Below are positions 1 to 64,000 of a stretch of DNA of 64,000 nucleotides, in pieces (the stretch's first letter is position 1; every line of letters starts with the position of its first letter). Location: positions 128,001 to 192,000 of the forward strand of contig JAVZNC010000002.1 in the NCBI GenBank assembly GCA_038882955.1, written 5' to 3'. The stretch comes from Candidatus Bathyarchaeia archaeon. GTDB lineage: Archaea; Thermoproteota; Bathyarchaeia; Bathyarchaeales; Bathycorpusculaceae. A program made the position numbers and the translations under genes. Under the pieces are notes generated by a model. That model was not told the DNA's origin and did not search any database. It worked only from the letters and a program-made list of their open reading frames with translations.

Positions 1-102
1 TGCCTCATACCCAGCCTTCCTTAAAGCCTTCACAAGAAATTTCGCCTGTGTGGTTTTTCCACAGCCGTCCAAACCTTCAACACAAATAAACACGCCTTTC
101 AT
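1..102 (-). CDS. tmk: Thymidylate (dTMP) kinase, N-terminal part (runs off window)
   Basis: Manual translation MKGVFICVEGLDGCGKTTQAKFL: typical dTMP-kinase P-loop. Confidence 0.85.
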   Translation of the reverse strand, partial: MKGVFICVEGLDGCGKTTQAKFLVKALRKAGYEA

Positions 103-184
103 TTCACCATTCCTTTTTACATTTTAAAGAGCATTAGGCATTATAAGAATGAAGTTGCATTAAATAATTGCTCTAAGCGGGAGA

Positions 185-1474
185 TTGCCGCAAATGCCTA
201 AAAACTATTGGGGCGAAATAAAAGATCCCGTCCACGGCTACGTTTACATAACAGAAACGGAAAAAGAAATCATAGATTCTTACCCTGTTCAGAGAATGCG
301 TAGGCTACGCCAACTCGCGGGCGCCGAATACGTTTATCCAGGAGCAAACCATACACGCTTTGAACATTCAGTTGGCGTCATGTATCTGGCTAGAAAGGTT
401 GTTGAAAACCAAAACATCGCCCAAAAAATAAGCGAAGAAGAAGCAGAAATGGTCAGAATCGCAGCCCTACTTCACGACATTGGACACGGACCTTTCTCGC
501 ATGTTTTTGAGCATTTGCTTGATAAAAAGTTGGGTAAAACCCACGAGGATTTAACCAGATGGATAGTGACAAACAGCGAGTTAAAGGGCTTGCTCAACAA
601 GTACGGGCATAACCCTAAAGATGTCGGTGAACTTGCAACGGGTGTTCTCCACAAGCCGAACAAAACTTTTCTTGACCAAATAATAAGCAGCGCCGTAGAC
701 GTGGATAAACTTGACTTTGTAGTTAGAGATACACATCACACTGGCGCCGAGTATGGTTACATCGACGTTTTTCGCCTAATACATGCACTGGATGTGGTTG
801 ATGGAAACTTGGCAGTAGACCTAGGAGCATTATCCGCACTTGAGTCCTTGATAATTGCGAGAATAGAATCCTTCAAAAGCATCTATTTCCATCGCGTCGG
901 AAGAGCAGCACAAATAATGTTAGCAATTGCCATGGAAAAGGCTGATGACGAACTTGGACTGTCTGATTTTAAAACTCCAGAAGAATATCTGGCCATGGAC
1001 GATTACACAGTTTGGGCTAAACTGAAAAACTGCAAAAAATCAAAAGGCATAATCGAAAACCTTGAAAGACGAAAAATGCTGAAATGCGCATACGAGAAAA
1101 CCTTCTATGAAAAGGACGTTATGATTTCAAATGTCTTCCGCCAAGAATCCCACAGAAAACAATTACAAGAGGGCATCGCAAAAAAAGCAGGAGTCGAAAC
1201 AGAAGCTGTGATAATAGATGTCCCAACAGTTCCATCCGTACCATATCACCACGCTGCACTCATGGAACCAATGGAAATCCCAATTTTCTACAAAACAAGA
1301 GAAGGAGAAAAAATCCCACAGAAACTAAGCGAAATATCAAAAATTTTTGAAGTCTTAAAGGGCTTCATGAACATACTTCGCGTTTACACAGATGAGAAAA
1401 ACAGAGAGAAAGTAGGTGCCGCCGCAGCCAAGATTTTGGGCGAAATTCCCGCAACCGCAAAAATATCGTATTAG
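185..1474 (+). CDS. HD-domain phosphohydrolase (dNTPase/SAMHD1-like)
   Basis: IKDPVHG, RLRQL, HTRFEHSVG, LLHDIGHGPFSH, DVDKLD motifs; start may be ATG 194. Confidence 0.9.
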   Translation: MPQMPKNYWGEIKDPVHGYVYITETEKEIIDSYPVQRMRRLRQLAGAEYVYPGANHTRFEHSVGVMYLARKVVENQNIAQKISEEEAEMVRIAALLHDIGHGPFSHVFEHLLDKKLGKTHEDLTRWIVTNSELKGLLNKYGHNPKDVGELATGVLHKPNKTFLDQIISSAVDVDKLDFVVRDTHHTGAEYGYIDVFRLIHALDVVDGNLAVDLGALSALESLIIARIESFKSIYFHRVGRAAQIMLAIAMEKADDELGLSDFKTPEEYLAMDDYTVWAKLKNCKKSKGIIENLERRKMLKCAYEKTFYEKDVMISNVFRQESHRKQLQEGIAKKAGVETEAVIIDVPTVPSVPYHHAALMEPMEIPIFYKTREGEKIPQKLSEISKIFEVLKGFMNILRVYTDEKNREKVGAAAAKILGEIPATAKISY

Positions 1475-1482
1475 TAGTAGGC

Positions 1483-1905
1483 GTGCATACAATGCAGCCA
1501 ATAAAATTGAAGGGCAGAAAAATTGTTGAGGGACGCTGCATAGCAAAAGCCCTAGTTTCAAAAAGGCCAATAAGCTTCCTCGGTGGGGTTGACCCTGCAG
1601 ACGGAAAAATTATAGAGAAAAATCACGATTTATGCGGTGAATGTATAAAGGATAAAGTATTATGTTTTCCGCACGGGCACGGCTCAACCGTGGGAAGCTA
1701 TGTTCTGTATGCCCTTGCAAAGCGAAACATGGCGCCAAAAGCAATAATAAACCAAACTGCAGACCCGGTTGTGGTTGTTGGAGCAATAATTGCAAACATT
1801 CCGATGGTTGATAAAATTGACATCACAAAGATAAGGAATGGTGACCTGTTGGAAGTCAACGCCACGGAAGAAATCGTAAAAATCCTAAAAAGAAAGGTGG
1901 AGTAA
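1483..1905 (+). CDS. Aconitase X swivel subunit (DUF126), probable phosphomevalonate dehydratase small subunit
   Basis: ISFLGGVDP and GSTVGS motifs; adjacent to the AcnX catalytic subunit. Confidence 0.85.
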   Translation: MHTMQPIKLKGRKIVEGRCIAKALVSKRPISFLGGVDPADGKIIEKNHDLCGECIKDKVLCFPHGHGSTVGSYVLYALAKRNMAPKAIINQTADPVVVVGAIIANIPMVDKIDITKIRNGDLLEVNATEEIVKILKRKVE

Positions 1906-1911
1906 GCCTAA

Positions 1912-3087
1912 ATGTACTTAACAAAAGAGGAAGAACGTGTATACGATGGGGAACAAGGCTGGGCAAACCAAGTATGTATGAAAATTCTTGTGCGACTAGG
2001 CGAACTCTTTGGTGCAGATAGGCTTATTCCCATAAGCTCAGCACACGTTTCAGGAGTGTCATACAAAACGTTGGGAGACGCGCCGTCTGAATTTTTGAAG
2101 GTATTAGCAGAATCTAACGCGAAAGCAAAAGTGAAGGCTACGACAAACCCTCATAGCATTGACAAAAAACACATCCTTGCAAAAATTTCTGAAGAAAAAG
2201 TTCAAAAACAGTTGGCAATCACAAAGAACTTTGAAAAAATGGGATTTAAAAACACATTAACATGCACACCATATTATCTGGAAAAACCAAAACGCAACAC
2301 GCATATGGCATGGTCTGAATCTTCAGCAGTTGTGTATACAAACTCCATTTTGAAGGCGTGGACAAACCGTGAAGGCGGTCCAAGCGCCCTTGCAGCAGCC
2401 ATAATAGGGAAAACACCGAACTATGGCATTCATAGGACCGAAGAACGCAAATCGAAAGTTCTAGTGACATTAAACATGAAACTTAAGGATGAAACTGATT
2501 TTGGTGCACTAGGAATTTTCCTAGGCGAAATTTTGGAAGACAAAATTCCAGCAATTAAGGGGTTAGAAGGCGCCTCAAAAGACAACTTGAAACAGTTAGG
2601 TGCTGCCCTCGCGTCAACGGGAATGGTTAACATGTTCAACTTTTACAACGAGAACAGGCTGAAAGAAAAGCTGGAAAAAATAAGTATTGGCAAAAGCGAG
2701 TTAACGAAAAAAAAACAAAAATTGACAACAGCATCGACGAAAAAGCCAGACTTGGTTTTCATAGGCTGCCCTCACTGCTCACTTAACGAAATTAAATGTA
2801 TTGCAAACCTTATTGGCAACAGGAAAATTAGAAGCGACTTGGAATTCTGGGTGTGCACATCACAGCACATAAAAGAAAAAGCTGGAAAACACGCAACCAT
2901 AATAGAAATGCGTGGAGGCCATATAATCACGGACACATGCGCAGTAGTCACATGGACAGAAAAACTTGGAATAAAAACAATAATGACAAACTCGGCAAAA
3001 ACAGCACATTACGCGCCAACACTAAACAAAGCAGACGTAACACTAGCACCACTAGAAAAGTGCATAAAAACCGCACTAAAAGAATAA
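1912..3087 (+). CDS. Aconitase X catalytic subunit (DUF521), probable phosphomevalonate dehydratase large subunit
   Basis: AHVSGVSY, TCTPY, WSESSA, TNREGG, GCPH, DTC and TNSAK motifs. Confidence 0.85.
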   Translation: MYLTKEEERVYDGEQGWANQVCMKILVRLGELFGADRLIPISSAHVSGVSYKTLGDAPSEFLKVLAESNAKAKVKATTNPHSIDKKHILAKISEEKVQKQLAITKNFEKMGFKNTLTCTPYYLEKPKRNTHMAWSESSAVVYTNSILKAWTNREGGPSALAAAIIGKTPNYGIHRTEERKSKVLVTLNMKLKDETDFGALGIFLGEILEDKIPAIKGLEGASKDNLKQLGAALASTGMVNMFNFYNENRLKEKLEKISIGKSELTKKKQKLTTASTKKPDLVFIGCPHCSLNEIKCIANLIGNRKIRSDLEFWVCTSQHIKEKAGKHATIIEMRGGHIITDTCAVVTWTEKLGIKTIMTNSAKTAHYAPTLNKADVTLAPLEKCIKTALKE

Positions 3088-3136
3088 GATTTATCCGAAA
3101 GAGAAAATACTTGCATGATGCCCAAAGAATAGGCAT

Positions 3137-3211
3137 GCTCCGGTAGTATAGCCCGGTCAAGTATTCCGGCCTTTCGAGCCGGAGACGCGGGTCCGAATCC
3201 CGCCCGGAGCA
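3137..3211 (+). tRNA. tRNA-Glu(TTC)
   Basis: Acceptor stem GCTCCGG/CCGGAGC; anticodon arm CCGGC-CT-TTC-GA-GCCGG; T arm GCGGG-TCCGAAT-CCCGC; CCA not encoded. Confidence 0.95.
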
Positions 3212-3551
3212 CTCGTTTTATTTTTATTTGAGCCCTTTGACTGGTTACGGAATTCCGTAATGCATTATAAGATTTTGTAACGCCTAATCCATGAGTCTCT
3301 AGCAAAACTATGGTAAACTGGTTGGTGCTGTGGTGGCTGTTGGTGCCTGATGTTGGGTGAGGCGTTGAAGGATAAGGAGCAGTGAGGGGTTGTGAAGGCT
3401 ACATTTTTGAAGGCTTTTCTTTTCGATAGTGATAGACCCCCTCTAGGTTTTTGGCTGGAAAAGTTGTGCGTGCTTGCTTAGGTATTTTGGGTTTCTCTGT
3501 ATTTTCAGTCTTGCAGAAGTGCAAGTGGTTATAGATGTGTACGCGTCTGGT

Positions 3552-3737
3552 TTAATGCAAGTTTGTTATTGCGGGCACTTTCAAGGGCTTCTTTTTATCC
3601 GCCACTTTCACTATTTTGACTTTTGCGCTTTTCAGAGTTTGCTTTGCTGCTTCTTTTGCCTCTTTTCTGTTTTGGTGGTCTCCTTTCAGTTCAATCCATG
3701 GAAGCGTCTCGTCAAGCTTTATCCAAACCGCATACAA
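3552..3737 (-). CDS. Small basic hypothetical protein (61 aa)
   Basis: Isolated ORF with protein-like composition, upstream GGTGA SD-like motif and AT-rich promoter region. Confidence 0.55.
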   Translation of the reverse strand: MYAVWIKLDETLPWIELKGDHQNRKEAKEAAKQTLKSAKVKIVKVADKKKPLKVPAITNLH

Positions 3738-3859
3738 TAGTGTTCACCATTGTTGCTGTTGTTAGATTTTGGATTATTAAAACGGTTATGAATTTGGAAT
3801 ATTGATTTTTGTTAAGGGTTTCTTGAAAACTTATTTAAGGAATTTCTGTACATCTTCTA

Positions 3860-4020
3860 TGGCTTAGGAGCGAGCATTAGGGTGCAGCTTGAGGGCTCCT
3901 CAAATAGGGTTCCATTGAAGGGGTGCCTATGGATGGGCAAAGATGGTGGACAAGATGAAGGCGAAAAGAGTACTATACCACAACAGCAGACGCCATGCGC
4001 AACCCCTGAGCCACACAGTT
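3860..4020 (+). ncRNA. Putative H/ACA-like guide RNA with large apical insertion
   Basis: TATA-like TTATTTAA ~3831; terminal stem GGCTTAGG/CCTGAGCC directly followed by ACA; internal loop; upper stem GCAT/ATGC 14 nt from the ACA. Confidence 0.55.
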
Positions 4021-4088
4021 GCGCGCTCTAAAGATTCTGTTTTATGTAAGGTTTTTTCGTCAATGATTCTTCTGGAGGCTCGCGACCG

Positions 4089-5306
4089 ATGACTTACACC
4101 ATGGATTTTAAGGTTTTTTCAAAAACTTTCAAAGAGTCTCTGGCGGCATACGCTTTTGACGTTGGCGGTATATTTGCAGGTTTTATATTCTACTTTTTGG
4201 TTATTTCGAAGCTTGATTCTTTTCAAGTGCCATGGATTATCGCGGCATACCCAACAATTTTAAGTGCTAAAGGCACCATCGGCGGGTTGCTTTCTGGGCG
4301 CTTAAGCACTTCGTTGCATGTCGGAACAATTTACCCAAGATTTCTTAATAACACAAAAGCTTTTTACACGCTTTTTGATGCTGTTGTTTTTATAAATTTG
4401 GAAACATGCATTGCCATGAGTTTGATTTCACTTGTTTTTGGGAGTCTCTTTTGGGGGATTTCCATCCTAAACTTTTCCGAAATTCTACCTGTTGTGGTGG
4501 CAACCATGGCTTTAGGCTTAGTCATCTCCCTACTAACAATGCTTGTTGCTTTTACCTCTTTCAAGAAAGGTTTGGACCCGGATATAACAGTGTATCCGAT
4601 AATGTCAACGGTGGCTGACATAGCCATAACGGTTTGCTATGCCATAGTTCTTCATGTTTTCTTTTTTGCAGATTTCTTTGGTAAATACGTAGTAGCCGCG
4701 GTTGCCACTGCATTCGCCATTTTAGCATGCTACATTTTAGTAAGAAACGTTCATGAAGAAGATTTTGTTAAGACAATTAGGGAATTTTCATTCACGTTGA
4801 TAGCTGTGGCTTTTATAGTCAACATTACTGGAACTTTTCTGCACATGATAAATAAAGTCATACTTACGGGTAGAAGCGAAATATACACGGTTTACCCCGC
4901 CCTAATAGATTTGGTTGGCGATGTTGGTTCGGTTGTGGGTTCCACGGCTACAACAAGACTTACTTTGGGTTTGCTTAAGCCTTCGCTCTCATCAATAAGG
5001 AGCCACTTAAACCATATTTTTGGAGCGTGGGCAGCGTCTCTGGTAATGTTTACAGTTCTATCAACTTTGTCGCTTTCAATAAACAATGTTCTTTCGCTTT
5101 TCGGGATTTTCACCGCAACCCTCTTAATTGCAAACGTGATTGCCGTCTCGCTGATAATTTTGATATCGTACGCCACTGCCATTCTAACTTTTCATAAAGG
5201 GTTAGACCCAGACAACTTTATCATTCCGATTGAAAGCTCTCTTGCAGATACTGTAACCTCTGTGGCTTTGCTTGTCGCCCTAATCATCTGCCGCTATGGC
5301 CTTTAG
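4089..5306 (+). CDS. MgtE/SLC41-like divalent cation transporter (two MgtE membrane domains)
   Basis: Two repeats of GLDPD..PI..(T/S)(V/L)AD; many transmembrane segments. Confidence 0.85.
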   Translation: MTYTMDFKVFSKTFKESLAAYAFDVGGIFAGFIFYFLVISKLDSFQVPWIIAAYPTILSAKGTIGGLLSGRLSTSLHVGTIYPRFLNNTKAFYTLFDAVVFINLETCIAMSLISLVFGSLFWGISILNFSEILPVVVATMALGLVISLLTMLVAFTSFKKGLDPDITVYPIMSTVADIAITVCYAIVLHVFFFADFFGKYVVAAVATAFAILACYILVRNVHEEDFVKTIREFSFTLIAVAFIVNITGTFLHMINKVILTGRSEIYTVYPALIDLVGDVGSVVGSTATTRLTLGLLKPSLSSIRSHLNHIFGAWAASLVMFTVLSTLSLSINNVLSLFGIFTATLLIANVIAVSLIILISYATAILTFHKGLDPDNFIIPIESSLADTVTSVALLVALIICRYGL

Positions 5307-5367
5307 TCAGAGAGATAGGCTTAAAATATTTCTTGTTTTATAATTTGCTTGGAGCGACAAAAGTAGT

Positions 5368-6561
5368 ATGCCTCACCGTTTCGAAAAGATTGAGTATAAG
5401 CCCATACCCGCTAGGGAGCTTCTCCTAGAAATTAAAAACCTTTCAGAGTTAATGATTGACTTGGCATATTCAGCTGCACTATTCAATGACAGAGACCTAG
5501 CGGAAGACGTCTTAGAACTTGAGGCGCGCGTCGACACTTTAGCGTATCTCTTGGAGATTTCAATAATGGTTGCTGCAAGGGACGCCAGGGATGCTGAAGA
5601 TTTGCTTGGCGTTTCCACCGTGGCTTCTGCCGCGGACAAAATTTCTGATGCTGCTGCTGACATCGCCGCTATAGTAACGCAGAATATTGGCGTGCACCCA
5701 ATTGTGAGCGAAATTTTCGAAAAGGTTGAAGAACATCTGCTTCGAGTAAAGGTAGGCGAAGGTTCCGCGATTGTTGGGAAGCAAATAGGTGAGCTGAAAT
5801 TAGCTGCAGAGATGGGCGTTGACATAATTGCGATAAAGCGGAACAAGGATTGGGTAATTGACCCTAAAGAGACTGAGAAAATTTTGGGCGGTGACTTTTT
5901 GATTGCAAGAGGAGCACCAATTGGAATTGACGAATTCAAAGAGTTTGCCGAGGGAAAACACGTCAAAACTGAACAAATAAGCGTTTCAAAAAAGCGACAA
6001 AAGCAATTTGAGGAAATTGCTCGGCGCTTCGTCGAGTTAAAAGACACATCTGAACTGATGATCGACTTAGCCTATTCCTCGCTTTTATATGATAACAAGG
6101 AACTCGCTGAAGAAGTGCATAAACTTGAGGAGTATGTGGATAAGCTGCACACAGATTTTGAAATATGTGTTCTTTCAAGCGGCTTTAAGAAAGATGAAGT
6201 GCGAGGTTTTCTCGGTTTGATAAGGCTTGGCGTGGTTGCTGAGAAAATAGCGGATGCCGCGGCTGAAATAGCCGAAGTTGTCTTAAGAGGTTTAGAGCCG
6301 CACCCAATACTAAAGAGCACGATTAAGGAGGCGGAGGAAACTATTACGCATGTTTGTGTGACGGCAAATTCTCCGTTGGTCAACAAGACTATACGGGAGG
6401 CACGCATTCCAGAGGAAACTGGAATGTGGGTTCTCGCCATAAGAAAAGGCGAAAAATGCATAAGACCAAAACCCGACTCAAAAATCGAGGTTGGCGATGT
6501 CTTAATTGCGTCTGGATATGCTGAGGGTGCAGAGGACTTAAAGAAGTTAGCTTCTCCATAG
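5368..6561 (+). CDS. Tandem PhoU-like/TrkA-C domain protein
   Basis: Duplicated (N/D)xSELMIDLAYS segment, each followed by a TrkA-C domain; next to the MgtE-like gene. Confidence 0.85.
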   Translation: MPHRFEKIEYKPIPARELLLEIKNLSELMIDLAYSAALFNDRDLAEDVLELEARVDTLAYLLEISIMVAARDARDAEDLLGVSTVASAADKISDAAADIAAIVTQNIGVHPIVSEIFEKVEEHLLRVKVGEGSAIVGKQIGELKLAAEMGVDIIAIKRNKDWVIDPKETEKILGGDFLIARGAPIGIDEFKEFAEGKHVKTEQISVSKKRQKQFEEIARRFVELKDTSELMIDLAYSSLLYDNKELAEEVHKLEEYVDKLHTDFEICVLSSGFKKDEVRGFLGLIRLGVVAEKIADAAAEIAEVVLRGLEPHPILKSTIKEAEETITHVCVTANSPLVNKTIREARIPEETGMWVLAIRKGEKCIRPKPDSKIEVGDVLIASGYAEGAEDLKKLASP

Positions 6562-6656
6562 TTCTTGTTCTACGTGGCTTGTTAGGTAGTTTGGATAATT
6601 ATTCTGGATTCACTAACACTATAAGGATGAAATTCGATTCTAAATTAGAGGAGGGT

Positions 6657-7064
6657 ATGCCAATCCACAAAAAGAAAGAAAACAAAGATAACCAAAGTTT
6701 CACGTGCCCGAACCCGTCCTGTGGAAGAGTTTTCGCAAACCCAATTAAGGCTGAAAATTTAAGCTTAAAGAATGGAGTTTATGATGCTTGTCCCTACTGC
6801 TTAACAGAAATAACCGTGGAAAAAAGTATCTTAATAACCGAGGAAAAAGAGAAAGAGAAACTTGCGCCATCCATCGAGAGTAAAGTCGAACAAAAGGCGC
6901 AGCCAATAATTGAGAGAGCATCCGTCGAAATCCCTGCCAAACCCACCACGTGCACTCATCATTTTGGGTATTTAAGCCAGCGTTCAACAAAAGAGAAGAT
7001 ACCTGAAGAATGCATGATGTGCGAGAAAATCGTTCAGTGCATGCTTCAACGCGTGAAGGGTTAG
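6657..7064 (+). CDS. Cys-rich putative zinc-binding protein
   Basis: N-terminal CPNPSC..CPYC and C-terminal CTHHFGYL..CMMC..C clusters; ATG 6657 follows GAGGAGGG. Confidence 0.7.
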   Translation: MPIHKKKENKDNQSFTCPNPSCGRVFANPIKAENLSLKNGVYDACPYCLTEITVEKSILITEEKEKEKLAPSIESKVEQKAQPIIERASVEIPAKPTTCTHHFGYLSQRSTKEKIPEECMMCEKIVQCMLQRVKG

Positions 7065-7140
7065 TTGGTTACAGATGATACGCACTTGCTTTTTTAAGGT
7101 TTCAAGTTTTCCCTTAAAACTTGGTTAGGAGACAACATAG

Positions 7141-7512
7141 TTGTCAGCAGCTGTGCAGAAGCGAGTTCCAGGAGTTCTCACTCCCGCAACCCAAGCGAAA
7201 AGCCTAAACGCTGAAACAGTTACGGCAATTGCCACAGGCTTTCTTAAAAGGATTGGAAATAAGGGCGGTCTAAAGCCGAAAAGGGTTTCGTTGGAAGAGA
7301 ACATTTACACTGTTGAGGTTGAAATGAAAAAGTTTAATGCTATTGTTAAGGTTGACGCTGAAACCCATGAGATTAAGGAGTATGAAATACAACCCAAAGG
7401 CGAAGAAACTCCTTTCATCTCCATATCTCCAAAAGTTATTATTGTAATGTTTGGAGTTTCAGCAGCAGCCTATGTGGCATTAAATTTTGCATTTAAAATG
7501 CTTGGTCTTTAA
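7141..7512 (+). CDS. C-terminally membrane-anchored hypothetical protein (PepSY-like domain possible)
   Basis: YTVEVE...VKVDAETHEI pattern and a C-terminal hydrophobic helix; SD AGGAG. Confidence 0.6.
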   Translation: MSAAVQKRVPGVLTPATQAKSLNAETVTAIATGFLKRIGNKGGLKPKRVSLEENIYTVEVEMKKFNAIVKVDAETHEIKEYEIQPKGEETPFISISPKVIIVMFGVSAAAYVALNFAFKMLGL

Positions 7513-7578
7513 CACGTCTGCTGTATGAAGCAGAATATTAAAGAATATTAAAAATAGCGATTTGGGACGGATTGTTGC

Positions 7579-7923
7579 TTAGCTTTTTCTTCTCCGTTCA
7601 GTCTTCTTTTCCTCTTCAACAGTCTCCGCTGCTGGTTTTTCCTCGGGTTTTTCTTCTGCCTTTTCCTCTGCCTTCTCCATCTCCTTTGTGATTTCCTCTA
7701 TTGGTTTTGGCGGTGGAGTCGTAGCCATTGTTAACCCGATCCATGCGCCTATAGCCATTATTGCAATGAACGCCAGAAACACTGGAATTGCCACAAGCCA
7801 GAATGAGAGGCTCCATTCAAGGGGGTTTCCTCCAAAGTAAAACAATCCTAACGTGTAGAGTATGCCCAATATCACGCAAACTATTAGTATTATTCCACCT
7901 ATCGCTTGATCCTTGCTTACCAT
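7579..7923 (-). CDS. Conserved archaeal two-TM membrane protein with charged tail
   Basis: MVSKDQAIG, two TM helices, WIGLTMATTPPPKPIEEI motif. Confidence 0.75.
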   Translation of the reverse strand: MVSKDQAIGGIILIVCVILGILYTLGLFYFGGNPLEWSLSFWLVAIPVFLAFIAIMAIGAWIGLTMATTPPPKPIEEITKEMEKAEEKAEEKPEEKPAAETVEEEKKTERRRKS

Positions 7924-7997
7924 TCACGCGTCACCTTATGAACCCATGTTTACTCTTTCAAGCTTTAAAAATTTTGCCATGCTTTTCGGGCTTAACG

Positions 7998-9263
7998 CTA
8001 GATCGTTCCCATCTCCCATGTTAACAAATACTGTTTTTGCTCTTCTGTCAACTCGTCTATATCTATGTTCATTGCCTTTAGCTTGAGCTTTGCTACGGTT
8101 TCGTCTATTTCCTTTGGCACCGTGTGGACGTTTGGCGGGAGTTTCTCCGTTTTGGCTAGGTATTCCACGCATAAGGCTTGATTTGCAAATGACATGTCCA
8201 TAACTTCGGATGGATGTCCTTCCGCGGCTGCCAAGTTTACGAGTCTTCCATCTGCTAAGAGGTAGATTTTCTTTCCATCCTTAAGCGTATATTCGTCCAG
8301 ATTTGGGCGTATGTTCCTCTTTGAGGTGGAGATTTCCTCCAATTCTTTTATGCTTATTTCAACGTTAAAGTGTCCACTGTTTGCAAGTATCGCGCCGTCC
8401 TTCATTTTCTCCATATGTTCCCCTCTAATTACATTGATGTCGCCTGTCGCTGTGACGAATATGTCGCCTATTGTTGCGGCTTCTGTTATTGGCATTACGC
8501 GGAAACCGTTTAATGCTGCTTCAAGCGCTCTAAGCGGGTTAACCTCTGTTATTATCACGTTTGCGCCCATGCCTTGTGCGCGCATGGCTATTCCTCTTGC
8601 GCACCATCCATAGCCGCAGACGACAAAGTTTTTGCCTGCTAAAAGGATGTTTGTTGCTCTCAGGATTCCGTCTATTGTGCTTTGTCCTGTTCCGTAACGG
8701 TTGTCAAAAAGGTATTTTGTGTATGCGTCGTTTACGGCAATTATTGGATATTTGAGTGTTCCAGATTTTTCCATTGCACGCAGCCTTAAAACGCCAGTTG
8801 TTGTTTCTTCTGTTCCGCCTTTGATTTTCTCTATGTTTTTGGTTCTTTTGCTGTGGATTGTTCCAACAAGGTCCGCTCCGTCATCAAGCGTTATCACCGG
8901 CTTAAAGTCTATGACGCGCTCAATACACCAATAATACTCTTCTGTTGTCTGCCCCCTCCAAGCGAAGACATGCACTCCTTTTTCTGCAAGGGTTGCTGCC
9001 ACATCATCCTGCGTAGAAAGCGGATTTGACCCGCAAAGCGCCACTTCTGCACCGCCAGCTATGAAAGTTTCGATTAGGACTGCTGTCTCTTTTGTTACGT
9101 GAAGGCACGCGCCAAGCGTTAAGCCCTTCAAGGGTTTTTCTCTGTTAAATCTCTTTTTGATTTGTTCCAGTACTGGCATGTGCCGTGATGCCCATTCTGT
9201 TTGTAAAGCGCCCTTTTTGGCTAGACTTTTATCCTTAACCTTAAATTCTTCCATCTTTACCAC
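7998..9263 (-). CDS. ahcY: S-adenosylhomocysteine hydrolase
   Basis: [32 protein letters not shown] and GRLVNL..AEGHP motifs. Confidence 0.97.
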
Positions 9264-9291
9264 GCCATGTAGCTCATTTAAACAAGCCTAT

Positions 9292-10644
9292 TTAACGTTG
9301 GCGTTCCAGCTTATCCAAAAGGTTGTTTTTGGCTTTTTCCGCCATCTCCATTACATGTTCCACCTTTAGGGTTTTCAACTCTCTGTCTTCCATTACTATT
9401 TTGCCGTTGACCATCACTGTTTCGACATCAGAACCTTTTGCCGCGTAAACTATGTGACTTGCTTCATTATACATTGGACGAAGATGCGGCTTTTTAAGGT
9501 CAACTATTATCAAGTCTGCCTTTTTTCCAATTTCTATTGAGCCTATTTCGTTTTCCCATGAAAGCGCCAATGCCCCTTCAATTGTCGCCATCTCCAAAAC
9601 TTTTTCCGCGGGCATAAGTGTTGGATTTTTGTTTACGCCTTTATGTAGGAGTGCTGCGACTTTCATCACTTCAAACATGTCAGCCGTGTTATTTGAGCAT
9701 GGGCTATCTGTGCCAAGCGAAACAGTTAAGCCTTTTTCAAGCATTTTCGGGACGGGGCTGATGCCAGAAGCAAGCTTGAGGTTTGAAATTGGATTGTGCG
9801 CGACTTTTACGCCCCTTTTCTTCATAATAGTTATGTCGCTTTCTGTTAGTGCCACGCAATGTGCAGCGATAACATGCTCATCCAAAACGCCGAGCGAATC
9901 CAAATACTCTATTATGCTACCACTCAGCTTCAAATTAAACGCACTTTGGATTTTTTCCTTCTCATCAAACGTTTCAGCAACGTGAATATGACAAATTATT
10001 TGACTATTTTCAGAGCCGTATCGCCGATTCAACTCCCGCCTCAAAGCAAATAACTCTTTCATGTATTCGGGGTCAACAGTGTAAGGTGCATGCGGATCAA
10101 CGCTCACATGAATTAGTCCATTAGCTTTGTCATGCCAATTTTTAGCCATGTCTTCCAGCGCCCTCTTATCCTCACTTTTCCGCCACGAAAAACATACATG
10201 ACCAACAACGCCTCTCACTTCAGCATCTGCAAGAGCCTTCGCTTCATTCTCTTTTGGCATATAATGATACATCGTATTGATTGTCGTTGTACCACTCATT
10301 ATGGACTCAACTGCCGTCAACAATGCTCCAACATAAATATCGCGTTCGCTCATGTTCTTCTCTATTGGCCATATCCGTTTTTCAAGCCACTCTTGAAGCG
10401 GCAAGTCATCAGCATAACCTCTCAAAAGGCTCATGGCTGCATGCTGATGCGTATTTATCAATCCTGGCATTACAATTTTGTTTTCGGCGTTTATTTTCTC
10501 GTAGCCTCTACTGTACTTTCTTTTTAATTCCCGCTCCTTGCCAACATCAACTATCATGTCTTCTTCTATTGCGACCGCGCCGTTCCGAATTACCTTTCTG
10601 TCTTTTAATGTGAGTAGTGTTCCGCCATGGATTAAAATGTTCAT
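9292..10644 (-). CDS. mtaD: Amidohydrolase, MTA/SAH deaminase family
   Basis: PGLINTHQH, PHAPYT, HIHVAET, AHCV and LGTD motifs; upstream of ahcY. Confidence 0.85.
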   Translation of the reverse strand: MNILIHGGTLLTLKDRKVIRNGAVAIEEDMIVDVGKERELKRKYSRGYEKINAENKIVMPGLINTHQHAAMSLLRGYADDLPLQEWLEKRIWPIEKNMSERDIYVGALLTAVESIMSGTTTINTMYHYMPKENEAKALADAEVRGVVGHVCFSWRKSEDKRALEDMAKNWHDKANGLIHVSVDPHAPYTVDPEYMKELFALRRELNRRYGSENSQIICHIHVAETFDEKEKIQSAFNLKLSGSIIEYLDSLGVLDEHVIAAHCVALTESDITIMKKRGVKVAHNPISNLKLASGISPVPKMLEKGLTVSLGTDSPCSNNTADMFEVMKVAALLHKGVNKNPTLMPAEKVLEMATIEGALALSWENEIGSIEIGKKADLIIVDLKKPHLRPMYNEASHIVYAAKGSDVETVMVNGKIVMEDRELKTLKVEHVMEMAEKAKNNLLDKLERQR

Positions 10645-10713
10645 TTTGGTTCGCCTTTTTGGTAAATGTTTTCTTTATCGTTATATTTTTAACTGGTAAA
10701 CGCACCTTTCACT

Positions 10714-11811
10714 TTGGTGAGCCTATTGTTAAATTTAAAAGTTGAACGTCTTGAAGAATATCTTTCAACCGTTTACAAGGCAAAAGTCAAGGTTCTAAGC
10801 GTTACTCCAATGGGCACAGTGGAAGAAACAGAATTAAAGGGCTTTGGCTACGGGGTACCCTACTTAGTCGAGTTCGCAGTTGGCAAGGAGCATAAGCTTG
10901 TTGTTTTAGAGTCGATGCGTCCAGAAGGTTTCGGACACGAGTATTTCTCCGATAGAGCCGCAGTTTTGCTGTGGCAACATTCAGCTTTTAACAAGCTGCC
11001 TAGGCATGTGCAATCGGTCGATGTGGGCGCCTTTTTGAAGGATGGCGAAACTCTAAAATCTCTTGGAGATTGCTGTGAATTCTTTATTGTAACAGAGTTT
11101 GTTCAAGGCACGCCTTACTATCAAGATTTGGACCGCATCAAAGAATATGGAGAACTCTCAGATTTAGATGAGGAGCGCTGCGTTACCCTATCGGATTACC
11201 TTGCGCAAATACACTCCGAAAAGAACAAAGAGCAAACTGGACTTTATGTTAGGCGTATCCGCGATTTGGTTGGTCATGGCGAATGCATTTTTGGGTTGAC
11301 TGACAGCTATCCAAGCGGTTTAAAATACGTCGATGAAAAGTACTTCATTGAGTTTGAAAAGGCGTGTGTGGAATGGCGCTGGCGTCTCAAGGGAAAAGTG
11401 CATAGGCTTTCGCAAGTTCACGGTGACTTTCATCCATGGAACATCCTGTTCAAGCAAGGACTCGAATTTACAGTTTTGGACCGCAGCAGAGGCGATTGGG
11501 GAGAACCCGCTGATGATGTAACCGCCCTTACCATAAACTACATTTTCTATTCTCTGCAAACTTTTGGCAAAATGGATGGACCATTTCTGCGGTTATTTCT
11601 GCTCTTCTGGAGGAATTACATGGATAAGACTGGTGATGAAGAAATATTAAGCGTCGTACAACCATTTTACGCTTGGAGAAGCCTTGTTATCGCCTCACCG
11701 ACATGGTACCCAAACCTTTCAGTGGACGTTAGACAAAAGATTTTTAAGTTTGCCAACAAGATGCTTAAGACCAAAAAATTCGATTTCGAAGATATAGAGG
11801 CTTTCTTCTAA
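10714..11811 (+). CDS. APH/choline-kinase-like phosphotransferase
   Basis: HGDFHPWNILF catalytic loop and VLD metal-binding motif. Confidence 0.85.
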   Translation: MVSLLLNLKVERLEEYLSTVYKAKVKVLSVTPMGTVEETELKGFGYGVPYLVEFAVGKEHKLVVLESMRPEGFGHEYFSDRAAVLLWQHSAFNKLPRHVQSVDVGAFLKDGETLKSLGDCCEFFIVTEFVQGTPYYQDLDRIKEYGELSDLDEERCVTLSDYLAQIHSEKNKEQTGLYVRRIRDLVGHGECIFGLTDSYPSGLKYVDEKYFIEFEKACVEWRWRLKGKVHRLSQVHGDFHPWNILFKQGLEFTVLDRSRGDWGEPADDVTALTINYIFYSLQTFGKMDGPFLRLFLLFWRNYMDKTGDEEILSVVQPFYAWRSLVIASPTWYPNLSVDVRQKIFKFANKMLKTKKFDFEDIEAFF

Positions 11812-11886
11812 AAGCAGGGGCGTTTCCTTTTTGGTGGCAAAAGTTTTAAAGATAATTTGAATAACCCTTTGAGGTGTGGTGGCGCT

Positions 11887-12009
11887 TTGAACGTGGAATC
11901 CATAAAGGACCTAAAAAAGGTTCTTAGAGATGTGGGATATTCTGGTAAGGCTATCGACGAGATTTTAAAATGGTACAAGAGTGAAAAGACAACAGATGAC
12001 CGTAAGTGA
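11887..12009 (+). CDS. Small 40-aa protein not in the ORF track (MNVESIKDLKKVLRDVGYSGKAIDEILKWYKSEKTTDDRK)
   Basis: SD GAGGTG at 11871, TTG start, stop overlaps next start (GTGA), amphipathic helices. Confidence 0.55.
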   Translation: MNVESIKDLKKVLRDVGYSGKAIDEILKWYKSEKTTDDRK

Positions 12010-12482
12010 ATGGCATATACATCCTGGCAATTTCTGTTAAAAAGGAAATCCGCCTAAAAATTGGAAGTTTAGGAATCAAAAATTTTGATAGTGGACTTTA
12101 CGTTTACGTGGGTTCCGCACAGAACGGTCTTAAAAAACGGATAATGCGACACATGAAGCGCAGCAAGCGCAAATTCTGGCACATAGATTATTTACTAAGC
12201 AACAAGAACGTAAAAATCATAGAGGCGTTCTACAAAGAGGCTGAAAGCGCTTGGGAATGTAAAACCGCAAGTAAGCTCTGCGAAATTGGTCTTCCAGTAA
12301 ACGGCTTCGGTTCATCTGACTGCAGATGCAGAAGCCACTTCTTCAAGATAAAAAATCATCAATCTTTAATAGAGTTTATAAAAGCAAATAACTTTAGGAG
12401 GTTTCAGTACTGCGGGAAGGCTGGTGTGTCTGGGTTACCGGCTTGCCTGGAAGCGGCAAGTCCGTTGTTGCGAGTGCATTAA
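12006..12482 (+). CDS. GIY-YIG (Uri, DUF123) endonuclease family protein; C-terminus probably extended by a lost stop at 12408-12410
   Basis: GIYIL, YVYVGSA, WHIDYLL and GFGSSDCRCRSHF motifs. Confidence 0.85.
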   Translation: MNGIYILAISVKKEIRLKIGSLGIKNFDSGLYVYVGSAQNGLKKRIMRHMKRSKRKFWHIDYLLSNKNVKIIEAFYKEAESAWECKTASKLCEIGLPVNGFGSSDCRCRSHFFKIKNHQSLIEFIKANNFRRFQYCGKAGVSGLPACLEAASPLLRVH

Positions 12483-12958
12483 TCACGCTTCTTAAAAAAA
12501 GAGGCGTTCATGTGCAACTGCTCTCTTCGGATGCCCTGCGGAAGGTGATGACGCCGAAGCCAAAATACACGCTGGATGAACGCGACGCTGTCTATGCAAC
12601 ACTTGTTTACATTGCAAGGCTGTTAACCGAAAACGGCGTTAACGTGGTTATAGATGCGACTGGAAACTTGCGGCGCTACCGTGAAAATGCAAGAGTGCAA
12701 ATACCAAAGTTTATAGAGGCTTACCTAGAATGCCAGTTGGAAGTTTGCATGGAACGCGAATCAAAACGTAAGGATACACGCCTTGCTCCACGAAAAATTT
12801 ATGAGAAGGCTTTAGAGGGAAAGGCGCCGACGGTACCGGGAATAGGGCAACCATATGAGGAACCATTAAATCCTGAAGTGCGGGTTGATGCTGCAAGGTT
12901 GTCTCCGCTGGAGTGCGCCAAAAAAATAATGGCTGTTATTGTTGAACGTTATCATTGA
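12410..12958 (+). CDS. Adenylyl-sulfate kinase-like P-loop kinase; predicted start CTG 12410
   Basis: Frame upstream of the track start encodes WCVWVTGLPGSGKS; YEEPLNPE C-terminal motif; SD AGGAGG at 12396. Confidence 0.8.
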   Translation: MREGWCVWVTGLPGSGKSVVASALITLLKKRGVHVQLLSSDALRKVMTPKPKYTLDERDAVYATLVYIARLLTENGVNVVIDATGNLRRYRENARVQIPKFIEAYLECQLEVCMERESKRKDTRLAPRKIYEKALEGKAPTVPGIGQPYEEPLNPEVRVDAARLSPLECAKKIMAVIVERYH

Positions 12959-12965
12959 TTTGGCA

Positions 12966-13189
12966 CTATTCGGTTTCCAGTTTGTAAAGTACTTTGCAGC
13001 CTCTCAATGTTTCGTGGACTGAGCATGCGACTTGTAATACGTCTTCGAGCGAGACTTTCTTTTTGCCCCAATCGTAAACGTGGTCGTGCACCCTTTTAGG
13101 GGCTTGAATCCTAGCGAGCGTAGGCGTTCGACGACGTCTATTGGGTTTGCGCCTTCACTGTAAAATATGATGTTTAAGTAGGTTCTCAT
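12966..13189 (-). pseudogene. Small conserved-type archaeal protein with a 1-nt frameshift near 13090
   Basis: MRTYLNIIFYSEGANPIDVVERLRSLGFKPLKG continues in another frame as HDHVYDWGKKKVSLEDVLQVACSVHETLRGCKVLYKLETE*. Confidence 0.65.
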
Positions 13190-13276
13190 TTTCGTTTTCT
13201 CCACCAGAGTTGTTTGAATCCCTTTTGGAAAACATTAAACTTTCGCTCTTAATGGAGACTGAATTAACCGTCGTTT

Positions 13277-13885
13277 TTACGTTGGAGGTTTATAATTTCT
13301 GACGTATTCAATCACGATTTCAGCTTGTTCCTTGGATATTACGCCTGACTTGTGGAGGCTGTTAACCATGCTTGAAACTGTTGTTAAGGCGTGAACTTTG
13401 TATCCTAGTTTTTCAAGGTTTTCTTTGCCGCTTTGCTCTCTGTCCACAACAACCACGACGTGCTTGACTTCTGCCCCGAGCACTTCTAAGGGTTTTATTC
13501 CCTCAAGTTTCGATAAACCCTCGCTAATGACATCATCAAAAAAGACTATGTGCTCCCCCTTTTCCACATTTGCTCCAGCAATTCTTCCAGTTGCTCCATA
13601 TGCTTTCTCCTCTTTTCGCACAACAACGCATGGCAATTCAACGCGGCAAGCGATACTTGGCAAAACGAGCGCGCCCTTTAACTCTATAGATGCAAGCTTA
13701 TCCACCCTTTCAGAAGTCCGTATTTTCCTTATCTCATCGGCTACAACATCTGCTATTTTGCATAGGGCTTTCGGCGAAGACAACAAGCATGTCAAATCGA
13801 TGTAGTAGGGGCTTATAGCTCCAGACTTGATTTTGAAACTACCAAACTTTAAACAACCAGAACTATAAAGCGCATCTGCGACCAA
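13277..13885 (-). CDS. pyrE: Orotate phosphoribosyltransferase
   Basis: FGSFKIKSG..SPYYID, RKEEKAYG and FFDDVISEG motifs. Confidence 0.9.
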   Translation of the reverse strand: MVADALYSSGCLKFGSFKIKSGAISPYYIDLTCLLSSPKALCKIADVVADEIRKIRTSERVDKLASIELKGALVLPSIACRVELPCVVVRKEEKAYGATGRIAGANVEKGEHIVFFDDVISEGLSKLEGIKPLEVLGAEVKHVVVVVDREQSGKENLEKLGYKVHALTTVSSMVNSLHKSGVISKEQAEIVIEYVRNYKPPT

Positions 13886-14033
13886 CGGTGCTAAATTTGA
13901 CAGTTCAGTTCCCTCTCCTAATCACTTCACACTTTTAGATTTAACACTTACCCTATAACTTAAAAACGTTATAATAACGGTAACATTTATAACCAAATGT
14001 TGGCATTCCATAAAGACGCGAAGCGGACAGACA

Positions 14034-15047
14034 ATGGGTCATAGAAAAACACACGCTCCAAGACACGGTTCACTTGCCTATTTGCCTAGGAAACGTGCTA
14101 AACGCCTCCTGGCTAGAACACGCTATTGGCCAGAAATCAAAGCGGACACGCCTAGACTCTTAGGCTTTATTGGCTATAAAGCTGGAATGACCCACGTTTT
14201 TGCAATTGAGGATAGGAAACGTTCTCCAAACTTTGGTAAAGAAGTAATGCGTTCAGCAACAGTTGTTGAAACACCGCCGCTTACAATATGCGCGGTTAGG
14301 GCATACGTAAAGACTCCTTATGGTTTGAAGACCCTTTCTGAGGCTTGGATGAAAGACCCACCCGATGACCTTGAAAGGGTTCTAACAATTCCAGAGAACT
14401 TCAACACCGAGGAGCAGTTGAAGAAGATTGAGCAAAGTTTGGATAAAGTTGCAAAAATACGCGTGATAGCAGTCACCCAGCCCAAACAAACAGGCTTGTC
14501 TAAGAAGAAACCCGACGTGGCTGAAATAGAAGTCAGTGGCGGAACAATCCAACAACAGTTTGAATACGCCAGAAGCCTGCTTGGAAAAACTGTTTCTCCG
14601 ACAGAAGTTTTCAAGGAAGGCCAATACGTAGATGTCATGGCAGTTTCAACTGGCAAAGGCTTCCAAGGACCCGTTAAACGCTGGGGCGTAACAATATTGC
14701 AGCACAAGGGCAGAAAAACAAAGAGGGGCATCGCAACATTAGGTCCATGGAACCCACACCATGTAATGTACAGTATCCCAAGGGCTGGACAGATGGGTTT
14801 TCACCAGAGAACAGAATACAACAAGCGAATCCTCAAAATGGGTAATGATGGAAAAGAGATAACGCCTAAAGGCGGCTTTATAAGATACGGTTTAGTCCAC
14901 GGGCCATACTTGTTATTGGAAGGAAGCATACCTGGAACCGAGAAGCGTCCAATAAAGTTGCGTTATCCAGCACGTCCTCCAAAGGGAATCCCAGAGGAAC
15001 CGCCACAAGTAACGTTCATATCGCTTGAGTCGCCACAAGGGAAGTAA
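14034..15047 (+). CDS. rpl3: 50S ribosomal protein L3
   Basis: PRHGSL, GYKAGMTH and GKGFQGPVKRWG motifs. Confidence 0.98.
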   Translation: MGHRKTHAPRHGSLAYLPRKRAKRLLARTRYWPEIKADTPRLLGFIGYKAGMTHVFAIEDRKRSPNFGKEVMRSATVVETPPLTICAVRAYVKTPYGLKTLSEAWMKDPPDDLERVLTIPENFNTEEQLKKIEQSLDKVAKIRVIAVTQPKQTGLSKKKPDVAEIEVSGGTIQQQFEYARSLLGKTVSPTEVFKEGQYVDVMAVSTGKGFQGPVKRWGVTILQHKGRKTKRGIATLGPWNPHHVMYSIPRAGQMGFHQRTEYNKRILKMGNDGKEITPKGGFIRYGLVHGPYLLLEGSIPGTEKRPIKLRYPARPPKGIPEEPPQVTFISLESPQGK

Positions 15048-15061
15048 AACGGTGAAGGGTC

Positions 15062-15850
15062 ATGGTTAAGAAGACAGCGAAAGTTTTCAACCTTCAAGGC
15101 AAGCCTGTTGGAAAAATAGCGCTTCCACCAGTCTTCGAAACGCCGATAAGACCAGACGTCATTAAACGTGCTGTCCTCGCGATACAATCAGCGCGAATTC
15201 AGCCTCAAGGCAGAAACTCAATGGCAGGCAAGCGAACCTCTGCAGAATCAAGAGGTGTTGGACTGGGAATCGCCCGCATTCCACGTACAAAGGAACCTGG
15301 AGGCAGGGCTGCTTTTGCTCCTGGAACGGTAGGCGGTAGAGCTGCGCATCCGCCAACTTCCGAAAAGAAGATTGTTAAAAGGATTCCAAAGAAGGAAAAG
15401 CGTTTGGCTTTGTTCTCTGCGATAGCCGCCACTGGATATAAGGAAATTGTAGCTTCTAGAGGACACGCGGTTGAGGGCGTTCCATCGATTCCACTTGTGG
15501 TTACCGACGATTTAGCGAAGTTGAAAAGGACAAAGGAAGTTGAAGAAGCCCTAATAAGTCTCGGACTTTTATCCGACATTTATCGTATCCGAGAAAGTCG
15601 CAAGGTTCGAGCAGGCAAAGGTAAAAGAAGAGGTCGAAAAATAAGGCGGGCTGTTGGACCACTAATTGTTGTGGCGGAAAATGATGGCGTTGTAAAGGCG
15701 GCTGAAAACATTCCAGGCTTGGACGTTGTTGCTGTTAAGGACTTGAACGCTGAGGTTCTTGCTCCAGGTGCGCATCCGGGTAGGCTTACGGTGTGGACTG
15801 TTGGCGCTATTAAAAAATTGGGTGAACTTTACGGAGAGGAGGCAGCCTAA
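15062..15850 (+). CDS. rpl4: 50S ribosomal protein L4
   Basis: AGKRTSAES and LAPGAHPGRLTVWT motifs. Confidence 0.98.
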   Translation: MVKKTAKVFNLQGKPVGKIALPPVFETPIRPDVIKRAVLAIQSARIQPQGRNSMAGKRTSAESRGVGLGIARIPRTKEPGGRAAFAPGTVGGRAAHPPTSEKKIVKRIPKKEKRLALFSAIAATGYKEIVASRGHAVEGVPSIPLVVTDDLAKLKRTKEVEEALISLGLLSDIYRIRESRKVRAGKGKRRGRKIRRAVGPLIVVAENDGVVKAAENIPGLDVVAVKDLNAEVLAPGAHPGRLTVWTVGAIKKLGELYGEEAA

Positions 15851-16110
15851 TGGACGCGCATGAGATTATTCTTTACCCCATGATGACTGAATCGGCAAGC
15901 ATGATGGTTGAAAAGGAAAACAAACTTGTCTTTATAGTTAATAAGAAAGCGGGAAAGGCTGACGTTAAAAGGGCTGTTGAAGAACTTTACGAGGTTAAGG
16001 TTGAAAGGGTAAACCTTCTCATAACGCCTCAAGGCGAAAAGAAAGCCTTTGTAAAGCTCCATCCCGATTATAAGGCTGCGGACGTAGCAATTAAGCTTGG
16101 AATACTATAA
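15850..16110 (+). CDS. rpl23: 50S ribosomal protein L23
   Basis: ENKLVFIV and KKAFVKL motifs; operon position. Confidence 0.97.
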   Translation: MDAHEIILYPMMTESASMMVEKENKLVFIVNKKAGKADVKRAVEELYEVKVERVNLLITPQGEKKAFVKLHPDYKAADVAIKLGIL

Positions 16111-16130
16111 AATAAAATGAGGCGACTGAT

Positions 16131-16880
16131 GTGGGAAAAAGAATTCGTGTTCAAAGGCGTGGGCGTGGCGGACGCCCATATAAATCTTCAACTCACAAGA
16201 GAGTTGCTCCAGCACAGTATCCCATAACAATAACAAAACAGGAGTATGCTGAAGCAGCCATAAACGGGGTTATCGAAGAATTTGTCCATGACCCAGGACG
16301 CGGTTCTCCACTAGCCTTTTTAAGGTTTGAAAATGGCACCACATGCTATACTGTGGTTCCAGAAGGAACCTATGTTGGACAGCGAATACAGATGGGCGGA
16401 AAGGCTTCTGTTGAAGTTGGCAACATCCTTCCAGTTGGAAAAGTTCCAGAAGGCACTATGATTTGTAATATTGAACTGCGACCAGGTGACGGTGGAAAAA
16501 TTGCGAAATCTTCTGGAACGTATGCAATTGTAGTTTCGCATACGCCTAGAGGAACCATAATTAGGCTTCCTTCTGGCAGAACAAAATACGTGCCAGACGA
16601 TTGTAGAGCAACCATAGGAGTTGTTGCTGGCGCTGGGAGAACAGAAAAGCCATTCCTTAAGGCTGGTGCAAAGTTTCATCTAATGAAGGCTAAGGGACAC
16701 AAGTATCCGCGGACTCGCGGACGCGCGATGGTTGCGGCGGTACACCCATATGGAAGCAGCAAGAGAAGCGCTCGTAAGGTCACTACTACTTCACATGGCG
16801 CTCCTCCTGGGCAGAAGGTTGGCTTAATTGCAGCGCGAGGTGCTGGTCGAAGAAGGAAGAGGGTGTCTAAAGAAGAATGA
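16131..16880 (+). CDS. rpl2: 50S ribosomal protein L2
   Basis: MGKRIRVQRRGRG, HDPGR and APPGQKVG motifs. Confidence 0.98.
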   Translation: MGKRIRVQRRGRGGRPYKSSTHKRVAPAQYPITITKQEYAEAAINGVIEEFVHDPGRGSPLAFLRFENGTTCYTVVPEGTYVGQRIQMGGKASVEVGNILPVGKVPEGTMICNIELRPGDGGKIAKSSGTYAIVVSHTPRGTIIRLPSGRTKYVPDDCRATIGVVAGAGRTEKPFLKAGAKFHLMKAKGHKYPRTRGRAMVAAVHPYGSSKRSARKVTTTSHGAPPGQKVGLIAARGAGRRRKRVSKEE

Positions 16881-16931
16881 GCAGAAAGTTTATAGGCGTT
16901 AGGTGTTATCGCATCTGGTAGGCTGAATTGA

Positions 16932-17336
16932 ATGCCGCGTGAATTTAGATATCGTGGATATACGCTTAATCAGCTGCAAAGCATGTCAATGGACGAGTTC
17001 ATTAGCTTACTTCCTGCGAGACCGCGGAGAACTCTTCAACGTGGACTTAAACCTCAACAGCGAGTTCTTCTCGAAAACATAAGAAGAGCAAAGGAAGCCC
17101 TTAGACAAGGAAGCACCGTAACTGTAAAAACGCATGTCCGTGACATGATTATTCTGCCTGAAATGGTTGGCGTAACAATCCACGTGCATAATGGCAAAGA
17201 GTTCATTCCAGTTGAAATAAAGCCGGAAATGATTGGACATTACCTGGGTGAATTTGCCATTACCAACAAGCCAGTAAAGCACGGTACGCCGGGCATTGGC
17301 GCATCCCGCTCTTCAATGTATGTGCCATTAAAATAG
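16932..17336 (+). CDS. rps19: 30S ribosomal protein S19
   Basis: [15 protein letters not shown] and GHYLGEF motifs. Confidence 0.98.
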
Positions 17337-17344
17337 CGTTTTGG

Positions 17345-17773
17345 CTATGCGGTGTATTCTCTTCCAGAAGGCTTCTTTTCCACTTGCGTTTTCATTTCTG
17401 GAATTTGCGGTAATGGTATGGGCGGAGGAATGTTTATTGTTCGCGAAACTATGACGGCTTCTACTAATGCGACATTAGAGATTGATTGTATAACAACTGG
17501 TGGCGGAGGCTTCTTCTCCTCGTAATCCCTGTAAATCTTTTCAATCTCGCCTTCATCCCCGACAACGTAGGCTTTTCCTTTTAGGGTTATCTGGGCTATG
17601 GAAGGGTTAAAATTGATTGATAGGATGAATGGAACCTCCAAAGAGTCATCAGCCTTCTTTTCGAAACCCACAACGTTTATGTTTGTGTTAATTTGAACTG
17701 GCGGGATTGGCTTCTTAATGTCCAAGAAACGTTCAGCAGAAATGTTAGTTATTATGACGTTAACTCTAATCAT
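17345..17773 (-). CDS. Conserved hypothetical protein (possible SecB-like fold)
   Basis: Beta-rich N-terminus followed by a helix and IPPPIPLP; continues the rps27ae operon. Confidence 0.7.
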   Translation of the reverse strand: MIRVNVIITNISAERFLDIKKPIPPVQINTNINVVGFEKKADDSLEVPFILSINFNPSIAQITLKGKAYVVGDEGEIEKIYRDYEEKKPPPPVVIQSISNVALVEAVIVSRTINIPPPIPLPQIPEMKTQVEKKPSGREYTA

Positions 17774-17810
17774 CAGCCCTCATCAGACTAACTTCAATGT
17801 GTCGCACAAT

Positions 17811-18050
17811 TTAAAGGTGTTCATTTTCCCGCGGCTTATACCTAGTGAAACCACAGCGTCCACACGTGAACCTGTCGCCGTGGTCAGCCATAAAATATCC
17901 TGGACCGCACCTTTCGCATGTTGGGCGTAACCTAACAACTTTGTCTTTATCGATTTTGTATAGAGAAAATAATCCTTTCCTCTTCTTTTTCTCCGTTTTC
18001 TGGGCTTTTCCTGCTTTCTCCTCTTTTGCGGTTTCCTCGCTCTTTGACAT
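17811..18050 (-). CDS. rps27ae: 30S ribosomal protein S27ae
   Basis: CERCGPGYFMADHGDRFTCGRCG zinc ribbon. Confidence 0.95.
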   Translation of the reverse strand: MSKSEETAKEEKAGKAQKTEKKKRKGLFSLYKIDKDKVVRLRPTCERCGPGYFMADHGDRFTCGRCGFTRYKPRENEHL

Positions 18051-18053
18051 ATT

Positions 18054-18362
18054 TTACTCCTTTCCTCCTTCCTTATTTTCTTGGGGAACATTCCTGTTGA
18101 CTACGTATTCTGGCTCGATGAGTTTTGCCTGCTCAAGCGAATCATAAACGTTTGCGAATCCCGTGGCTATTTGAGTGCCGGTTTTTGTTCCGATTTTCTT
18201 TATGAAAACAAGTTCAATGTTAGTCTTTAATGCATCAGCAACGGCTTTTCTAACCTCTGACCTCGGGGGTGTGCTGCCGGTTTGATTATGTTTTATTTGG
18301 AAGTAGACTTCTCTTCGCCTCAAGAGTGGATTTTTTTTCTCTGAAACTATTGTTATTTCCAT
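18054..18362 (-). CDS. rps24e: 30S ribosomal protein S24e
   Basis: NPLLRRRE and TPPRSEVR motifs; start set at ATG 18362. Confidence 0.95.
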   Translation of the reverse strand: MEITIVSEKKNPLLRRREVYFQIKHNQTGSTPPRSEVRKAVADALKTNIELVFIKKIGTKTGTQIATGFANVYDSLEQAKLIEPEYVVNRNVPQENKEGGKE

Positions 18363-18403
18363 GTTGTATCCCGTTTTAATGTTGAGTTGAATGTGCTGCC
18401 TCA

Positions 18404-18937
18404 TTATTTAGCTTTTCGAGCGGTTTCCATGACTTTTAAAATTTCTTCAATCTCTTTCCTTTTCTCTCGAGTGACCTTAATTAGAACTGCCCCTTGGTGT
18501 GGCTGTCCGTAAATTACAAACGAGTTTTCTGGTGCATAAAGAACTGCTATAAGCGTAAGCAAATCTTCTTCTCCATCAACAAGAATCTTAACGTTAACAT
18601 CATAATTCAACGCTTCTTTTATAGCCTTTATTGCCTCCTCGGTTATTGTTCCCGCGGGGTTCACAGTGCGTATTTCCCTTTCCACCGGCACATTTATTGG
18701 TTGAGTTTTCCTTCGCATCACTTTGCTGTCAACTATTGCGAGTTTTGGGAGAACGCCGTTTTCCACAAGGTTCTTTGAGACGGTGTCGCCAACCGATATT
18801 ATTGCTGGCGGCTTTTCACGTTCAATCATACTTTTTACTCTAGTCATTGTCTCGTTAAATGAACCTTGAATTAATATTCCAAGCGGCTTTTTCAGCTTTA
18901 TGCGCAACTCTGGAGTTAAAATGTATGCAAAAGCCAA
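18404..18937 (-). CDS. GTP-dependent dephospho-CoA kinase (DUF359)
   Basis: VGDTV, NPAGTIT, VDGEEDLL and YGQP motifs; conserved synteny. Confidence 0.9.
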   Translation of the reverse strand: MAFAYILTPELRIKLKKPLGILIQGSFNETMTRVKSMIEREKPPAIISVGDTVSKNLVENGVLPKLAIVDSKVMRRKTQPINVPVEREIRTVNPAGTITEEAIKAIKEALNYDVNVKILVDGEEDLLTLIAVLYAPENSFVIYGQPHQGAVLIKVTREKRKEIEEILKVMETARKAK

Positions 18938-18939
18938 GT

Positions 18940-19125
18940 TTATCTAACCTTTAAAGCGTAGCGACCCTTCTCATTTATATTCATGGCTTTTGCTATTGCC
19001 GAGCCTTGCGGGTCAAAAATTATCACCAAACCGCTGAAATCGTCGCTTAGAGATGAGCTTTTACATTTTGGACATGTGTTCTCCTTTGTTATGAAGTGGC
19101 ATGTCGTGCATGCTTTTTCACTCAT
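18940..19125 (-). CDS. spt4: Transcription elongation factor Spt4 (RpoE'')
   Basis: CxxC..CxxC and GRYALKV motifs. Confidence 0.95.
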   Translation of the reverse strand: MSEKACTTCHFITKENTCPKCKSSSLSDDFSGLVIIFDPQGSAIAKAMNINEKGRYALKVR

Positions 19126-19135
19126 TCAAACACCT

Positions 19136-19732
19136 CTACTTTTTGGTTGCTTCCGCTTGCTCAGTCTTTTTTGCTGCCCCTTCCTTTATTTTCTGCACAT
19201 CTTGTTCAATCCATTCCAGCTTTCCCAAAAATGGCTGCCTAGCAGTTACTCCTATTTTGCCAGAGCTTCCAACTCTGCCGAGGGAAACAGCCGTTATCCT
19301 AACGCGTACTGGGTCGCCGCTCATGAGCTTCCTTCTCGTTTCCTTTCCTTGTAAAACTCCTTGTTTTTCATCGTATGATATGAAGTCGTCCATTAACTGT
19401 GAAACATGAAGCAAGGCGTCTACTGGTCCTATGCGCACAAATGCTCCGAAATCGGCGATTTCTACAACCTCGCCTTCCACGACTTCTTGGATTTGCGGAA
19501 AGAACGTCAATAACGAGAACGTTACTTTATGATAGGTTGCCCCATCACCTGGAATTATTTTCCCAGTTGGACTTACGTTTACTTCTGTAACGGCTATAAC
19601 ATAGCCTAATTCCTCGTCGACAACTCCCTCATACTTCGCCTTAACCTGCTGGCGTCCCACAACGTCAAGGGGGTTTCCAAACGTTTCTGGTGGAATACGA
19701 ATTGTATCTTCCAAGGTGATGAGTTTAAACAA
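19136..19732 (-). CDS. rpoE1: RNA polymerase subunit Rpo7 (E')
   Basis: IRIPP, GDGA and FGAFVRIGPVDALLHVSQ (S1 domain) motifs. Confidence 0.97.
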   Translation of the reverse strand: MFKLITLEDTIRIPPETFGNPLDVVGRQQVKAKYEGVVDEELGYVIAVTEVNVSPTGKIIPGDGATYHKVTFSLLTFFPQIQEVVEGEVVEIADFGAFVRIGPVDALLHVSQLMDDFISYDEKQGVLQGKETRRKLMSGDPVRVRITAVSLGRVGSSGKIGVTARQPFLGKLEWIEQDVQKIKEGAAKKTEQAEATKK

Positions 19733-19735
19733 GGG

Positions 19736-20161
19736 TTATATCCTCCCATCAATTTCTAAGCGTGACTTTTGTCTCACATAAATAACTGGCACACTTATAT
19801 CTCTTAACCTCCTTCTCAACATTCTATCATTCGTGAATACTGGAGTTTTCCATTTGCCGGCAAATCCGACTATGGCATCGTCTGGAGAAGCAAAATTCTC
19901 GCTTGTCTCAATTAATCTGCATTTTTCAGCTAGCTGTAATGCATAAGCCGCTTTTTTACGCATGCTCGGCGCGCCGTGTTCTGTAAGCTTTTCAAGTTCT
20001 TGTCGAACGCTTGAGAGTAAGATTGGCTCAATGTTTGCTTTTAAGAGGCTTCTCAACTCTTCGAAGATATCGATTTTAAATTGAAGAGGCACAAATAGCG
20101 CATTTGAATCTAAAATAACTTTCACCTTCGCTTTTTCCAGCCTATTTTTTTCTTCTGCCAT
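19736..20161 (-). CDS. PIN-domain protein (Fcf1/Utp24-like)
   Basis: VILDSNAL, DDAI and TNDR motifs; ATG 20161 overlaps the aIF2-gamma stop. Confidence 0.88.
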   Translation of the reverse strand: MAEEKNRLEKAKVKVILDSNALFVPLQFKIDIFEELRSLLKANIEPILLSSVRQELEKLTEHGAPSMRKKAAYALQLAEKCRLIETSENFASPDDAIVGFAGKWKTPVFTNDRMLRRRLRDISVPVIYVRQKSRLEIDGRI

Positions 20162-21411
20162 TAACGCATCGTTCCGTACCCTATTAATCTCCATCTTCCC
20201 GCCATTTTCCTGCTTATTGCAACTCTTGACTCTGGTTGTGCACAAACTGGTCTTGCGAGTTTTAGGGTAACTAAGCCCCTTTTTACAGCGGAGACTTTTC
20301 CAACGGTTACGGCAGCGCCTACATGCAAGAGCAAGGTTTCGTTTAAGCTTATTTCTTCAACCTTCATCAGATCCTTGGTTCCAACAGCCCTTTCGAGGAT
20401 ATGTGTCTCTAATGTTAACTCCGACATCGTTGGCGGAAGCGTGTCGGACTTGCCAACCATGTTACCCGTCAATCCGTCGGCTTTAGAAAATGATGGATCC
20501 AGTAATGTTCCAACGCCGACAAGTCCACCGCAACGGGCTTCATTCACATTTCTTCCGCCGGCATGCAAACTGACAATTTCGCTTAACAGAGAATGGTAAG
20601 CGCTTTTTCCCTCTTTTTCAAGCGCTATTCCAGGTCTTATTTCTATTTCATCTCCAACCTTAAACTTGCCTTGCAAAATTGTTCCTCCAATAACGCCGCC
20701 CTCCAACTTTTCTATGGGTGTGCCAGGCTTGTTTACGTCGAAGGAGCGGACAACATACATTAAGGGGGGCTTTGTTTCGTCTCTTTTCGGTGTTGGTATG
20801 AATTCTTCCATGGCTTGCATGAGAACGTCGATGTTTACTTTTCGCTGGGCTGAAACAGGAATTATTGGAGCATCTTCGGCGATTGTTCCCTTAACAAAGT
20901 TTTTTATCTCCTGATAGCTTTCGCGTGCTCTTTTCTCGTCGACGATGTCTATCTTGTTCTGCACAATTATGATATTTTTCACACCTACAATTTCAGCCGC
21001 CGCTAAATGCTCCCTAGTCTGTGGTTGTGGACAAGGCTCATCCGCCGCTATTACGAGTAGAGCCCCATCCATTATTGCTGCTCCAGAAAGCATTGTTGCC
21101 ATAAGCGCTTCATGCCCGGGAGCATCCACAAAACTGACTGCCCGTATGAAAGTTGTTTTTGACCCGCAGTTTGGACATGTTGTCTGCGTCGTATAGTTTT
21201 TTGGCGGTTCGCATTGTGGACACTTGTATATGGGCATGTCTGCATATCCGAGCTTTATTGTTATACCCCTCTTAAGTTCTTCACTGTGCTTTGAAGCCCA
21301 AACTCCAGTTAATGCTTGTACAAGCGTTGTTTTACCATGGTCAACATGCCCCATGGTACCTATGTTGATCTCGGGCTGTTTTGGTAAACTTGCTTGTTTT
21401 TCTTTGCTCAT
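20161..21411 (-). CDS. eif2g: Translation initiation factor 2 gamma
   Basis: GHVDHGKT, RGITIKLGY, DAPGHE, QNKID and WRLIG motifs. Confidence 0.98.
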   Translation of the reverse strand: MSKEKQASLPKQPEINIGTMGHVDHGKTTLVQALTGVWASKHSEELKRGITIKLGYADMPIYKCPQCEPPKNYTTQTTCPNCGSKTTFIRAVSFVDAPGHEALMATMLSGAAIMDGALLVIAADEPCPQPQTREHLAAAEIVGVKNIIIVQNKIDIVDEKRARESYQEIKNFVKGTIAEDAPIIPVSAQRKVNIDVLMQAMEEFIPTPKRDETKPPLMYVVRSFDVNKPGTPIEKLEGGVIGGTILQGKFKVGDEIEIRPGIALEKEGKSAYHSLLSEIVSLHAGGRNVNEARCGGLVGVGTLLDPSFSKADGLTGNMVGKSDTLPPTMSELTLETHILERAVGTKDLMKVEEISLNETLLLHVGAAVTVGKVSAVKRGLVTLKLARPVCAQPESRVAISRKMAGRWRLIGYGTMR

Positions 21412-21481
21412 CTGTCCATTTCCCGTAAATTTTACAAACTATTGAAAGTTAACCATGCGTATTAATAAATGTTAATTGACC

Positions 21482-21925
21482 TTAAGGATTGGCAGTTTCC
21501 GCTTTCCGCGTTTTAGTTTCTTTCTTCTCGCGCTTTTTCTTTGCTTTGACCTCTTCGCCCTTCTCTTCCTCTTCTTTTGGAGGTGTCACTATTTTCATGT
21601 TCACCTGCAAAATCTCATCTGTTATAACGTTTCCACGCACGGTTTTTCTCCTTCTCTCTCCTTCTTGTTTAGGGTTAAAACCAATTCCCCCGCTTAAAAT
21701 AACTTGTCGGCGTACTCCACCATGAACGTTTGGCCTCATCGGAAATCCATCCTTGTCTGAACCTCCAGTAATTTGCACCTTCTTTCCTGGCAAGTCCACT
21801 ATAGAACCGTCCACTATTTCCCCTATTTTCCTTCCAATTAACGGGGCTGCTCGGGCTTCTTCAAGTTCAACAACTTTTGATTTTCCAGATTCCGGGTCGG
21901 ATACGATTACTTTGAATTTTGCCAT
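21482..21925 (-). CDS. rps6e: 30S ribosomal protein S6e
   Basis: ITGGSDKDGFPM and RRKTVRG motifs. Confidence 0.97.
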   Translation of the reverse strand: MAKFKVIVSDPESGKSKVVELEEARAAPLIGRKIGEIVDGSIVDLPGKKVQITGGSDKDGFPMRPNVHGGVRRQVILSGGIGFNPKQEGERRRKTVRGNVITDEILQVNMKIVTPPKEEEEKGEEVKAKKKREKKETKTRKAETANP

Positions 21926-22047
21926 GCGGTTTTTCTCTCCGCGATTGTTATGAAAGTTGAAGGTCTTGCTTTTAAGGATTTACAAAAAGTTCTATGTGTT
22001 TGCTGATTTTCAGCCTTCTGTTACACTTCGCTTTCACCCAAATTCGC

Positions 22048-23505
22048 TTATTCCACGTGCACTCTGAATAGGTCTACGTCTTCGCGCATGGCTGGCGTTA
22101 ACTCGAGGAACTCTCTAACTGCACGCTTAATGTCTTTGGATTGCGTCACGTATCTCCCAACAATCACTATGTCCGCCCCTTTTTCCAAAGCTTCTCTAGC
22201 TGTTTCAGGGACAATTCCTCCAGCAACCGCAATTAAAAAGCGTTTATCACCGAAAGTCTGCCGCAATTCTTGAATAAGTTCTAAGCCTATTGTCCTTCCG
22301 CTTTCTTGGTCGATTCCTCTGTGCAGAATGATTACGTCTGGGAACTCTTTAAGCTGTTTAAGTTTCTTTACAGGGTCTTCAACATTCAACATGTCAACGA
22401 ATGCGTATATTCCAAGTCTTTTTGCTTCATGTATGAAGGCATCCAAAGTTTCAACTGGTGCAAGTCCAGCAGCAATTACGGCATCTGCAGTTTCATCATA
22501 GGCTAAGTCAACCTCGACTTTTCCGACGTCTAAAGTCTTCAAATCTGCAATAATAAACACGTCTTTAGCAGTTTCCCGCAAATCACTTATCACTTTTGTA
22601 CCATACCTTTTGATTAACGGAGTCCCAGCCTCAAGTATTATCCTGTCGCTTCGGGGGATCTGAGCCAAAATCCTCTTTGTCCTATCCAAATCAGGTATAT
22701 CAAGTGAAACTTGCACATATGGCGGCCTCCATAGGCGCGGTACTTGGAAACCCATTATGGGATGTTTAGCCCTATCCTTATCATAGAAAAGCTTATCCAA
22801 CGATGGATACTTTGCCAATGCCCTTTTTAACGCAAGCTTTGTTGCACCATAATTATAATGGTACAGCTTACGATAGTCACTTGCTTGCGGATGCACAAAA
22901 GCGCTACAAACAATAACCCAATCATCAATCTTATCCTTAGGAATTAAGCCCTCCTCAACAGCGTCAGCAACAGCCTTCGCCACAGCAAATTGCACGGGAC
23001 CAAAAATCTTGTTTGCATCCTCAAGATTTTTAACAGTAACTTTAGGAACAAGCAGAGTATGCGGCTTAGGCGGAAGGTTAGGCCTTATCACAGCCAAAAG
23101 CGGAGTATGACCCTGCGAAAGATTTGATAAACCAGCAGCAAAAGCCTCGCCAACAGGGCCGTCTTTGTCTCCTATTAAGAGGTCAATGTGCGCCACTTCG
23201 TTGCCTTCCCCCACTAATGCCTCACCAATCAGATATGCATATTTCTTCGGAAACTCAATGGACTCCGACAACAAATTTGTCGACTCTTCCTGCACAACAG
23301 CATCAAAATCGACATTAAACTCCTTAAGCCAAGAATACAACGTGTCTCGGTGAATGTTTAAAATCTTCGCAGTTCCAGAAACTGTAGGCTTTGTCGGCCT
23401 TCCCGCTAAAAGGCTACGCATCTTGACCTCTTTTTTCACAGCGTCTTTGAGAATTTGAATAAATTCTTCCTTTGATCCAGGTTTTCTAACGTCGCGTTCC
23501 GACAT
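22048..23505 (-). CDS. fae-hps: Fae-Hps bifunctional enzyme with an extra N-terminal HTH domain
   Basis: Fae motifs IGEALVGEGNEVAHIDL and GHTPLLAV; Hps motifs EAGTPLIK, DLKTLD and HRGID; N-terminal TAKILNIHRDTLYSWL HTH; start ATG 23505. Confidence 0.9.
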   Translation of the reverse strand: MSERDVRKPGSKEEFIQILKDAVKKEVKMRSLLAGRPTKPTVSGTAKILNIHRDTLYSWLKEFNVDFDAVVQEESTNLLSESIEFPKKYAYLIGEALVGEGNEVAHIDLLIGDKDGPVGEAFAAGLSNLSQGHTPLLAVIRPNLPPKPHTLLVPKVTVKNLEDANKIFGPVQFAVAKAVADAVEEGLIPKDKIDDWVIVCSAFVHPQASDYRKLYHYNYGATKLALKRALAKYPSLDKLFYDKDRAKHPIMGFQVPRLWRPPYVQVSLDIPDLDRTKRILAQIPRSDRIILEAGTPLIKRYGTKVISDLRETAKDVFIIADLKTLDVGKVEVDLAYDETADAVIAAGLAPVETLDAFIHEAKRLGIYAFVDMLNVEDPVKKLKQLKEFPDVIILHRGIDQESGRTIGLELIQELRQTFGDKRFLIAVAGGIVPETAREALEKGADIVIVGRYVTQSKDIKRAVREFLELTPAMREDVDLFRVHVE

Positions 23506-23654
23506 TCTGCCACCACCGAATACTACCTCATTGCGTAGAGGTATATAAGATTGTCGGAGGGGCATCTTCGCTACAAGCAGATATCGACATTAAGCGAGCA
23601 CGCGCTCCTGCATTATCTTTTTGTTTTTATTTTCTGCCGACAACAAACTGTCGG
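23265..23654. promoter_or_regulatory. Cluster of nine YCGACA/TGTCGR sites, including the palindrome CCGACA-N6-TGTCGG
   Basis: Sites at 23265, 23278, 23309, 23392, 23499, 23552, 23584, 23637 and 23649; minus-strand TATA ~23542-23548. Confidence 0.6.
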
Positions 23655-23734
23655 GTTTTTAAATTTGCATGATGCTCTTAAATTGGTAAGCCTAAAATAC
23701 TTTGGCGCAATTAAAGGCTAAATTCATATGAGGT

Positions 23735-23938
23735 ATGGCGATGCGGTGGTACGAGGTAGCATGTGTTCTAGCATTCTTTGTTGGTGTAGTTCTGTTTTTG
23801 TATGGGGCAAATTATTATGATGCTCTGGTGGGTTGGACTGGCGTGGCTTTAGTTGTCGGCTCATTTTTTGCCGGAATTTTACTTAAAGTCTATGAAGTTT
23901 TGAGTACTTCCCCTCCAAATATTGCAGATACGGCTTAA
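23735..23938 (+). CDS. Small two-TM membrane protein
   Basis: SD GAGGT; two hydrophobic helices. Confidence 0.6.
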   Translation: MAMRWYEVACVLAFFVGVVLFLYGANYYDALVGWTGVALVVGSFFAGILLKVYEVLSTSPPNIADTA

Positions 23939-25415
23939 CGCTTAATTCCGTGCCAGTTATTTTCTTGATGAGATCTGCGGGGTCGTAGAGGTTACCGTAA
24001 TTGTGGATGTTGTTTATCAGCCAATTTTTTACTAGGTGAAAGTTTCCTTTGCTGATTTGCTCTCGCCAGTTTGGCAAGTCCTTTTCCATTTGTGTAAGTA
24101 TTTGTCCGCTGTATATGTTGCCAAGCGCGTAGCTTGGAAAATAACCGAAGAGTCCGCTTGCCCAGTGTGTGTCTTGCATCACGCCTTCAGAATCATTCTC
24201 GATGGCTATGCCTAAATAATTCCTATAACTTTGGTTCCAAACATCTGGGAGTTCCTTTACAGTCATTTTTTCGGCGAACAAGTCCCTTTCCATGTTGAAC
24301 CGTATGATTATATGTAGGCAATATGTTACCTCGTCTGCTTCAACCCGTATTTTTGAGGGCTTCACCTCGTTTATTGCATGAACAAAATTGTCTAAGTCCA
24401 CATTGGAAAGAGCAGAGCCTGCCAATTCCTTGAGTTTCGGGAAGAAGTAAACCCAAAATTCTCTTGACCTTCCGACAATATTTTCTATGAAACGCGATTG
24501 TGACTCGTGGAACCCTGATGAGCATGCTGTACCAACGGGTTGGTAAATCCATTCTCGGTTTAGGTTTTGTTCGTAAAGGGCATGGCCTGCTTCGTGCAAC
24601 ACTGAGAATATGGATGACGCGAAGTTGTCTTCGTAGTAATGTGTTGTTATGCGAACATCATCATAATAACCAGTGGTAAACGGGTGTTCTGTCTCGTCAA
24701 TTCTGCCTCCAGCAGTATTTGACTCTATATCATATTCAACAGCTTTTGCGAGTTCTCTTGCAATTTTGCGCTGTACATCTATAGGAATTTTCCGTTGTAA
24801 AATGCTTATGTCGGGCTTTTTCGGAGACAATTGACACTTGTTCAGTATTGAAACAAGCCCATCTTTAAGCTCGCTAAAAACTTTTGTTATAATGTCTACA
24901 CTCATTTTAGGTTCAAAAACGTCGATTAAAGCGTCATAAGACGTTTTTGTCTGCTTAACCTCCATTAGGATTTCTGCGGCTTTCTTCTCAAGTTCCAAAA
25001 GCCTTTCCAGTTCAGGCCTAAACATACCAAAGTCTTTTGCGGCCTTCGCCTTCTTCCAAACATCCGTTGTTATCGCCCTTTGTTTTGCAATGGCGGCAAC
25101 AAGTTCAGCTGGAAGTCTTGTCTGCTCGTCATACTGTTTCTTTATTAGGTAAACATTCCGCTTTTGAACATCGTTTAACGTCTCGTAATGTAGACTATGC
25201 ATTATCTCCTCAAGCAGTTTTCCAATTTCCGGGTCAGTGCTCATTTTATGCTCCATTGTGCTGAGCAAGGCTAGCTGCTGGCTTCTGAGTTCAATTGCCT
25301 TTGGAGGCATCATTGTCTCCATGTCCCAGTGTATGATAGACTCGGCTGACTGAAAAATGAGCAGAGCTCTAACTTTTTCCATTAACCTCTTATAGTTTGA
25401 TTCCAACGCTTCCAT
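23883..25415 (-). CDS. Carboxypeptidase M32 (Taq family)
   Basis: HPF, DVRITT, HEAGH, HESQS, IRVEADE, QDTHW and GYFPSYALG motifs. Confidence 0.95.
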   Translation of the reverse strand: MEALESNYKRLMEKVRALLIFQSAESIIHWDMETMMPPKAIELRSQQLALLSTMEHKMSTDPEIGKLLEEIMHSLHYETLNDVQKRNVYLIKKQYDEQTRLPAELVAAIAKQRAITTDVWKKAKAAKDFGMFRPELERLLELEKKAAEILMEVKQTKTSYDALIDVFEPKMSVDIITKVFSELKDGLVSILNKCQLSPKKPDISILQRKIPIDVQRKIARELAKAVEYDIESNTAGGRIDETEHPFTTGYYDDVRITTHYYEDNFASSIFSVLHEAGHALYEQNLNREWIYQPVGTACSSGFHESQSRFIENIVGRSREFWVYFFPKLKELAGSALSNVDLDNFVHAINEVKPSKIRVEADEVTYCLHIIIRFNMERDLFAEKMTVKELPDVWNQSYRNYLGIAIENDSEGVMQDTHWASGLFGYFPSYALGNIYSGQILTQMEKDLPNWREQISKGNFHLVKNWLINNIHNYGNLYDPADLIKKITGTELSVKPYLQYLEGKYSKLHRL

Positions 25416-25580
25416 AACAGTTTCCCCCAAATTGCGAGAGTATAACATTTGCATAATTCCTATTTGAGTTTTTTAATCCAAGAAAACGCTTCAAAGTGCA
25501 TGCTTTTAGGGAGAATTGGACTGTTCGCTAAACAAGTTTTATATTTGTTTATCATACGTAGTTAGCGTCTAAAAGGGTGT

Positions 25581-26804
25581 ATGGTTATGGTGAACTTTGG
25601 CTTTACTGAGGAACAAGAACTTTTGCACAAGGCTGTTCGCGAATGGTGCAAAAAAGAACTTACACTAGAAAAAATTAGGGAGATGGACAGCAAAGGAGAA
25701 ATTCCGAAAGAAATAATCAAAGGATTAAGTGACTTGGGACTTTTGCTCATGACCGTGCCAGAGGAGCATGGTGGAGCAAGCGCAGACTGGACCACGGCAT
25801 GCATCGCGGCTGAGGAACTGGGCTATGCGGACATAAGCATAGCGGTCCCAGTGCTTTTCCTCGTTGAAAATGCTTGGGGCTTCGTAACCGATAAGTACTG
25901 CAGCGAACGCGTCCGTGAAGAGGTAATAAGAAAAGCTGCAAAGGGCGAAGCCTTCATAGGCATAGCCTCAACAGAGGCAAGCGGAGGTTCAGATGTTGCA
26001 GCGATAAAAACAACAGGCGTAAAGGAAGGCAACCAGTGGATTTTGAATGGAGAAAAAACGTACATAAGCGGAACCGAAGAAGCGAAAAAAATTGGTGGAG
26101 GACACTTTCTAATAGCAAGAACTGCACCGCCAACACCTAGCGCAACGCATAGAGGAATAACCGCCTTTTACCTGCCAATAAATACTCCTGGAGTGGAAGT
26201 CGGCAAGAGATTCGAGGAGATGGGAAGGATGGCAATATCTACTGGCAGCATAGTACTGGATAACGCGAGGCTACCAGACGATTATCGCTTAGGCGAAGAG
26301 GGAAAAGGCTTTTACATAACAATGGAGGGCTTCGACAACGCGAGACTACTCATAGGTGCAACATGCCTAGGCGCTGCCCAGAGAGCCTTAGAACTTGGAA
26401 TTGAATATATAAAAGAACGGAAGGCCTTCGGCAGTTCAATAGGCAAATATCAAGGAATACAGTTTGACTTGGCGGAAGTGTGGGCTGAACTTGAAGCGCT
26501 GCGGTCACTCGTCTACAGAACAGCGTGGATGACTGACGAAAAATACAAGAACAACCGTTTTACTCCTCTAGAAGTTACAAAATACATCTCAGCAGTGAAG
26601 TTGAGGGCTCCGTCCTTCGCCTTCAAAGTGTTCGAGCATGTAATGCTTTGGATGGGCGCATGGGGCTACACAAAAGATTGCCCCCTCGAAATGGGACTTC
26701 GCGGCATAATGTCATACTACATAGGCGCAGAAGGCACAATGAACATTCAAAGAATAGTTATAGCAAGAGAACTCCTAGGCAGAGAATACCTATCCTACAA
26801 ATGA
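25581..26804 (+). CDS. Acyl-CoA dehydrogenase family protein
   Basis: TEASGGSD, LNGEKTYI, RKAFG..I..YQ and EGTMNIQR motifs. Confidence 0.93.
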   Translation: MVMVNFGFTEEQELLHKAVREWCKKELTLEKIREMDSKGEIPKEIIKGLSDLGLLLMTVPEEHGGASADWTTACIAAEELGYADISIAVPVLFLVENAWGFVTDKYCSERVREEVIRKAAKGEAFIGIASTEASGGSDVAAIKTTGVKEGNQWILNGEKTYISGTEEAKKIGGGHFLIARTAPPTPSATHRGITAFYLPINTPGVEVGKRFEEMGRMAISTGSIVLDNARLPDDYRLGEEGKGFYITMEGFDNARLLIGATCLGAAQRALELGIEYIKERKAFGSSIGKYQGIQFDLAEVWAELEALRSLVYRTAWMTDEKYKNNRFTPLEVTKYISAVKLRAPSFAFKVFEHVMLWMGAWGYTKDCPLEMGLRGIMSYYIGAEGTMNIQRIVIARELLGREYLSYK

Positions 26805-26827
26805 CTGCGCCAAATTTACCAGTAAAT

Positions 26828-26954
26828 TGGCGCCGGGGAGGGGATTTGAACCCCTGCGAGCCCGAAGGCCCACTGGCTTACTTGCCTTTTTCCAGCCCTT
26901 TCTGGTTGCTGTTTGATCTCGAGGCCAGCGCGATAACCACTCCGCCACCCCGGC
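26828..26954 (-). tRNA. tRNA-Ser(CGA) with a 39-nt canonical 37/38 intron (26879-26917)
   Basis: GCCGGGG/CCCCGGC acceptor stem, G discriminator plus encoded CCA, long variable arm, anticodon stem CTGGC/GCCAG split by the intron. Confidence 0.9.
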
Positions 26955-26996
26955 TGTTGAAGGATAAGCGCTTTGCCTCTAAAATGGTTTTCAGTT

Positions 26997-27815
26997 TTAG
27001 ATAAGCGATGGGTAAAGCCATTTCTTTTTTCGCTTGTACTTTTTTACGTCCCAATCGTGCAGTATTTTTACTGCTTCGTTTGCTATTTTTGTCGCTGTTT
27101 CTTCGCCCGCTCCAGGCTTGAATTCGTTTGTGCATCGGTTTGCATATACTGCGCATATGGCGCTTGCTCTTAACCCAAAGAGGCTTGCTAGCGTGTATAG
27201 CGTCGCAGTTTCCATCTCAAAGTTTAAGACTTTTGCCCTCTGCAACGCGGGAATAATGTTTTCGGCAGTTGCTGGACATCGGGATACCGGACGGCTTTGC
27301 CCGGCGTAAAAGTCCGCTGTTGTCGCAGTCACACCAACATGATAGTTGTCTACTCCAAGGTTTTCCGCCGCTTCGACAAGAGCCAAAAGAACTTCGTAAT
27401 TGGCTGCCGCGGGATATTCAGGTATAACATAACAGTTGCTGGTGCAGTCAAGGCGGACAGCCGCAGAAGAAATGACCACATCGCCACATTTCACATTCTC
27501 TTGTATGGCGCCAGAACTGCCCACACGGATAAAAGTGTGAACGCCAACATGAGACGCTTCATTCACAACAATTGCCATGCAAGCTGGTCCAATGCCACTT
27601 GAAAGGGCAGAGATTGGAACGCCCTTGTATTTACCAGTAAAGCTTCTGAATTCACGGTGGCACGAGATTTCTTCTGCAGAATCCCAAACACTGGCAATTT
27701 TATCGATGCGGTCTGGGTCGCCTGGAACAAGAAGGTATTCAGCCAAGTCTCCCTTTTTGCATTGAATGTGATATTGCCTTTTGCTTGTTGAGACTCTGTG
27801 CACATTGCCCACCAA
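26997..27815 (-). CDS. udp: Uridine/nucleoside phosphorylase
   Basis: PGDPDR, HREF, IRVGSSG, FYAGQ and NFEMET motifs. Confidence 0.88.
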   Translation of the reverse strand: MVGNVHRVSTSKRQYHIQCKKGDLAEYLLVPGDPDRIDKIASVWDSAEEISCHREFRSFTGKYKGVPISALSSGIGPACMAIVVNEASHVGVHTFIRVGSSGAIQENVKCGDVVISSAAVRLDCTSNCYVIPEYPAAANYEVLLALVEAAENLGVDNYHVGVTATTADFYAGQSRPVSRCPATAENIIPALQRAKVLNFEMETATLYTLASLFGLRASAICAVYANRCTNEFKPGAGEETATKIANEAVKILHDWDVKKYKRKKKWLYPSLI

Positions 27816-27867
27816 TGGAAAATGTGCGCACTTACAACTTAAAATTATAGGCGCGTATGGCGAAGCA

Positions 27868-28857
27868 TCATTTCTTTGGCATCACCAAGTCAGCTATGTC
27901 TATGCTGTGCTCGTATATTTGCCTAAAAAATGAGGCTATAGCCAATATTTGCGGAACAACATCAATTGACTGAGCACGGGCTACACGTTCAATGTCGGCA
28001 AACACCCTATCAATTTTACTGCGCATCTCGCGAATATCCTCTGCAAGTGTAATGTCATTCCCGAAAAACGCCTTGAGAGCGTTTTCATGCGACTCAAAGC
28101 AAACTGCATGAAAATCAACAAATAACTTCCGCAATTCCTCGGTTACTTTTGTTCCTTTTAACTCGATGGTCTTAAGTGCAACACGAACGCACTCATCGCC
28201 TATAGCCTCCACAAGGCTTGCCGCCAACCTATAGTCCAAACAGTCTATCGGGCTTACACCCAGCTTGTCGCTTAACCCTGGATTCTGTATTATAGTTCGA
28301 AGTATGCGAACCAGAAGGAAGTACAAGCGGTTGCTTTCATCATCACGCGCCACAACGCCTTTTGCTGCTTGCACGTCCCCATCTACAAAAGCGTTAACAA
28401 CATCCCTATGCATGCTGGCAACAATCGTATAGCCCCTTCGCAAAATTTTTTCAGGCGGAAAACTTGACGGCTCCAAGAGACACTGCAAAACAATTTTCGC
28501 ATGATCTTCCTCAATAATCTCCAATCCAACTAATCGTGCTGCAGTTTTCTTAACAACATCGCGCACCTCAAAGTTTATACGCTCTTTAGACTCAACACGG
28601 ATAACGTCATAGCCCAGCAAGTATGCACCTATAATTTCGCGCCCCAAGTAAGGCCCAAGTTTAAGAGTAATCGTGCGTGGAGGAACTTCAACTCCATACT
28701 GGGGGTCTATGAGAAGCTTGCCATCGCTTGTTTCAGAGAGGGCAACTACCCCTCCGCGCTGAAGACTGTAACGTTCAGCCCAGTACTTTGGAAGGCACAC
28801 AAAGAATGTGCCACTTGGAGTTCGCTGAACCTTGCGCAGTTCACCCATCCAAATCAC
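27868..28857 (-). CDS. Phosphate-uptake regulator (AbrB-like domain plus PhoU domains)
   Basis: RKVQRT..TFFVCLPKYW N-terminus followed by PhoU-type helical repeats. Confidence 0.85.
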   Translation of the reverse strand: MIWMGELRKVQRTPSGTFFVCLPKYWAERYSLQRGGVVALSETSDGKLLIDPQYGVEVPPRTITLKLGPYLGREIIGAYLLGYDVIRVESKERINFEVRDVVKKTAARLVGLEIIEEDHAKIVLQCLLEPSSFPPEKILRRGYTIVASMHRDVVNAFVDGDVQAAKGVVARDDESNRLYFLLVRILRTIIQNPGLSDKLGVSPIDCLDYRLAASLVEAIGDECVRVALKTIELKGTKVTEELRKLFVDFHAVCFESHENALKAFFGNDITLAEDIREMRSKIDRVFADIERVARAQSIDVVPQILAIASFFRQIYEHSIDIADLVMPKK

Positions 28858-28922
28858 CTTTCACACATGTAATCAATATTGGTGAATTTAAACAAAAATC
28901 GGATATATAAATTTAGGCAAAG

Positions 28923-29519
28923 GTGTTGAAATTGACTAAAGAAAATCTAATTGGTATAGACTTGGCTGGAAAGACAAAAAATCCGACTGGAATTGCCCTA
29001 TGGAAGCAAAAAACCATAAAGGCGTGCCTTGCCCATACAGATGGTGAAATTCTAACGTGTGTCAAAAGCTTTAAGCCGTCGATTGTAGCAATAGACGCGC
29101 CCCTTAAGCTCCCAAAAGTTGGAACCTTGCGTAAGACTGACAGGGAAATGATAAAAATGGGATACCACGTTTTCCCCCCAATTCTTCCAGCTATGAAGGC
29201 TTTAACCTTAAGAGCAATTAAGTTAAATGAGCTAATAAAGAAGGAAGGCTTCAAAACGTTGGAAGTGCATCCAACATCAACCAGAAAAGCTTTAGGCATG
29301 CCGACAAAAGATTGGGGAAAAATTCAAGTCATCCTAAAAAAGATAGGTTTAAAGGGAGACACTCAAGTGCGTACTCTAACGCCTCACGAAATAGACGCCA
29401 TAACAGCAGCCTTAACAGCGTATCTCCACATTAGAGGTGAAACGGAAAACATCGGAGACGAAGAAGAAGGTTTCATAAGTGTTCCAAAAAGGCAAGATTG
29501 GAGAAAACTTAGGCTATGA
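28923..29519 (+). CDS. DUF429 RNase-H-fold putative nuclease
   Basis: GIDLA, AIDAPL, EVHP and HEIDA motifs. Confidence 0.85.
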   Translation: MLKLTKENLIGIDLAGKTKNPTGIALWKQKTIKACLAHTDGEILTCVKSFKPSIVAIDAPLKLPKVGTLRKTDREMIKMGYHVFPPILPAMKALTLRAIKLNELIKKEGFKTLEVHPTSTRKALGMPTKDWGKIQVILKKIGLKGDTQVRTLTPHEIDAITAALTAYLHIRGETENIGDEEEGFISVPKRQDWRKLRL

Positions 29520-31078
29520 GCGAAACAGAAAAACTACAAAAGGCCGTAGAGTTAACAATTGCCGCAGGATACCAACTAAACAAGGACGCGTTCGAATTCC
29601 TGAAATCAATAACTTCGACAGAAGATCCAACAGAAATAATCGGTAAGGCGCTGAAAAAGGTGAACGCGTTAAAGGAAAAACCCTTGTTTATCGAGAAAAG
29701 CTTTCTAGAAAACTTGTTAAAGGAAGAAGCCCTTGCAAAGGAACACCCCCCGCCAGCACCATTAATAGAAAAACATGTGGAAGACTTACAAGAGCCACGT
29801 CTAACAGAGGCAAAAAAGCCATATCGCCCCCTCGCAAAAGAATTTGAACCAGACATTAAGGTTCTTGAAGACCCAACGGAGAAGCTAAGTTCAAGCGGGA
29901 CTTTGGAAGATTATCTGGAGTATTTTAGGGATAGATTTAGGCGCATGGAGAAACTTTTGAGACAGAGAATAGACGTTAGAGGCGCATTGTCAATCATTGA
30001 CGCCTTAAAGGCTCCAGCAAACACGAAACTCAAAGTAATCTGCATGATAACTGAAAAAAGGGAATTACAACAAAAGGTACTTTTAACGGTTGAGGATCTA
30101 AGGGCTTCCGTAACAGTTCTGGTGCCCCAAAATGCCAAGAAAGAAGTCTTAGAAAAGGCGCGTTCAGTTTTACCTGACCAAGTTGTCTGTTTGGATGTGA
30201 CAAAAACGAGGAGCAGTTTGCTAATAGTAGAGGACATAATCTTGCCAGACGTAGCATCAAAAGTTCCAGGTAAGGCACCTCTACCAGTTTACGCCGTGCT
30301 TACATCTGACATGCATGTTGGAAGTGCAAAGTTTCAACGTGAAGCATTTAACAATTTCATATTGTGGCTTAATGGGAAATATGGAGATGAGAGACTACGC
30401 GATATTGCAAGCCACGTTAAATATGTGATAATTGCAGGCGATATTGTCGACGGGATAGGCGTTTATCCCAACCAGCTGAAAGAATTGACAATTAAGAACA
30501 TTTATGGACAATACGAAAAGGCTGCACAGTTCATCGAGCAAATACCGGACTACATAGAAGTGGTGATAATACCCGGAAACCACGACGCCCCAAGAAAAGC
30601 GTTACCCCAACCAGCAATCTCTAATGCCTTTCTGGAAACACTACAAACATCAAGAAAAGTGCACTCGCTTGGAAACCCATGCCGCGTCAGCCTCCACAAT
30701 GTGGAACTACTACTGTACCATGGACGAAGCTTGGATGACATAACCTCAACCGTCCCAGGAGCCAACATAAACCACCCGGAAAAGGCAATGACTTTACTTT
30801 TGCAATCACGCCATTTAGCGCCAATATATGGTGGAAAAACCCCATTAGCACCAGAAACCAGAGACTTTCTTGTCATAGAGCATGTACCAGACATTTTCCA
30901 CGCTGGGCATGTTCACATTTTAGGATATGCTAACTATCGTGGAGTGCTCGTCGTAAATTCTGGGGGTTGGCAGGAGCAGACGAATTACATGCGCAGAATG
31001 GGAGTAGTTCCAACACCTGGAAAAGTTCCCGTAGTCAACCTTCAAACTCTCGAAGTTAGCGTTCTATCATTCAGCTAA
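29516..31078 (+). CDS. polB: DNA polymerase D small (exonuclease) subunit DP1
   Basis: SDMHVGS, GDIVDG, PGNHD, YHG, HLAP and GHVH motifs. Confidence 0.96.
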   Translation: MSETEKLQKAVELTIAAGYQLNKDAFEFLKSITSTEDPTEIIGKALKKVNALKEKPLFIEKSFLENLLKEEALAKEHPPPAPLIEKHVEDLQEPRLTEAKKPYRPLAKEFEPDIKVLEDPTEKLSSSGTLEDYLEYFRDRFRRMEKLLRQRIDVRGALSIIDALKAPANTKLKVICMITEKRELQQKVLLTVEDLRASVTVLVPQNAKKEVLEKARSVLPDQVVCLDVTKTRSSLLIVEDIILPDVASKVPGKAPLPVYAVLTSDMHVGSAKFQREAFNNFILWLNGKYGDERLRDIASHVKYVIIAGDIVDGIGVYPNQLKELTIKNIYGQYEKAAQFIEQIPDYIEVVIIPGNHDAPRKALPQPAISNAFLETLQTSRKVHSLGNPCRVSLHNVELLLYHGRSLDDITSTVPGANINHPEKAMTLLLQSRHLAPIYGGKTPLAPETRDFLVIEHVPDIFHAGHVHILGYANYRGVLVVNSGGWQEQTNYMRRMGVVPTPGKVPVVNLQTLEVSVLSFS

Positions 31079-31638
31079 GAAATGCCCCTGGCAATAAGCC
31101 TTGCGACGCGCAATGGTTCTGGTATCCGCCCAAAAAAAGAGAAGGCTTGTATAAGTGCTTGCGCCCATTCGACTGTTTCGCCTATAGTCTCTATGTAAAC
31201 TGGCTCGGCATCCTCAATCACCTGCACCTTGTGAACTTCACCAAGTTTTTCGAATATGCTCCATCGTATTTCCCAATCCTTAAAATGCCTTTTAAGTGCG
31301 CGTTTCACGGCCACGTTATCCGGCTCTGCTCTAGAGATCACCACCACGGGTTTCCCATATCTCTCATGTATTACTGTCGGGTCTATGATGTTGAAGCCTG
31401 CGAAAGAAACTCCTGAAAGGAGAACAGCTCCAAAACTCCATCCTTTAACCATATTTAATAGAACTTCAGTTGCGTCCATCCCATCAACGGTGACGTTAGT
31501 AGTGTGCACGTCTTCAATTTTTGTTTCTAGAAACAGCACGGCTACAAGTTTGGTTTTTCTGGTAATGCCCTTTTTGAAACTTCCATCTTCAACTCCTACC
31601 ACGGGAATTCTTCGAAAGGCATTTTGGCGCATAATCAA
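31075..31638 (-). CDS. DUF99 endonuclease-V-like protein
   Basis: GVEDG, VDGMDAT, GFNIID and PEPLRVARLIA motifs. Confidence 0.88.
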   Translation of the reverse strand: MIMRQNAFRRIPVVGVEDGSFKKGITRKTKLVAVLFLETKIEDVHTTNVTVDGMDATEVLLNMVKGWSFGAVLLSGVSFAGFNIIDPTVIHERYGKPVVVISRAEPDNVAVKRALKRHFKDWEIRWSIFEKLGEVHKVQVIEDAEPVYIETIGETVEWAQALIQAFSFFGRIPEPLRVARLIARGIS

Positions 31639-32839
31639 TCAAACGCCCAAGCCTAACGTCATTACCAAACACGTCTCTAATAAGACTACGGGCTATTTCC
31701 AGCCTAATCTTTTTTGTGCGCCCATAACGCCCCATACTTATGACTTTCGCATTAAGCAGCCCCATGGCGTCAAGCTCGTTCACAAGTGTTCCTAAACGCC
31801 TCTGCGTCAAAGGTGCAACACCCAACTCTCCGCATAACTCTCCATAGACCTCGTAAATTTCGCCTGTAATGGTGCTACTAACACCCGCTCTGTCCAAATG
31901 ATACACACTTAAGACTACAAGCTTTGAATGCAAAGTCAAATCTTTCAGTGCTTCGACAACGCGGTTGTGTTCTATGTGCTTTTCAGCCTCCCGCACATGT
32001 TCTTCTGTAACAATAGAAGCACCAACACGTTCAGCAACCTCGCCAGAAACCCGCAGCAAATCTAACGCTCGTCTAGCATCACCATGCTCAGCAGCAGCTA
32101 ATGCAGCGCATAAGCTCAGCGCAGATTCAGACAAGGCGTTTTCGTTGAAAGCCATCTTGGCGCGCTCTAACAATATGTTCCTAAGTTCATTCGCGTCATA
32201 GGGCCTAAAAACAATCTCCTCTTCACTAAGCGAACTAAAAACACGCGGATCAAAAAATTCCTTAAGCCGTAGATCATTCGAAATACCAATCAAAGATAGC
32301 TTACTTTGCTGTAAAGTTTCATTTATCCTAGTTAATTCATATAGAAGCCCGTCTCCACGCGCTTTTATCAAAGCGTCTACCTCATCCAAAACCACTATAA
32401 AAATCAGCTGCGCCGTATCCAGCGCGGTTCGAAATCTGTCAAAAACTTCACCAACAGATAATCCTGTGAAAGGCACGTATGTTCCAATGCTTTGGCACAG
32501 ATTTGTGAAAACACGATATCCGGAGCCAGCCATCCGGCAATTTACATAACAAAACTTGACGGGTGCACCATACTCCTTCGCCTTAACTTCGAGGTGACTT
32601 AAAACATATTTTGTAACAGCAGTCTTTCCAGTCCCTGTTTTGCCGTAAATAAAAACGTTTGAACAACGTTCCTTTTTTAAGACAGGAGCCACTTTTTCGC
32701 CCAGTAGTCTAATTTGTTCCTCGCGATGTGGCAATCTGTTTGGCAAGTAATCATGCCGCAACACACTTCTATCTTTGAATATCTTCGCGTTGCCAATGAA
32801 GTTCGTGAATAACTCGTCAAGAATTTTTGTGTCACTCAT
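31589..32839 (-). CDS. cdc6: Orc1/Cdc6 replication initiator
   Basis: LPHRE, GKTGTGKT, LDEVD, GDARRALDLL and wHTH GRYGRT motifs. Confidence 0.97.
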   Translation of the reverse strand: MSDTKILDELFTNFIGNAKIFKDRSVLRHDYLPNRLPHREEQIRLLGEKVAPVLKKERCSNVFIYGKTGTGKTAVTKYVLSHLEVKAKEYGAPVKFCYVNCRMAGSGYRVFTNLCQSIGTYVPFTGLSVGEVFDRFRTALDTAQLIFIVVLDEVDALIKARGDGLLYELTRINETLQQSKLSLIGISNDLRLKEFFDPRVFSSLSEEEIVFRPYDANELRNILLERAKMAFNENALSESALSLCAALAAAEHGDARRALDLLRVSGEVAERVGASIVTEEHVREAEKHIEHNRVVEALKDLTLHSKLVVLSVYHLDRAGVSSTITGEIYEVYGELCGELGVAPLTQRRLGTLVNELDAMGLLNAKVISMGRYGRTKKIRLEIARSLIRDVFGNDVRLGRLIDYAPKCLSKNSRGRS

Positions 32840-33561
32840 CTTGGAGCCTTCTCCAATATTTCAAAGGATATGCCTACTCTTCCTTTGGAGTAATAAATGT
32901 CTCACTACAGAAAACTAAATTCAAATTTTAACAAACTTTTAAAGTCAACATAAAAAGATGTTTCAAGTCACACCCCACAATTTCCTCTGGAATCTTTTTC
33001 ACCCTTAAGGGTAATGTTGATTTCTTCTTTAAAATGAAGAAATATACTCTGGAAGGTAAAGAATAAAAGTACAATTATAAAACTTGTAGTTAAAAAAGTT
33101 AGATTTGTTGATACCTTTGCTTCTAGCAACTAGCAGGTGTAAAAGTGCGGTTTTCCAATGGAAAAATAGGGGTGCGCTAGAATAAGATTAAACAATCTTA
33201 ATGTTTGTTCCCGTTCCTACTTTGTTGCTCTTTGCAACTTTTCACCATTTTTAATTGCTAGAAACCCTTCACAGATTGTGATACTTATGTGAAGTTTAAG
33301 AGAAAATGCTTCTTTTTTCTGCTTAATCTGGAAAAATTGCCGTTTTCATGCGATTTAACTGTGAACTTGGCACCCCTGCCTTTCTACTGGAGAATTATAC
33401 TTAGTTCTTTTCCTGTTAGGAAATCAAAAATTAAGAAACTGTGAACTTTGTAAAGGTTGAAAATTTGAATTTTTTCCTTTTTTTCGGTTTTTAAGCGCTA
33501 TTTTACGCCTTTTATGTGCAATTTTTCACCATAACACCTATAACTTGTTAACTGCAAAGTT
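32840..33561. other. Replication origin (oriC) with three ORB elements and AT-rich unwinding region
   Basis: ORBs TTCCAGAGGAAATTGTGGGGTG (32971-32992, -), TTCCAATGGAAAAATAGGGGTG (33153-33174, +), CTCCAGTAGAAAGGCAGGGGTG (33371-33392, -); 720-bp AT-rich gap upstream of cdc6. Confidence 0.9.
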
Positions 33562-34017
33562 GTGAATACACCTAGGTGCACAATGTTAATGCCTGCCCGA
33601 AAGATGCGAGTTGAGCTATTCGACGAAGACGGTAATCGCTATACAATATCATTCGAAGGTCAAATTACTAGAGAGAAGGCTCTTCGCCTTCTAGACCTAG
33701 TAGAACTCTTGGGCGGTGTGCCAACTAGCAGAGGCAACGAAACGAACAGGGGCGTTTTGGAAAATGATTTTTCTAAATACGCTAAGGTACGCGTTGTTGT
33801 TCAGAAGCACTTCCCGCTGGTGTGGTTTACATCACATGACGTTCAACTGGCTTACGAACAAGAATTTAAGGAGCCTATAGGGCTTAGCACAGTGGCAACA
33901 TACCTTTCCAGAATGTCAAGTAAGGGCTTACTCCTGCGGGCGGGGGCTTCAAGAACCCTAAAGTACAAGTTGGCAACCAGCTATCCGAAGGCAATTATTG
34001 AAAAGCAAACACCTTAA
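33562..34017 (+). CDS. Origin-adjacent winged-helix DNA-binding protein
   Basis: C-terminal wHTH (FTSHDV..IGLSTVATYLSRM..GLL..YKL); start may be ATG 33583 or 33589. Confidence 0.8.
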   Translation: MNTPRCTMLMPARKMRVELFDEDGNRYTISFEGQITREKALRLLDLVELLGGVPTSRGNETNRGVLENDFSKYAKVRVVVQKHFPLVWFTSHDVQLAYEQEFKEPIGLSTVATYLSRMSSKGLLLRAGASRTLKYKLATSYPKAIIEKQTP

Positions 34018-34019
34018 AT

Positions 34020-34748
34020 TTATGATTGCTGCTGGGCGGGCTCGCTTTCCGTCCGCTTTAACAGCTTTCGCATCTCCTCTTTTACACTGTATTTAAATGG
34101 AATTCTACTAGTATCTCTGTCCAAATAGCCTTCCTCGTAGAGTTTCTTCATCAACCGCGCGGTGTGCTCCCTACTAAGCTTAATTCTCTCCTTTATTTCT
34201 GGCGCGGTTTTAGGGCCTTCAGAAGCCAGCATGTCCAGAACTGACACCTCCGTTTCAGTAAGCGGCGCCAAAGCCTTCTCCCGCTTTATAGGAATTGCTG
34301 CTTCAATTTTAGCATCTGAAATGACTGCAGGATGCTTTACTCGTTCCTCAACCATAGAAAGGCGCGCAGCCAAATCCCTTTGCATAGTCATGCTTTCCTG
34401 CAATGCTTTGGCTATTTCATCCACTTTCCTTGTAGTAACTTCTTTTTCACTTACTAATGAGCCGACTCTAGCCTCTAAAGACTCAATTTTCTTGCAAGCA
34501 TCCTCAGCTGCCTTCTTTGCGCTGTCACCTTTCGAGGCTGCGGCATCAACTTTATATGCAATTAAACTAACCCTTTCCGCTTCCTGCTTCAATTGCCTGT
34601 TAAAACTAAAAACTATGTCACCAACAACCGCTTTTGCACTTTCATATTCCTTTCGCACCTTCTGAAGCTGCCTATAATAGGCATAACAAACGGCAACGGT
34701 TAACGCTGCTAAGATTATGGTAAACACCCAAACTTCCACATCAACCAC
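34020..34748 (-). CDS. Membrane-anchored coiled-coil protein with C-terminal MarR-like wHTH
   Basis: N-terminal TM helix, ~110-aa heptad-like region, then LTETE..TAPEI..LSREHTARLMKKLYEEGYL. Confidence 0.85.
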   Translation of the reverse strand: MVDVEVWVFTIILAALTVAVCYAYYRQLQKVRKEYESAKAVVGDIVFSFNRQLKQEAERVSLIAYKVDAAASKGDSAKKAAEDACKKIESLEARVGSLVSEKEVTTRKVDEIAKALQESMTMQRDLAARLSMVEERVKHPAVISDAKIEAAIPIKREKALAPLTETEVSVLDMLASEGPKTAPEIKERIKLSREHTARLMKKLYEEGYLDRDTSRIPFKYSVKEEMRKLLKRTESEPAQQQS

Positions 34749-34777
34749 TTCCGTGATTCACTTGTGATTTACCTACA

Positions 34778-35004
34778 GACATCACACATCACAGTTTACA
34801 TGTAAAGGATTTAAAGCTTATGTTATTTCTCAGCGTAAAATAACCTCATGACATCACACATCACAAAAATGCGTAAACAGATGGCATGTTCAATGTTAAG
34901 GTAACGCCTTAATTTTGAACGTTTTTCCGATTTAAAGCCGATTTTTGCCAGCAGAAAAGTTAAGATAAAGGAGCATATAAAACTTTCATGTGACTTGTGA
35001 TGTC
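34778..35004. repeat. GACATCACACATCACA repeats (two exact direct copies, one inverted 14/16 copy)
   Basis: 34778-34793, 34850-34865 and inverted 34989-35004; another exact copy at 36897-36912. Confidence 0.8.
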
Positions 35005-35470
35005 ACATATCGCTTGCCGAAGTATCTGATAGCTTTTTTAAGCTTGTTTCGAGTTCTTCTCTGATAATTTTTATGATTTTTAGGTTTTCACTTGTGTTTG
35101 CTATGCTTTTATGGGCCTCTACATATTCTTTTAACCTGTTTGCTATTTCGATGTAGGGGTCGAGAGTTGTACTTTCAAAAACGCCTAAGTATCCTAAAAG
35201 CAGTATGGTGTATATGGACTTTATGACGTTTCCTTTGGCCTGTTTTAAAGTTCTGTTGAATGCACCGCGGCTTATTTTCGCCTTTGTTAACCTCAATCTG
35301 GCTTTTTCATCGTAATTTAGGGTTTTTCCTGATATATTCTCGGCTAAAATGTCTATAAGTAACGTTTCAAGCTGCGTTTTCGTTAAGTGGCTATTTTTGT
35401 AGAGTAATTCTGCTATGGGGTCATTTAAAGAGTGTGTTAACCATAAGTGAATGTTTTCTTTCAGCTTCAA
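35003..35470 (-). CDS. Hypothetical protein with HTH-like segment
   Basis: SHLTKTQLE...ISRGAFNRTLKQAK pattern; upstream of the TM-wHTH gene on the same strand. Confidence 0.75.
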   Translation of the reverse strand: MKLKENIHLWLTHSLNDPIAELLYKNSHLTKTQLETLLIDILAENISGKTLNYDEKARLRLTKAKISRGAFNRTLKQAKGNVIKSIYTILLLGYLGVFESTTLDPYIEIANRLKEYVEAHKSIANTSENLKIIKIIREELETSLKKLSDTSASDM

Positions 35471-35612
35471 ACTTTTTCAACCGCCGACCTTTTATATGAA
35501 TACAGATTTGTATACAAGGTCCCTTTAAACCTTGCTTAAAACATACGTTTCACATTTTTTGCAACGCAAATATTTTATTCTCAGGAGACCAGTGCATAAT
35601 AAGGGAAACTCG

Positions 35613-36785
35613 TTGACTTCTCAATTTAAGCCCGCAGAACGCCTAAAAAACGTAAAACCTTCTGGAATTCGCCGATTTTTCGCTTTAACCCAAGAAATGC
35701 CAGACGCGATCAACCTCAGCGTAGGGGAACCAGACTTTTCCCCTCCGCAACACGCGATAGAAATGGGTTTGAAAGCGGCGAAAGGGGGGAAAACACATTA
35801 CACTCCTACTAATGGCATCCCAGAGTTGCGCGAGGCATTAGCCAAAAAAGCCTTCCGTGAATACGGGCTTAACTATGACCCTAACTCAGAAATATTAATT
35901 ACATCAGGAGGGATTGAAGCCATTTTTCTGGCGCTTTTCGGCTTCGTAAATCCTGGTGATGAAGTTTTGATTCCAGATCCAGGTTTTGTGTGCTACGAGC
36001 CCTGCGTTCGCTTGGCGGGGGGTGTTCCGGTTTCTGTTCCTTTAGTGGAGGAAAATGGATTCAAGCCTTCTGTTGATAATGTGATGTCACTTATCACGGA
36101 TAGGTCACGTGTGATTATTCTGAACTATCCTAACAATCCTACTGGGGCAGCCCTTTCCTTTGATGATGCGGCGGTGTTGGCGAAGATTGCTGTTGAGCGT
36201 GACCTTATTGTGATTTCTGATGAGGTTTATGAAAAAATACTCTATGATGGGACTAAACACTATTGCCTTGCAACCTTCCCTGGGATGCGTGAACGCACAT
36301 TGGTTGTTAATTCCTTTTCCAAGACTTACGCGATGACAGGGCTGCGTATTGGCTTCGTTTACGGTCCTAAAGAGCTAATTTCGCCTCTGTGGCTGATACA
36401 CCAGCATACAATTGCATGCATTAATAGTATCACTCAGTATGTTGCGTTGGCTGCGCTGGAGGGACCGCAAGACTTTGTAGAGGAGATGGTTGTGGAGTTT
36501 GATAGGAGAAGGCAAATGGTTTGTAAGAGGCTTAATGAGATGGGAAGACTTAACTGCTCACTTCCAAAAGGCGCTTTTTACGTTTTCCCTAGCATCAAAA
36601 GTTTTGGTGTGCCTTCAGAACAGTTTGCAGAGTACCTTGCAAGACAAGCGCGTGTACTCACTGTTCCAGGATCTTCTTTCGGGCGTTACGGTGAGGGATA
36701 CATAAGAATTTCTTATGCAGCAGCGTATGAACAATTAGAAGAAGCAATGGATAGAATAGAGAAGGCAATTAGGAAACTGCAATAA
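35613..36785 (+). CDS. PLP-dependent class I/II (aspartate-type) aminotransferase
   Basis: GEPDF, PNNPTG, SDEVY and SFSKTYAMTGLRIG motifs; start set at TTG 35613. Confidence 0.93.
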   Translation: MTSQFKPAERLKNVKPSGIRRFFALTQEMPDAINLSVGEPDFSPPQHAIEMGLKAAKGGKTHYTPTNGIPELREALAKKAFREYGLNYDPNSEILITSGGIEAIFLALFGFVNPGDEVLIPDPGFVCYEPCVRLAGGVPVSVPLVEENGFKPSVDNVMSLITDRSRVIILNYPNNPTGAALSFDDAAVLAKIAVERDLIVISDEVYEKILYDGTKHYCLATFPGMRERTLVVNSFSKTYAMTGLRIGFVYGPKELISPLWLIHQHTIACINSITQYVALAALEGPQDFVEEMVVEFDRRRQMVCKRLNEMGRLNCSLPKGAFYVFPSIKSFGVPSEQFAEYLARQARVLTVPGSSFGRYGEGYIRISYAAAYEQLEEAMDRIEKAIRKLQ

Positions 36786-36794
36786 GCGTTAAAA

Positions 36795-37628
36795 CTACAA
36801 GCGCTTAGCGCTTTCCTTCAGTTCATCAAAAAGTTCTGGACGTAAATCTTTAAGTGTAGGCACAAATACTTCCACAGGTTTAACGTCACCGTAATTGACA
36901 TCACACATCACAAGGTCTTCTTCATCGTACTTCGCTTGAGTGAGCACCTTACCATTTGGTCCAACAAGTCTACTTCCTCCCCAGAATTGTAGTCCATCTT
37001 CTATGCCGACGAGATTTACATATGCCAAGAGCACAGCGTTTTCCATTGCCCTAGCAACGGTCAACGTTTCGAAAAAGGTTTTCCTAACTGCCGGCGAAGC
37101 TGATATGCAAACTATCAAGTGGGCACCCTTAAGGCGTGTGAGCCTGCTTAATTCTGGAAAGAAAATGTCATAGCAAATTATTAGCCCAACCTTCCCAAGA
37201 TTTGTGGCGAGCGCCACCGCCTCATAGCCTGGTCTAAAATATCTTTTTTCCTCAAAGACGCTGTGCGTTGGGAGGTGCATCTTGCGATATTTGCCAACAA
37301 AACCTTCGGGGCCTACGAGCACTGCTGAATTGTAGATTGTTGCCTTTGTTTTTTCGCTTAGCTCTGGCATGCCAAAGACTACGTATGCTCCCGCCTTTTT
37401 TGCCATTTTTTCGATAGCCTTTGTTGATGGACCAGGTATTGTTTCTGCTAAATTGTATATTTCATCGCGAACCACGTAGCCAGTTAGCGAAAGCTCTGGG
37501 AAAATTATAAGGTCCGCCTTCTTCTTTGCAGCATTTGTTATAATTTTTTCCATTTTTCTCATGTTTTTTTCCTTATCTGCCCGGTAGCAGCTTATTTGGG
37601 CGAGCGCAACCTTGAAATTCTCCTTCAT
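36795..37628 (-). CDS. Carbon-nitrogen hydrolase (nitrilase family)
   Basis: Catalytic triad FPE, YRK and ICYD. Confidence 0.92.
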   Translation of the reverse strand: MKENFKVALAQISCYRADKEKNMRKMEKIITNAAKKKADLIIFPELSLTGYVVRDEIYNLAETIPGPSTKAIEKMAKKAGAYVVFGMPELSEKTKATIYNSAVLVGPEGFVGKYRKMHLPTHSVFEEKRYFRPGYEAVALATNLGKVGLIICYDIFFPELSRLTRLKGAHLIVCISASPAVRKTFFETLTVARAMENAVLLAYVNLVGIEDGLQFWGGSRLVGPNGKVLTQAKYDEEDLVMCDVNYGDVKPVEVFVPTLKDLRPELFDELKESAKRL

Positions 37629-37644
37629 TTTTTCATCTCCAAAT

Positions 37645-38487
37645 TTAACACACATCCCTTGGGAATCTGAAATCTGCGCCAACAGTCCTATATCCAATTT
37701 TCGCCGTCAATGGCATCCGCCTTTTGTGTTCAGTGGCAAGCCATCTGCGCTTAATTTTTTCGACAAAATCCTCCCTTATGCCTAACTGATTTGCGATTTC
37801 TCTAGTTTCCATGAAATGCTCCAAGCCATAAAGAATCAAATCCAAGACTTCATACTTTATTCCCAACTCCTCTTCTGCAAGCTGTCCCTGCCAGAGTCCC
37901 GGCGATGAAGGTTTTGCTACGATTTCTTCTGGAACACCTATATGCCGTGCAAGTTTTCGAACTTGCGTCTTGTATAAGTCCATGATTGGCGATATGTCTG
38001 CTGCTGCGTCTCCCCACTTTGTAAAGTAGCCCATCATTGTTTCTGACTTGTCTGAACTTCCACATACAAGCATGTTAAGCTTGTTTGCGTAATAGTAGAT
38101 ATAAATCATCCTGGCGCGCGCTTTCATGTTACCCTTGCAGAGATTATCTTGCGCATCAAAGCTTGGTATTGAGCTGTAAAGGGCTTTTAAGACTGGTGTA
38201 ATGTCGATTTTCTCCATTTTTAGGCCGAACTTTTTGGCGACGGCTTCTGCGTGCTTGATATCCTTAACGTTGTATGTTTCTTTTTCTGGCAGCATAAGCC
38301 CAAAAACATTTTTTCCGCCTATTGCGAGTGCAGATAGCGCCGCTACTGTACAACTGTCAATGCCTCCTGATAACCCTAGAACTATGCCATTCACACCAGA
38401 TTTTTTCACATAATCTCTTATGAAGCGTTTTATTTTTGCTTCAACTTCGTTCCAGTCCAATTCAAGAATGTCCAAAGTTAACCTCAA
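37645..38487 (-). CDS. nadE: NAD+ synthetase
   Basis: GLSGGIDS, NMKARAR, GYFTKWGD and DLYKTQV motifs. Confidence 0.96.
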   Translation of the reverse strand: MRLTLDILELDWNEVEAKIKRFIRDYVKKSGVNGIVLGLSGGIDSCTVAALSALAIGGKNVFGLMLPEKETYNVKDIKHAEAVAKKFGLKMEKIDITPVLKALYSSIPSFDAQDNLCKGNMKARARMIYIYYYANKLNMLVCGSSDKSETMMGYFTKWGDAAADISPIMDLYKTQVRKLARHIGVPEEIVAKPSSPGLWQGQLAEEELGIKYEVLDLILYGLEHFMETREIANQLGIREDFVEKIKRRWLATEHKRRMPLTAKIGYRTVGADFRFPRDVC

Positions 38488-38587
38488 TGCGCATGCGCCT
38501 CAATGTTTTATGGTTGCGGGCAAGTATTTAAGGACAAACATAAAATAGTGGAGTGTCATAAAATTTTAGGCATAGAAGGAAGTTGGA

Positions 38588-38836
38588 ATGGGACGTAGAA
38601 GAAGAAAAGTCGTTCGCATTCCTAAGAAGCGTTTGCCTAGGTTCTTCTCTTGCCCTAGATGTGGAAAGGAAACTGTTAGGGTTGAAATATTGCGTGAAGA
38701 AGGCCGCGCTGTAGTGGGCTGTAGCAATTGTGGCTTGAAAGAAGAGTTCCAAGTAAAACCTGCACAAGCGGAAGTGGACGTCTACTGCATGTTCACTGAC
38801 AAAATCTACTCTGGCGCCAGAAGCGCAACGGCATGA
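38588..38836 (+). CDS. elf1: Transcription elongation factor Elf1
   Basis: MGRRRRK, FSCPRC, CSNC and VDVY motifs. Confidence 0.92.
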
Positions 38837-39615
38837 AACCCAGTATGACGGAGGTTGATGTTATGGTAGGGCCTATCGAGAAATATTTGCTTGAAAAAAT
38901 CGAGTCAGAAGGCGCAATTCACCTAACGCTTATAGACCCCGAAAAAGTTACAGCCTCGCAAGCAGCTAGGGCTGCATACAAAGCCAAGCTTAGCGGAACC
39001 GCAGGAATAATGGTTGGCGGATCAACACTGTCATCGAGTAACCACCTTGACAGCGTTTTAAAGGCTATTAAGCGCGCCGTTGATGTGCCGGTAATCTTGT
39101 TTCCTGGCAATGTGAATGGGATAAGTCGTCATGCAGATGCAATATGGTTTATGTCGCTTTTAAATTCAACAGACCCATACTTTATTGTAGGGGCTCAAAT
39201 TTTAGGGGCGCCCCTTGTTAAGAAGTACCGCTTAGAGCCTATACCTATGGGTTATATAATAGTCGGAGAGGGGGGAACAGCAGGTATAGTTGGTAAGGCT
39301 ATTCCAGTTCCATATGATAAACCTGAAGTTGCTGTTGCACATGCCTTGGCGGGACAGTATTTGGGCATGCGCTTCATTTATTTAGAGGCGGGGTCTGGCG
39401 CGAAAAGGCCCGTTCCTTCTGATATGATACGCGCTGTTAAAAGGTATATCAATGTTCCGCTAATAGTTGGTGGTGGCATAAGGTCAAGGGAGCAAGCTTT
39501 GACGGCAGCGTCTGCTGGCGCTGATGTTATAGTTACTGGTAACATCGTTGAGAGGGCTGACCTTAAGCATAGAGTTTCCGAGATTATTGAGGGTATAAGA
39601 CGCTTTAGGTTGTGA
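38833..39615 (+). CDS. Geranylgeranylglyceryl phosphate synthase
   Basis: [22 protein letters not shown] and VGGGI motifs. Confidence 0.93.
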
Positions 39616-39935
39616 GCAAAGCCTTGACTGCCTTTGAAAATTACTTTAAAGCCCTAAAGAAAGTTTTAGGAGATGAAGGAGCATACTCTGTTTGGCCAGA
39701 TTTTGAACCGCAGTACGATGAGCATGAGTACGCTTGGACCGCAATCAGAGGACTAGGCGAGGTTTTACTGCTAAATTGTGGGGCATGCGATGGGCCATCT
39801 GATCCTAGGCATAAAAGTTGCGAGGAATGCGTCGAAAAGAGAAGTAAAATTGCGAAGGAAGCATATCAAAAAGCAACGGGACATAGAAAAGATAAATGGG
39901 CTGCACTCTTTTTGTGTAGAATTCATACGGGATAA
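39612..39935 (+). CDS. Cys-rich hypothetical protein
   Basis: GTGA overlap with the upstream gene; CGAC...CEEC. Confidence 0.65.
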   Translation: MSKALTAFENYFKALKKVLGDEGAYSVWPDFEPQYDEHEYAWTAIRGLGEVLLLNCGACDGPSDPRHKSCEECVEKRSKIAKEAYQKATGHRKDKWAALFLCRIHTG

Positions 39936-40018
39936 ATGGTATTTGCTTTTGTTTCTTTTGACGTGAACTTGTTGTAAAAGCAAAAATAGCTTCCAAAACG
40001 TATTGTGAAGCTTGTGAG

Positions 40019-43000
40019 TTGCAATTGAACAGTCAAATGAGCGAAGCCTATCATCGATACGTTCAAAGCCTTGAAAACGAATTTTGGCGGCTGTATAACA
40101 TAAGCGAAAGGACGCGAGAAAAGGGGTTAGACCCGGCGCTTAAGCCGGAATGCAAAGTTGCACGGGATCTAGCTGATCTTGTGGAGGGGCTAGTTGGACC
40201 GAAGGGCGTTGCCGAAAGCATCAGAAAACTAAGCGAAAAACTTCCAAGGGAAGAACTGGCCTTCAAAATCGCAGAGGAAATAGTTTATGGCAAATTTGGG
40301 CATATGGAAGCCGAAGCGGCGGCAGACCAAGCCATAAGGACGGCCCTTGCAATATTAACGGAGGGGCTTACCGCCGCGCCGCTTCAAGGAGTAGCAAAAG
40401 TGAAAATTAAGACAAATTTTGACAGAACACGTTATTTAGCGATATACTTTGCTGGTCCAATTAGGTCTGCTGGCGGAACAGACCAAGCTTTAACATTAAT
40501 TATCGGCGATTTTGTAAGACGTCTTCTCGGGCTTGATCGCTACAAGCCTCGAGAGGAGGAAATGCTTCGCTTTATTGAGGAGATGCGTCTTTACGAGCGC
40601 TCTGTTGGGCGCTTCCAGTATCACGTTTCCGACGAAGAATTGTTGAAGGCGCTTCAGTGGTTGCCCGTTGAGGTAACTGGCACGGAATCAAACCCATTTG
40701 AAGTTTCCACTTTTCGCAATCTTTCACGTATAGAAACCAACCGTGTTAGGGGTGGCGCCTTACGGGTTGTGAATGACGGCGTCGTTGGTAGGGCACCTAA
40801 AGTCTATGCGATTGTTGAGAAGCTAGGTATTCAAGGGTGGGATTGGCTAAAGGAATTCCGCAAAAAATCCGAGAATAAATCTTCTGGATTTATGGACGAC
40901 GTTATTGCTGGGCGGCCCATCTTTTGCTTTGCCTCAAGTCGTGGCGGCTTCCGTTTAAGATATGGGCGGGCACGCAACACTGGATTGGCTGCCGTAGGCG
41001 TCCACCCAGCGACAATGCTTATACTTAATGGTTTTCTTGCGGCAGGCACCCAAATGCGCCTCGAGCTTCCAGGGAAAGGCGGCATCGCGGTTCCTGTCGA
41101 TTTTTTGGAGCCTCCAGTAGTGCTTTTGAAGGATGGCTCTGTTGTCCGTGTAACTTTGGAAAATGTTAACGCAGTGAAGGACCAAGTCTCCAAGGTTCTG
41201 TTTCTTGGGGACATCCTGATCAGTTTTGGAGATTTTCTGTACAATAGTAAGGCGCTTTTGCCTTCGGGGTATGTTGAGGAGTGGTGGGTTGAAGATCTGA
41301 GGCGGGCGATTGCAGAAAGGTTTAATGGGGACGTACGCAAGGCTTCTGAGGCTGTTTGTATCCCCGTCGATAGGCTTAACGCGTTTTTGAAGGACCCTTT
41401 TGTTAACAAACCTACAATAAAGGAGACGGTTGACGCTTCATTGGTATTGCATGTACCTCTTCATCCAGCGTTTACGTTTTTCTGGTCTAATCTTGCTTCG
41501 GCTGAAGATGTTAAGATGCTTAGGGCGTGGCTTGTCAATTCAAGGGTGAAGTATGAGAATGGTTTAATTAAAGAAATTGTTGGTGATGATGATCCGAACG
41601 TTAAGCGTGCTTTAGAAGCGATTTATCTGCCCCATAAAGTCCTTGGCGACAAGATTGTTATTGAGGGTGAGGATGCACATGCTTTTGCTGTTTGTTTGCG
41701 CTACGGTTCGACGGAGAATGTGAACCTGCCATCTGACAAGCCAATTACCAAAGTGGTTAGTGCGCTTTCTGGGATTGAAATAAGGGATAAGTCTCCCACT
41801 TTTGTTGGCGCGAGGATGGGGCGTCCAGAAAAGGCAAAAAGGCGAGAGATGAAACCGCTTGTTCATGTTCTGTTTCCAGTTGGTCTGGGGGGCGGTTCTC
41901 AAAGAGACATTGTTGAGGCGGCAAGAAGGGAGCCTTACTCTGTGGATGTTGTTAAACGCAAGTGTCCATCATGCAACTCTTTTACATTTAGGATAAAGTG
42001 CCCTAGTTGTGGGGCAGAAACACTCCTGGAGAGAATCTGTCCGAAATGCAGCAGAAATCTGAAAGAAAACGAGTGTCCGGTCTGTAAAGTACCAGCTAAA
42101 ACTTACCAAAGACAAATTTTTAACTTTAAGGAAATGCTTGAAAAAGCCTGTGTCAGTCTTGGAGTTTCCGTTCCTAAGGTTTTGAAAGGCGTAAAAGGCT
42201 TAACAAATGAAACGAAGACTCCGGAAATTTTAGAGAAAGGTGTTCTTCGTGCAAAGTATGATTTGTCCGTTTACAAGGATGGGACAATACGCTTTGACGC
42301 CACAAACGCGCCTTTGACGCATTTTAAACCCTCTGAAATTGGCGTGTCCCACGAAAAGCTTAGGCAAATGGGCTATACGCATGACATTTTTGGAGCGCCG
42401 CTAACTAGCGACGACCAAGTATGCGAGTTGAAAGTACAGGATGTTATTATCCCGTTAAAGTGTGGTGAATACTTTGTTCGGGTTGCAAACTTTATCGATG
42501 AACTTTTGATCAAGGTTTACGGGCTTGCTCCATACTACAACATAAAGCGCATGGAAGAGCTTGTGGGGCATCTTGTTGTCGGTTTAGCTCCTCACACGTC
42601 GGTTGGAATTTTGGGGCGCATTATCGGCTTTACAACCCTAAATGTCTGTTACGCGCATCCAATATGGCATTCTGCAAAACGTAGGGACTGCGACGGCGAC
42701 GAAGACGCCTTAATGCTTGCGCTGGATACTCTAATCAACTTTTCCCGAGAATACTTGCCATCACAGATAGGTGGAATTATGGATGCCCCGCTGCTTCTAA
42801 TTCCTGTTGTTAATACGGCTGAAGTTCAGAGGCAAGCCCATGACTTTGATGTTGCAAGCGAATATCCCTTAGAATTTTATGAGAAAACTTGGAACGGAAC
42901 CGAGCCCAAACAGGTAAGCAGCATCATAGACCTTGTTGGGCATAGGCTTGGAACAGGGGCGCAGTTCGAAGGTTTCAAATTTACAATTCCAGTTTCAAAT

Positions 43001-43441
43001 ATAAACTATGGAAACCCTGAAAGCGCTTACAAACGGCTTAAGACCATGGTTGATAAGTTAAACAGCCAGCTTGAACTAGCCGAGAAAATTGAAGCAGTAA
43101 ACGCCAGAAAAGTAGCTTTGAAAGTGTTAACAAAACATTTTATGCGTGATATCGCTGGGAATATGCGCGCATTCTCCGCGCAAGGCGTTAGATGCAAATC
43201 ATGCAACAAACGCTATCGCCGAATCCCACTCCGCGGCGTCTGTACCCATTGTGGAGGGCAATTGACCCTAACTGTTTACCGCGGCGGCATCGAAAAATAC
43301 TTCGAGGCTGCACAAAACTTGGTTGAAAAATACAGACTGCCACAGTACTACGCTCAGAGAATCCGACTCGTTAAAGAGGAAATTGCCTCTTTGTTCGAGA
43401 GCAAAAAACCGCGGCAAATCAGTTTGACGGACTTTTCTTAA
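40019..43441 (+). CDS. polC: DNA polymerase D large subunit DP2 (no intein)
   Basis: AGPIRSAGGT, GFRLRYGR, RMGRPEK and catalytic KRRDCDGDED motifs; zinc fingers. Confidence 0.98.
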   Translation: MQLNSQMSEAYHRYVQSLENEFWRLYNISERTREKGLDPALKPECKVARDLADLVEGLVGPKGVAESIRKLSEKLPREELAFKIAEEIVYGKFGHMEAEAAADQAIRTALAILTEGLTAAPLQGVAKVKIKTNFDRTRYLAIYFAGPIRSAGGTDQALTLIIGDFVRRLLGLDRYKPREEEMLRFIEEMRLYERSVGRFQYHVSDEELLKALQWLPVEVTGTESNPFEVSTFRNLSRIETNRVRGGALRVVNDGVVGRAPKVYAIVEKLGIQGWDWLKEFRKKSENKSSGFMDDVIAGRPIFCFASSRGGFRLRYGRARNTGLAAVGVHPATMLILNGFLAAGTQMRLELPGKGGIAVPVDFLEPPVVLLKDGSVVRVTLENVNAVKDQVSKVLFLGDILISFGDFLYNSKALLPSGYVEEWWVEDLRRAIAERFNGDVRKASEAVCIPVDRLNAFLKDPFVNKPTIKETVDASLVLHVPLHPAFTFFWSNLASAEDVKMLRAWLVNSRVKYENGLIKEIVGDDDPNVKRALEAIYLPHKVLGDKIVIEGEDAHAFAVCLRYGSTENVNLPSDKPITKVVSALSGIEIRDKSPTFVGARMGRPEKAKRREMKPLVHVLFPVGLGGGSQRDIVEAARREPYSVDVVKRKCPSCNSFTFRIKCPSCGAETLLERICPKCSRNLKENECPVCKVPAKTYQRQIFNFKEMLEKACVSLGVSVPKVLKGVKGLTNETKTPEILEKGVLRAKYDLSVYKDGTIRFDATNAPLTHFKPSEIGVSHEKLRQMGYTHDIFGAPLTSDDQVCELKVQDVIIPLKCGEYFVRVANFIDELLIKVYGLAPYYNIKRMEELVGHLVVGLAPHTSVGILGRIIGFTTLNVCYAHPIWHSAKRRDCDGDEDALMLALDTLINFSREYLPSQIGGIMDAPLLLIPVVNTAEVQRQAHDFDVASEYPLEFYEKTWNGTEPKQVSSIIDLVGHRLGTGAQFEGFKFTIPVSNINYGNPESAYKRLKTMVDKLNSQLELAEKIEAVNARKVALKVLTKHFMRDIAGNMRAFSAQGVRCKSCNKRYRRIPLRGVCTHCGGQLTLTVYRGGIEKYFEAAQNLVEKYRLPQYYAQRIRLVKEEIASLFESKKPRQISLTDFS

Positions 43442-43481
43442 GAAAGTTTTTCAAATCACACGCACATAATAATCTGGTAAC

Positions 43482-43745
43482 ATGTTAAAAGAACCCTACC
43501 ACCCAAAAGCATACTTAACAAGCGTCAAAAACATTAAACGTGGGCTTCTTGCAAGAACAAAAATACTGAACGTTTTAGATAAAGGTTCAGTTAAAGCAAA
43601 AACGCTTGCTGAACAAACAGAGATGCACTATAACGTTGTCGTGCACCATTTGAGGCTTTTAGAAACTGAGGGCATCGTGGAGCGTAAACGAAGCAAACCA
43701 AACGTTTGGACGCTTACTGGTCTAGGACAGAAACGCCTAATCTGA
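43482..43745 (+). CDS. ArsR-like winged-helix protein
   Basis: RTKIL..LAEQ..YNVVVHHLRLLETEGIV. Confidence 0.8.
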   Translation: MLKEPYHPKAYLTSVKNIKRGLLARTKILNVLDKGSVKAKTLAEQTEMHYNVVVHHLRLLETEGIVERKRSKPNVWTLTGLGQKRLI

Positions 43746-43754
43746 TCATAGTCT

Positions 43755-44042
43755 TTAAAAAGTACATTTACATGGCGCTTGTCCACACTTTGGACATTTA
43801 TTATTGTATTTAGTGAGGGCTGCTTTTTCAAGGTCTATGTTTGCAATGTTTGCAAGGGAAGCAAGCCATGCGATGACGTCTGCAAATTCACCTTCCATAG
43901 CCTTTATGTCATCGGTTTCCAATGCTTCACCTAACTCCTTAACCTCGTCCACAAGCCAATTAAATGTCTTTGTTAAGCCCCTTTCTGAATCCCTATGGAA
44001 ATATAGTTGCCGCATTAACTCCTGAAACTCATGTATGTGCAT
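43755..44042 (-). CDS. MazG-like nucleotide pyrophosphohydrolase
   Basis: EVKEL, EFADV and C-terminal CPKC..C motifs. Confidence 0.9.
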   Translation of the reverse strand: MHIHEFQELMRQLYFHRDSERGLTKTFNWLVDEVKELGEALETDDIKAMEGEFADVIAWLASLANIANIDLEKAALTKYNNKCPKCGQAPCKCTF

Positions 44043-44097
44043 GCATTTTCCCCTCGTTCCAGATCAGCCTTAAATTATTATACGTTTAAAGCTTTGA

Positions 44098-44520
44098 TTA
44101 TGGTAAGCTTTTCTGTCCCTTCGAGATTATGTGGAACACCTTGACGCCTTTCCTTTCAAGATGCGCTGAAATGAACCTTCTATGACAGTATTTTGGATTT
44201 GGTTCCATGCACATTATACACGTTTTCTTTTGAGAAGCTATCTCAAGCAATCTGCTAATTCCCTCCTTGAATAGTTTAGTCCGCATATACGTCTCATACC
44301 CGCCTCTCCTGTAGCCTCCGAGCTCTCGTCCTAACCAGACATACTCTATACCATTTTCTGCGAGCCATTTATCCATGTTTTCTCTTTTAAAATGCTCAAC
44401 CTTTGATGTTGGAAAGCGGCGAACATCCACCAGAACTTGAATTCCTTGATCCTTTAAAAGTTCGAGAAAAACGTTTATGGAACGATTGCTATGCCCAATA
44501 GTCCATACTGCTAGTTCCAA
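44098..44520 (-). CDS. DUF488 family protein
   Basis: TIGHS, DVRRFP, LGG, MCME and CHR motifs. Confidence 0.9.
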   Translation of the reverse strand: MELAVWTIGHSNRSINVFLELLKDQGIQVLVDVRRFPTSKVEHFKRENMDKWLAENGIEYVWLGRELGGYRRGGYETYMRTKLFKEGISRLLEIASQKKTCIMCMEPNPKYCHRRFISAHLERKGVKVFHIISKGQKSLP

Positions 44521-44581
44521 CGTTATCGCTTGCTTCTTAAACCTTTATCTAACATATCACAACTGTTTAATCCTTTACTCT

Positions 44582-45907
44582 TCAGCGAATTTTTATGTAC
44601 GCATACGCTTCTGTGCTGTTCTCGAAGCAATAATGAACCTTTTGATAATCTTTCCTAAACTCTGCCACATCCACTTTTACTTTTTCTGGATCTTCCCTGT
44701 CAATTACTACACGCTTTATGAACTCCGCTATCTCCGTCATTTCCGACTCGCGCATTCCAAGCCTTGTAACCTCTGACACACCAAGTCTTATTCCGCCTGG
44801 GTGTTGAAAGTGTCTTCCCTCTTTGATGTCCCATGGTAGCAGATTCCTATTAATAATTATGTTTGCCTTTTCAAGAGTTTCTTCAATTGTGCCTCCGTCG
44901 CCATGTTTTGTTACGTCTATTAGGATTACATGGGATTCCGTGAACCCTTTATGTTCTGCCAAAACGTTAAATCCTCTTTCATAAAGTGCTTGAGCCAATG
45001 CCTTGGCGTTTTTAACTATTTGACTTGTATACTCTCTTCCAAATTCTAGCATTTCTGCACATGCAATTGTTACGCCTGCAACTGCGTGTAAATGGTGGTT
45101 GCTCACCATCCCTGGAAATGTTGCACGTTTTATCTTGTCTGCGTATTTTTCCCAAGATAAAACTCCGCCATGTTGAGGTCCGAAAAATGTTTTGTGTGTA
45201 CTTAAGCTGACAACGTCTGCGCCTTCTCTTAAGGGGTCTTGGAATTGTCCTCCAGCAATTAGCCCCGCCACGTGTGCTGCGTCATAGCCAACTGTTCCGC
45301 CAACAGCCTTTATTGTGTCAGCTAACTCTTTTACTGGATGTGGGAATGGAAAAACGCTTGCGCCAAACATAACAAGTTTTAGTGATTTTCCCTCAACTGC
45401 AAGCTTCTCAATTCTGGTCTTTGCCTTGTCCACATCTATGTTCAACTCTTTATAGTCAAGCGGCAAATACTCAACGTTCAAACCGTGAACGGCACCTGCT
45501 GTTCCGCCAAGCTCCTTCTTCCCCATCGTAATGTGTCCGCCGCATGGTATTGACAACGCCATCATAGTGTCGCCTGGCTCCGTGAACGCCGTATAAACAA
45601 CCAGATTTGCGACAACCCCAGAAATTGGGCGAACATCGACAAACTCTGCCTTGAACAATTTTTTCATAAGCTCGATGCACTTGAATTCCACTTGGTCTAT
45701 GAAGTGGCATCCAGCGTAGACGCGTTCTCCGGGCCAGCCTTCAGCGTAGCGGTTTCCAAAGTCTGTTGTTAAGGCTTCTCTGACTGCTGGACTTGGAACG
45801 TTTTCGCTTGCTATTAGCGGAATGCTCTCTTGAAACCATTTATGATGCCTCTGTAGCAAGTCAAACACATAGTCATACTCTTTACGGTATGCCTCCATCA
45901 TTGACAC
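44582..45907 (-). CDS. glyA: Serine hydroxymethyltransferase
   Basis: LIASEN, YAEG, DAAHV and STHKTFFGP motifs. Confidence 0.97.
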   Translation of the reverse strand: MSMMEAYRKEYDYVFDLLQRHHKWFQESIPLIASENVPSPAVREALTTDFGNRYAEGWPGERVYAGCHFIDQVEFKCIELMKKLFKAEFVDVRPISGVVANLVVYTAFTEPGDTMMALSIPCGGHITMGKKELGGTAGAVHGLNVEYLPLDYKELNIDVDKAKTRIEKLAVEGKSLKLVMFGASVFPFPHPVKELADTIKAVGGTVGYDAAHVAGLIAGGQFQDPLREGADVVSLSTHKTFFGPQHGGVLSWEKYADKIKRATFPGMVSNHHLHAVAGVTIACAEMLEFGREYTSQIVKNAKALAQALYERGFNVLAEHKGFTESHVILIDVTKHGDGGTIEETLEKANIIINRNLLPWDIKEGRHFQHPGGIRLGVSEVTRLGMRESEMTEIAEFIKRVVIDREDPEKVKVDVAEFRKDYQKVHYCFENSTEAYAYIKIR

Positions 45908-46009
45908 CTTGCATCACAATATCAGCTATTCAGAAATAAAAACTCTTTTGAGATAGCATAACATTAATAATAGCGAATGTTGAAAATATCAAACTAAAGG
46001 GTTAGCGAT

Positions 46010-46177
46010 ATGAGCAAGAAAAAGAAAGAGCGGTCAGCACCAATGCCTGCAGCAAGTGCAGGACTACTGCGCTTTTTTGAAGAGGAAACCGAAGGCGTAA
46101 AAGTTAGGCCTGAGCTTCTTGTAGGCTTGGCAATAGCCCTAATCATAATCTGCGTCCTAGCACACGTCTTCTTCTAA
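46010..46177 (+). CDS. secG: Preprotein translocase Sec61-beta (55 aa; not in the ORF track)
   Basis: MSKKKKERSAPMPAASAGLLRFFEEETEGVKVRPE followed by a TM helix. Confidence 0.9.
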   Translation: MSKKKKERSAPMPAASAGLLRFFEEETEGVKVRPELLVGLAIALIIICVLAHVFF

Positions 46178-46187
46178 CATTTTAGCC

Positions 46188-46475
46188 CTAACGCCTTGAA
46201 GAAGCGTGTAAAACCTCTATTCTCTGAACAGAGTTTAAGTGAACAAATATTTCGCTTCTTTCTTCTCTGCCAGCAACTTGCGGTATGGGCTGGGCAATTG
46301 TTGAACGCAGTATTATGGCTTCGGCGTCTGAAAGCCATATGCCCGAAGGCTCGCGTGTAACAGCGGCAAGCACACCCTCAAAACCATAGGAGGGGTCTAG
46401 AATAACACGTATTTTTTTGCCCAAATTTTTTTCAAGCATATGAAATATTGTTGGCGGGATTTCCTGTTCTGGCAT
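46188..46475 (-). CDS. Divergent Sm/Lsm-like protein
   Basis: LEKNLGKKIRVIL...FEGVL...L.DA Sm1-like pattern; IFVHLNSV Sm2-like pattern. Confidence 0.6.
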   Translation of the reverse strand: MPEQEIPPTIFHMLEKNLGKKIRVILDPSYGFEGVLAAVTREPSGIWLSDAEAIILRSTIAQPIPQVAGREERSEIFVHLNSVQRIEVLHASSRR

Positions 46476-46700
46476 GTAGTTCGCAAAATGTTATAATAAT
46501 TACTTTGAAGATAAAACAGTTGCCCTTCACTTAATCATGGTTCTTTAAAGCTACACACACTTAAAATGTTTTAATGCGGTTTCTTCATTTTCCAGTTTTA
46601 TGTAAAATCGGCTGGCAGCTTCTTAACTGATTATTTAGGATGCTGTCTTAAATTTCCATTAATTTTTTAGCCGTGACTCGCGACATTTTAATATGTAAGT

Positions 46701-48554
46701 GTGTTTCTCATTGAAGATTTATTTGAGAGGGTGAGTGTGGCAAGCAACTCCCTTAGTGACTTCATGGACAGTGCTGTTAGACACTATTCCTCACTGTTTA
46801 AGCTTCCAACTTATGGCATGATGCTCCTTATTCTGGTTTTGTTATGCGTCGCCGCGGGGTCATTTTTTGGATTGCTTTTTTCTCCTTTCCCCAGTAACTT
46901 GTTATGGGGCTTGCTTCTGAGTGTTTTGTTGCTTTTTGTGACCACGATTTTGGACTATGCTAATAGTATGTTAATTTTGAGAGGCGACACCATCTATGAC
47001 ATAAGGAGAACAACAGCGTTATCCATATTCAGTTGGAGTGTTTGGCTTTTCTTCATCTTTCTCGGCAGCGTATTCTCTCTTCTTTTAGGCGAAATTTGGG
47101 GGGTCAAACTATGCCTTCTAGGTTTTTCTGCCGTAGTGATGTTTCGCTTAACCGTGCTTCTCTCGACATCACCTTCAAGCAGCAAAAAACTTTTCATGGC
47201 ATCGCTGATTAACCCACTCTCATGCTGCTTTCTGTTTATGGCGATGTGGGCGTCAACAGATGCTTCCATAGTGTTTCCCTTCATCACTTTCCTGGCTCCA
47301 GCAGTGGCGATAAGCATCGCTTCAAGTGTTCTCTTTACATACCTTATAAACCAAGTAGGAGTTAAGGTGATTGGATTCTCCGGATTATCGATTTTTAAGG
47401 CTTTTCTGCTCAATTGGATTACAAATTTGAACGAACCATTTGAGAAAATTTTGGAAGAACTTGGTGAAAACCGTGATGTCAAGGTCGACCTAATCGAATT
47501 CTGTTCTAAACAACCAAAAACTCTTGTTGTTGTGCCCTCTGTTCATCCTGGACCTTTCAAGAATGTAGGAAGCAGCCTCCTCCCTTCTATGATAAAAAAA
47601 TCTTTAGAAGAAACGCTTAAATGTACAGTTTGCGTTCCGCATGGCTTGCTTGGTCACGAGTTTGATTTAGCTTCTCAACTCCAAAATGAAAAAATGATAA
47701 GAAGCATTATCGAAAACGTGTGTTTTGATGCCTTTGAGGATAAGGCTTCTCCATTTATCAAAACTAGCGATGGCAAGGCGACTGCGTGTTGTCAAATTTT
47801 CGGGAAAACGGCTTTTATTGCCTTCACACTTGCGCCAAAAACGACAGAAGATTTTCCCCAAGAATTGGGTACGCTAGTATACCAAGAGGCCAAAAAACTA
47901 GGTTTAGACCATTGCATTATCGTTAATGCGCACAACAGCATTGACGGAACATTAAACATGGATGAAATGTTAGTTTCACTAAAAAATGTTGCTTCTTCTT
48001 GCCTTGAAAAGGCTGTTTCCTTAAAGCGTTTGCCCTTTGAAATTGGTGCTGCTACAATTTTTCCAAAGGAGTTTAGCCTTGGGGATGGTATGGGACAAGG
48101 GGGCATTACAGTTGTTACTGTTAAGGTTGGTAAGCAGAAGACCGCTTATGTGGTAATTGATGGCAATAACATGGTTTCTGGACTGCGAGAAAAAACACTT
48201 TCTGCTCTTCGTTTGATTGGCGTCGATGAGGGCGAAATTTTTACAACAGATACGCATTCTGTTAATGCCATTGTCTTGAACGAAAGAGGTTACCATCCAA
48301 TAGGTGAAGCAATAAATCACGAAAAACTAATCGCATACATAACAGAGGCAACAAAAAAGGCTCTGGACAACATGGAACGTGTTGCGGCTGCTTGTCGTAC
48401 AATAACTGTTTCCAACGTTAGAGTTATTGGAGAAAGCCTACTGACAAAATTGTGCCTTTTAATAGACACGGCTCTTAAAAGAGCAAAGGCCACAGTCATT
48501 CCAATCTTTGCAACCAGCGGATTAATTTTAATGTTAATTTTGGCGCTGGTTTAA
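46701..48554 (+). CDS. DUF2070 membrane protein
   Basis: N-terminal TM helices; HPGPF..VGSS, AHN, DGNN and TTDTH motifs. Confidence 0.88.
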   Translation: MFLIEDLFERVSVASNSLSDFMDSAVRHYSSLFKLPTYGMMLLILVLLCVAAGSFFGLLFSPFPSNLLWGLLLSVLLLFVTTILDYANSMLILRGDTIYDIRRTTALSIFSWSVWLFFIFLGSVFSLLLGEIWGVKLCLLGFSAVVMFRLTVLLSTSPSSSKKLFMASLINPLSCCFLFMAMWASTDASIVFPFITFLAPAVAISIASSVLFTYLINQVGVKVIGFSGLSIFKAFLLNWITNLNEPFEKILEELGENRDVKVDLIEFCSKQPKTLVVVPSVHPGPFKNVGSSLLPSMIKKSLEETLKCTVCVPHGLLGHEFDLASQLQNEKMIRSIIENVCFDAFEDKASPFIKTSDGKATACCQIFGKTAFIAFTLAPKTTEDFPQELGTLVYQEAKKLGLDHCIIVNAHNSIDGTLNMDEMLVSLKNVASSCLEKAVSLKRLPFEIGAATIFPKEFSLGDGMGQGGITVVTVKVGKQKTAYVVIDGNNMVSGLREKTLSALRLIGVDEGEIFTTDTHSVNAIVLNERGYHPIGEAINHEKLIAYITEATKKALDNMERVAAACRTITVSNVRVIGESLLTKLCLLIDTALKRAKATVIPIFATSGLILMLILALV

Positions 48555-48611
48555 GCTAACACTAATAAGAGTGAAGCAGTCCAATTTCATCTTCAATAGA
48601 AGGGGGAGGCG

Positions 48612-49169
48612 TTGCTCAAAGAAATACGTATTCACGGACGAGGTGGACAAGGGGGCGTTACTGCTGCAGAGTTATTGGCACACGCAGCTTTTATTGAAGG
48701 GAAATGGGTTCAAGCCTTTCCATATTTCGGCGCCGAGAGGCGCGGTGCCCCAGTTAAGGCATTTGCAAGAATAAGCGATGAGCCAATACTTGTCCACAGC
48801 CAAATCTACAACCCAGACTATGTAATCGTACTTGACCCAGCAATTTACAAGTTTGTAGACGTAACAGAAGGACTGAAAAAAGACGGAATAATATTAATGA
48901 ACACCACAAAAAAACCCGAAGAAGTAGAACTCAAGGGCTGGCGAATCGCAACGGTCGATGCGACTGGCATAGCACTGGAATTAAACCTTCTAGTTGCTGG
49001 ACTACCTGTTGTTAACTCCGCAATTGTAGGAGCCTTTGCAAAAGCAACCGGCGAGATTAAACTACAAAGTGCCTTAAAAGTTATTAGAGAAGTATGGCCT
49101 GGCGCCGCTGGCGAAAAGAACGCGCGAGCAGCAGAGCTTGCCTATAACCGCCTCATAAAAGGATGGTGA
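48612..49169 (+). CDS. 2-oxoacid:ferredoxin oxidoreductase gamma subunit
   Basis: HGRGGQG and FGAERRGAP motifs. Confidence 0.95.
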   Translation: MLKEIRIHGRGGQGGVTAAELLAHAAFIEGKWVQAFPYFGAERRGAPVKAFARISDEPILVHSQIYNPDYVIVLDPAIYKFVDVTEGLKKDGIILMNTTKKPEEVELKGWRIATVDATGIALELNLLVAGLPVVNSAIVGAFAKATGEIKLQSALKVIREVWPGAAGEKNARAAELAYNRLIKGW

Positions 49170-49459
49170 AATGCATGTATAAAATTCCCAAAACTAGAAA
49201 GGAAATGCCTTTGACGCCATTGTCAATCCCTACAGTGGGTAGTATGGGAAAAACTGGATCTTGGAGAACGTTCCGTCCAAAAATTGACTACTCTAAATGT
49301 ACACGCTGTGCACTTTGCTGGATTTATTGCCCAGACGCCGCCATATCACGTCAAGATGATGACACTCCAGTAATAGATTATGATTACTGTAAGGGCTGTG
49401 GAATATGTGCTAACGAGTGTCCAGTAAAAGCGATAACAATGCACAGAGAGGAGGAATAA
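49163..49459 (+). CDS. 2-oxoacid:ferredoxin oxidoreductase delta subunit
   Basis: TGSWR; two CxxCxxCxxxCP clusters. Confidence 0.95.
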   Translation: MVKCMYKIPKTRKEMPLTPLSIPTVGSMGKTGSWRTFRPKIDYSKCTRCALCWIYCPDAAISRQDDDTPVIDYDYCKGCGICANECPVKAITMHREEE

Positions 49460-49460
49460 A

Positions 49461-50639
49461 ATGGCACAAATGCTGATTGACACAGCAAACCATATTGCTG
49501 GTTACGCCGCGAAAGCCGCGCAGGTCAAGGTAGTTGCTGCATACCCCATAACGCCACAGACAACAGTTGTTGAAAAAATAGCAGAATTCGTTGAAAGTGG
49601 AGAAATGGACGCGGAATACATCCGTGTTGAGTCCGAACACAGCGCCATGGTTGCATGCATAGCCGCAGCCGCAGCTGGCGTGCGAACTTTTACTGCAACA
49701 TCCGCCCACGGGTTGGCACTAATGCATGAAGCCTTGCACTGGGCTTCTGGCTCGCGCCTACCAGTAGTCATGGCAGTTGTTAACCGTGCGATGGGTGCGC
49801 CGTGGAGCATCTGGCCTGACTTTAGCGACTCTCTTTCTCAGCGAGATACTGGTTGGATACAGTTTTACTGTGCCGACAACCAAGAGGTTTTTGACACTAT
49901 AATTCAGGCGTACAGGCTTTGCGAAGACGAGCACGTTTTTCTACCAGCTATGATTTGTCTTGAAGGTTTTATTCTTTCCCACACGTACATGCCCGTAAAA
50001 ATTCCAGATCAAAAAGAAATTGATGATTTTCTGCCGCCCTACAAGTGTGGTTGGCTACTAGACGTTAACAATCCCATTTCACATGCGAACCTTGTTTCGC
50101 CCGAATGGTACATGGAGTTTCGCTACATGATTCAAGAAGCTATGGAAAACGCTAAAACGCTTATTCCGAAAATTGACGAAGAATATGCCAAACGTTTCGG
50201 TTTCCGCCACGGCGGACTCATCGAAGAATACCTTTGCGAGGATGCCGATGTGATCCTTTTCACTATGGGAACTATGGGAAGCGAAGCAAAAATCGCTGTA
50301 GATAATTTGCGTAAGGAAGGGCTAAAAGTGGGAGCAGCGAGAATTCGTGTTTACCGTCCCTTCCCTATTGAAGAAGTGATAAAACTTTCAAGGCAAGCGC
50401 AGATGCTTGTAACAATAGACCGTCACGTATCCTTCGGAATGGAAGGTTTCCTAGCGACAGAAGTAAAAGCATCAATTCTAAACCAAAAAGACCATCCAAT
50501 GGTTGCCGGCTTCATTGCTGGTCTAGGTGGAAGGGACGTAACGTATGTGACAATTGAAAAAATTATCAAAAAAGCCCTGAAGTGGATGCGTGATGGAAAA
50601 GTGGAAAAAGAAACCGAATGGGTTGATTTGAGGGAGTGA
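49461..50639 (+). CDS. 2-oxoacid:ferredoxin oxidoreductase alpha subunit
   Basis: YPITPQT, ESEHSA and GLGGRD motifs. Confidence 0.95.
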   Translation: MAQMLIDTANHIAGYAAKAAQVKVVAAYPITPQTTVVEKIAEFVESGEMDAEYIRVESEHSAMVACIAAAAAGVRTFTATSAHGLALMHEALHWASGSRLPVVMAVVNRAMGAPWSIWPDFSDSLSQRDTGWIQFYCADNQEVFDTIIQAYRLCEDEHVFLPAMICLEGFILSHTYMPVKIPDQKEIDDFLPPYKCGWLLDVNNPISHANLVSPEWYMEFRYMIQEAMENAKTLIPKIDEEYAKRFGFRHGGLIEEYLCEDADVILFTMGTMGSEAKIAVDNLRKEGLKVGAARIRVYRPFPIEEVIKLSRQAQMLVTIDRHVSFGMEGFLATEVKASILNQKDHPMVAGFIAGLGGRDVTYVTIEKIIKKALKWMRDGKVEKETEWVDLRE

Positions 50640-50643
50640 AAGT

Positions 50644-51570
50644 ATGGTTACAATAAAGGAACTTCCAAAAGAAGAATACTTGCTTAAGGGACATGCGGCC
50701 TGTGCAGGATGCGGCCCTTCAATTTCGCTTCGACTCCTCTTCAAAGCGCTGGGAAACAAAGTTATCCTCGTAGTTCCAGCATGCTGCACAACCGTTATTC
50801 AGGGGCCGTATCCGTATACTTCTGTTAATGTTCCGCTACAAAATATACTATTTGAGTCTACCGCTGCTGCCGCATCTGGAATTGTTGCAGCCTTGCGCCA
50901 AAGAAAGCTTGAGGACATTACTGTTGTTGGTTGGGCTGGAGATGGCGGAACAGTTGACATAGGAATTCAAGCGTTATCTGGCGCGGCGGAAAGGGAGACG
51001 AACTTCATTTACATATGCTATGACAATGAGGCGTACGGTAACACTGGGATGCAACGCAGTGGCGCAACACCCTACGGCGCTTGGACGACAACTACGCCTT
51101 CTGGAAAGAGGGAACGAAAAAAGGATATGGCGTTAATTATGGCTGCTCACAAGATACCTTATGTCGCTACAGCGTGTCCATCCTATCCGCTAGACCTCGT
51201 TAACAAGCTTAGGAAAGCCAAGACCATTAAAGGTACAAAGTACATTCACATACTCGCGCCGTGTCCCACTGGTTGGCGCTATGACGCAAACAAAACTGTT
51301 GAGATGGGAAAGCTTGCCGTGCTCACGGGGATGTGGACACTTTTTGAAATAGAATATGGACGTTTCAAGCTTAATCCTCCAAGTGACAGGTTACTTGACA
51401 AATCTAACCGTAAACCAGTAAAAGAATACCTCACTTTGCAGGGCAGATTCCGCAATGTGAAGGAAGAGGATGTTGAGAGGATCCAAAAATGGGTTGATGA
51501 AGACTGGGAGTACTATCGCAAAATGGCATTAAGCAGTGCGTCTGATTCTGCATCATACGGAAAAATATAA
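50644..51570 (+). CDS. 2-oxoacid:ferredoxin oxidoreductase beta subunit
   Basis: ACAGCG, GDGG..DIG and DNEAYGNTG motifs. Confidence 0.95.
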   Translation: MVTIKELPKEEYLLKGHAACAGCGPSISLRLLFKALGNKVILVVPACCTTVIQGPYPYTSVNVPLQNILFESTAAAASGIVAALRQRKLEDITVVGWAGDGGTVDIGIQALSGAAERETNFIYICYDNEAYGNTGMQRSGATPYGAWTTTTPSGKRERKKDMALIMAAHKIPYVATACPSYPLDLVNKLRKAKTIKGTKYIHILAPCPTGWRYDANKTVEMGKLAVLTGMWTLFEIEYGRFKLNPPSDRLLDKSNRKPVKEYLTLQGRFRNVKEEDVERIQKWVDEDWEYYRKMALSSASDSASYGKI

Positions 51571-51636
51571 GAGTCTCCGTGTTTATGATATATTCCACCT
51601 TTGCAAAACGTCAGTGCAGTAGGAAGGATAATGTAA

Positions 51637-51972
51637 ATGGCGGAAGCGAAGCAGAAGAGACAAACAACGGAAAAAGCAAAAAACACAAAGGCTGTACAGA
51701 CAGACGAAAACGTTGTATTAATAGGCAAGAAACCAATAATGAACTACGTGATTGCCTGTCTCACCTTCTTCAACTCTGGCACCAAAAAACTAACAGTCAA
51801 AGCCAGGGGGCGGGCAATTAGCAGGGCCGTCGACACCGTAGAATTGCTGAGAAGAGCCTTCGTTAAAGACTTACAACTTCAAGGCATCAACATAACAACC
51901 GAAGAGGTAACCAGAGCCGAAGGGCAGAAGGCAAACGTTTCAGCAATCGAGATTACCGTAGCCAAGCCATAA
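51637..51972 (+). CDS. albA: Chromatin protein Alba
   Basis: IGKKPIMNYV and KARGRAISRAVD motifs. Confidence 0.95.
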   Translation: MAEAKQKRQTTEKAKNTKAVQTDENVVLIGKKPIMNYVIACLTFFNSGTKKLTVKARGRAISRAVDTVELLRRAFVKDLQLQGINITTEEVTRAEGQKANVSAIEITVAKP

Positions 51973-52102
51973 ATGCGCAGTGTCACTGAGCTTTGGTAAT
52001 CGCTGATGAACATTGGTTAGTCTATAATCCGTTTCTTTAGTTTCATTATGCTTTTTGCTAAAACTTTAGAGGTAATTATATATAAAAGCTAATTTTCTAG
52101 TA

Positions 52103-53464
52103 ATGGATCTACGCGAGGAATTGAAGATGAACTCTTATCCAAAAATTGTTGTTACACCCCCAGGACCAAAAGCGAGAGAACTCTTGAAAAGGGATGAACG
52201 CTTAATTTCACCTTCGTATGTGCGGTTTTACCCGCTTGTGGTCGAGTCTGGAAAGGGGTGCATCGTAAGGGATGTTGATGGAAATGAGTACATAGACTTC
52301 AATTCTGGACTTGTATGTCTCAACGTTGGGCACAACCATCCTAAAGTGATTTCAGCAATCAAAAACCAATGCGACCGCTTTTTACATTATTCAAACACGG
52401 ACTTTTACTACAGCGAAGTTGTGGATCTTGCAGAAAAACTTGCTGGTATCACACCTGGCAACTTTAGCAAGAAGGTCTATTTCGGAAATAGTGGAACAGA
52501 GGCAATCGAGGCGGCTATCAAACTTGCGAAGTGGCACACACGTAAACCGCTGTTTATAGGTTTTATTGGCGCTTTTCACGGGCGCACCATAGGCGCTTTG
52601 TCCTTCACTGCCAGCAAAATTCCACAGAGACGCTATTTCTTTCCAATGATGCCAGGCGTCACTCACGTGCCCTATCCATACTGTTACCGTTGTCCCTTCA
52701 AATTGTCGTATCCACAATGTCATTACTGGTGTGTAGACTTCATAGATGAGCTTGTTCTGCAGAAGTACGTGCCGCCCGAAGAAGTCGCAGCAATAATGTT
52801 TGAGCCAATACAAGGCGAAGGCGGATACATTGTTCCACCACCAGAATATTTCCAACGGTTAAAGAAACTTGCGGACAAGTATGGCATTTTGTTAATCGAC
52901 GATGAAGTGCAATCTGGCATAGGTAGAACTGGCAAATGGTTCGCAATTGAACATTGGGGCGTTGAACCCGACATTCTGTGCAGTGCAAAGGCTTTAGCTT
53001 CTGGGTTGCCCTTAGGTGCCACGGTTGCAAAGGAAAAGATAATGGATTGGATTGGGGGTTCTCACGCAAGCACTTTCGGTGGCAATCCACTGTCATGCGT
53101 TGCGGCAAGCACTGTTATCGACGTTATTAAGGAAGAGAAACTTTTGGAAAACGCAACAAAGCAAGGCGCATACATCATGAAGCGGCTTGAAGAGTTCAAA
53201 GAGAAAAGCGATATTGTTGGCGATGTTAGAGGAAAGGGCTTGATGATAGGCATGGAAATTGTGGAAAACAAGGAGGACAAAAAACCATCTTCAAAAAAAG
53301 CCTCCGAAATTATGATGCGTTCATGGAAACGTGGAGTTGCAGTAATCACATGCGGAGTTTCTACGATAAGATTTGCTCCTCCACTAAACATTTCAAGAGA
53401 ACTCGTTGACGCGGCAATGGAGATAATAGAAGACGCTGTTAAAGAAGTGGAGAAAGAAGGTTAA
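52103..53464 (+). CDS. Class III PLP aminotransferase (acetylornithine/4-aminobutyrate type)
   Basis: FHGRT, EPIQGEGG, DEVQSG and TFGGNP motifs. Confidence 0.92.
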   Translation: MDLREELKMNSYPKIVVTPPGPKARELLKRDERLISPSYVRFYPLVVESGKGCIVRDVDGNEYIDFNSGLVCLNVGHNHPKVISAIKNQCDRFLHYSNTDFYYSEVVDLAEKLAGITPGNFSKKVYFGNSGTEAIEAAIKLAKWHTRKPLFIGFIGAFHGRTIGALSFTASKIPQRRYFFPMMPGVTHVPYPYCYRCPFKLSYPQCHYWCVDFIDELVLQKYVPPEEVAAIMFEPIQGEGGYIVPPPEYFQRLKKLADKYGILLIDDEVQSGIGRTGKWFAIEHWGVEPDILCSAKALASGLPLGATVAKEKIMDWIGGSHASTFGGNPLSCVAASTVIDVIKEEKLLENATKQGAYIMKRLEEFKEKSDIVGDVRGKGLMIGMEIVENKEDKKPSSKKASEIMMRSWKRGVAVITCGVSTIRFAPPLNISRELVDAAMEIIEDAVKEVEKEG

Positions 53465-53476
53465 AGTTGTGCTCGC

Positions 53477-53905
53477 ATGGATATCCGAAGGCTCACAATA
53501 AGGGATTATGAAGAAATAATAAAGCTCTGGTCCAAGGCGAAACTGCCATATAAACCGAGGGGAAGAGACAGCAAAGAAGCGATTGCTGCACAGATGAAAG
53601 CTAACCCCGAATTTTTCTTAGGAGCCTATGAAGGCGACAATTTAGTTGGCGTAGTCATAGTAAGCTATGATTTAAGAAAGGGCTGGATAAACCGTTTAGC
53701 TGTTGATCCGCGTTACCGGCGCAGGGGAATCGCTAAGGCTCTAGTGGCTGAGGCTGAAAGGGTGTTAAGGAAAAAGGGCATAGGAATTTTCTGTGCTTTA
53801 GTTGAGGATGACAACGTTGCATCAAAAGAATTTTTTAAAAAGTGCGGCTATGTTGAGCACCGTGACATAATATACTTTAGTAAACGGGACGACAGCGAAA
53901 TATAG
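53477..53905 (+). CDS. GNAT acetyltransferase
   Basis: LAVDPRYRRRGIA motif. Confidence 0.92.
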   Translation: MDIRRLTIRDYEEIIKLWSKAKLPYKPRGRDSKEAIAAQMKANPEFFLGAYEGDNLVGVVIVSYDLRKGWINRLAVDPRYRRRGIAKALVAEAERVLRKKGIGIFCALVEDDNVASKEFFKKCGYVEHRDIIYFSKRDDSEI

Positions 53906-54136
53906 CCTTCTATACTTGCCTTTCTTCAGCTTTCGGTTCATGCACATGCCACAACACCATGAGAATGAAGGTATCGCTAGGGCTGCCATTAGGAGAAACG
54001 AATTTGAGGAGCGACGTTATCGCAAAGAAGTCCGCCGATTGCTCCGCCTAAAACCATGCGTATATAAGAGAAAAAGTTCATAGAACCAATTATTTTTCCA
54101 CGCTGTGCTTGGGGTACATTTACCATTTCTGGGAAA

Positions 54137-54712
54137 TCAAAAATCTTGTGGCTTTGCTATTACCTCTCTAATTTTTAAATCAAAGAACCTCGCCGCATTA
54201 GATGGTTTAATACGCAGTGCCGTATCCGCACCTCTGCCCGTGCCAGCGATTGCAACAACATCTCTATCAACGGATATTAAACCAGCATCTGCTGCCATTA
54301 ACGTTATTTCCACACACACTTTCGTTCCCTCCCCCATTAGCCTGAGCACGTTGGCAATTAGCTCTAGGGGTGCAATTGTTCCAAAATCCTTCCGTATTGC
54401 ACGTTCCACACTGCTTAATGCGTGAATACCCGTGAAAATTTTTGCGCCGTTAGCAGTTATTTCCTTTCTGAATTCTTCCTGCAGTTCTGTTTTTCCTGGT
54501 TCTCGGAAGCCAAAATGATGCGTAACCACAACCACATTGTATTCCTTGAAAATTTTGGCTACCTTCGCTCCAGTTTCGCCTGTTGTTGAGGCTACAACTA
54601 TGTCCCTTATGCCTTCTCGCTCTGCGTATGTCCTAACAAATTCCAGTAAAGTTTCCGTGTTTTTTGCTCCCGCCTCTCTGAAGTAAAGTGCTTTCGTCTC
54701 AACATGAGCCAT
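54137..54712 (-). CDS. Stand-alone pyruvate kinase alpha/beta-domain protein
   Basis: VVASTTGET, KVCVEI..MAADAG and GTGRGADTA motifs. Confidence 0.85.
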   Translation of the reverse strand: MAHVETKALYFREAGAKNTETLLEFVRTYAEREGIRDIVVASTTGETGAKVAKIFKEYNVVVVTHHFGFREPGKTELQEEFRKEITANGAKIFTGIHALSSVERAIRKDFGTIAPLELIANVLRLMGEGTKVCVEITLMAADAGLISVDRDVVAIAGTGRGADTALRIKPSNAARFFDLKIREVIAKPQDF

Positions 54713-54736
54713 GTTAATTCACCTTCTAACAAAACG

Positions 54737-55285
54737 TTAACTTTTACGGCTTAAGTGCTTTTTCCTTAAAGGTTTTCTTTTTAATTCTGTTCCGCACACT
54801 GCACATCTATTTAGCCTGTAATCTGCTTGGTATTTTCTGTAACATGCTGGACAATACCTCACCCACTCCAACTGAAAGCGTATACCAAAAGTTGCCAATG
54901 AAGCAAACTCTATTTCCATGCGATTTGCAACATTCTGTATGGAATAATCGTCTGAAGCAATTACTGGACTATACCCCCCGCTTTTAAGTTCGAGGGCTAA
55001 AGCCAAAATTTGTAGGTCCGTTTCTGAAAGGAAAACCTTGTCACCAATGGCAGTTGCTGAAGCCTTCACCGAATCCAAAAATTGCTTTTCAGGCTTCTTT
55101 ACTACAATCTTTCCCTGTTCTATTGCTGTTTTTAACCTAACTTTTGCGAACGCACTTCCCTTCACTTCCTCCCTAACAAGCGGTACGGTGTACTGCGCTT
55201 CGCTCACTGAAAATGGGTCAAAACCAGCCGCGAAGGCAGACGTATCTAAAACTATAACGCGTTTAGCTTCAATTTGCCTCTTCAT
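54737..55285 (-). CDS. nob1: Nob1 rRNA maturation endonuclease
   Basis: PIN motifs VLDTS, LSETD and DDYSIQNVA; C-terminal zinc ribbon. Confidence 0.92.
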   Translation of the reverse strand: MKRQIEAKRVIVLDTSAFAAGFDPFSVSEAQYTVPLVREEVKGSAFAKVRLKTAIEQGKIVVKKPEKQFLDSVKASATAIGDKVFLSETDLQILALALELKSGGYSPVIASDDYSIQNVANRMEIEFASLATFGIRFQLEWVRYCPACYRKYQADYRLNRCAVCGTELKRKPLRKKHLSRKS

Positions 55286-56130
55286 TAGCTTCCCTTGAAA
55301 AGCAACCTACTTTTTAGGCGGTGGTAAAAGTTTTCCCTAAACCTCACGAAACGGGTTTCATTTTTAGAACGTGTTACCTTTATGTTTATAACTCTGCCAC
55401 TTAATGTTCTACGGTAATGCCCATCCACAACAACAAGCGTCTTTTTAGGCCTAACCACATTAACCGTAAGGCTTGAGTTCGCAGGAAAAACAATCGGGTG
55501 AAATATACTTAAAGGGCAAACCGGGGTCAAAACAAAAGCATCCAGATCTGGATCTAAGACTGGTCCTCCAGCGGATAGCGAATATCCCGTAGAACCAGTT
55601 TGTGTTGCGATCATTACGCCGTCGGCTTGCATGTTGAGCACCGGCTTTTCGTCTTTGAAAATCTTTGCATAGAGAAGTTTTGCTGGTTCGTCGGCTGAAA
55701 TCAGTACCTCGTTTAGTGCTTCTGGGAATTTTTCGCCATTTGCATTTATTGATAGCTTCATGCATCTTTCAATTGTAAATTCTCCTTTCAAACACTTTTC
55801 TATGGCGTTAAAAGCCTGTTTTGGTTCAACTTCTGTTAGGAAGCCTCTTACACCCATGTTTATCGCTAGTACGGGCGGCTCTGGCTTTGGGATTGAGACG
55901 CATGTTCTTAGGATTGTTCCATCTCCGCCTATTGTGATTATGATGTCAGTTTTCATTTTTTCTAGAGGAACAGTCTTTCCTCTAATGCTAACTTTTTCCG
56001 CGAGGGTATCCTCCACTTGAACCTCTAAACCCCTTTTTGTCAGATACTCTGCGAGTTCTTCTGCAAGCTTTAAAGCGTCTTTCTTATCGAATCTAGCTAC
56101 CAATCCTACGCTTTTCAGCAAATAGTCCAC
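55285..56130 (-). CDS. nadK: NAD kinase
   Basis: GGDGT, GFLT, NE and TGSTGYSLSAGGP motifs. Confidence 0.95.
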   Translation of the reverse strand: MDYLLKSVGLVARFDKKDALKLAEELAEYLTKRGLEVQVEDTLAEKVSIRGKTVPLEKMKTDIIITIGGDGTILRTCVSIPKPEPPVLAINMGVRGFLTEVEPKQAFNAIEKCLKGEFTIERCMKLSINANGEKFPEALNEVLISADEPAKLLYAKIFKDEKPVLNMQADGVMIATQTGSTGYSLSAGGPVLDPDLDAFVLTPVCPLSIFHPIVFPANSSLTVNVVRPKKTLVVVDGHYRRTLSGRVINIKVTRSKNETRFVRFRENFYHRLKSRLLFKGS

Positions 56131-56217
56131 CTTTTATTATTAAGCGGCACCTTAATCTATATATGGATGTTGTTTAAAATGCTGTAGATGGAAGATAAAC
56201 GCAATGTTGGTGAGTGA

Positions 56218-56610
56218 ATGAGCAAACCTGTTGATGTTGGAAGCCTTAGGGTTGGCGGATACCTAATCGTTGACGGTGAACCATGCCGTATAGTAGACAT
56301 AACCAAATCAAAGCCTGGAAAACATGGGTCAGCCAAGGCGAGGATAGTTGCTGTTGGAATTTTTGACGGTGTCAAAAGAAGCGTGGTTAAACCAGTTGAC
56401 GCAAACGCTGAAGTGCCAATAATCGAAAAAAGAAGTGGGCAAGTTTTTGCTGTCACGCCTTCAAGCATTCAGATTATGGATTTAGAAACTTACGAGTATT
56501 TGGACGCGCCTTATCCCGAAGAAGAGGATTTGAAAGCGAAAATCGCTCCCGGCGTAGAAGTTGAATTTTGGCGCATACTTGGCAAAATAAAAATTGTTAG
56601 AACAAAATAG
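56218..56610 (+). CDS. eif5a: Translation factor aIF-5A
   Basis: SKPGKHGSAK hypusine motif. Confidence 0.97.
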   Translation: MSKPVDVGSLRVGGYLIVDGEPCRIVDITKSKPGKHGSAKARIVAVGIFDGVKRSVVKPVDANAEVPIIEKRSGQVFAVTPSSIQIMDLETYEYLDAPYPEEEDLKAKIAPGVEVEFWRILGKIKIVRTK

Positions 56611-56617
56611 CAGATAC

Positions 56618-56827
56618 CTAACTCCACCAGTTCCAATCAAGACTTTTGAAACCCAGATATAGTATTAGGAGGATTACTCCCCAACTTAATGCAATGCCCG
56701 CGACCTCTAAAATTAAATTTTCATTTAGATAGGTGTGGCTTGCCCACGCGCTAATTCCACATAACCCGACAAGTAATAGAAGGAACATTGAAAAGTGTAT
56801 AACCTTTTCAGTTGTCAAAGCTTTCAC
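56618..56827 (-). CDS. Small two-TM membrane protein
   Basis: Two hydrophobic helices; GAGGTG at the GTG start. Confidence 0.55.
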   Translation of the reverse strand: MKALTTEKVIHFSMFLLLLVGLCGISAWASHTYLNENLILEVAGIALSWGVILLILYLGFKSLDWNWWS

Positions 56828-56912
56828 CTCTTCGCCCTTTTAGATTTGTTTGGGTTTATTGTTAAAACTTTCCATTAAGCTTATCTTGAAGGTTTGAGTA
56901 AACTTCTTTTGG

Positions 56913-56967
56913 AGCCGATGATGCGAGAAGAGCCGTCTGATTTGTGACGACATGAGCTCCTGAGGCT
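56913..56967 (+). ncRNA. Box C/D 2'-O-methylation guide sRNA
   Basis: C ATGATGC, D' CTGA (56937), C' GTGACGA, D CTGA (56960); terminal stem AGCC/GGCT. Confidence 0.75.
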
Positions 56968-56976
56968 TGTTAAAGG

Positions 56977-57429
56977 TTATTCTATTGGAATTTCATATTC
57001 ATGTTTGCGTGGCAAGCGGATTTCTAGTATGCCTCTCTTAAAGCGTACTTCCATTTTATCTATGTGAACTGGCACTGGGATACGTGTTTGACAATGGAAT
57101 GTTTGGAACTCGCCTTTATAGTGGGTTATACCAAAATCATTAAAGCTTATCTTTCGCCGCATTTTTGCCGATATTTCGATAACATCTTTGCCCGCTGGTC
57201 TAACGCGTATAGTGTTTTCTTCGGTATATGGCAAATCAACAGTTACAATGACTTCTGTTGGCGTCACAGAAATATCGCGAAGTGGCTCTATTGTGCACGC
57301 CTTTTTGTCCCAACTGGGCTTCTCGGTAAGGGCTTCTCTTAAACGTCTAACAGATTCTTCCAAATCCTCAAAGTATTCATCAATTAAATCAAAAATTGAA
57401 CGTCTTCTCCTTTCAGCCATACCGCTCAC
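56977..57429 (-). CDS. Hsp20/alpha-crystallin family protein
   Basis: VTVDLP and FKRGILEIRLP motifs. Confidence 0.88.
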   Translation of the reverse strand: MSGMAERRRRSIFDLIDEYFEDLEESVRRLREALTEKPSWDKKACTIEPLRDISVTPTEVIVTVDLPYTEENTIRVRPAGKDVIEISAKMRRKISFNDFGITHYKGEFQTFHCQTRIPVPVHIDKMEVRFKRGILEIRLPRKHEYEIPIE

Positions 57430-57430
57430 C

Positions 57431-58177
57431 TTAAGTTATGTATAATGGCATGTCATACTCCTGCGTCTTCTTCATTTTGGAAAGTTCTTGCTGTGTTCGC
57501 CGCATAACGTCTCTTGCTTTTAAACGAATTTCTTCGCCTTTCTCCAGAAGCTTTGAAACATCCACCTTCAACCCAATAATCTTTGTTAATCCTTTCAATA
57601 CTTCTGCAGCTGCTTCTGGGTCTGGATAGTTAAAGAAGCATTGGGCAAGCAATGTTATGGCTGGCACTCCTATGCTCGCGCAACGCTGAAGCATAATTGC
57701 TTGTGGACCAACCATGTAGCCTTCTTTTAATATTTCTATGCCTTGCTGTTCGACCATCTTTAATATGTCAGTGTTTGATGCGGCAGCAAAGACTTTCAGT
57801 TCTTCAATGTCTTGTCTTTCTTGGATGGGTATGCCGCTAAGCGAAATCATCATTTTAACATTTTTGTTTTTTCCCCAATCTATCAAGGCGTACATTATTG
57901 GATAAATCGTGTCCGCTGGTATGGCGGTTTCTGAAACAGCTAGGAGAATCTCATGGTTTCCAAAAATCCTTATGGGCGAATGTGGCAGCCCCTCATGTAG
58001 AACTATTAGAGGCGGGAGAAGCTTCGAATCAACATACGCCACTTCTTCAAGATTGTTAAGCTCGGAAATTAGATGCGAAGCGGCTATAACACCTACAAGT
58101 CCGACGTCTGGAAAGCCAAAAAGCATAGTGCAGCCTAACGGAATTTCCTTCTTCTCTACAATTTTTACATCTTCCAA
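57431..58177 (-). CDS. PAC2-family proteasome assembly chaperone
   Basis: GFPDVGLVG, PIRIF and PDPEAA motifs. Confidence 0.88.
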   Translation of the reverse strand: MEDVKIVEKKEIPLGCTMLFGFPDVGLVGVIAASHLISELNNLEEVAYVDSKLLPPLIVLHEGLPHSPIRIFGNHEILLAVSETAIPADTIYPIMYALIDWGKNKNVKMMISLSGIPIQERQDIEELKVFAAASNTDILKMVEQQGIEILKEGYMVGPQAIMLQRCASIGVPAITLLAQCFFNYPDPEAAAEVLKGLTKIIGLKVDVSKLLEKGEEIRLKARDVMRRTQQELSKMKKTQEYDMPLYIT

Positions 58178-58270
58178 ACAGTTTCCTCCAAATCCTCTTT
58201 ATATTGCGTATGTAAAAAGTTTGTGGAATACATATTTAAGGACGTGAACAATTTTAATCTGGAGAAAACT

Positions 58271-59605
58271 ATGGCTTTAGAACGTTTAGGCTCATCTCTT
58301 TACGAAGCCTTAAAAAAGGTTTTCAGGGCATCCGTTGTAGATGAGGCTACGGTTAAAGAGCTTGTACGCGATGTGCAAAGGGCTCTTCTTCAAGCAGATG
58401 TAAACGTTAAGCTTGTTCTTGACATTTCAAAGCGAATAGAAGAAAGGGCGTTAAAAGAAAAGTTGCCTCCAGGCATTTCCAGGCGAGAACACATAATAAA
58501 AGTTGTATACGAAGAATTGACGCGTTTCCTCGGAGAAAAACCCGTACCAGTCAAAATCGAGCCGGGCAAAAGAAAAGTGATAATGCTTGTTGGCATACAA
58601 GGTTCTGGAAAAACAACTGCAGCGGTGAAACTCGCAAGATATTTCCAGAAGAGAGGCTTAAAACCAGCTTTAATTTGTGTGGACACGTATCGCCCAGGTG
58701 CCTTTGCCCAGCTGCAGCAATTGGCGAACAGGGTTAATGTTCCCTTGTATGGCAATCCGAGCGTTAAGGACCCCGTAAAAATAGCTCTTGAAGGCTTAAA
58801 GCAGTTTAATGATCGAGACATCGTAATTATCGACACTGCTGGGCGGCACAAAGAGGAGCAAGAACTTATAAAGGAAATGATGATGCTTGAAAAGAACATT
58901 AAACCCGATGAAATCATGCTCGTTGTCGACGGAACAATAGGACAACAAGCAATGGCGCAAGCACAAGCCTTCAACCAAGCAACCCCAATAGGCTCAATCT
59001 TAGTGACAAAACTTGACGGTTCCGCCAGGGGCGGAGGCGCACTATCAGCAGTTGCAGCCACCGGTGCACCGATAAAGTTCATCAGCACAGGCGAAAAGAT
59101 TGAGGACATGGAACAATTCATTCCATCACGGTTTGTCGGAAGACTCTTAGGAATGGGCGACTTAGAAACCCTTTTGGAAAAAGTTCGCGAGGCAGAGATT
59201 AAGGTTCCAGAAAAGAAGGCGAAGGCGATTCTAAGCGGCAAATTCACGTTAACAGACATGTACGAGCAGTTCGAAGCTGTTAAGGGCATGGGCGCTTTCC
59301 GTAAACTGTTAAAAATGCTTCCTGGAATGTCCTATGACGTGCCCGAAGAAATGCTTAACATGGCTGAAGACCGCCTTGAAAAGTGGCGCGTCATGATTCA
59401 GTCCATGACAAAAGAGGAGAAGGAGAATCCAAAAATTTTCAATGCTTCGAGAATTCGGCGTGTAGCGAGGGGTTCTGGAACAAGCGAAAAAGAAGTGAAA
59501 GAACTGTTAAAACAGTATTCCTTGATGCGTCGTATGATGAAAACTTTGAGGCGCAAAAAGAAGTTGCCATTCTTAGGCAAAGGTTTGCCAATAGACTTTA
59601 AGTAA
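58271..59605 (+). CDS. srp54: Signal recognition particle protein SRP54
   Basis: GIQGSGKTT, DTAGR and TKLDG motifs; M-domain SRIRRVARGSG. Confidence 0.97.
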   Translation: MALERLGSSLYEALKKVFRASVVDEATVKELVRDVQRALLQADVNVKLVLDISKRIEERALKEKLPPGISRREHIIKVVYEELTRFLGEKPVPVKIEPGKRKVIMLVGIQGSGKTTAAVKLARYFQKRGLKPALICVDTYRPGAFAQLQQLANRVNVPLYGNPSVKDPVKIALEGLKQFNDRDIVIIDTAGRHKEEQELIKEMMMLEKNIKPDEIMLVVDGTIGQQAMAQAQAFNQATPIGSILVTKLDGSARGGGALSAVAATGAPIKFISTGEKIEDMEQFIPSRFVGRLLGMGDLETLLEKVREAEIKVPEKKAKAILSGKFTLTDMYEQFEAVKGMGAFRKLLKMLPGMSYDVPEEMLNMAEDRLEKWRVMIQSMTKEEKENPKIFNASRIRRVARGSGTSEKEVKELLKQYSLMRRMMKTLRRKKKLPFLGKGLPIDFK

Positions 59606-59637
59606 TAAGTCAACGAGCACGATAAAAAGGGATTGCC

Positions 59638-60972
59638 ATGGACTTTTTGGGAAAAGCGTTAGAGATGCTTCAGAAATATCCTTTATGTGATCATTGTTTA
59701 GGAAGGCAATTTGCCCTATTAGGGTGCAACATAGAAAACGCTGAAAGGGGAAGAATAATTAAATCAGCATTAACCCTCAAGGCTCACGATTTAATTCTTT
59801 CAAAGAGCGAAGAAGGTATGGAAATTTTAAGGATTCTTGCAAAAAATGGTTTCTTCCAAAACGCAACAGAAATAATTCGTAAAATGAAAAGGCGGGTTCC
59901 ACGCAAGAATGCGCCAAAAACATGCTTCTTATGTGAAAATAAATTTCAAGAAATCGAAAACACAGCGCAAAAAATTGTTGAAAACCTTGACAAATATGAA
60001 TATCGTAGCTTTTTGGTGGGAATTGAGCTGCCAGTCCGCATAGAAGAGCGAGAAGACGAGTTTAAGGCTAAATTTGACGTTGAATATGGCGAAAACATGC
60101 GAAGCGAATTCGGAAGGTTGTACGGAAAAAAACTCGCCGAACTTACTGGGAAAAACATTGATTATTCAAAACCAGACATTGTCGTCATAATAAATCCGAT
60201 AACAGGAGGTATGCGCCTCCAGATTAATCCACTTTACATTGCTGGAAACTACAAAAAAATGGTTAGAGGGATTCCGCAGTCAAAATGGTTGTGTTCAAGT
60301 TGCCGAGGGAAAGGATGCGAAAAATGCAATTGGACTGGAAAGATGTATATGGAATCTGTTGAAGAACTTATTGAAAAGCCATTTCTAGAAGAAACTGGCG
60401 GCGTAAAGGCGTCGTTCCACGCTTCTGGGAGAGAAGACATCGATGCCAGAATGTTGGGTAGGGGCAGACCATTCATGATAGAAATAGCGCAGCCTAAAAA
60501 GAGGTTTATAGACCTTAAAAAGTTGGAAGCTGCCGTGAACGCGTATGCTGAAGGAAAAATTCTGATATCCGATTTGCGGTTTGTGGACAAGTCTGTTATA
60601 CGTAAGTTGAAGAAGGGCGAGGCTTCTCAAAAGGAGTACCGCGTTATAGTGGAGTTCGAGAATGAAGTTGCCGATGACGAGTTACAAGTGCTTGAAGAAA
60701 AATTGGCGAACACCACCATCAAACAACGTACGCCACTACGCGTATTGCATAGACGGGCTGATTTAACACGGGAAAAGTACATATACGAGGTTAAAGTAAA
60801 GAAGTTGTCGCCCAAAAGAGTTGAAATGAAAATAAGATGCCAAGGAGGGCTCTATGTTAAAGAACTGGTGACTGGAGATGAAGGAAGAACAACGCCCAGC
60901 GTCTCTGAAATTCTCAAAAACAAAGCGAAGCCTATAAAACTAGATGTTTTAAATGTAATTATGAAATGTTGA
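59638..60972 (+). CDS. pus10: tRNA pseudouridine 54/55 synthase Pus10
   Basis: CDHCLGR, GREDIDARM, QRTP and GGLYVKEL motifs. Confidence 0.95.
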   Translation: MDFLGKALEMLQKYPLCDHCLGRQFALLGCNIENAERGRIIKSALTLKAHDLILSKSEEGMEILRILAKNGFFQNATEIIRKMKRRVPRKNAPKTCFLCENKFQEIENTAQKIVENLDKYEYRSFLVGIELPVRIEEREDEFKAKFDVEYGENMRSEFGRLYGKKLAELTGKNIDYSKPDIVVIINPITGGMRLQINPLYIAGNYKKMVRGIPQSKWLCSSCRGKGCEKCNWTGKMYMESVEELIEKPFLEETGGVKASFHASGREDIDARMLGRGRPFMIEIAQPKKRFIDLKKLEAAVNAYAEGKILISDLRFVDKSVIRKLKKGEASQKEYRVIVEFENEVADDELQVLEEKLANTTIKQRTPLRVLHRRADLTREKYIYEVKVKKLSPKRVEMKIRCQGGLYVKELVTGDEGRTTPSVSEILKNKAKPIKLDVLNVIMKC

Positions 60973-60988
60973 TGGTAAAGGTGAAAAA

Positions 60989-61285
60989 ATGAGAAAATCC
61001 AAGGGCTACCGCGCAGGAACACGGAAACTCCTCAGAAAAGAACCCAGAGAAAGAGGAAAAATAAGAATAAGCAAATTACTACATGAATATCAGCCCGGCG
61101 CCCGCGTAGTAATCAAACTTGACCCAAGTGTACAAAAGGGAATGCCGCATAGACGTTATCATGGTAAAGTTGGCACGGTTATCGAAAAACGAGGACAAAG
61201 CTATGTCATAAGCGTCACACAAGGCGACGCCGTTAAGGAGATTATCGCTAGACCCGAACATCTGGAACCATACAAGGGTGATTAA
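60989..61285 (+). CDS. rpl21e: 50S ribosomal protein L21e
   Basis: KGMPHRRYHG and RPEHL motifs. Confidence 0.97.
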   Translation: MRKSKGYRAGTRKLLRKEPRERGKIRISKLLHEYQPGARVVIKLDPSVQKGMPHRRYHGKVGTVIEKRGQSYVISVTQGDAVKEIIARPEHLEPYKGD

Positions 61286-61288
61286 ATC

Positions 61289-61621
61289 TTGTCAAAGCGT
61301 GCAGTAACCGAAAAAAAGCTTACGATTCCACAAGTTAAGAAAATACTGGAGTCCATGGGCGAAGAAAACCTCGACCAGTTTCAACGCCGCACATACGACT
61401 ACGTGTCCAAATTCTCAAAAGTTGATGCTGAAACAGCTGAAAAGCTCGTGGAAAAACTTGTTAGTGAGTTTGGTCTCGACGAGGATGAGGCTGTACAAGT
61501 GGTTAACTGCGCCCCAAAAAGCGTTGAAGAACTTCGGGTTTTCCTCGCTGGAGGCCGCAAAATCATCGAAACATCAAAATTGGAAGCAATAATTAGTCTT
61601 TTGAACGAACATCGAAAATGA
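61289..61621 (+). CDS. rpoF: RNA polymerase subunit Rpo4 (F)
   Basis: Synteny rpl21e-rpoF-DUF655-ksgA; PKSVEELR motif. Confidence 0.9.
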   Translation: MSKRAVTEKKLTIPQVKKILESMGEENLDQFQRRTYDYVSKFSKVDAETAEKLVEKLVSEFGLDEDEAVQVVNCAPKSVEELRVFLAGGRKIIETSKLEAIISLLNEHRK

Positions 61622-61671
61622 AATAGGCATTATACCATAATTTTAAAGAGCTGATAAAGGTAAAGGCAGCT

Positions 61672-62241
61672 ATGATGGAGAAAAGATACGAAGAATACGC
61701 CTACGTACTGGACTTCCTTCCACATGGTAGACCTGGGGTGCGCGTGACTGGAAGGGCTGGTTACAGAGCGGGAGCTCTTGTTCAGTTGATTGGTGAGGAA
61801 TTCTTTACTCTTTTGGAGGCGCTTGTCAAAGAGGGAGTCACTTTGAAGGCTCATGACCGCGTTTACGTGGGAAAGGAATCCAGAGAGGAAATAACCTACA
61901 TTATTGGGCGAGTGCGCTATGAGGAGCTGACTGCAGCGGCAAAAATGGAACTTCCATCTGTGGTAAGCAGAATAGTGTTGAATAGGGAAAAGTGGTTTGT
62001 TAACTTTTTTAACACGGCAAGGGCTATTACGCCGCGGATGCACGCTTTAGAGCTTATTCCTGGTATAGGCAAGAAGTACATGTGGCAAGTGATAAATGAG
62101 CGTGAAAAGAAGCCTTTCGAAAGTTTTGAGGATTTGCAAAAGCGCACTGAGCTGCCTAACCCCGTGAAGCTGATTACAAAGAGGATTTTGGAGGAACTTG
62201 CTGGCGAAACTAAATATCAGTTGTTCACGAGGACGCAGTAG
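61672..62241 (+). CDS. DUF655 RNA-binding protein
   Basis: VLDFLPHG, FTLLE and HALELIPGIG motifs. Confidence 0.92.
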   Translation: MMEKRYEEYAYVLDFLPHGRPGVRVTGRAGYRAGALVQLIGEEFFTLLEALVKEGVTLKAHDRVYVGKESREEITYIIGRVRYEELTAAAKMELPSVVSRIVLNREKWFVNFFNTARAITPRMHALELIPGIGKKYMWQVINEREKKPFESFEDLQKRTELPNPVKLITKRILEELAGETKYQLFTRTQ

Positions 62242-62252
62242 AATAGCGGTTA

Positions 62253-63083
62253 ATGGTTGAAATGAGCCTTTTAGAAGAAACGAAGTTTCTGCTTCGAAAG
62301 TATCGAATTACTCCGAAAAAGCGTCTTGGACAAAATTTTATGGTTAACCAATCAATTTTTCAGTTAATGGCAGACTACGCTTCCCTAACGGAAAACGACG
62401 TAGCATTAGATATTGGCGCTGGTTTAGGCTTTCTAACAAAATTTTTAGCTGAAAAGTGCAAAAGAGTGCTGGCTGCAGAATTTGACGCAAAACTTGTTAA
62501 AGTCCTCCGTGAACAGCTTAAGGCATATACAAACGTGGAGATTGTTGAAGGCGACGTTCTCAAAGTTCAAGTCCCCCAATTCAATAAGGTTGCTTCAATT
62601 CCACCATACAACATTTCTTCGCATTTGCTCCATTGGCTTTTTAATAAAGGATTTGAATGCGCAGTTCTGGTTTTGCAGAGAGAGTTTGCTCACCGCCTCG
62701 GCGCTCAAATCGGAAGCGAGGAGTACTGCTGGTTAACAGTTATGACATATTACAATGCGGAAGTGGAGCTTTTAGAGGATGTTCCAAACTGGATGTTTTA
62801 TCCAAAGCCAGAAGTGGATTCCATTATTGTGCGATTAAAGCCTAAAAAGCCACATCCTTTCATGGTGAAGGATGAAAGGCTCCTTCAAAAACTTACGCAT
62901 TATCTTTTTAATCGCCGCAACAGAAAGGTCAGAAACGTAATATCATCGTTTATTAAAAGTGCAAGTTTTTCGACGTCCGATAAAGCTAAAAATATTTTGG
63001 AATCCTTTGTGTTTTGTGATAAGCGGGTTAGGGAACTTGCGCCAGAAGATTTCGGAGAATTAGCCAATGCCCTTACAATGTAA
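62253..63083 (+). CDS. rsmA: 16S rRNA dimethyladenosine transferase
   Basis: LGQNF, IGAGLG, PPYNI and PEVDS motifs. Confidence 0.93.
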   Translation: MVEMSLLEETKFLLRKYRITPKKRLGQNFMVNQSIFQLMADYASLTENDVALDIGAGLGFLTKFLAEKCKRVLAAEFDAKLVKVLREQLKAYTNVEIVEGDVLKVQVPQFNKVASIPPYNISSHLLHWLFNKGFECAVLVLQREFAHRLGAQIGSEEYCWLTVMTYYNAEVELLEDVPNWMFYPKPEVDSIIVRLKPKKPHPFMVKDERLLQKLTHYLFNRRNRKVRNVISSFIKSASFSTSDKAKNILESFVFCDKRVRELAPEDFGELANALTM

Positions 63084-63687
63084 AACCGTATTTTTCGCGG
63101 ACAAAATCTTTCACGTCGGCAAGAACGTTTACGAACCCGCAGAGGACTCATTTCTTTTCGCAGAAAATCTAGATGTCAAAAGGGGCAACGTTGTTCTTGA
63201 CATGGGCACGGGATGCGGCATTTTGGGAATAATAGCCGCGGAAAAGGCTTCAAAGGTAATCGCTGTTGACATAAACCCGCATGCCATTCACTGTGCAAAA
63301 GAAAATGCAATACGAAACAATGTTGCTGATAAAATACTGTTTGTTCAAGGAAACTTGTTTGCACCATTAAGAACGAAAAGGCTTTTTGATTTAATCCTTT
63401 TCAATGCGCCTTACCTACCAACAAGAACTACCGAAAAACTCTCATGGATTGAGTACGCGTGGTCTGGCGGATTAAATGGAAGGCAAGTGATTGACCGCTT
63501 TATTTGCGAAGTGCCAAAATACTTGAAGGCTTGTGGGCGTGTGCTTTTGATGCAATCGAACCTTTCGGGAATCGGCGAAACAGCGCAACAGTTTAGAGAC
63601 GTTGGAATGAAGGCGAGGGTCATTGCAGAGCGTAATTTGCCATTCTTTGAAAAGGTTGTGCTTTTCGCGGCAGAACCGTTCGCATGA
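63067..63687 (+). CDS. HemK2/PrmC-like methyltransferase
   Basis: VYEPAEDS, DMGTGCG and FNAPY motifs. Confidence 0.9.
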   Translation: MPLQCKTVFFADKIFHVGKNVYEPAEDSFLFAENLDVKRGNVVLDMGTGCGILGIIAAEKASKVIAVDINPHAIHCAKENAIRNNVADKILFVQGNLFAPLRTKRLFDLILFNAPYLPTRTTEKLSWIEYAWSGGLNGRQVIDRFICEVPKYLKACGRVLLMQSNLSGIGETAQQFRDVGMKARVIAERNLPFFEKVVLFAAEPFA

Positions 63688-63740
63688 AAAAACTTATAAC
63701 GTGTAAACTTTACTATTGCTAGAAAATTTGAGGTCTCAAA

Positions 63741-64000
63741 ATGTGCATACTGGGCAAAGACAAGTTAAGGGAACTCATTGAAAACTACAAGTGTATTTAC
63801 CCATATGATTATAATTTGTTGGATGGAGACAGCTACATACTGACAGTGAAGGAGGAGACAACGCTTCACTATCTAGAGCATAAAAACCTAATATCCTACG
63901 AAATAGTTTTCACTCCACCAAATTATGTTGCACATTTAACGGCGAAAAGCAAGTATGGAAGGATGGGTCTATCTTTCCTCAACGCTGCAAAGGTTCACAG
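63741..64000 (+). CDS. dCTP deaminase/dUTPase-like protein, N-terminal part (runs off window)
   Basis: Manual translation MCILGKDKL...AHLTAKSKYGRMGL resembles the (R/K)SSxxRxG motif; SD GAGGT. Confidence 0.6.
   Translation, partial: MCILGKDKLRELIENYKCIYPYDYNLLDGDSYILTVKEETTLHYLEHKNLISYEIVFTPPNYVAHLTAKSKYGRMGLSFLNAAKVH

Follow-up and report, generated by a model that had tools for sequence, protein, structure and literature searches.

The replication origin in the window (the whole 64,000-nucleotide stretch of DNA analysed here) is flanked by what is best read as a self-contained, ancient regulatory module, comprising the gene of a membrane-anchored winged helix-turn-helix (wHTH) protein (p242), two neighbouring genes (p155 and p151) and arrays of a short DNA half-site. 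Judged from genome comparison, the gene arrangement beside the origin is kept across the whole archaeal phylum, and the module may serve self-regulation, attachment of the origin region to the membrane, or both. The observation behind this work, a repeated 16-mer and HTH-type genes next to the origin, is confirmed and turns out to be larger than first noted.

The p242 gene (34020–34748, minus strand) encodes 242 amino acids with an N-terminal transmembrane anchor (a hydrophobic 19-mer, Kyte-Doolittle 2.17), a heptad-patterned, coiled-coil-like region and a C-terminal MarR/TrmB-type wHTH (aa 163–222; Pfam MarR 32.9 bits, cut-off 24.6; TrmB 29.6 bits, cut-off 25.6). The heptad a/d contrast over approximately aa 22–122, from which the coiled coil was assigned, comes from a crude heptad script alone and not from a coiled-coil predictor. 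Among 31 orthologues the anchor was found in all, the heptads in 30, and the C-terminal wHTH was kept, in agreement with the architecture claimed for this protein by the sequence-only reading. The recognition-helix residues R193, E194, H195, R198 and K201 were invariant in the 31 sequences, one of them from Nitrosopumilaceae, and 35 of 41 relatives had just one copy of the gene.

On the far side of the origin lies the initiator gene cdc6/orc1 (31589–32839, minus strand; Pfam Cdc6_C 1.2e-26, Cdc6_lid 1.3e-25, and AAA_22). The putative oriC core (33153–33392) was assigned with what we take to be the ORB consensus: ORB-like dyads with a G-string, TTCCAATGGAAA-N-GGGG at 33153–33172 and its inverted partner at 33373–33392, enclose about 200 bp between them, and such a dyad with G-string was present in the Cdc6–p151 spacer of 12 of 21 loci. 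The start of p151 (33589–34017, plus strand) was placed by conservation in the alignment at ATG 33589 and not at GTG 33562; the protein has an N-terminal beta-hairpin and helix, a linker and a predicted C-terminal winged helix (AF2 pLDDT 71.8; Fur DNA-binding domain 2o03_A, Z 10.2, rmsd 2.9, 75 aligned), with all Pfam matches below cut-off. Its promoter boxes (33357–33566, plus strand) consist of AACTGTGAACTT at 33357 and 33437, a direct repeat, and TGTTAAC-N8-TGTGAA at 33546–33566 in the start region; comparing 22 aligned upstream regions by eye showed that family-level loci keep a TGTGAA-N-TGTGAAC pair ahead of p151. The product of p155 (35003–35470, minus strand) is all-helical, ending in a C-terminal helical hairpin and showing a tentative LuxR/sigma-4-like HTH, and matched no Pfam family. 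While p242 and, by its predicted winged helix, p151 thus bear out the claim of three HTH genes beside the origin, the HTH of p155 is weakly supported (EsrB DNA-binding domain, Z 6.2, 64 aligned; a Sigma70_r4 lead of 0.79). Phylum-wide, the p155 profile matched 103 of 201 genomes, the p155 HTH being much more diverged in Nitrosopumilaceae (E 1e-9 to 1e-10). The palindromic box at its promoter, GTATACAAATCTGTATTC on the gene strand (35498–35515, minus strand), is unique in the assembly apart from a copy on contig C26 and is kept in family-level loci as well as phylum-wide; L072 and L089 carry a both-arm variant of it.

The 16-mer GACATCACACATCACA, read on the plus strand, occurs where it had been reported, exactly at 34778–34793, 34850–34865 and 36897–36912 and inverted with 14/16 identity at 34989–35004; allowing up to three mismatches, four matches were observed, whereas 100 shuffles gave 0.36 on average and never as many as four. 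These three exact copies are the total for the whole 1,537,843-base assembly (G000), and the sole other group of near-copies found assembly-wide lies on C26, which carries a second copy of the entire gene block and is probably a co-binned duplicate. The core of the 16-mer is a 5-bp half-site, GTGAY, spaced in 7- and 11-bp registers and arranged as direct (7 and 11 bp), inverted or everted repeats. Such a mix is unusual for a single dimeric wHTH. Outside C26, dense half-site clusters were found at only two places in the assembly, 34753 and 36081, corresponding to the p242 promoter and an aminotransferase CDS (36081–36115). Likewise, all seven matches of TGTGAYNTGTGA and both places of TGTGAYRTCACA in G000 were at the locus or its C26 copy, and in five other genomes 16 of 18 motif matches fell at the locus, with confinement to it in four of the five. 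The arrays span 2.2 kb on one side of oriC, 1.3–3.5 kb from it, and no GTGAY array was found in the Cdc6–p151 origin spacer; the origin-wide spread for which the sequence-only reading had proposed to search was therefore not seen. An Rfam search gave no match, and the 10- and 12-mers within the arrays are self-complementary without a loop, which fits better with dimeric DNA binding than with RNA hairpins.

At the p242 promoter the TATA element (CTTTAAA on the gene strand; 34810–34816, minus strand), assigned by position and conservation, lies in a conserved CATAAnCTTTAAAT block of the aligned intergenic regions and is flanked by two heptad pairs in 20 of 22 loci. The upstream pair (16-mer copy 2; 34850–34865, minus strand) is located 36–52 nt upstream of the TATA element, and the proximal pair (copy 1; 34778–34793, minus strand) lies at the expected transcription start, beginning 22–25 nt downstream of the TATA element in all 20 loci having both pairs. 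A further pair, ATCAC-N6-ATCAC on the gene strand, occupies the 5'UTR (34753–34768, minus strand), with an equivalent in 16 of 22 loci and the form ATCAC-N5-ATCAC in Nitrosopumilaceae loci. The distal site, TGTGACATCACA-AG-TCACA (34989–35007, minus strand), combines a palindrome with one heptad and overlaps the p155 stop codon (35003–35005); a GTGAYRTCAC palindrome at this stop, followed by RTCAC-NN-RTCAC, was found in 22/22 loci, and the site also scores as a terminator-like hairpin with a T-run after it. This operator-like placement is conserved in 22 loci with p242 identity down to 44%. The position of the two heptad pairs is precisely that expected of binding sites for an archaeal autorepressor, which counts against the sequence-only reading.

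Sites also reach beyond the promoter into coding DNA, as the copy within a CDS had suggested, and there they are under nucleotide-level constraint. The half-site noted near 36080 is real and belongs to a conserved 35-bp array, E1 (GTGATGTCAC-TT-ATCAC-N6-GTCACGTGTGAT; 36081–36115, plus strand), at codons 184–195 of the aminotransferase CDS (ORF listed from 35532); for the one near 33829 conservation is lacking, as none of the half-sites within the p151 CDS is kept in at least 60% of 22 loci. E1 half-sites are kept in 11–15 of the 15 aminotransferase-bearing loci with fixed codons (S192 TCA 15/15, V184 GTG 15/15, I188 ATC 11/11), and those of E2 (GTGAC-N6-GTGAT; 36199–36214, plus strand), in the same CDS, in 10/15 and 14/15 loci (R223 CGT 10/10, V227 GTG 14/15). 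Among 1097 informative codon columns from nine genes, 22 had a top-codon share of at least 0.93, and six of these fall in aminotransferase codons 184–227; no conserved half-sites were found in the other CDSs of the block. In seven loci where the gene is a pseudogene, with in-frame remnants and stop codons in the spacer, E1 is its best-kept part, in the same orientation, and GTGAT pairs at 11-bp spacing occupy the place of E2. These comparisons indicate that the intragenic array is under selection at the DNA level and outlives its gene. The third 16-mer copy (36897–36912, minus strand), inside a carbon-nitrogen hydrolase CDS, is conserved within the genus (3/3 loci, one with ATG changed to ATA) and partially, as the core GTG-ANN-TGT-GAT, in three other genera (L034, L035 and L039), but is absent from the other 14 loci having the region (L040 unaligned); it is among the sole genome-wide 12-mer matches in G003 and G011.

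The linkage of the three genes to cdc6/oriC was found in 19 of 20 family-level loci, the twentieth stopping at a contig end, in 14 of 20 class-level loci, and in the Nitrosopumilaceae loci L079–L081 (L082 is cut at the record end). The triad p155–p242–p151 adjoins Cdc6 or PolD-small from Bathyarchaeia to Nitrosopumilaceae, in a block that also contains an Endo_dU nuclease, and the GTGAT half-site and UTR pair are kept over the same range, like the p242 recognition helix. The origin synteny expected across relatives is therefore deep, but in six of the 20 class-level loci p242 and p155 adjoin PolD-small without Cdc6; in four of those six genomes the search elsewhere gave no Cdc6 beyond a distant paralogue, and no p151. 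The p151 gene was present in 12 of 14 class-level loci with adjacent Cdc6 and in 0 of 6 without. No ParA/MinD-type gene above the Pfam cut-off is in the window, as had been claimed, the nearest lying about 98 kb away, and no ParA-type gene is in the conserved block of the family- and class-level loci.

The best explanation, to which we give about an even chance, is that p242 is the protein on the arrays, where it would repress its own gene and bring in the distal arrays by looping, with origin-adjacent DNA pinned to the membrane as a physical by-product. The N-terminal helix would lie in the membrane, the stalk would reach into the cytoplasm, and the C-terminal winged helix would sit on GTGAY in 7- or 11-bp pairs or palindromes. 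Occupancy of the two TATA-flanking pairs, the proximal one on the transcription start, would repress p242 (negative feedback); the same protein on the other arrays, at the p155 stop, at E1/E2 (1.1–1.4 kb upstream) and at the hydrolase-gene copy of this genus, would cooperate by looping, with p155 and its promoter inside the loop. The other two genes, p155 and p151, have different private boxes at their own promoters and are probably likewise autoregulated. Since p242 would be membrane-bound and the only arrays lie 1.3–3.5 kb from oriC, binding would necessarily hold origin-adjacent DNA at the membrane. The arrays are assigned to p242 by co-conservation alone: recognition helix and GTGAT are conserved together while the p155 HTH diverges, and the arrays persist in L062, whose genome (G085, 92% complete) gave no p151 match, both of which favour p242 as the binder. 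That every gene of the triad has a box of its own also speaks for this explanation. A simple archaeal autoregulator does not usually have far-upstream operators within coding DNA, and a structural nucleoprotein complex fits them as well as looping does; pure self-regulation offers no obvious reason for a phylum-wide stay beside oriC.

That p242 and its arrays have been selected to fasten the DNA near oriC to the membrane, for origin positioning or segregation, as the sequence-only reading proposed, is possible but doubtful. Autoregulation would then be the side effect usual when a centromere overlaps its binder's promoter, a situation known from plasmid partition systems. Speaking for it are the presence of anchor, stalk and DNA-binding domain in all 31 orthologues, a single multi-cluster array per genome near oriC, synonymous constraint on arrays that outlive their gene, and the Cdc6/oriC and PolD-small synteny, and there are precedents. 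Omega/parS heptads (5'-WATCACW-3', direct and inverted) are reported to double as promoters (PMC2441792; PMC9499535), and RicO, with a DNA-binding domain, coiled coil and membrane helix, is reported to anchor S. aureus origins (bioRxiv 10.64898/2026.03.06.710092). However, the omega system needs at least four contiguous heptads, whereas those found here come as pairs or triplets (PMC9499535), and the one-sided 2.2-kb distribution with an empty origin spacer, the lack of a ParA/MinD-type gene within about 98 kb or in the conserved block, and the Cdc6-less loci also argue against it. Origin synteny alone can mislead, given that a haloarchaeal origin-adjacent Oap cluster is reported to act in vesicle formation (PMC10927574). 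It is unlikely, and less probable than the clamp, that the arrays are sites of p155 or of a p155–p242 complex, with p242 perhaps a membrane sink or anti-factor for p155. Each array set begins at the p155 stop (22/22), the array still adjoins p155 in L063 and L064, where p242 lies 2.5–6.7 kb off, and more arrays occur 350–700 bp upstream of p155 regardless of which gene occupies that place (aminotransferase, its pseudogene or, in L055, L060 and L070, NadE), which makes p155 an equally local candidate; its C-terminal hairpin could also pair with the p242 stalk. Against this, p155 already has its own distinct box, and its HTH diverges strongly in Nitrosopumilaceae, unlike GTGAT and the recognition helix of p242. 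A weaker argument is that no half-site cluster was seen in the phylum-level loci L072, L076, L084 and L088, which have p155 but, in a search for p242 confined to the locus, no p242.

We consider it quite improbable that the triad is a small circuit sensing or controlling initiation at the adjacent origin, in which the TGTGAAC boxes next to the ORBs could be targets of p151, and p242 could sequester origin DNA at the membrane just after its replication or read the early gene-dosage doubling. The p151 box at 33357–33368 does abut the ORB arm at 33373–33392, p151 co-occurs with orthologous Cdc6, and PolD-small and the nuclease share the block; but the origin spacer has no GTGAY array, TGTGAAC-type patterns are not genome-unique (5 and 7 matches), and all timing aspects are speculation. 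Least probable is that the sites are by-products, with the 36897 copy due to coincidence in the coding sequence, the distal site no more than a terminator hairpin of p155, and the arrays acting at the RNA level. The 36897 copy does encode L-V-M-C-D-V and is limited to one genus with partial copies in three others, and the distal site has its terminator-like score. Yet by chance a further exact copy no more than 2.1 kb from two identical ones would be expected about 1e-6 times (4^-16 x 2 strands x 2 kb), and the Rfam result and loop-free palindromes do not suit RNA elements. All seven loci with V[MIT]CD use the codons GTG-ANN-TGT-GAT, whereas the five that have Cys without Asp show GTC or GTA, in most cases with TGC, and E1 is kept in coding and non-coding contexts alike.

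The gene layout described in the sequence-only reading was confirmed: cdc6 (31589–32839, minus strand) is followed by three small genes for putative DNA-binding proteins, named by length p151, p242 and p155, and then by a class I/II aminotransferase gene (AT, 35532–36785, plus strand) and a carbon-nitrogen hydrolase gene (36795–37697, minus strand). The 16-mer GACATCACACATCACA was likewise found exactly at 34778, 34850 and 36897, with an inverted copy of 14/16 identity at 34989. Across 100 shuffles the average was 0.36 matches and the count always stayed below the four seen in the window, and the three exact copies are the only ones in the whole 1.54-Mb, 31-contig assembly. On the strand of the p242 gene the 16-mer reads TGTGATGTGTGATGTC and comprises a pair of GTGAT half-sites in 7-bp register; the 5-bp half-site is written GTGAY (RTCAC on the other strand). 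A search of the assembly gave seven matches to TGTGAYNTGTGA and two places for TGTGAYRTCACA, all at the window locus or on C26, a 5871-bp contig of the same bin that holds a second copy of the gene block. Dense half-site clusters (at least 4 half-sites in 40 bp, 5 in 60 bp or 6 in 120 bp) were present in the assembly only at 34753 (the promoter), at 36081 and at the C26 equivalents, and a 400-kb Markov simulation produced none. In five other genomes, 16 of 18 matches to a 12-mer fall at the orthologous locus (G003, 3/3; G011, 4/4; G016, 3/3; G024, 3/3; G040, 3/5), and the reversed-pattern control gave one to three matches per genome. All half-site arrays are confined to 2.2 kb to one side of oriC, the longest contiguous runs in 7-bp register in the alignment of family-level loci comprise two to three half-sites, and no GTGAY cluster was found in the cdc6–p151 origin spacer of the 42 loci scanned. 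Since the matches are confined to the locus, neither a regulon nor origin-wide scatter is detectable in the genome-wide mapping that the tethering idea had called for. A role of the arrays as a regulon mark was rejected, no further dense cluster being present anywhere in the assembly.

Three of the four 16-mer copies lie in the 254-bp spacer between p155 and p242, which is flanked by two minus-strand genes and is thus the promoter region of p242. The spacer was aligned in 22 loci (the window, C26 and 20 relatives; more than 20 genera, with p242 as little as 44% identical). All 22 loci have a palindrome GTGAYRTCAC over the p155 stop codon and, immediately behind it, RTCAC-NN-RTCAC; two forward pairs GTGAYNNGTGAY on either side of a CATAAnCTTTAAAT block occur in 20/22, and a leader pair RTCAC-N5-7-RTCAC in 16/22, these related genomes being non-independent samples. 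Promoter elements were placed by position, which makes the CATAAnCTTTAAAT block a putative BRE/TATA; the proximal pair begins 22–25 nt downstream of this TATA in 20/20 loci. Archaeal transcription starts about 22–25 nt after the TATA box. An Rfam search over 32500–37500 returned no match at E ≤ 1.

Two further arrays are located inside the AT coding sequence. E1 (36081–36115) reads GTGATGTCAC-TT-ATCAC-N6-GTCACGTGTGAT and codes for V-M-S-L-I-T-D-R-S-R-V-I, and E2 (36199–36214) reads GTGAC-N6-GTGAT. Their half-sites are each kept in 10–15 of the 15 AT-bearing loci, with the codons V184 GTG (15/15), S186 TCA (12/15), I188 ATC (11/11), S192 TCA (15/15), R193 CGT (12/15) and V194 GTG (13/13) in E1, and R223 CGT (10/10) and V227 GTG (14/15) in E2. 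Among 1097 informative columns of nine block genes, 22 have a top-codon share of at least 0.93 and six of these are E1/E2 codons; as the comparison is internal to one genome set, shared ancestry acts equally on all columns. No half-site kept in at least 60% of loci was found in the coding sequences of NadE, hydrolase, p155, p242, p151, Cdc6, Endo_dU or PolD-small. In seven loci without AT, the hydrolase–p155 spacer (490–650 bp) is a decayed AT with stop codons that retains in-frame remnants such as VTSLITxxSRVI; E1 is its best-kept part in these seven loci, in unchanged orientation, and GTGAT pairs with 11-bp spacing stand at the E2 position. Protein conservation alone was rejected as an explanation of E1, because synonymous positions are fixed and E1 outlasts the gene in pseudogenes. 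E1 is therefore under selection as DNA, whatever protein it encodes. Irrespective of what it does, the locus is a clean natural case of a putative protein-binding array in coding sequence that is kept by synonymous-site selection and outlives its host gene, useful for the study of overlapping codes and for the annotation of 'intergenic' relics.

Other coding-sequence features were seen nearby and in relatives. AT codons 28, 35 and 45 (35613–35666), towards the 5' end of the gene and near the divergent p155 promoter, are fully fixed as TTG, GCA and GGA. Distant families carry half-site clusters upstream of p155 inside the NadE coding sequence (L055:11030–11200, L060:10940–11110, L070:3490–3680) and a composite RTCAC-N5-ATCAC-N6-GTCACGTGTGAY inside a gene between p155 and p242 (L054:4790–5010, L055:9190–9360, L070:5230–5440), whose reverse translation shows, by eye, a DVIACDLHP-like motif. 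Placing arrays in the coding DNA of neighbours may be a recurrent habit of the module.

The exact copy at 36897, within the hydrolase gene, had been taken as an argument for a centromere-like role, and its conservation turned out to be partial. It codes for L-V-M-C-D-V and is present in the three loci of the same genus (in one of them ATA replaces ATG), and its core is retained in L034, L035 and L039. All seven loci with V[MIT]CD use GTG-ANN-TGT-GAT; the remaining 14 loci in which this region is present have other residues at this position (L040 gave no alignment), and where Cys occurs there without Asp, Val is GTC or GTA and Cys mostly TGC. In G003 and G011 the position is among the sole genome-wide 12-mer matches. 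We read the copy, with moderate confidence, as a more recent addition in this lineage that probably has a function and lies outside the ancestral design.

The predicted domain plan of p242 (34020–34748, minus strand) as a membrane anchor, a coiled coil and a C-terminal winged helix-turn-helix (wHTH) was borne out. Residues 163–222 match the Pfam families MarR (PF01047, 32.9 bits, cut-off 24.6) and TrmB (PF01978, 29.6 bits, cut-off 25.6), an N-terminal hydrophobic 19-mer (Kyte-Doolittle at least 1.84) is present in 31/31 orthologues, and a heptad a/d pattern at roughly residues 20–140 was detected by a crude script in 30/31. Of the MarR profile only the wHTH part is matched (positions 1–51 of 59), the remainder of p242 being the transmembrane segment and the heptad-patterned stretch; in the MarR family proper, N- and C-terminal helices around the wHTH form the dimer interface and ligand pocket. 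Positive residues after the hydrophobic segment suggest that the bulk of p242 is cytoplasmic. The recognition helix R193-E194-H195-x-x-R198-x-x-K201 is invariant among the aligned orthologues. Of 41 relatives, 35 carry one copy of p242, and within the class the gene was found in 102 of 151 genomes. Public records, in which the triad proteins appear as MarR-family regulator or hypothetical protein, name p242 homologues from Bathyarchaeia 'MarR family transcriptional regulator'. A homodimer prediction for two copies of residues 28–242 (alignment A3) scored 0.24, under the mark of 0.42, and was counted neither for nor against dimer formation.

In the model of p151 (151-aa open reading frame, conserved start ATG at 33589; pLDDT 71.8), a disordered linker joins a beta-hairpin and helix to a winged helix, and among known structures the closest is 2o03_A, a Fur DNA-binding domain (Z 10.2, rmsd 2.9, 75 aligned). 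p155 (35003–35470, minus strand, 155 aa, without a Pfam family) is modelled as all-helical (pLDDT 78.7), with residues 100–155 forming a helical hairpin and residues 26–100 showing a weak likeness to a LuxR-type DNA-binding domain (7vim_A, Z 6.2, 64 aligned). Foldseek of the p155 model against the PDB gave no match at E ≤ 0.001, a wider structure search otherwise gave only helical-hairpin matches (Z ≤ 7), and in the ESM Atlas p155 matched only clusters annotated 'hypothetical protein', apart from a Sigma70_r4 lead below threshold. In profile searches of PDB sequences the best E values were 0.004 (p155) and 0.018 (p151).

Both genes have boxes of their own. The p155 promoter box (35498–35515, GTATACAAATCTGTATTC), unique in the assembly apart from C26, is an inverted repeat ATACA-N4-5-TGTAT just before the start and is kept from Bathyarchaeia to Nitrosopumilaceae (L071–L090 examined). 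In L072 and L089 both arms are changed together (GTTGACAAAAATGTCTAG), which is compatible with a dimer site as well as with a hairpin in the 5' RNA. Boxes of the TGTGAAC type lie at the p151 promoter (33357–33368, 33437–33448 and 33546–33566), one of them abutting the inverted arm of an origin recognition box (ORB); loose patterns of this type are non-unique in the genome (5 and 7 matches). The p151 boxes and the p242 half-site have the TGTGA core in common, but the last base is A in the boxes and T or C in the half-site. The mean top-codon share of p155, 0.63, is the highest of the nine genes (others 0.48–0.55), its frozen codons include the rare-looking AGA (R58) and ATA (I66, I83, I133), and its TTG start is kept in 17/17; this may reflect an additional constraint on the nucleotide sequence or on translation.

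The cdc6–p151 spacer measures 723 bp with 68% AT and carries a dyad TTCCAATGGAAA-N-GGGG (33153–33172) with an inverted partner at 33373–33392. Dyad and G-string, which by its consensus we take to be an ORB-type element, were found in 12 of 21 loci, and the AT-rich spacer beside cdc6 with its inverted ORB-like elements has the make-up of a putative ORB-type oriC. On the other side of the origin, an Endo_dU nuclease gene (31075–31638, Pfam 5.3e-50) overlaps the cdc6 3' end by 50 nt on the same strand and forms with cdc6 and PolD-small (29516–31078) a compact replication/repair block. The order PolD-small, (Endo_dU), Cdc6, origin spacer, p151, p242, p155, (AT), hydrolase, NadE recurs in all 20 family- and order-level loci, one of which is truncated by the contig end before it reaches Cdc6. 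Among 20 class-level loci of other families, 19 include p155 and 14 have an adjacent Cdc6; p151 was present in 12 of these 14 and in none of the six without Cdc6, in which p242 abuts PolD-small. Four of five genomes without an adjacent Cdc6 had only a 31–33% identical Cdc6 paralogue elsewhere and no p151 match, and the fifth had Cdc6 and a p151 fragment on another contig. Thus p151 travels with orthologous Cdc6, and p242 and p155 stay together, usually but not always with the origin. Across the phylum, the p155 profile matches 103 of 201 genomes, and 15 of 20 loci from other classes contain a clear p242 homologue. In family f38, three loci (L079–L081) show the order PolD-small, Cdc6, p151, p242, p155 (L082 ends at the record end), so that the proposed synteny of the three genes with cdc6 extends from Bathyarchaeia to this family. 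The f38 p242 recognition helix is SREHTSRLMKKL, the p155–p242 spacer is full of GTGAT half-sites, including an ATCAC-N5-ATCAC leader pair, and an exact-sequence look-up of p151 from L081 led to records named Nitrosopumilus.

C26 contains the hydrolase end, a decayed AT spacer, p155, p242, p151, the origin spacer, Cdc6, Endo_dU and PolD-small, and its p242 shares 53%, its Cdc6 78% identity with the copies in the window. That C26 represents another origin of this chromosome was rejected, given the single copy in every other genome, the lack of AT as in other genera, the 53% identity of p242 and a bin contamination of 6%. On these indirect grounds C26 was taken to have been co-binned, probably from another genus, and was counted only as an extra orthologue.

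The simplest reading is that each protein would take one type of box, with p242 taking the GTGAY arrays. The assignment to p242 follows from its recognition helix and the half-site being invariant across the phylum, from the divergence of the p155 HTH and from the persistence of arrays in L062, whose genome gave no p151 match. With one pair at the presumed start site and another ahead of the TATA, the layout points to repression of p242 by its own product, and the distal sites (p155 stop codon, E1/E2 and, in the window's genus, 36897) suggest cooperative looping over 0.2–2.1 kb around p155. Because p242 is predicted to be membrane-anchored, occupancy of the arrays would bring origin-adjacent DNA to the membrane and hold it there.

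The centromere-like tether of the sequence-only reading goes further, making membrane attachment of origin-adjacent DNA the selected function of p242 and its arrays. p242 indeed unites a DNA-binding domain, a coiled coil (by the crude script) and membrane attachment in one protein, as expected of RacA/RicO-type origin anchors, a functional class and not a homology family. RacA of Bacillus subtilis, with HTH and coiled coil, attaches origin-proximal DNA to the cell envelope; it is soluble, reaches the pole via DivIVA, binds at numerous positions across hundreds of kb and, as far as is known, is active only during sporulation. p242 resembles it in HTH and coiled coil but is itself membrane-anchored, with one private site cluster. 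According to a preprint (bioRxiv 10.64898/2026.03.06.710092), RicO of Staphylococcus aureus likewise joins a domain for sequence-specific DNA binding to a coiled coil and an element that binds the membrane, and recognises sites in origin-proximal DNA without needing a dedicated ParA, as p242 putatively does. With DNA binding at the N terminus and an amphipathic helix at the C terminus, RicO is the mirror image of p242, whose hydrophobic anchor is N-terminal and whose MarR/TrmB-type wHTH is C-terminal; the likeness drawn between this bacterial and this archaeal protein is one of architecture. RicO has nine 18-bp ricS sites over ~700 kb, whereas the p242 sites all lie within 2.2 kb and overlap its own promoter; several sites spread over the origin-proximal region were not found, which counts against a tether. 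So does the lack of a nearby ParA: PF01656 has seven matches above cut-off in the assembly, the nearest (C2:64151) ~98 kb away, and no ParA/SegA-type ATPase was found in the conserved block of 20+20+20 loci, compared by the nine block proteins only, so the locus has no adjacent Walker ATPase of the kind that defines ParABS, SegAB and AspA-ParBA. A HerA-like DUF87 ATPase is inserted in eight loci.

Array structure cuts both ways. The 5'-WATCACW-3' heptads bound by omega, the ParB of pSM19035, double as promoters (PMC2441792), an analogy that favours the tether, as do the arrays within genes. By comparison with the omega papers (PMC2441792, PMC9499535), parS and the p242 arrays have in common heptad repeats built around ATCAC, both direct and inverted, an operator role at the promoter of the binding protein's own operon (putative for p242) and cooperative binding with at least two adjacent repeats (predicted for p242). 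Omega, however, is a ribbon-helix-helix (RHH) protein partnered by the ParA ATPase delta, with arrays of 7–10 unspaced heptads of which at least four contiguous repeats are required (PMC9499535), whereas the window locus has no ParA nearby and only pairs or triplets with 11-bp and palindromic variants; no run of four or more contiguous 7-bp repeats was found. No RHH fold was seen in the p155 and p151 models, no RHH family is among the Pfam matches and p242 matches wHTH families, and the common ATCAC core is probably a coincidence. The origin linkage is phylum-deep, but p242 remains where the orthologous Cdc6 was lost, and origin synteny has misled before: haloarchaeal oapABC (ArvABC), like the triad a conserved small cluster beside an archaeal origin with a replication role suspected from position, is described as a small GTPase and partners driving vesicle formation, without the DNA arrays of the window triad, which cautions against deriving function from origin synteny (PMC10927574). 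Overall, we consider it unlikely that membrane attachment is what was selected. Equally doubtful is the wider proposal that Bathyarchaeia and Nitrososphaeria share an ancient ParA-free chromosome anchor, made of a membrane coiled-coil winged-helix protein and a private GTGAY-heptad centromere beside oriC that is fixed in the codons of genes and outlives them, with p151 wired to the origin and p155 to the anchor. If it were true, each new origin would be pinned to the membrane for positioning or segregation; we know of no segregation machinery in these host archaea, and to our knowledge chromosome positioning and segregation in archaea outside Sulfolobales and haloarchaea are largely unknown.

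We describe the module as a putative membrane-attached, sequence-specific DNA binder with private sites. ArnR, a membrane-bound archaeal one-component regulator of archaellum genes with an N-terminal HTH and C-terminal membrane helices, is, as predicted for p242, a promoter-acting factor anchored in the membrane; p242 differs in its opposite topology, in having almost no extracellular part and in that its sole detected target is its own, origin-adjacent locus. A full-text literature search, without supplements, found no description of the triad or the repeats. With three small proteins, about ten short DNA sites and box-by-protein predictions, the module is a concrete, testable candidate for chromosome positioning or segregation, and it is found both in uncultured Bathyarchaeia and in Nitrosopumilus, an ammonia oxidiser available in culture. 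Even if p242 only regulates itself, membrane-anchored transcription factors with private operators would be ancient and widespread in Thermoproteota.

Additional genes were seen next to p242 in some relatives. Eight of the 20 family-level loci (L034, L035 (4454–7037), L036, L038, L040, L043, L046 and L050) carry a 2.6-kb insert between p151 and p242, coding for a 351-aa protein without a Pfam family and a 519-aa HerA-type ATPase (DUF87, 3.4e-11), which may be a NurA/HerA-like pair, the NurA part being putative. In several distant loci (L054, L058, L063, L064, L074, L075 and L083), a gene that by eye encodes an XRE-type HTH-CBS protein lies directly upstream of p242 with a near-zero spacer, and since the half-site array is upstream of this gene, p242 may share an operon with it.
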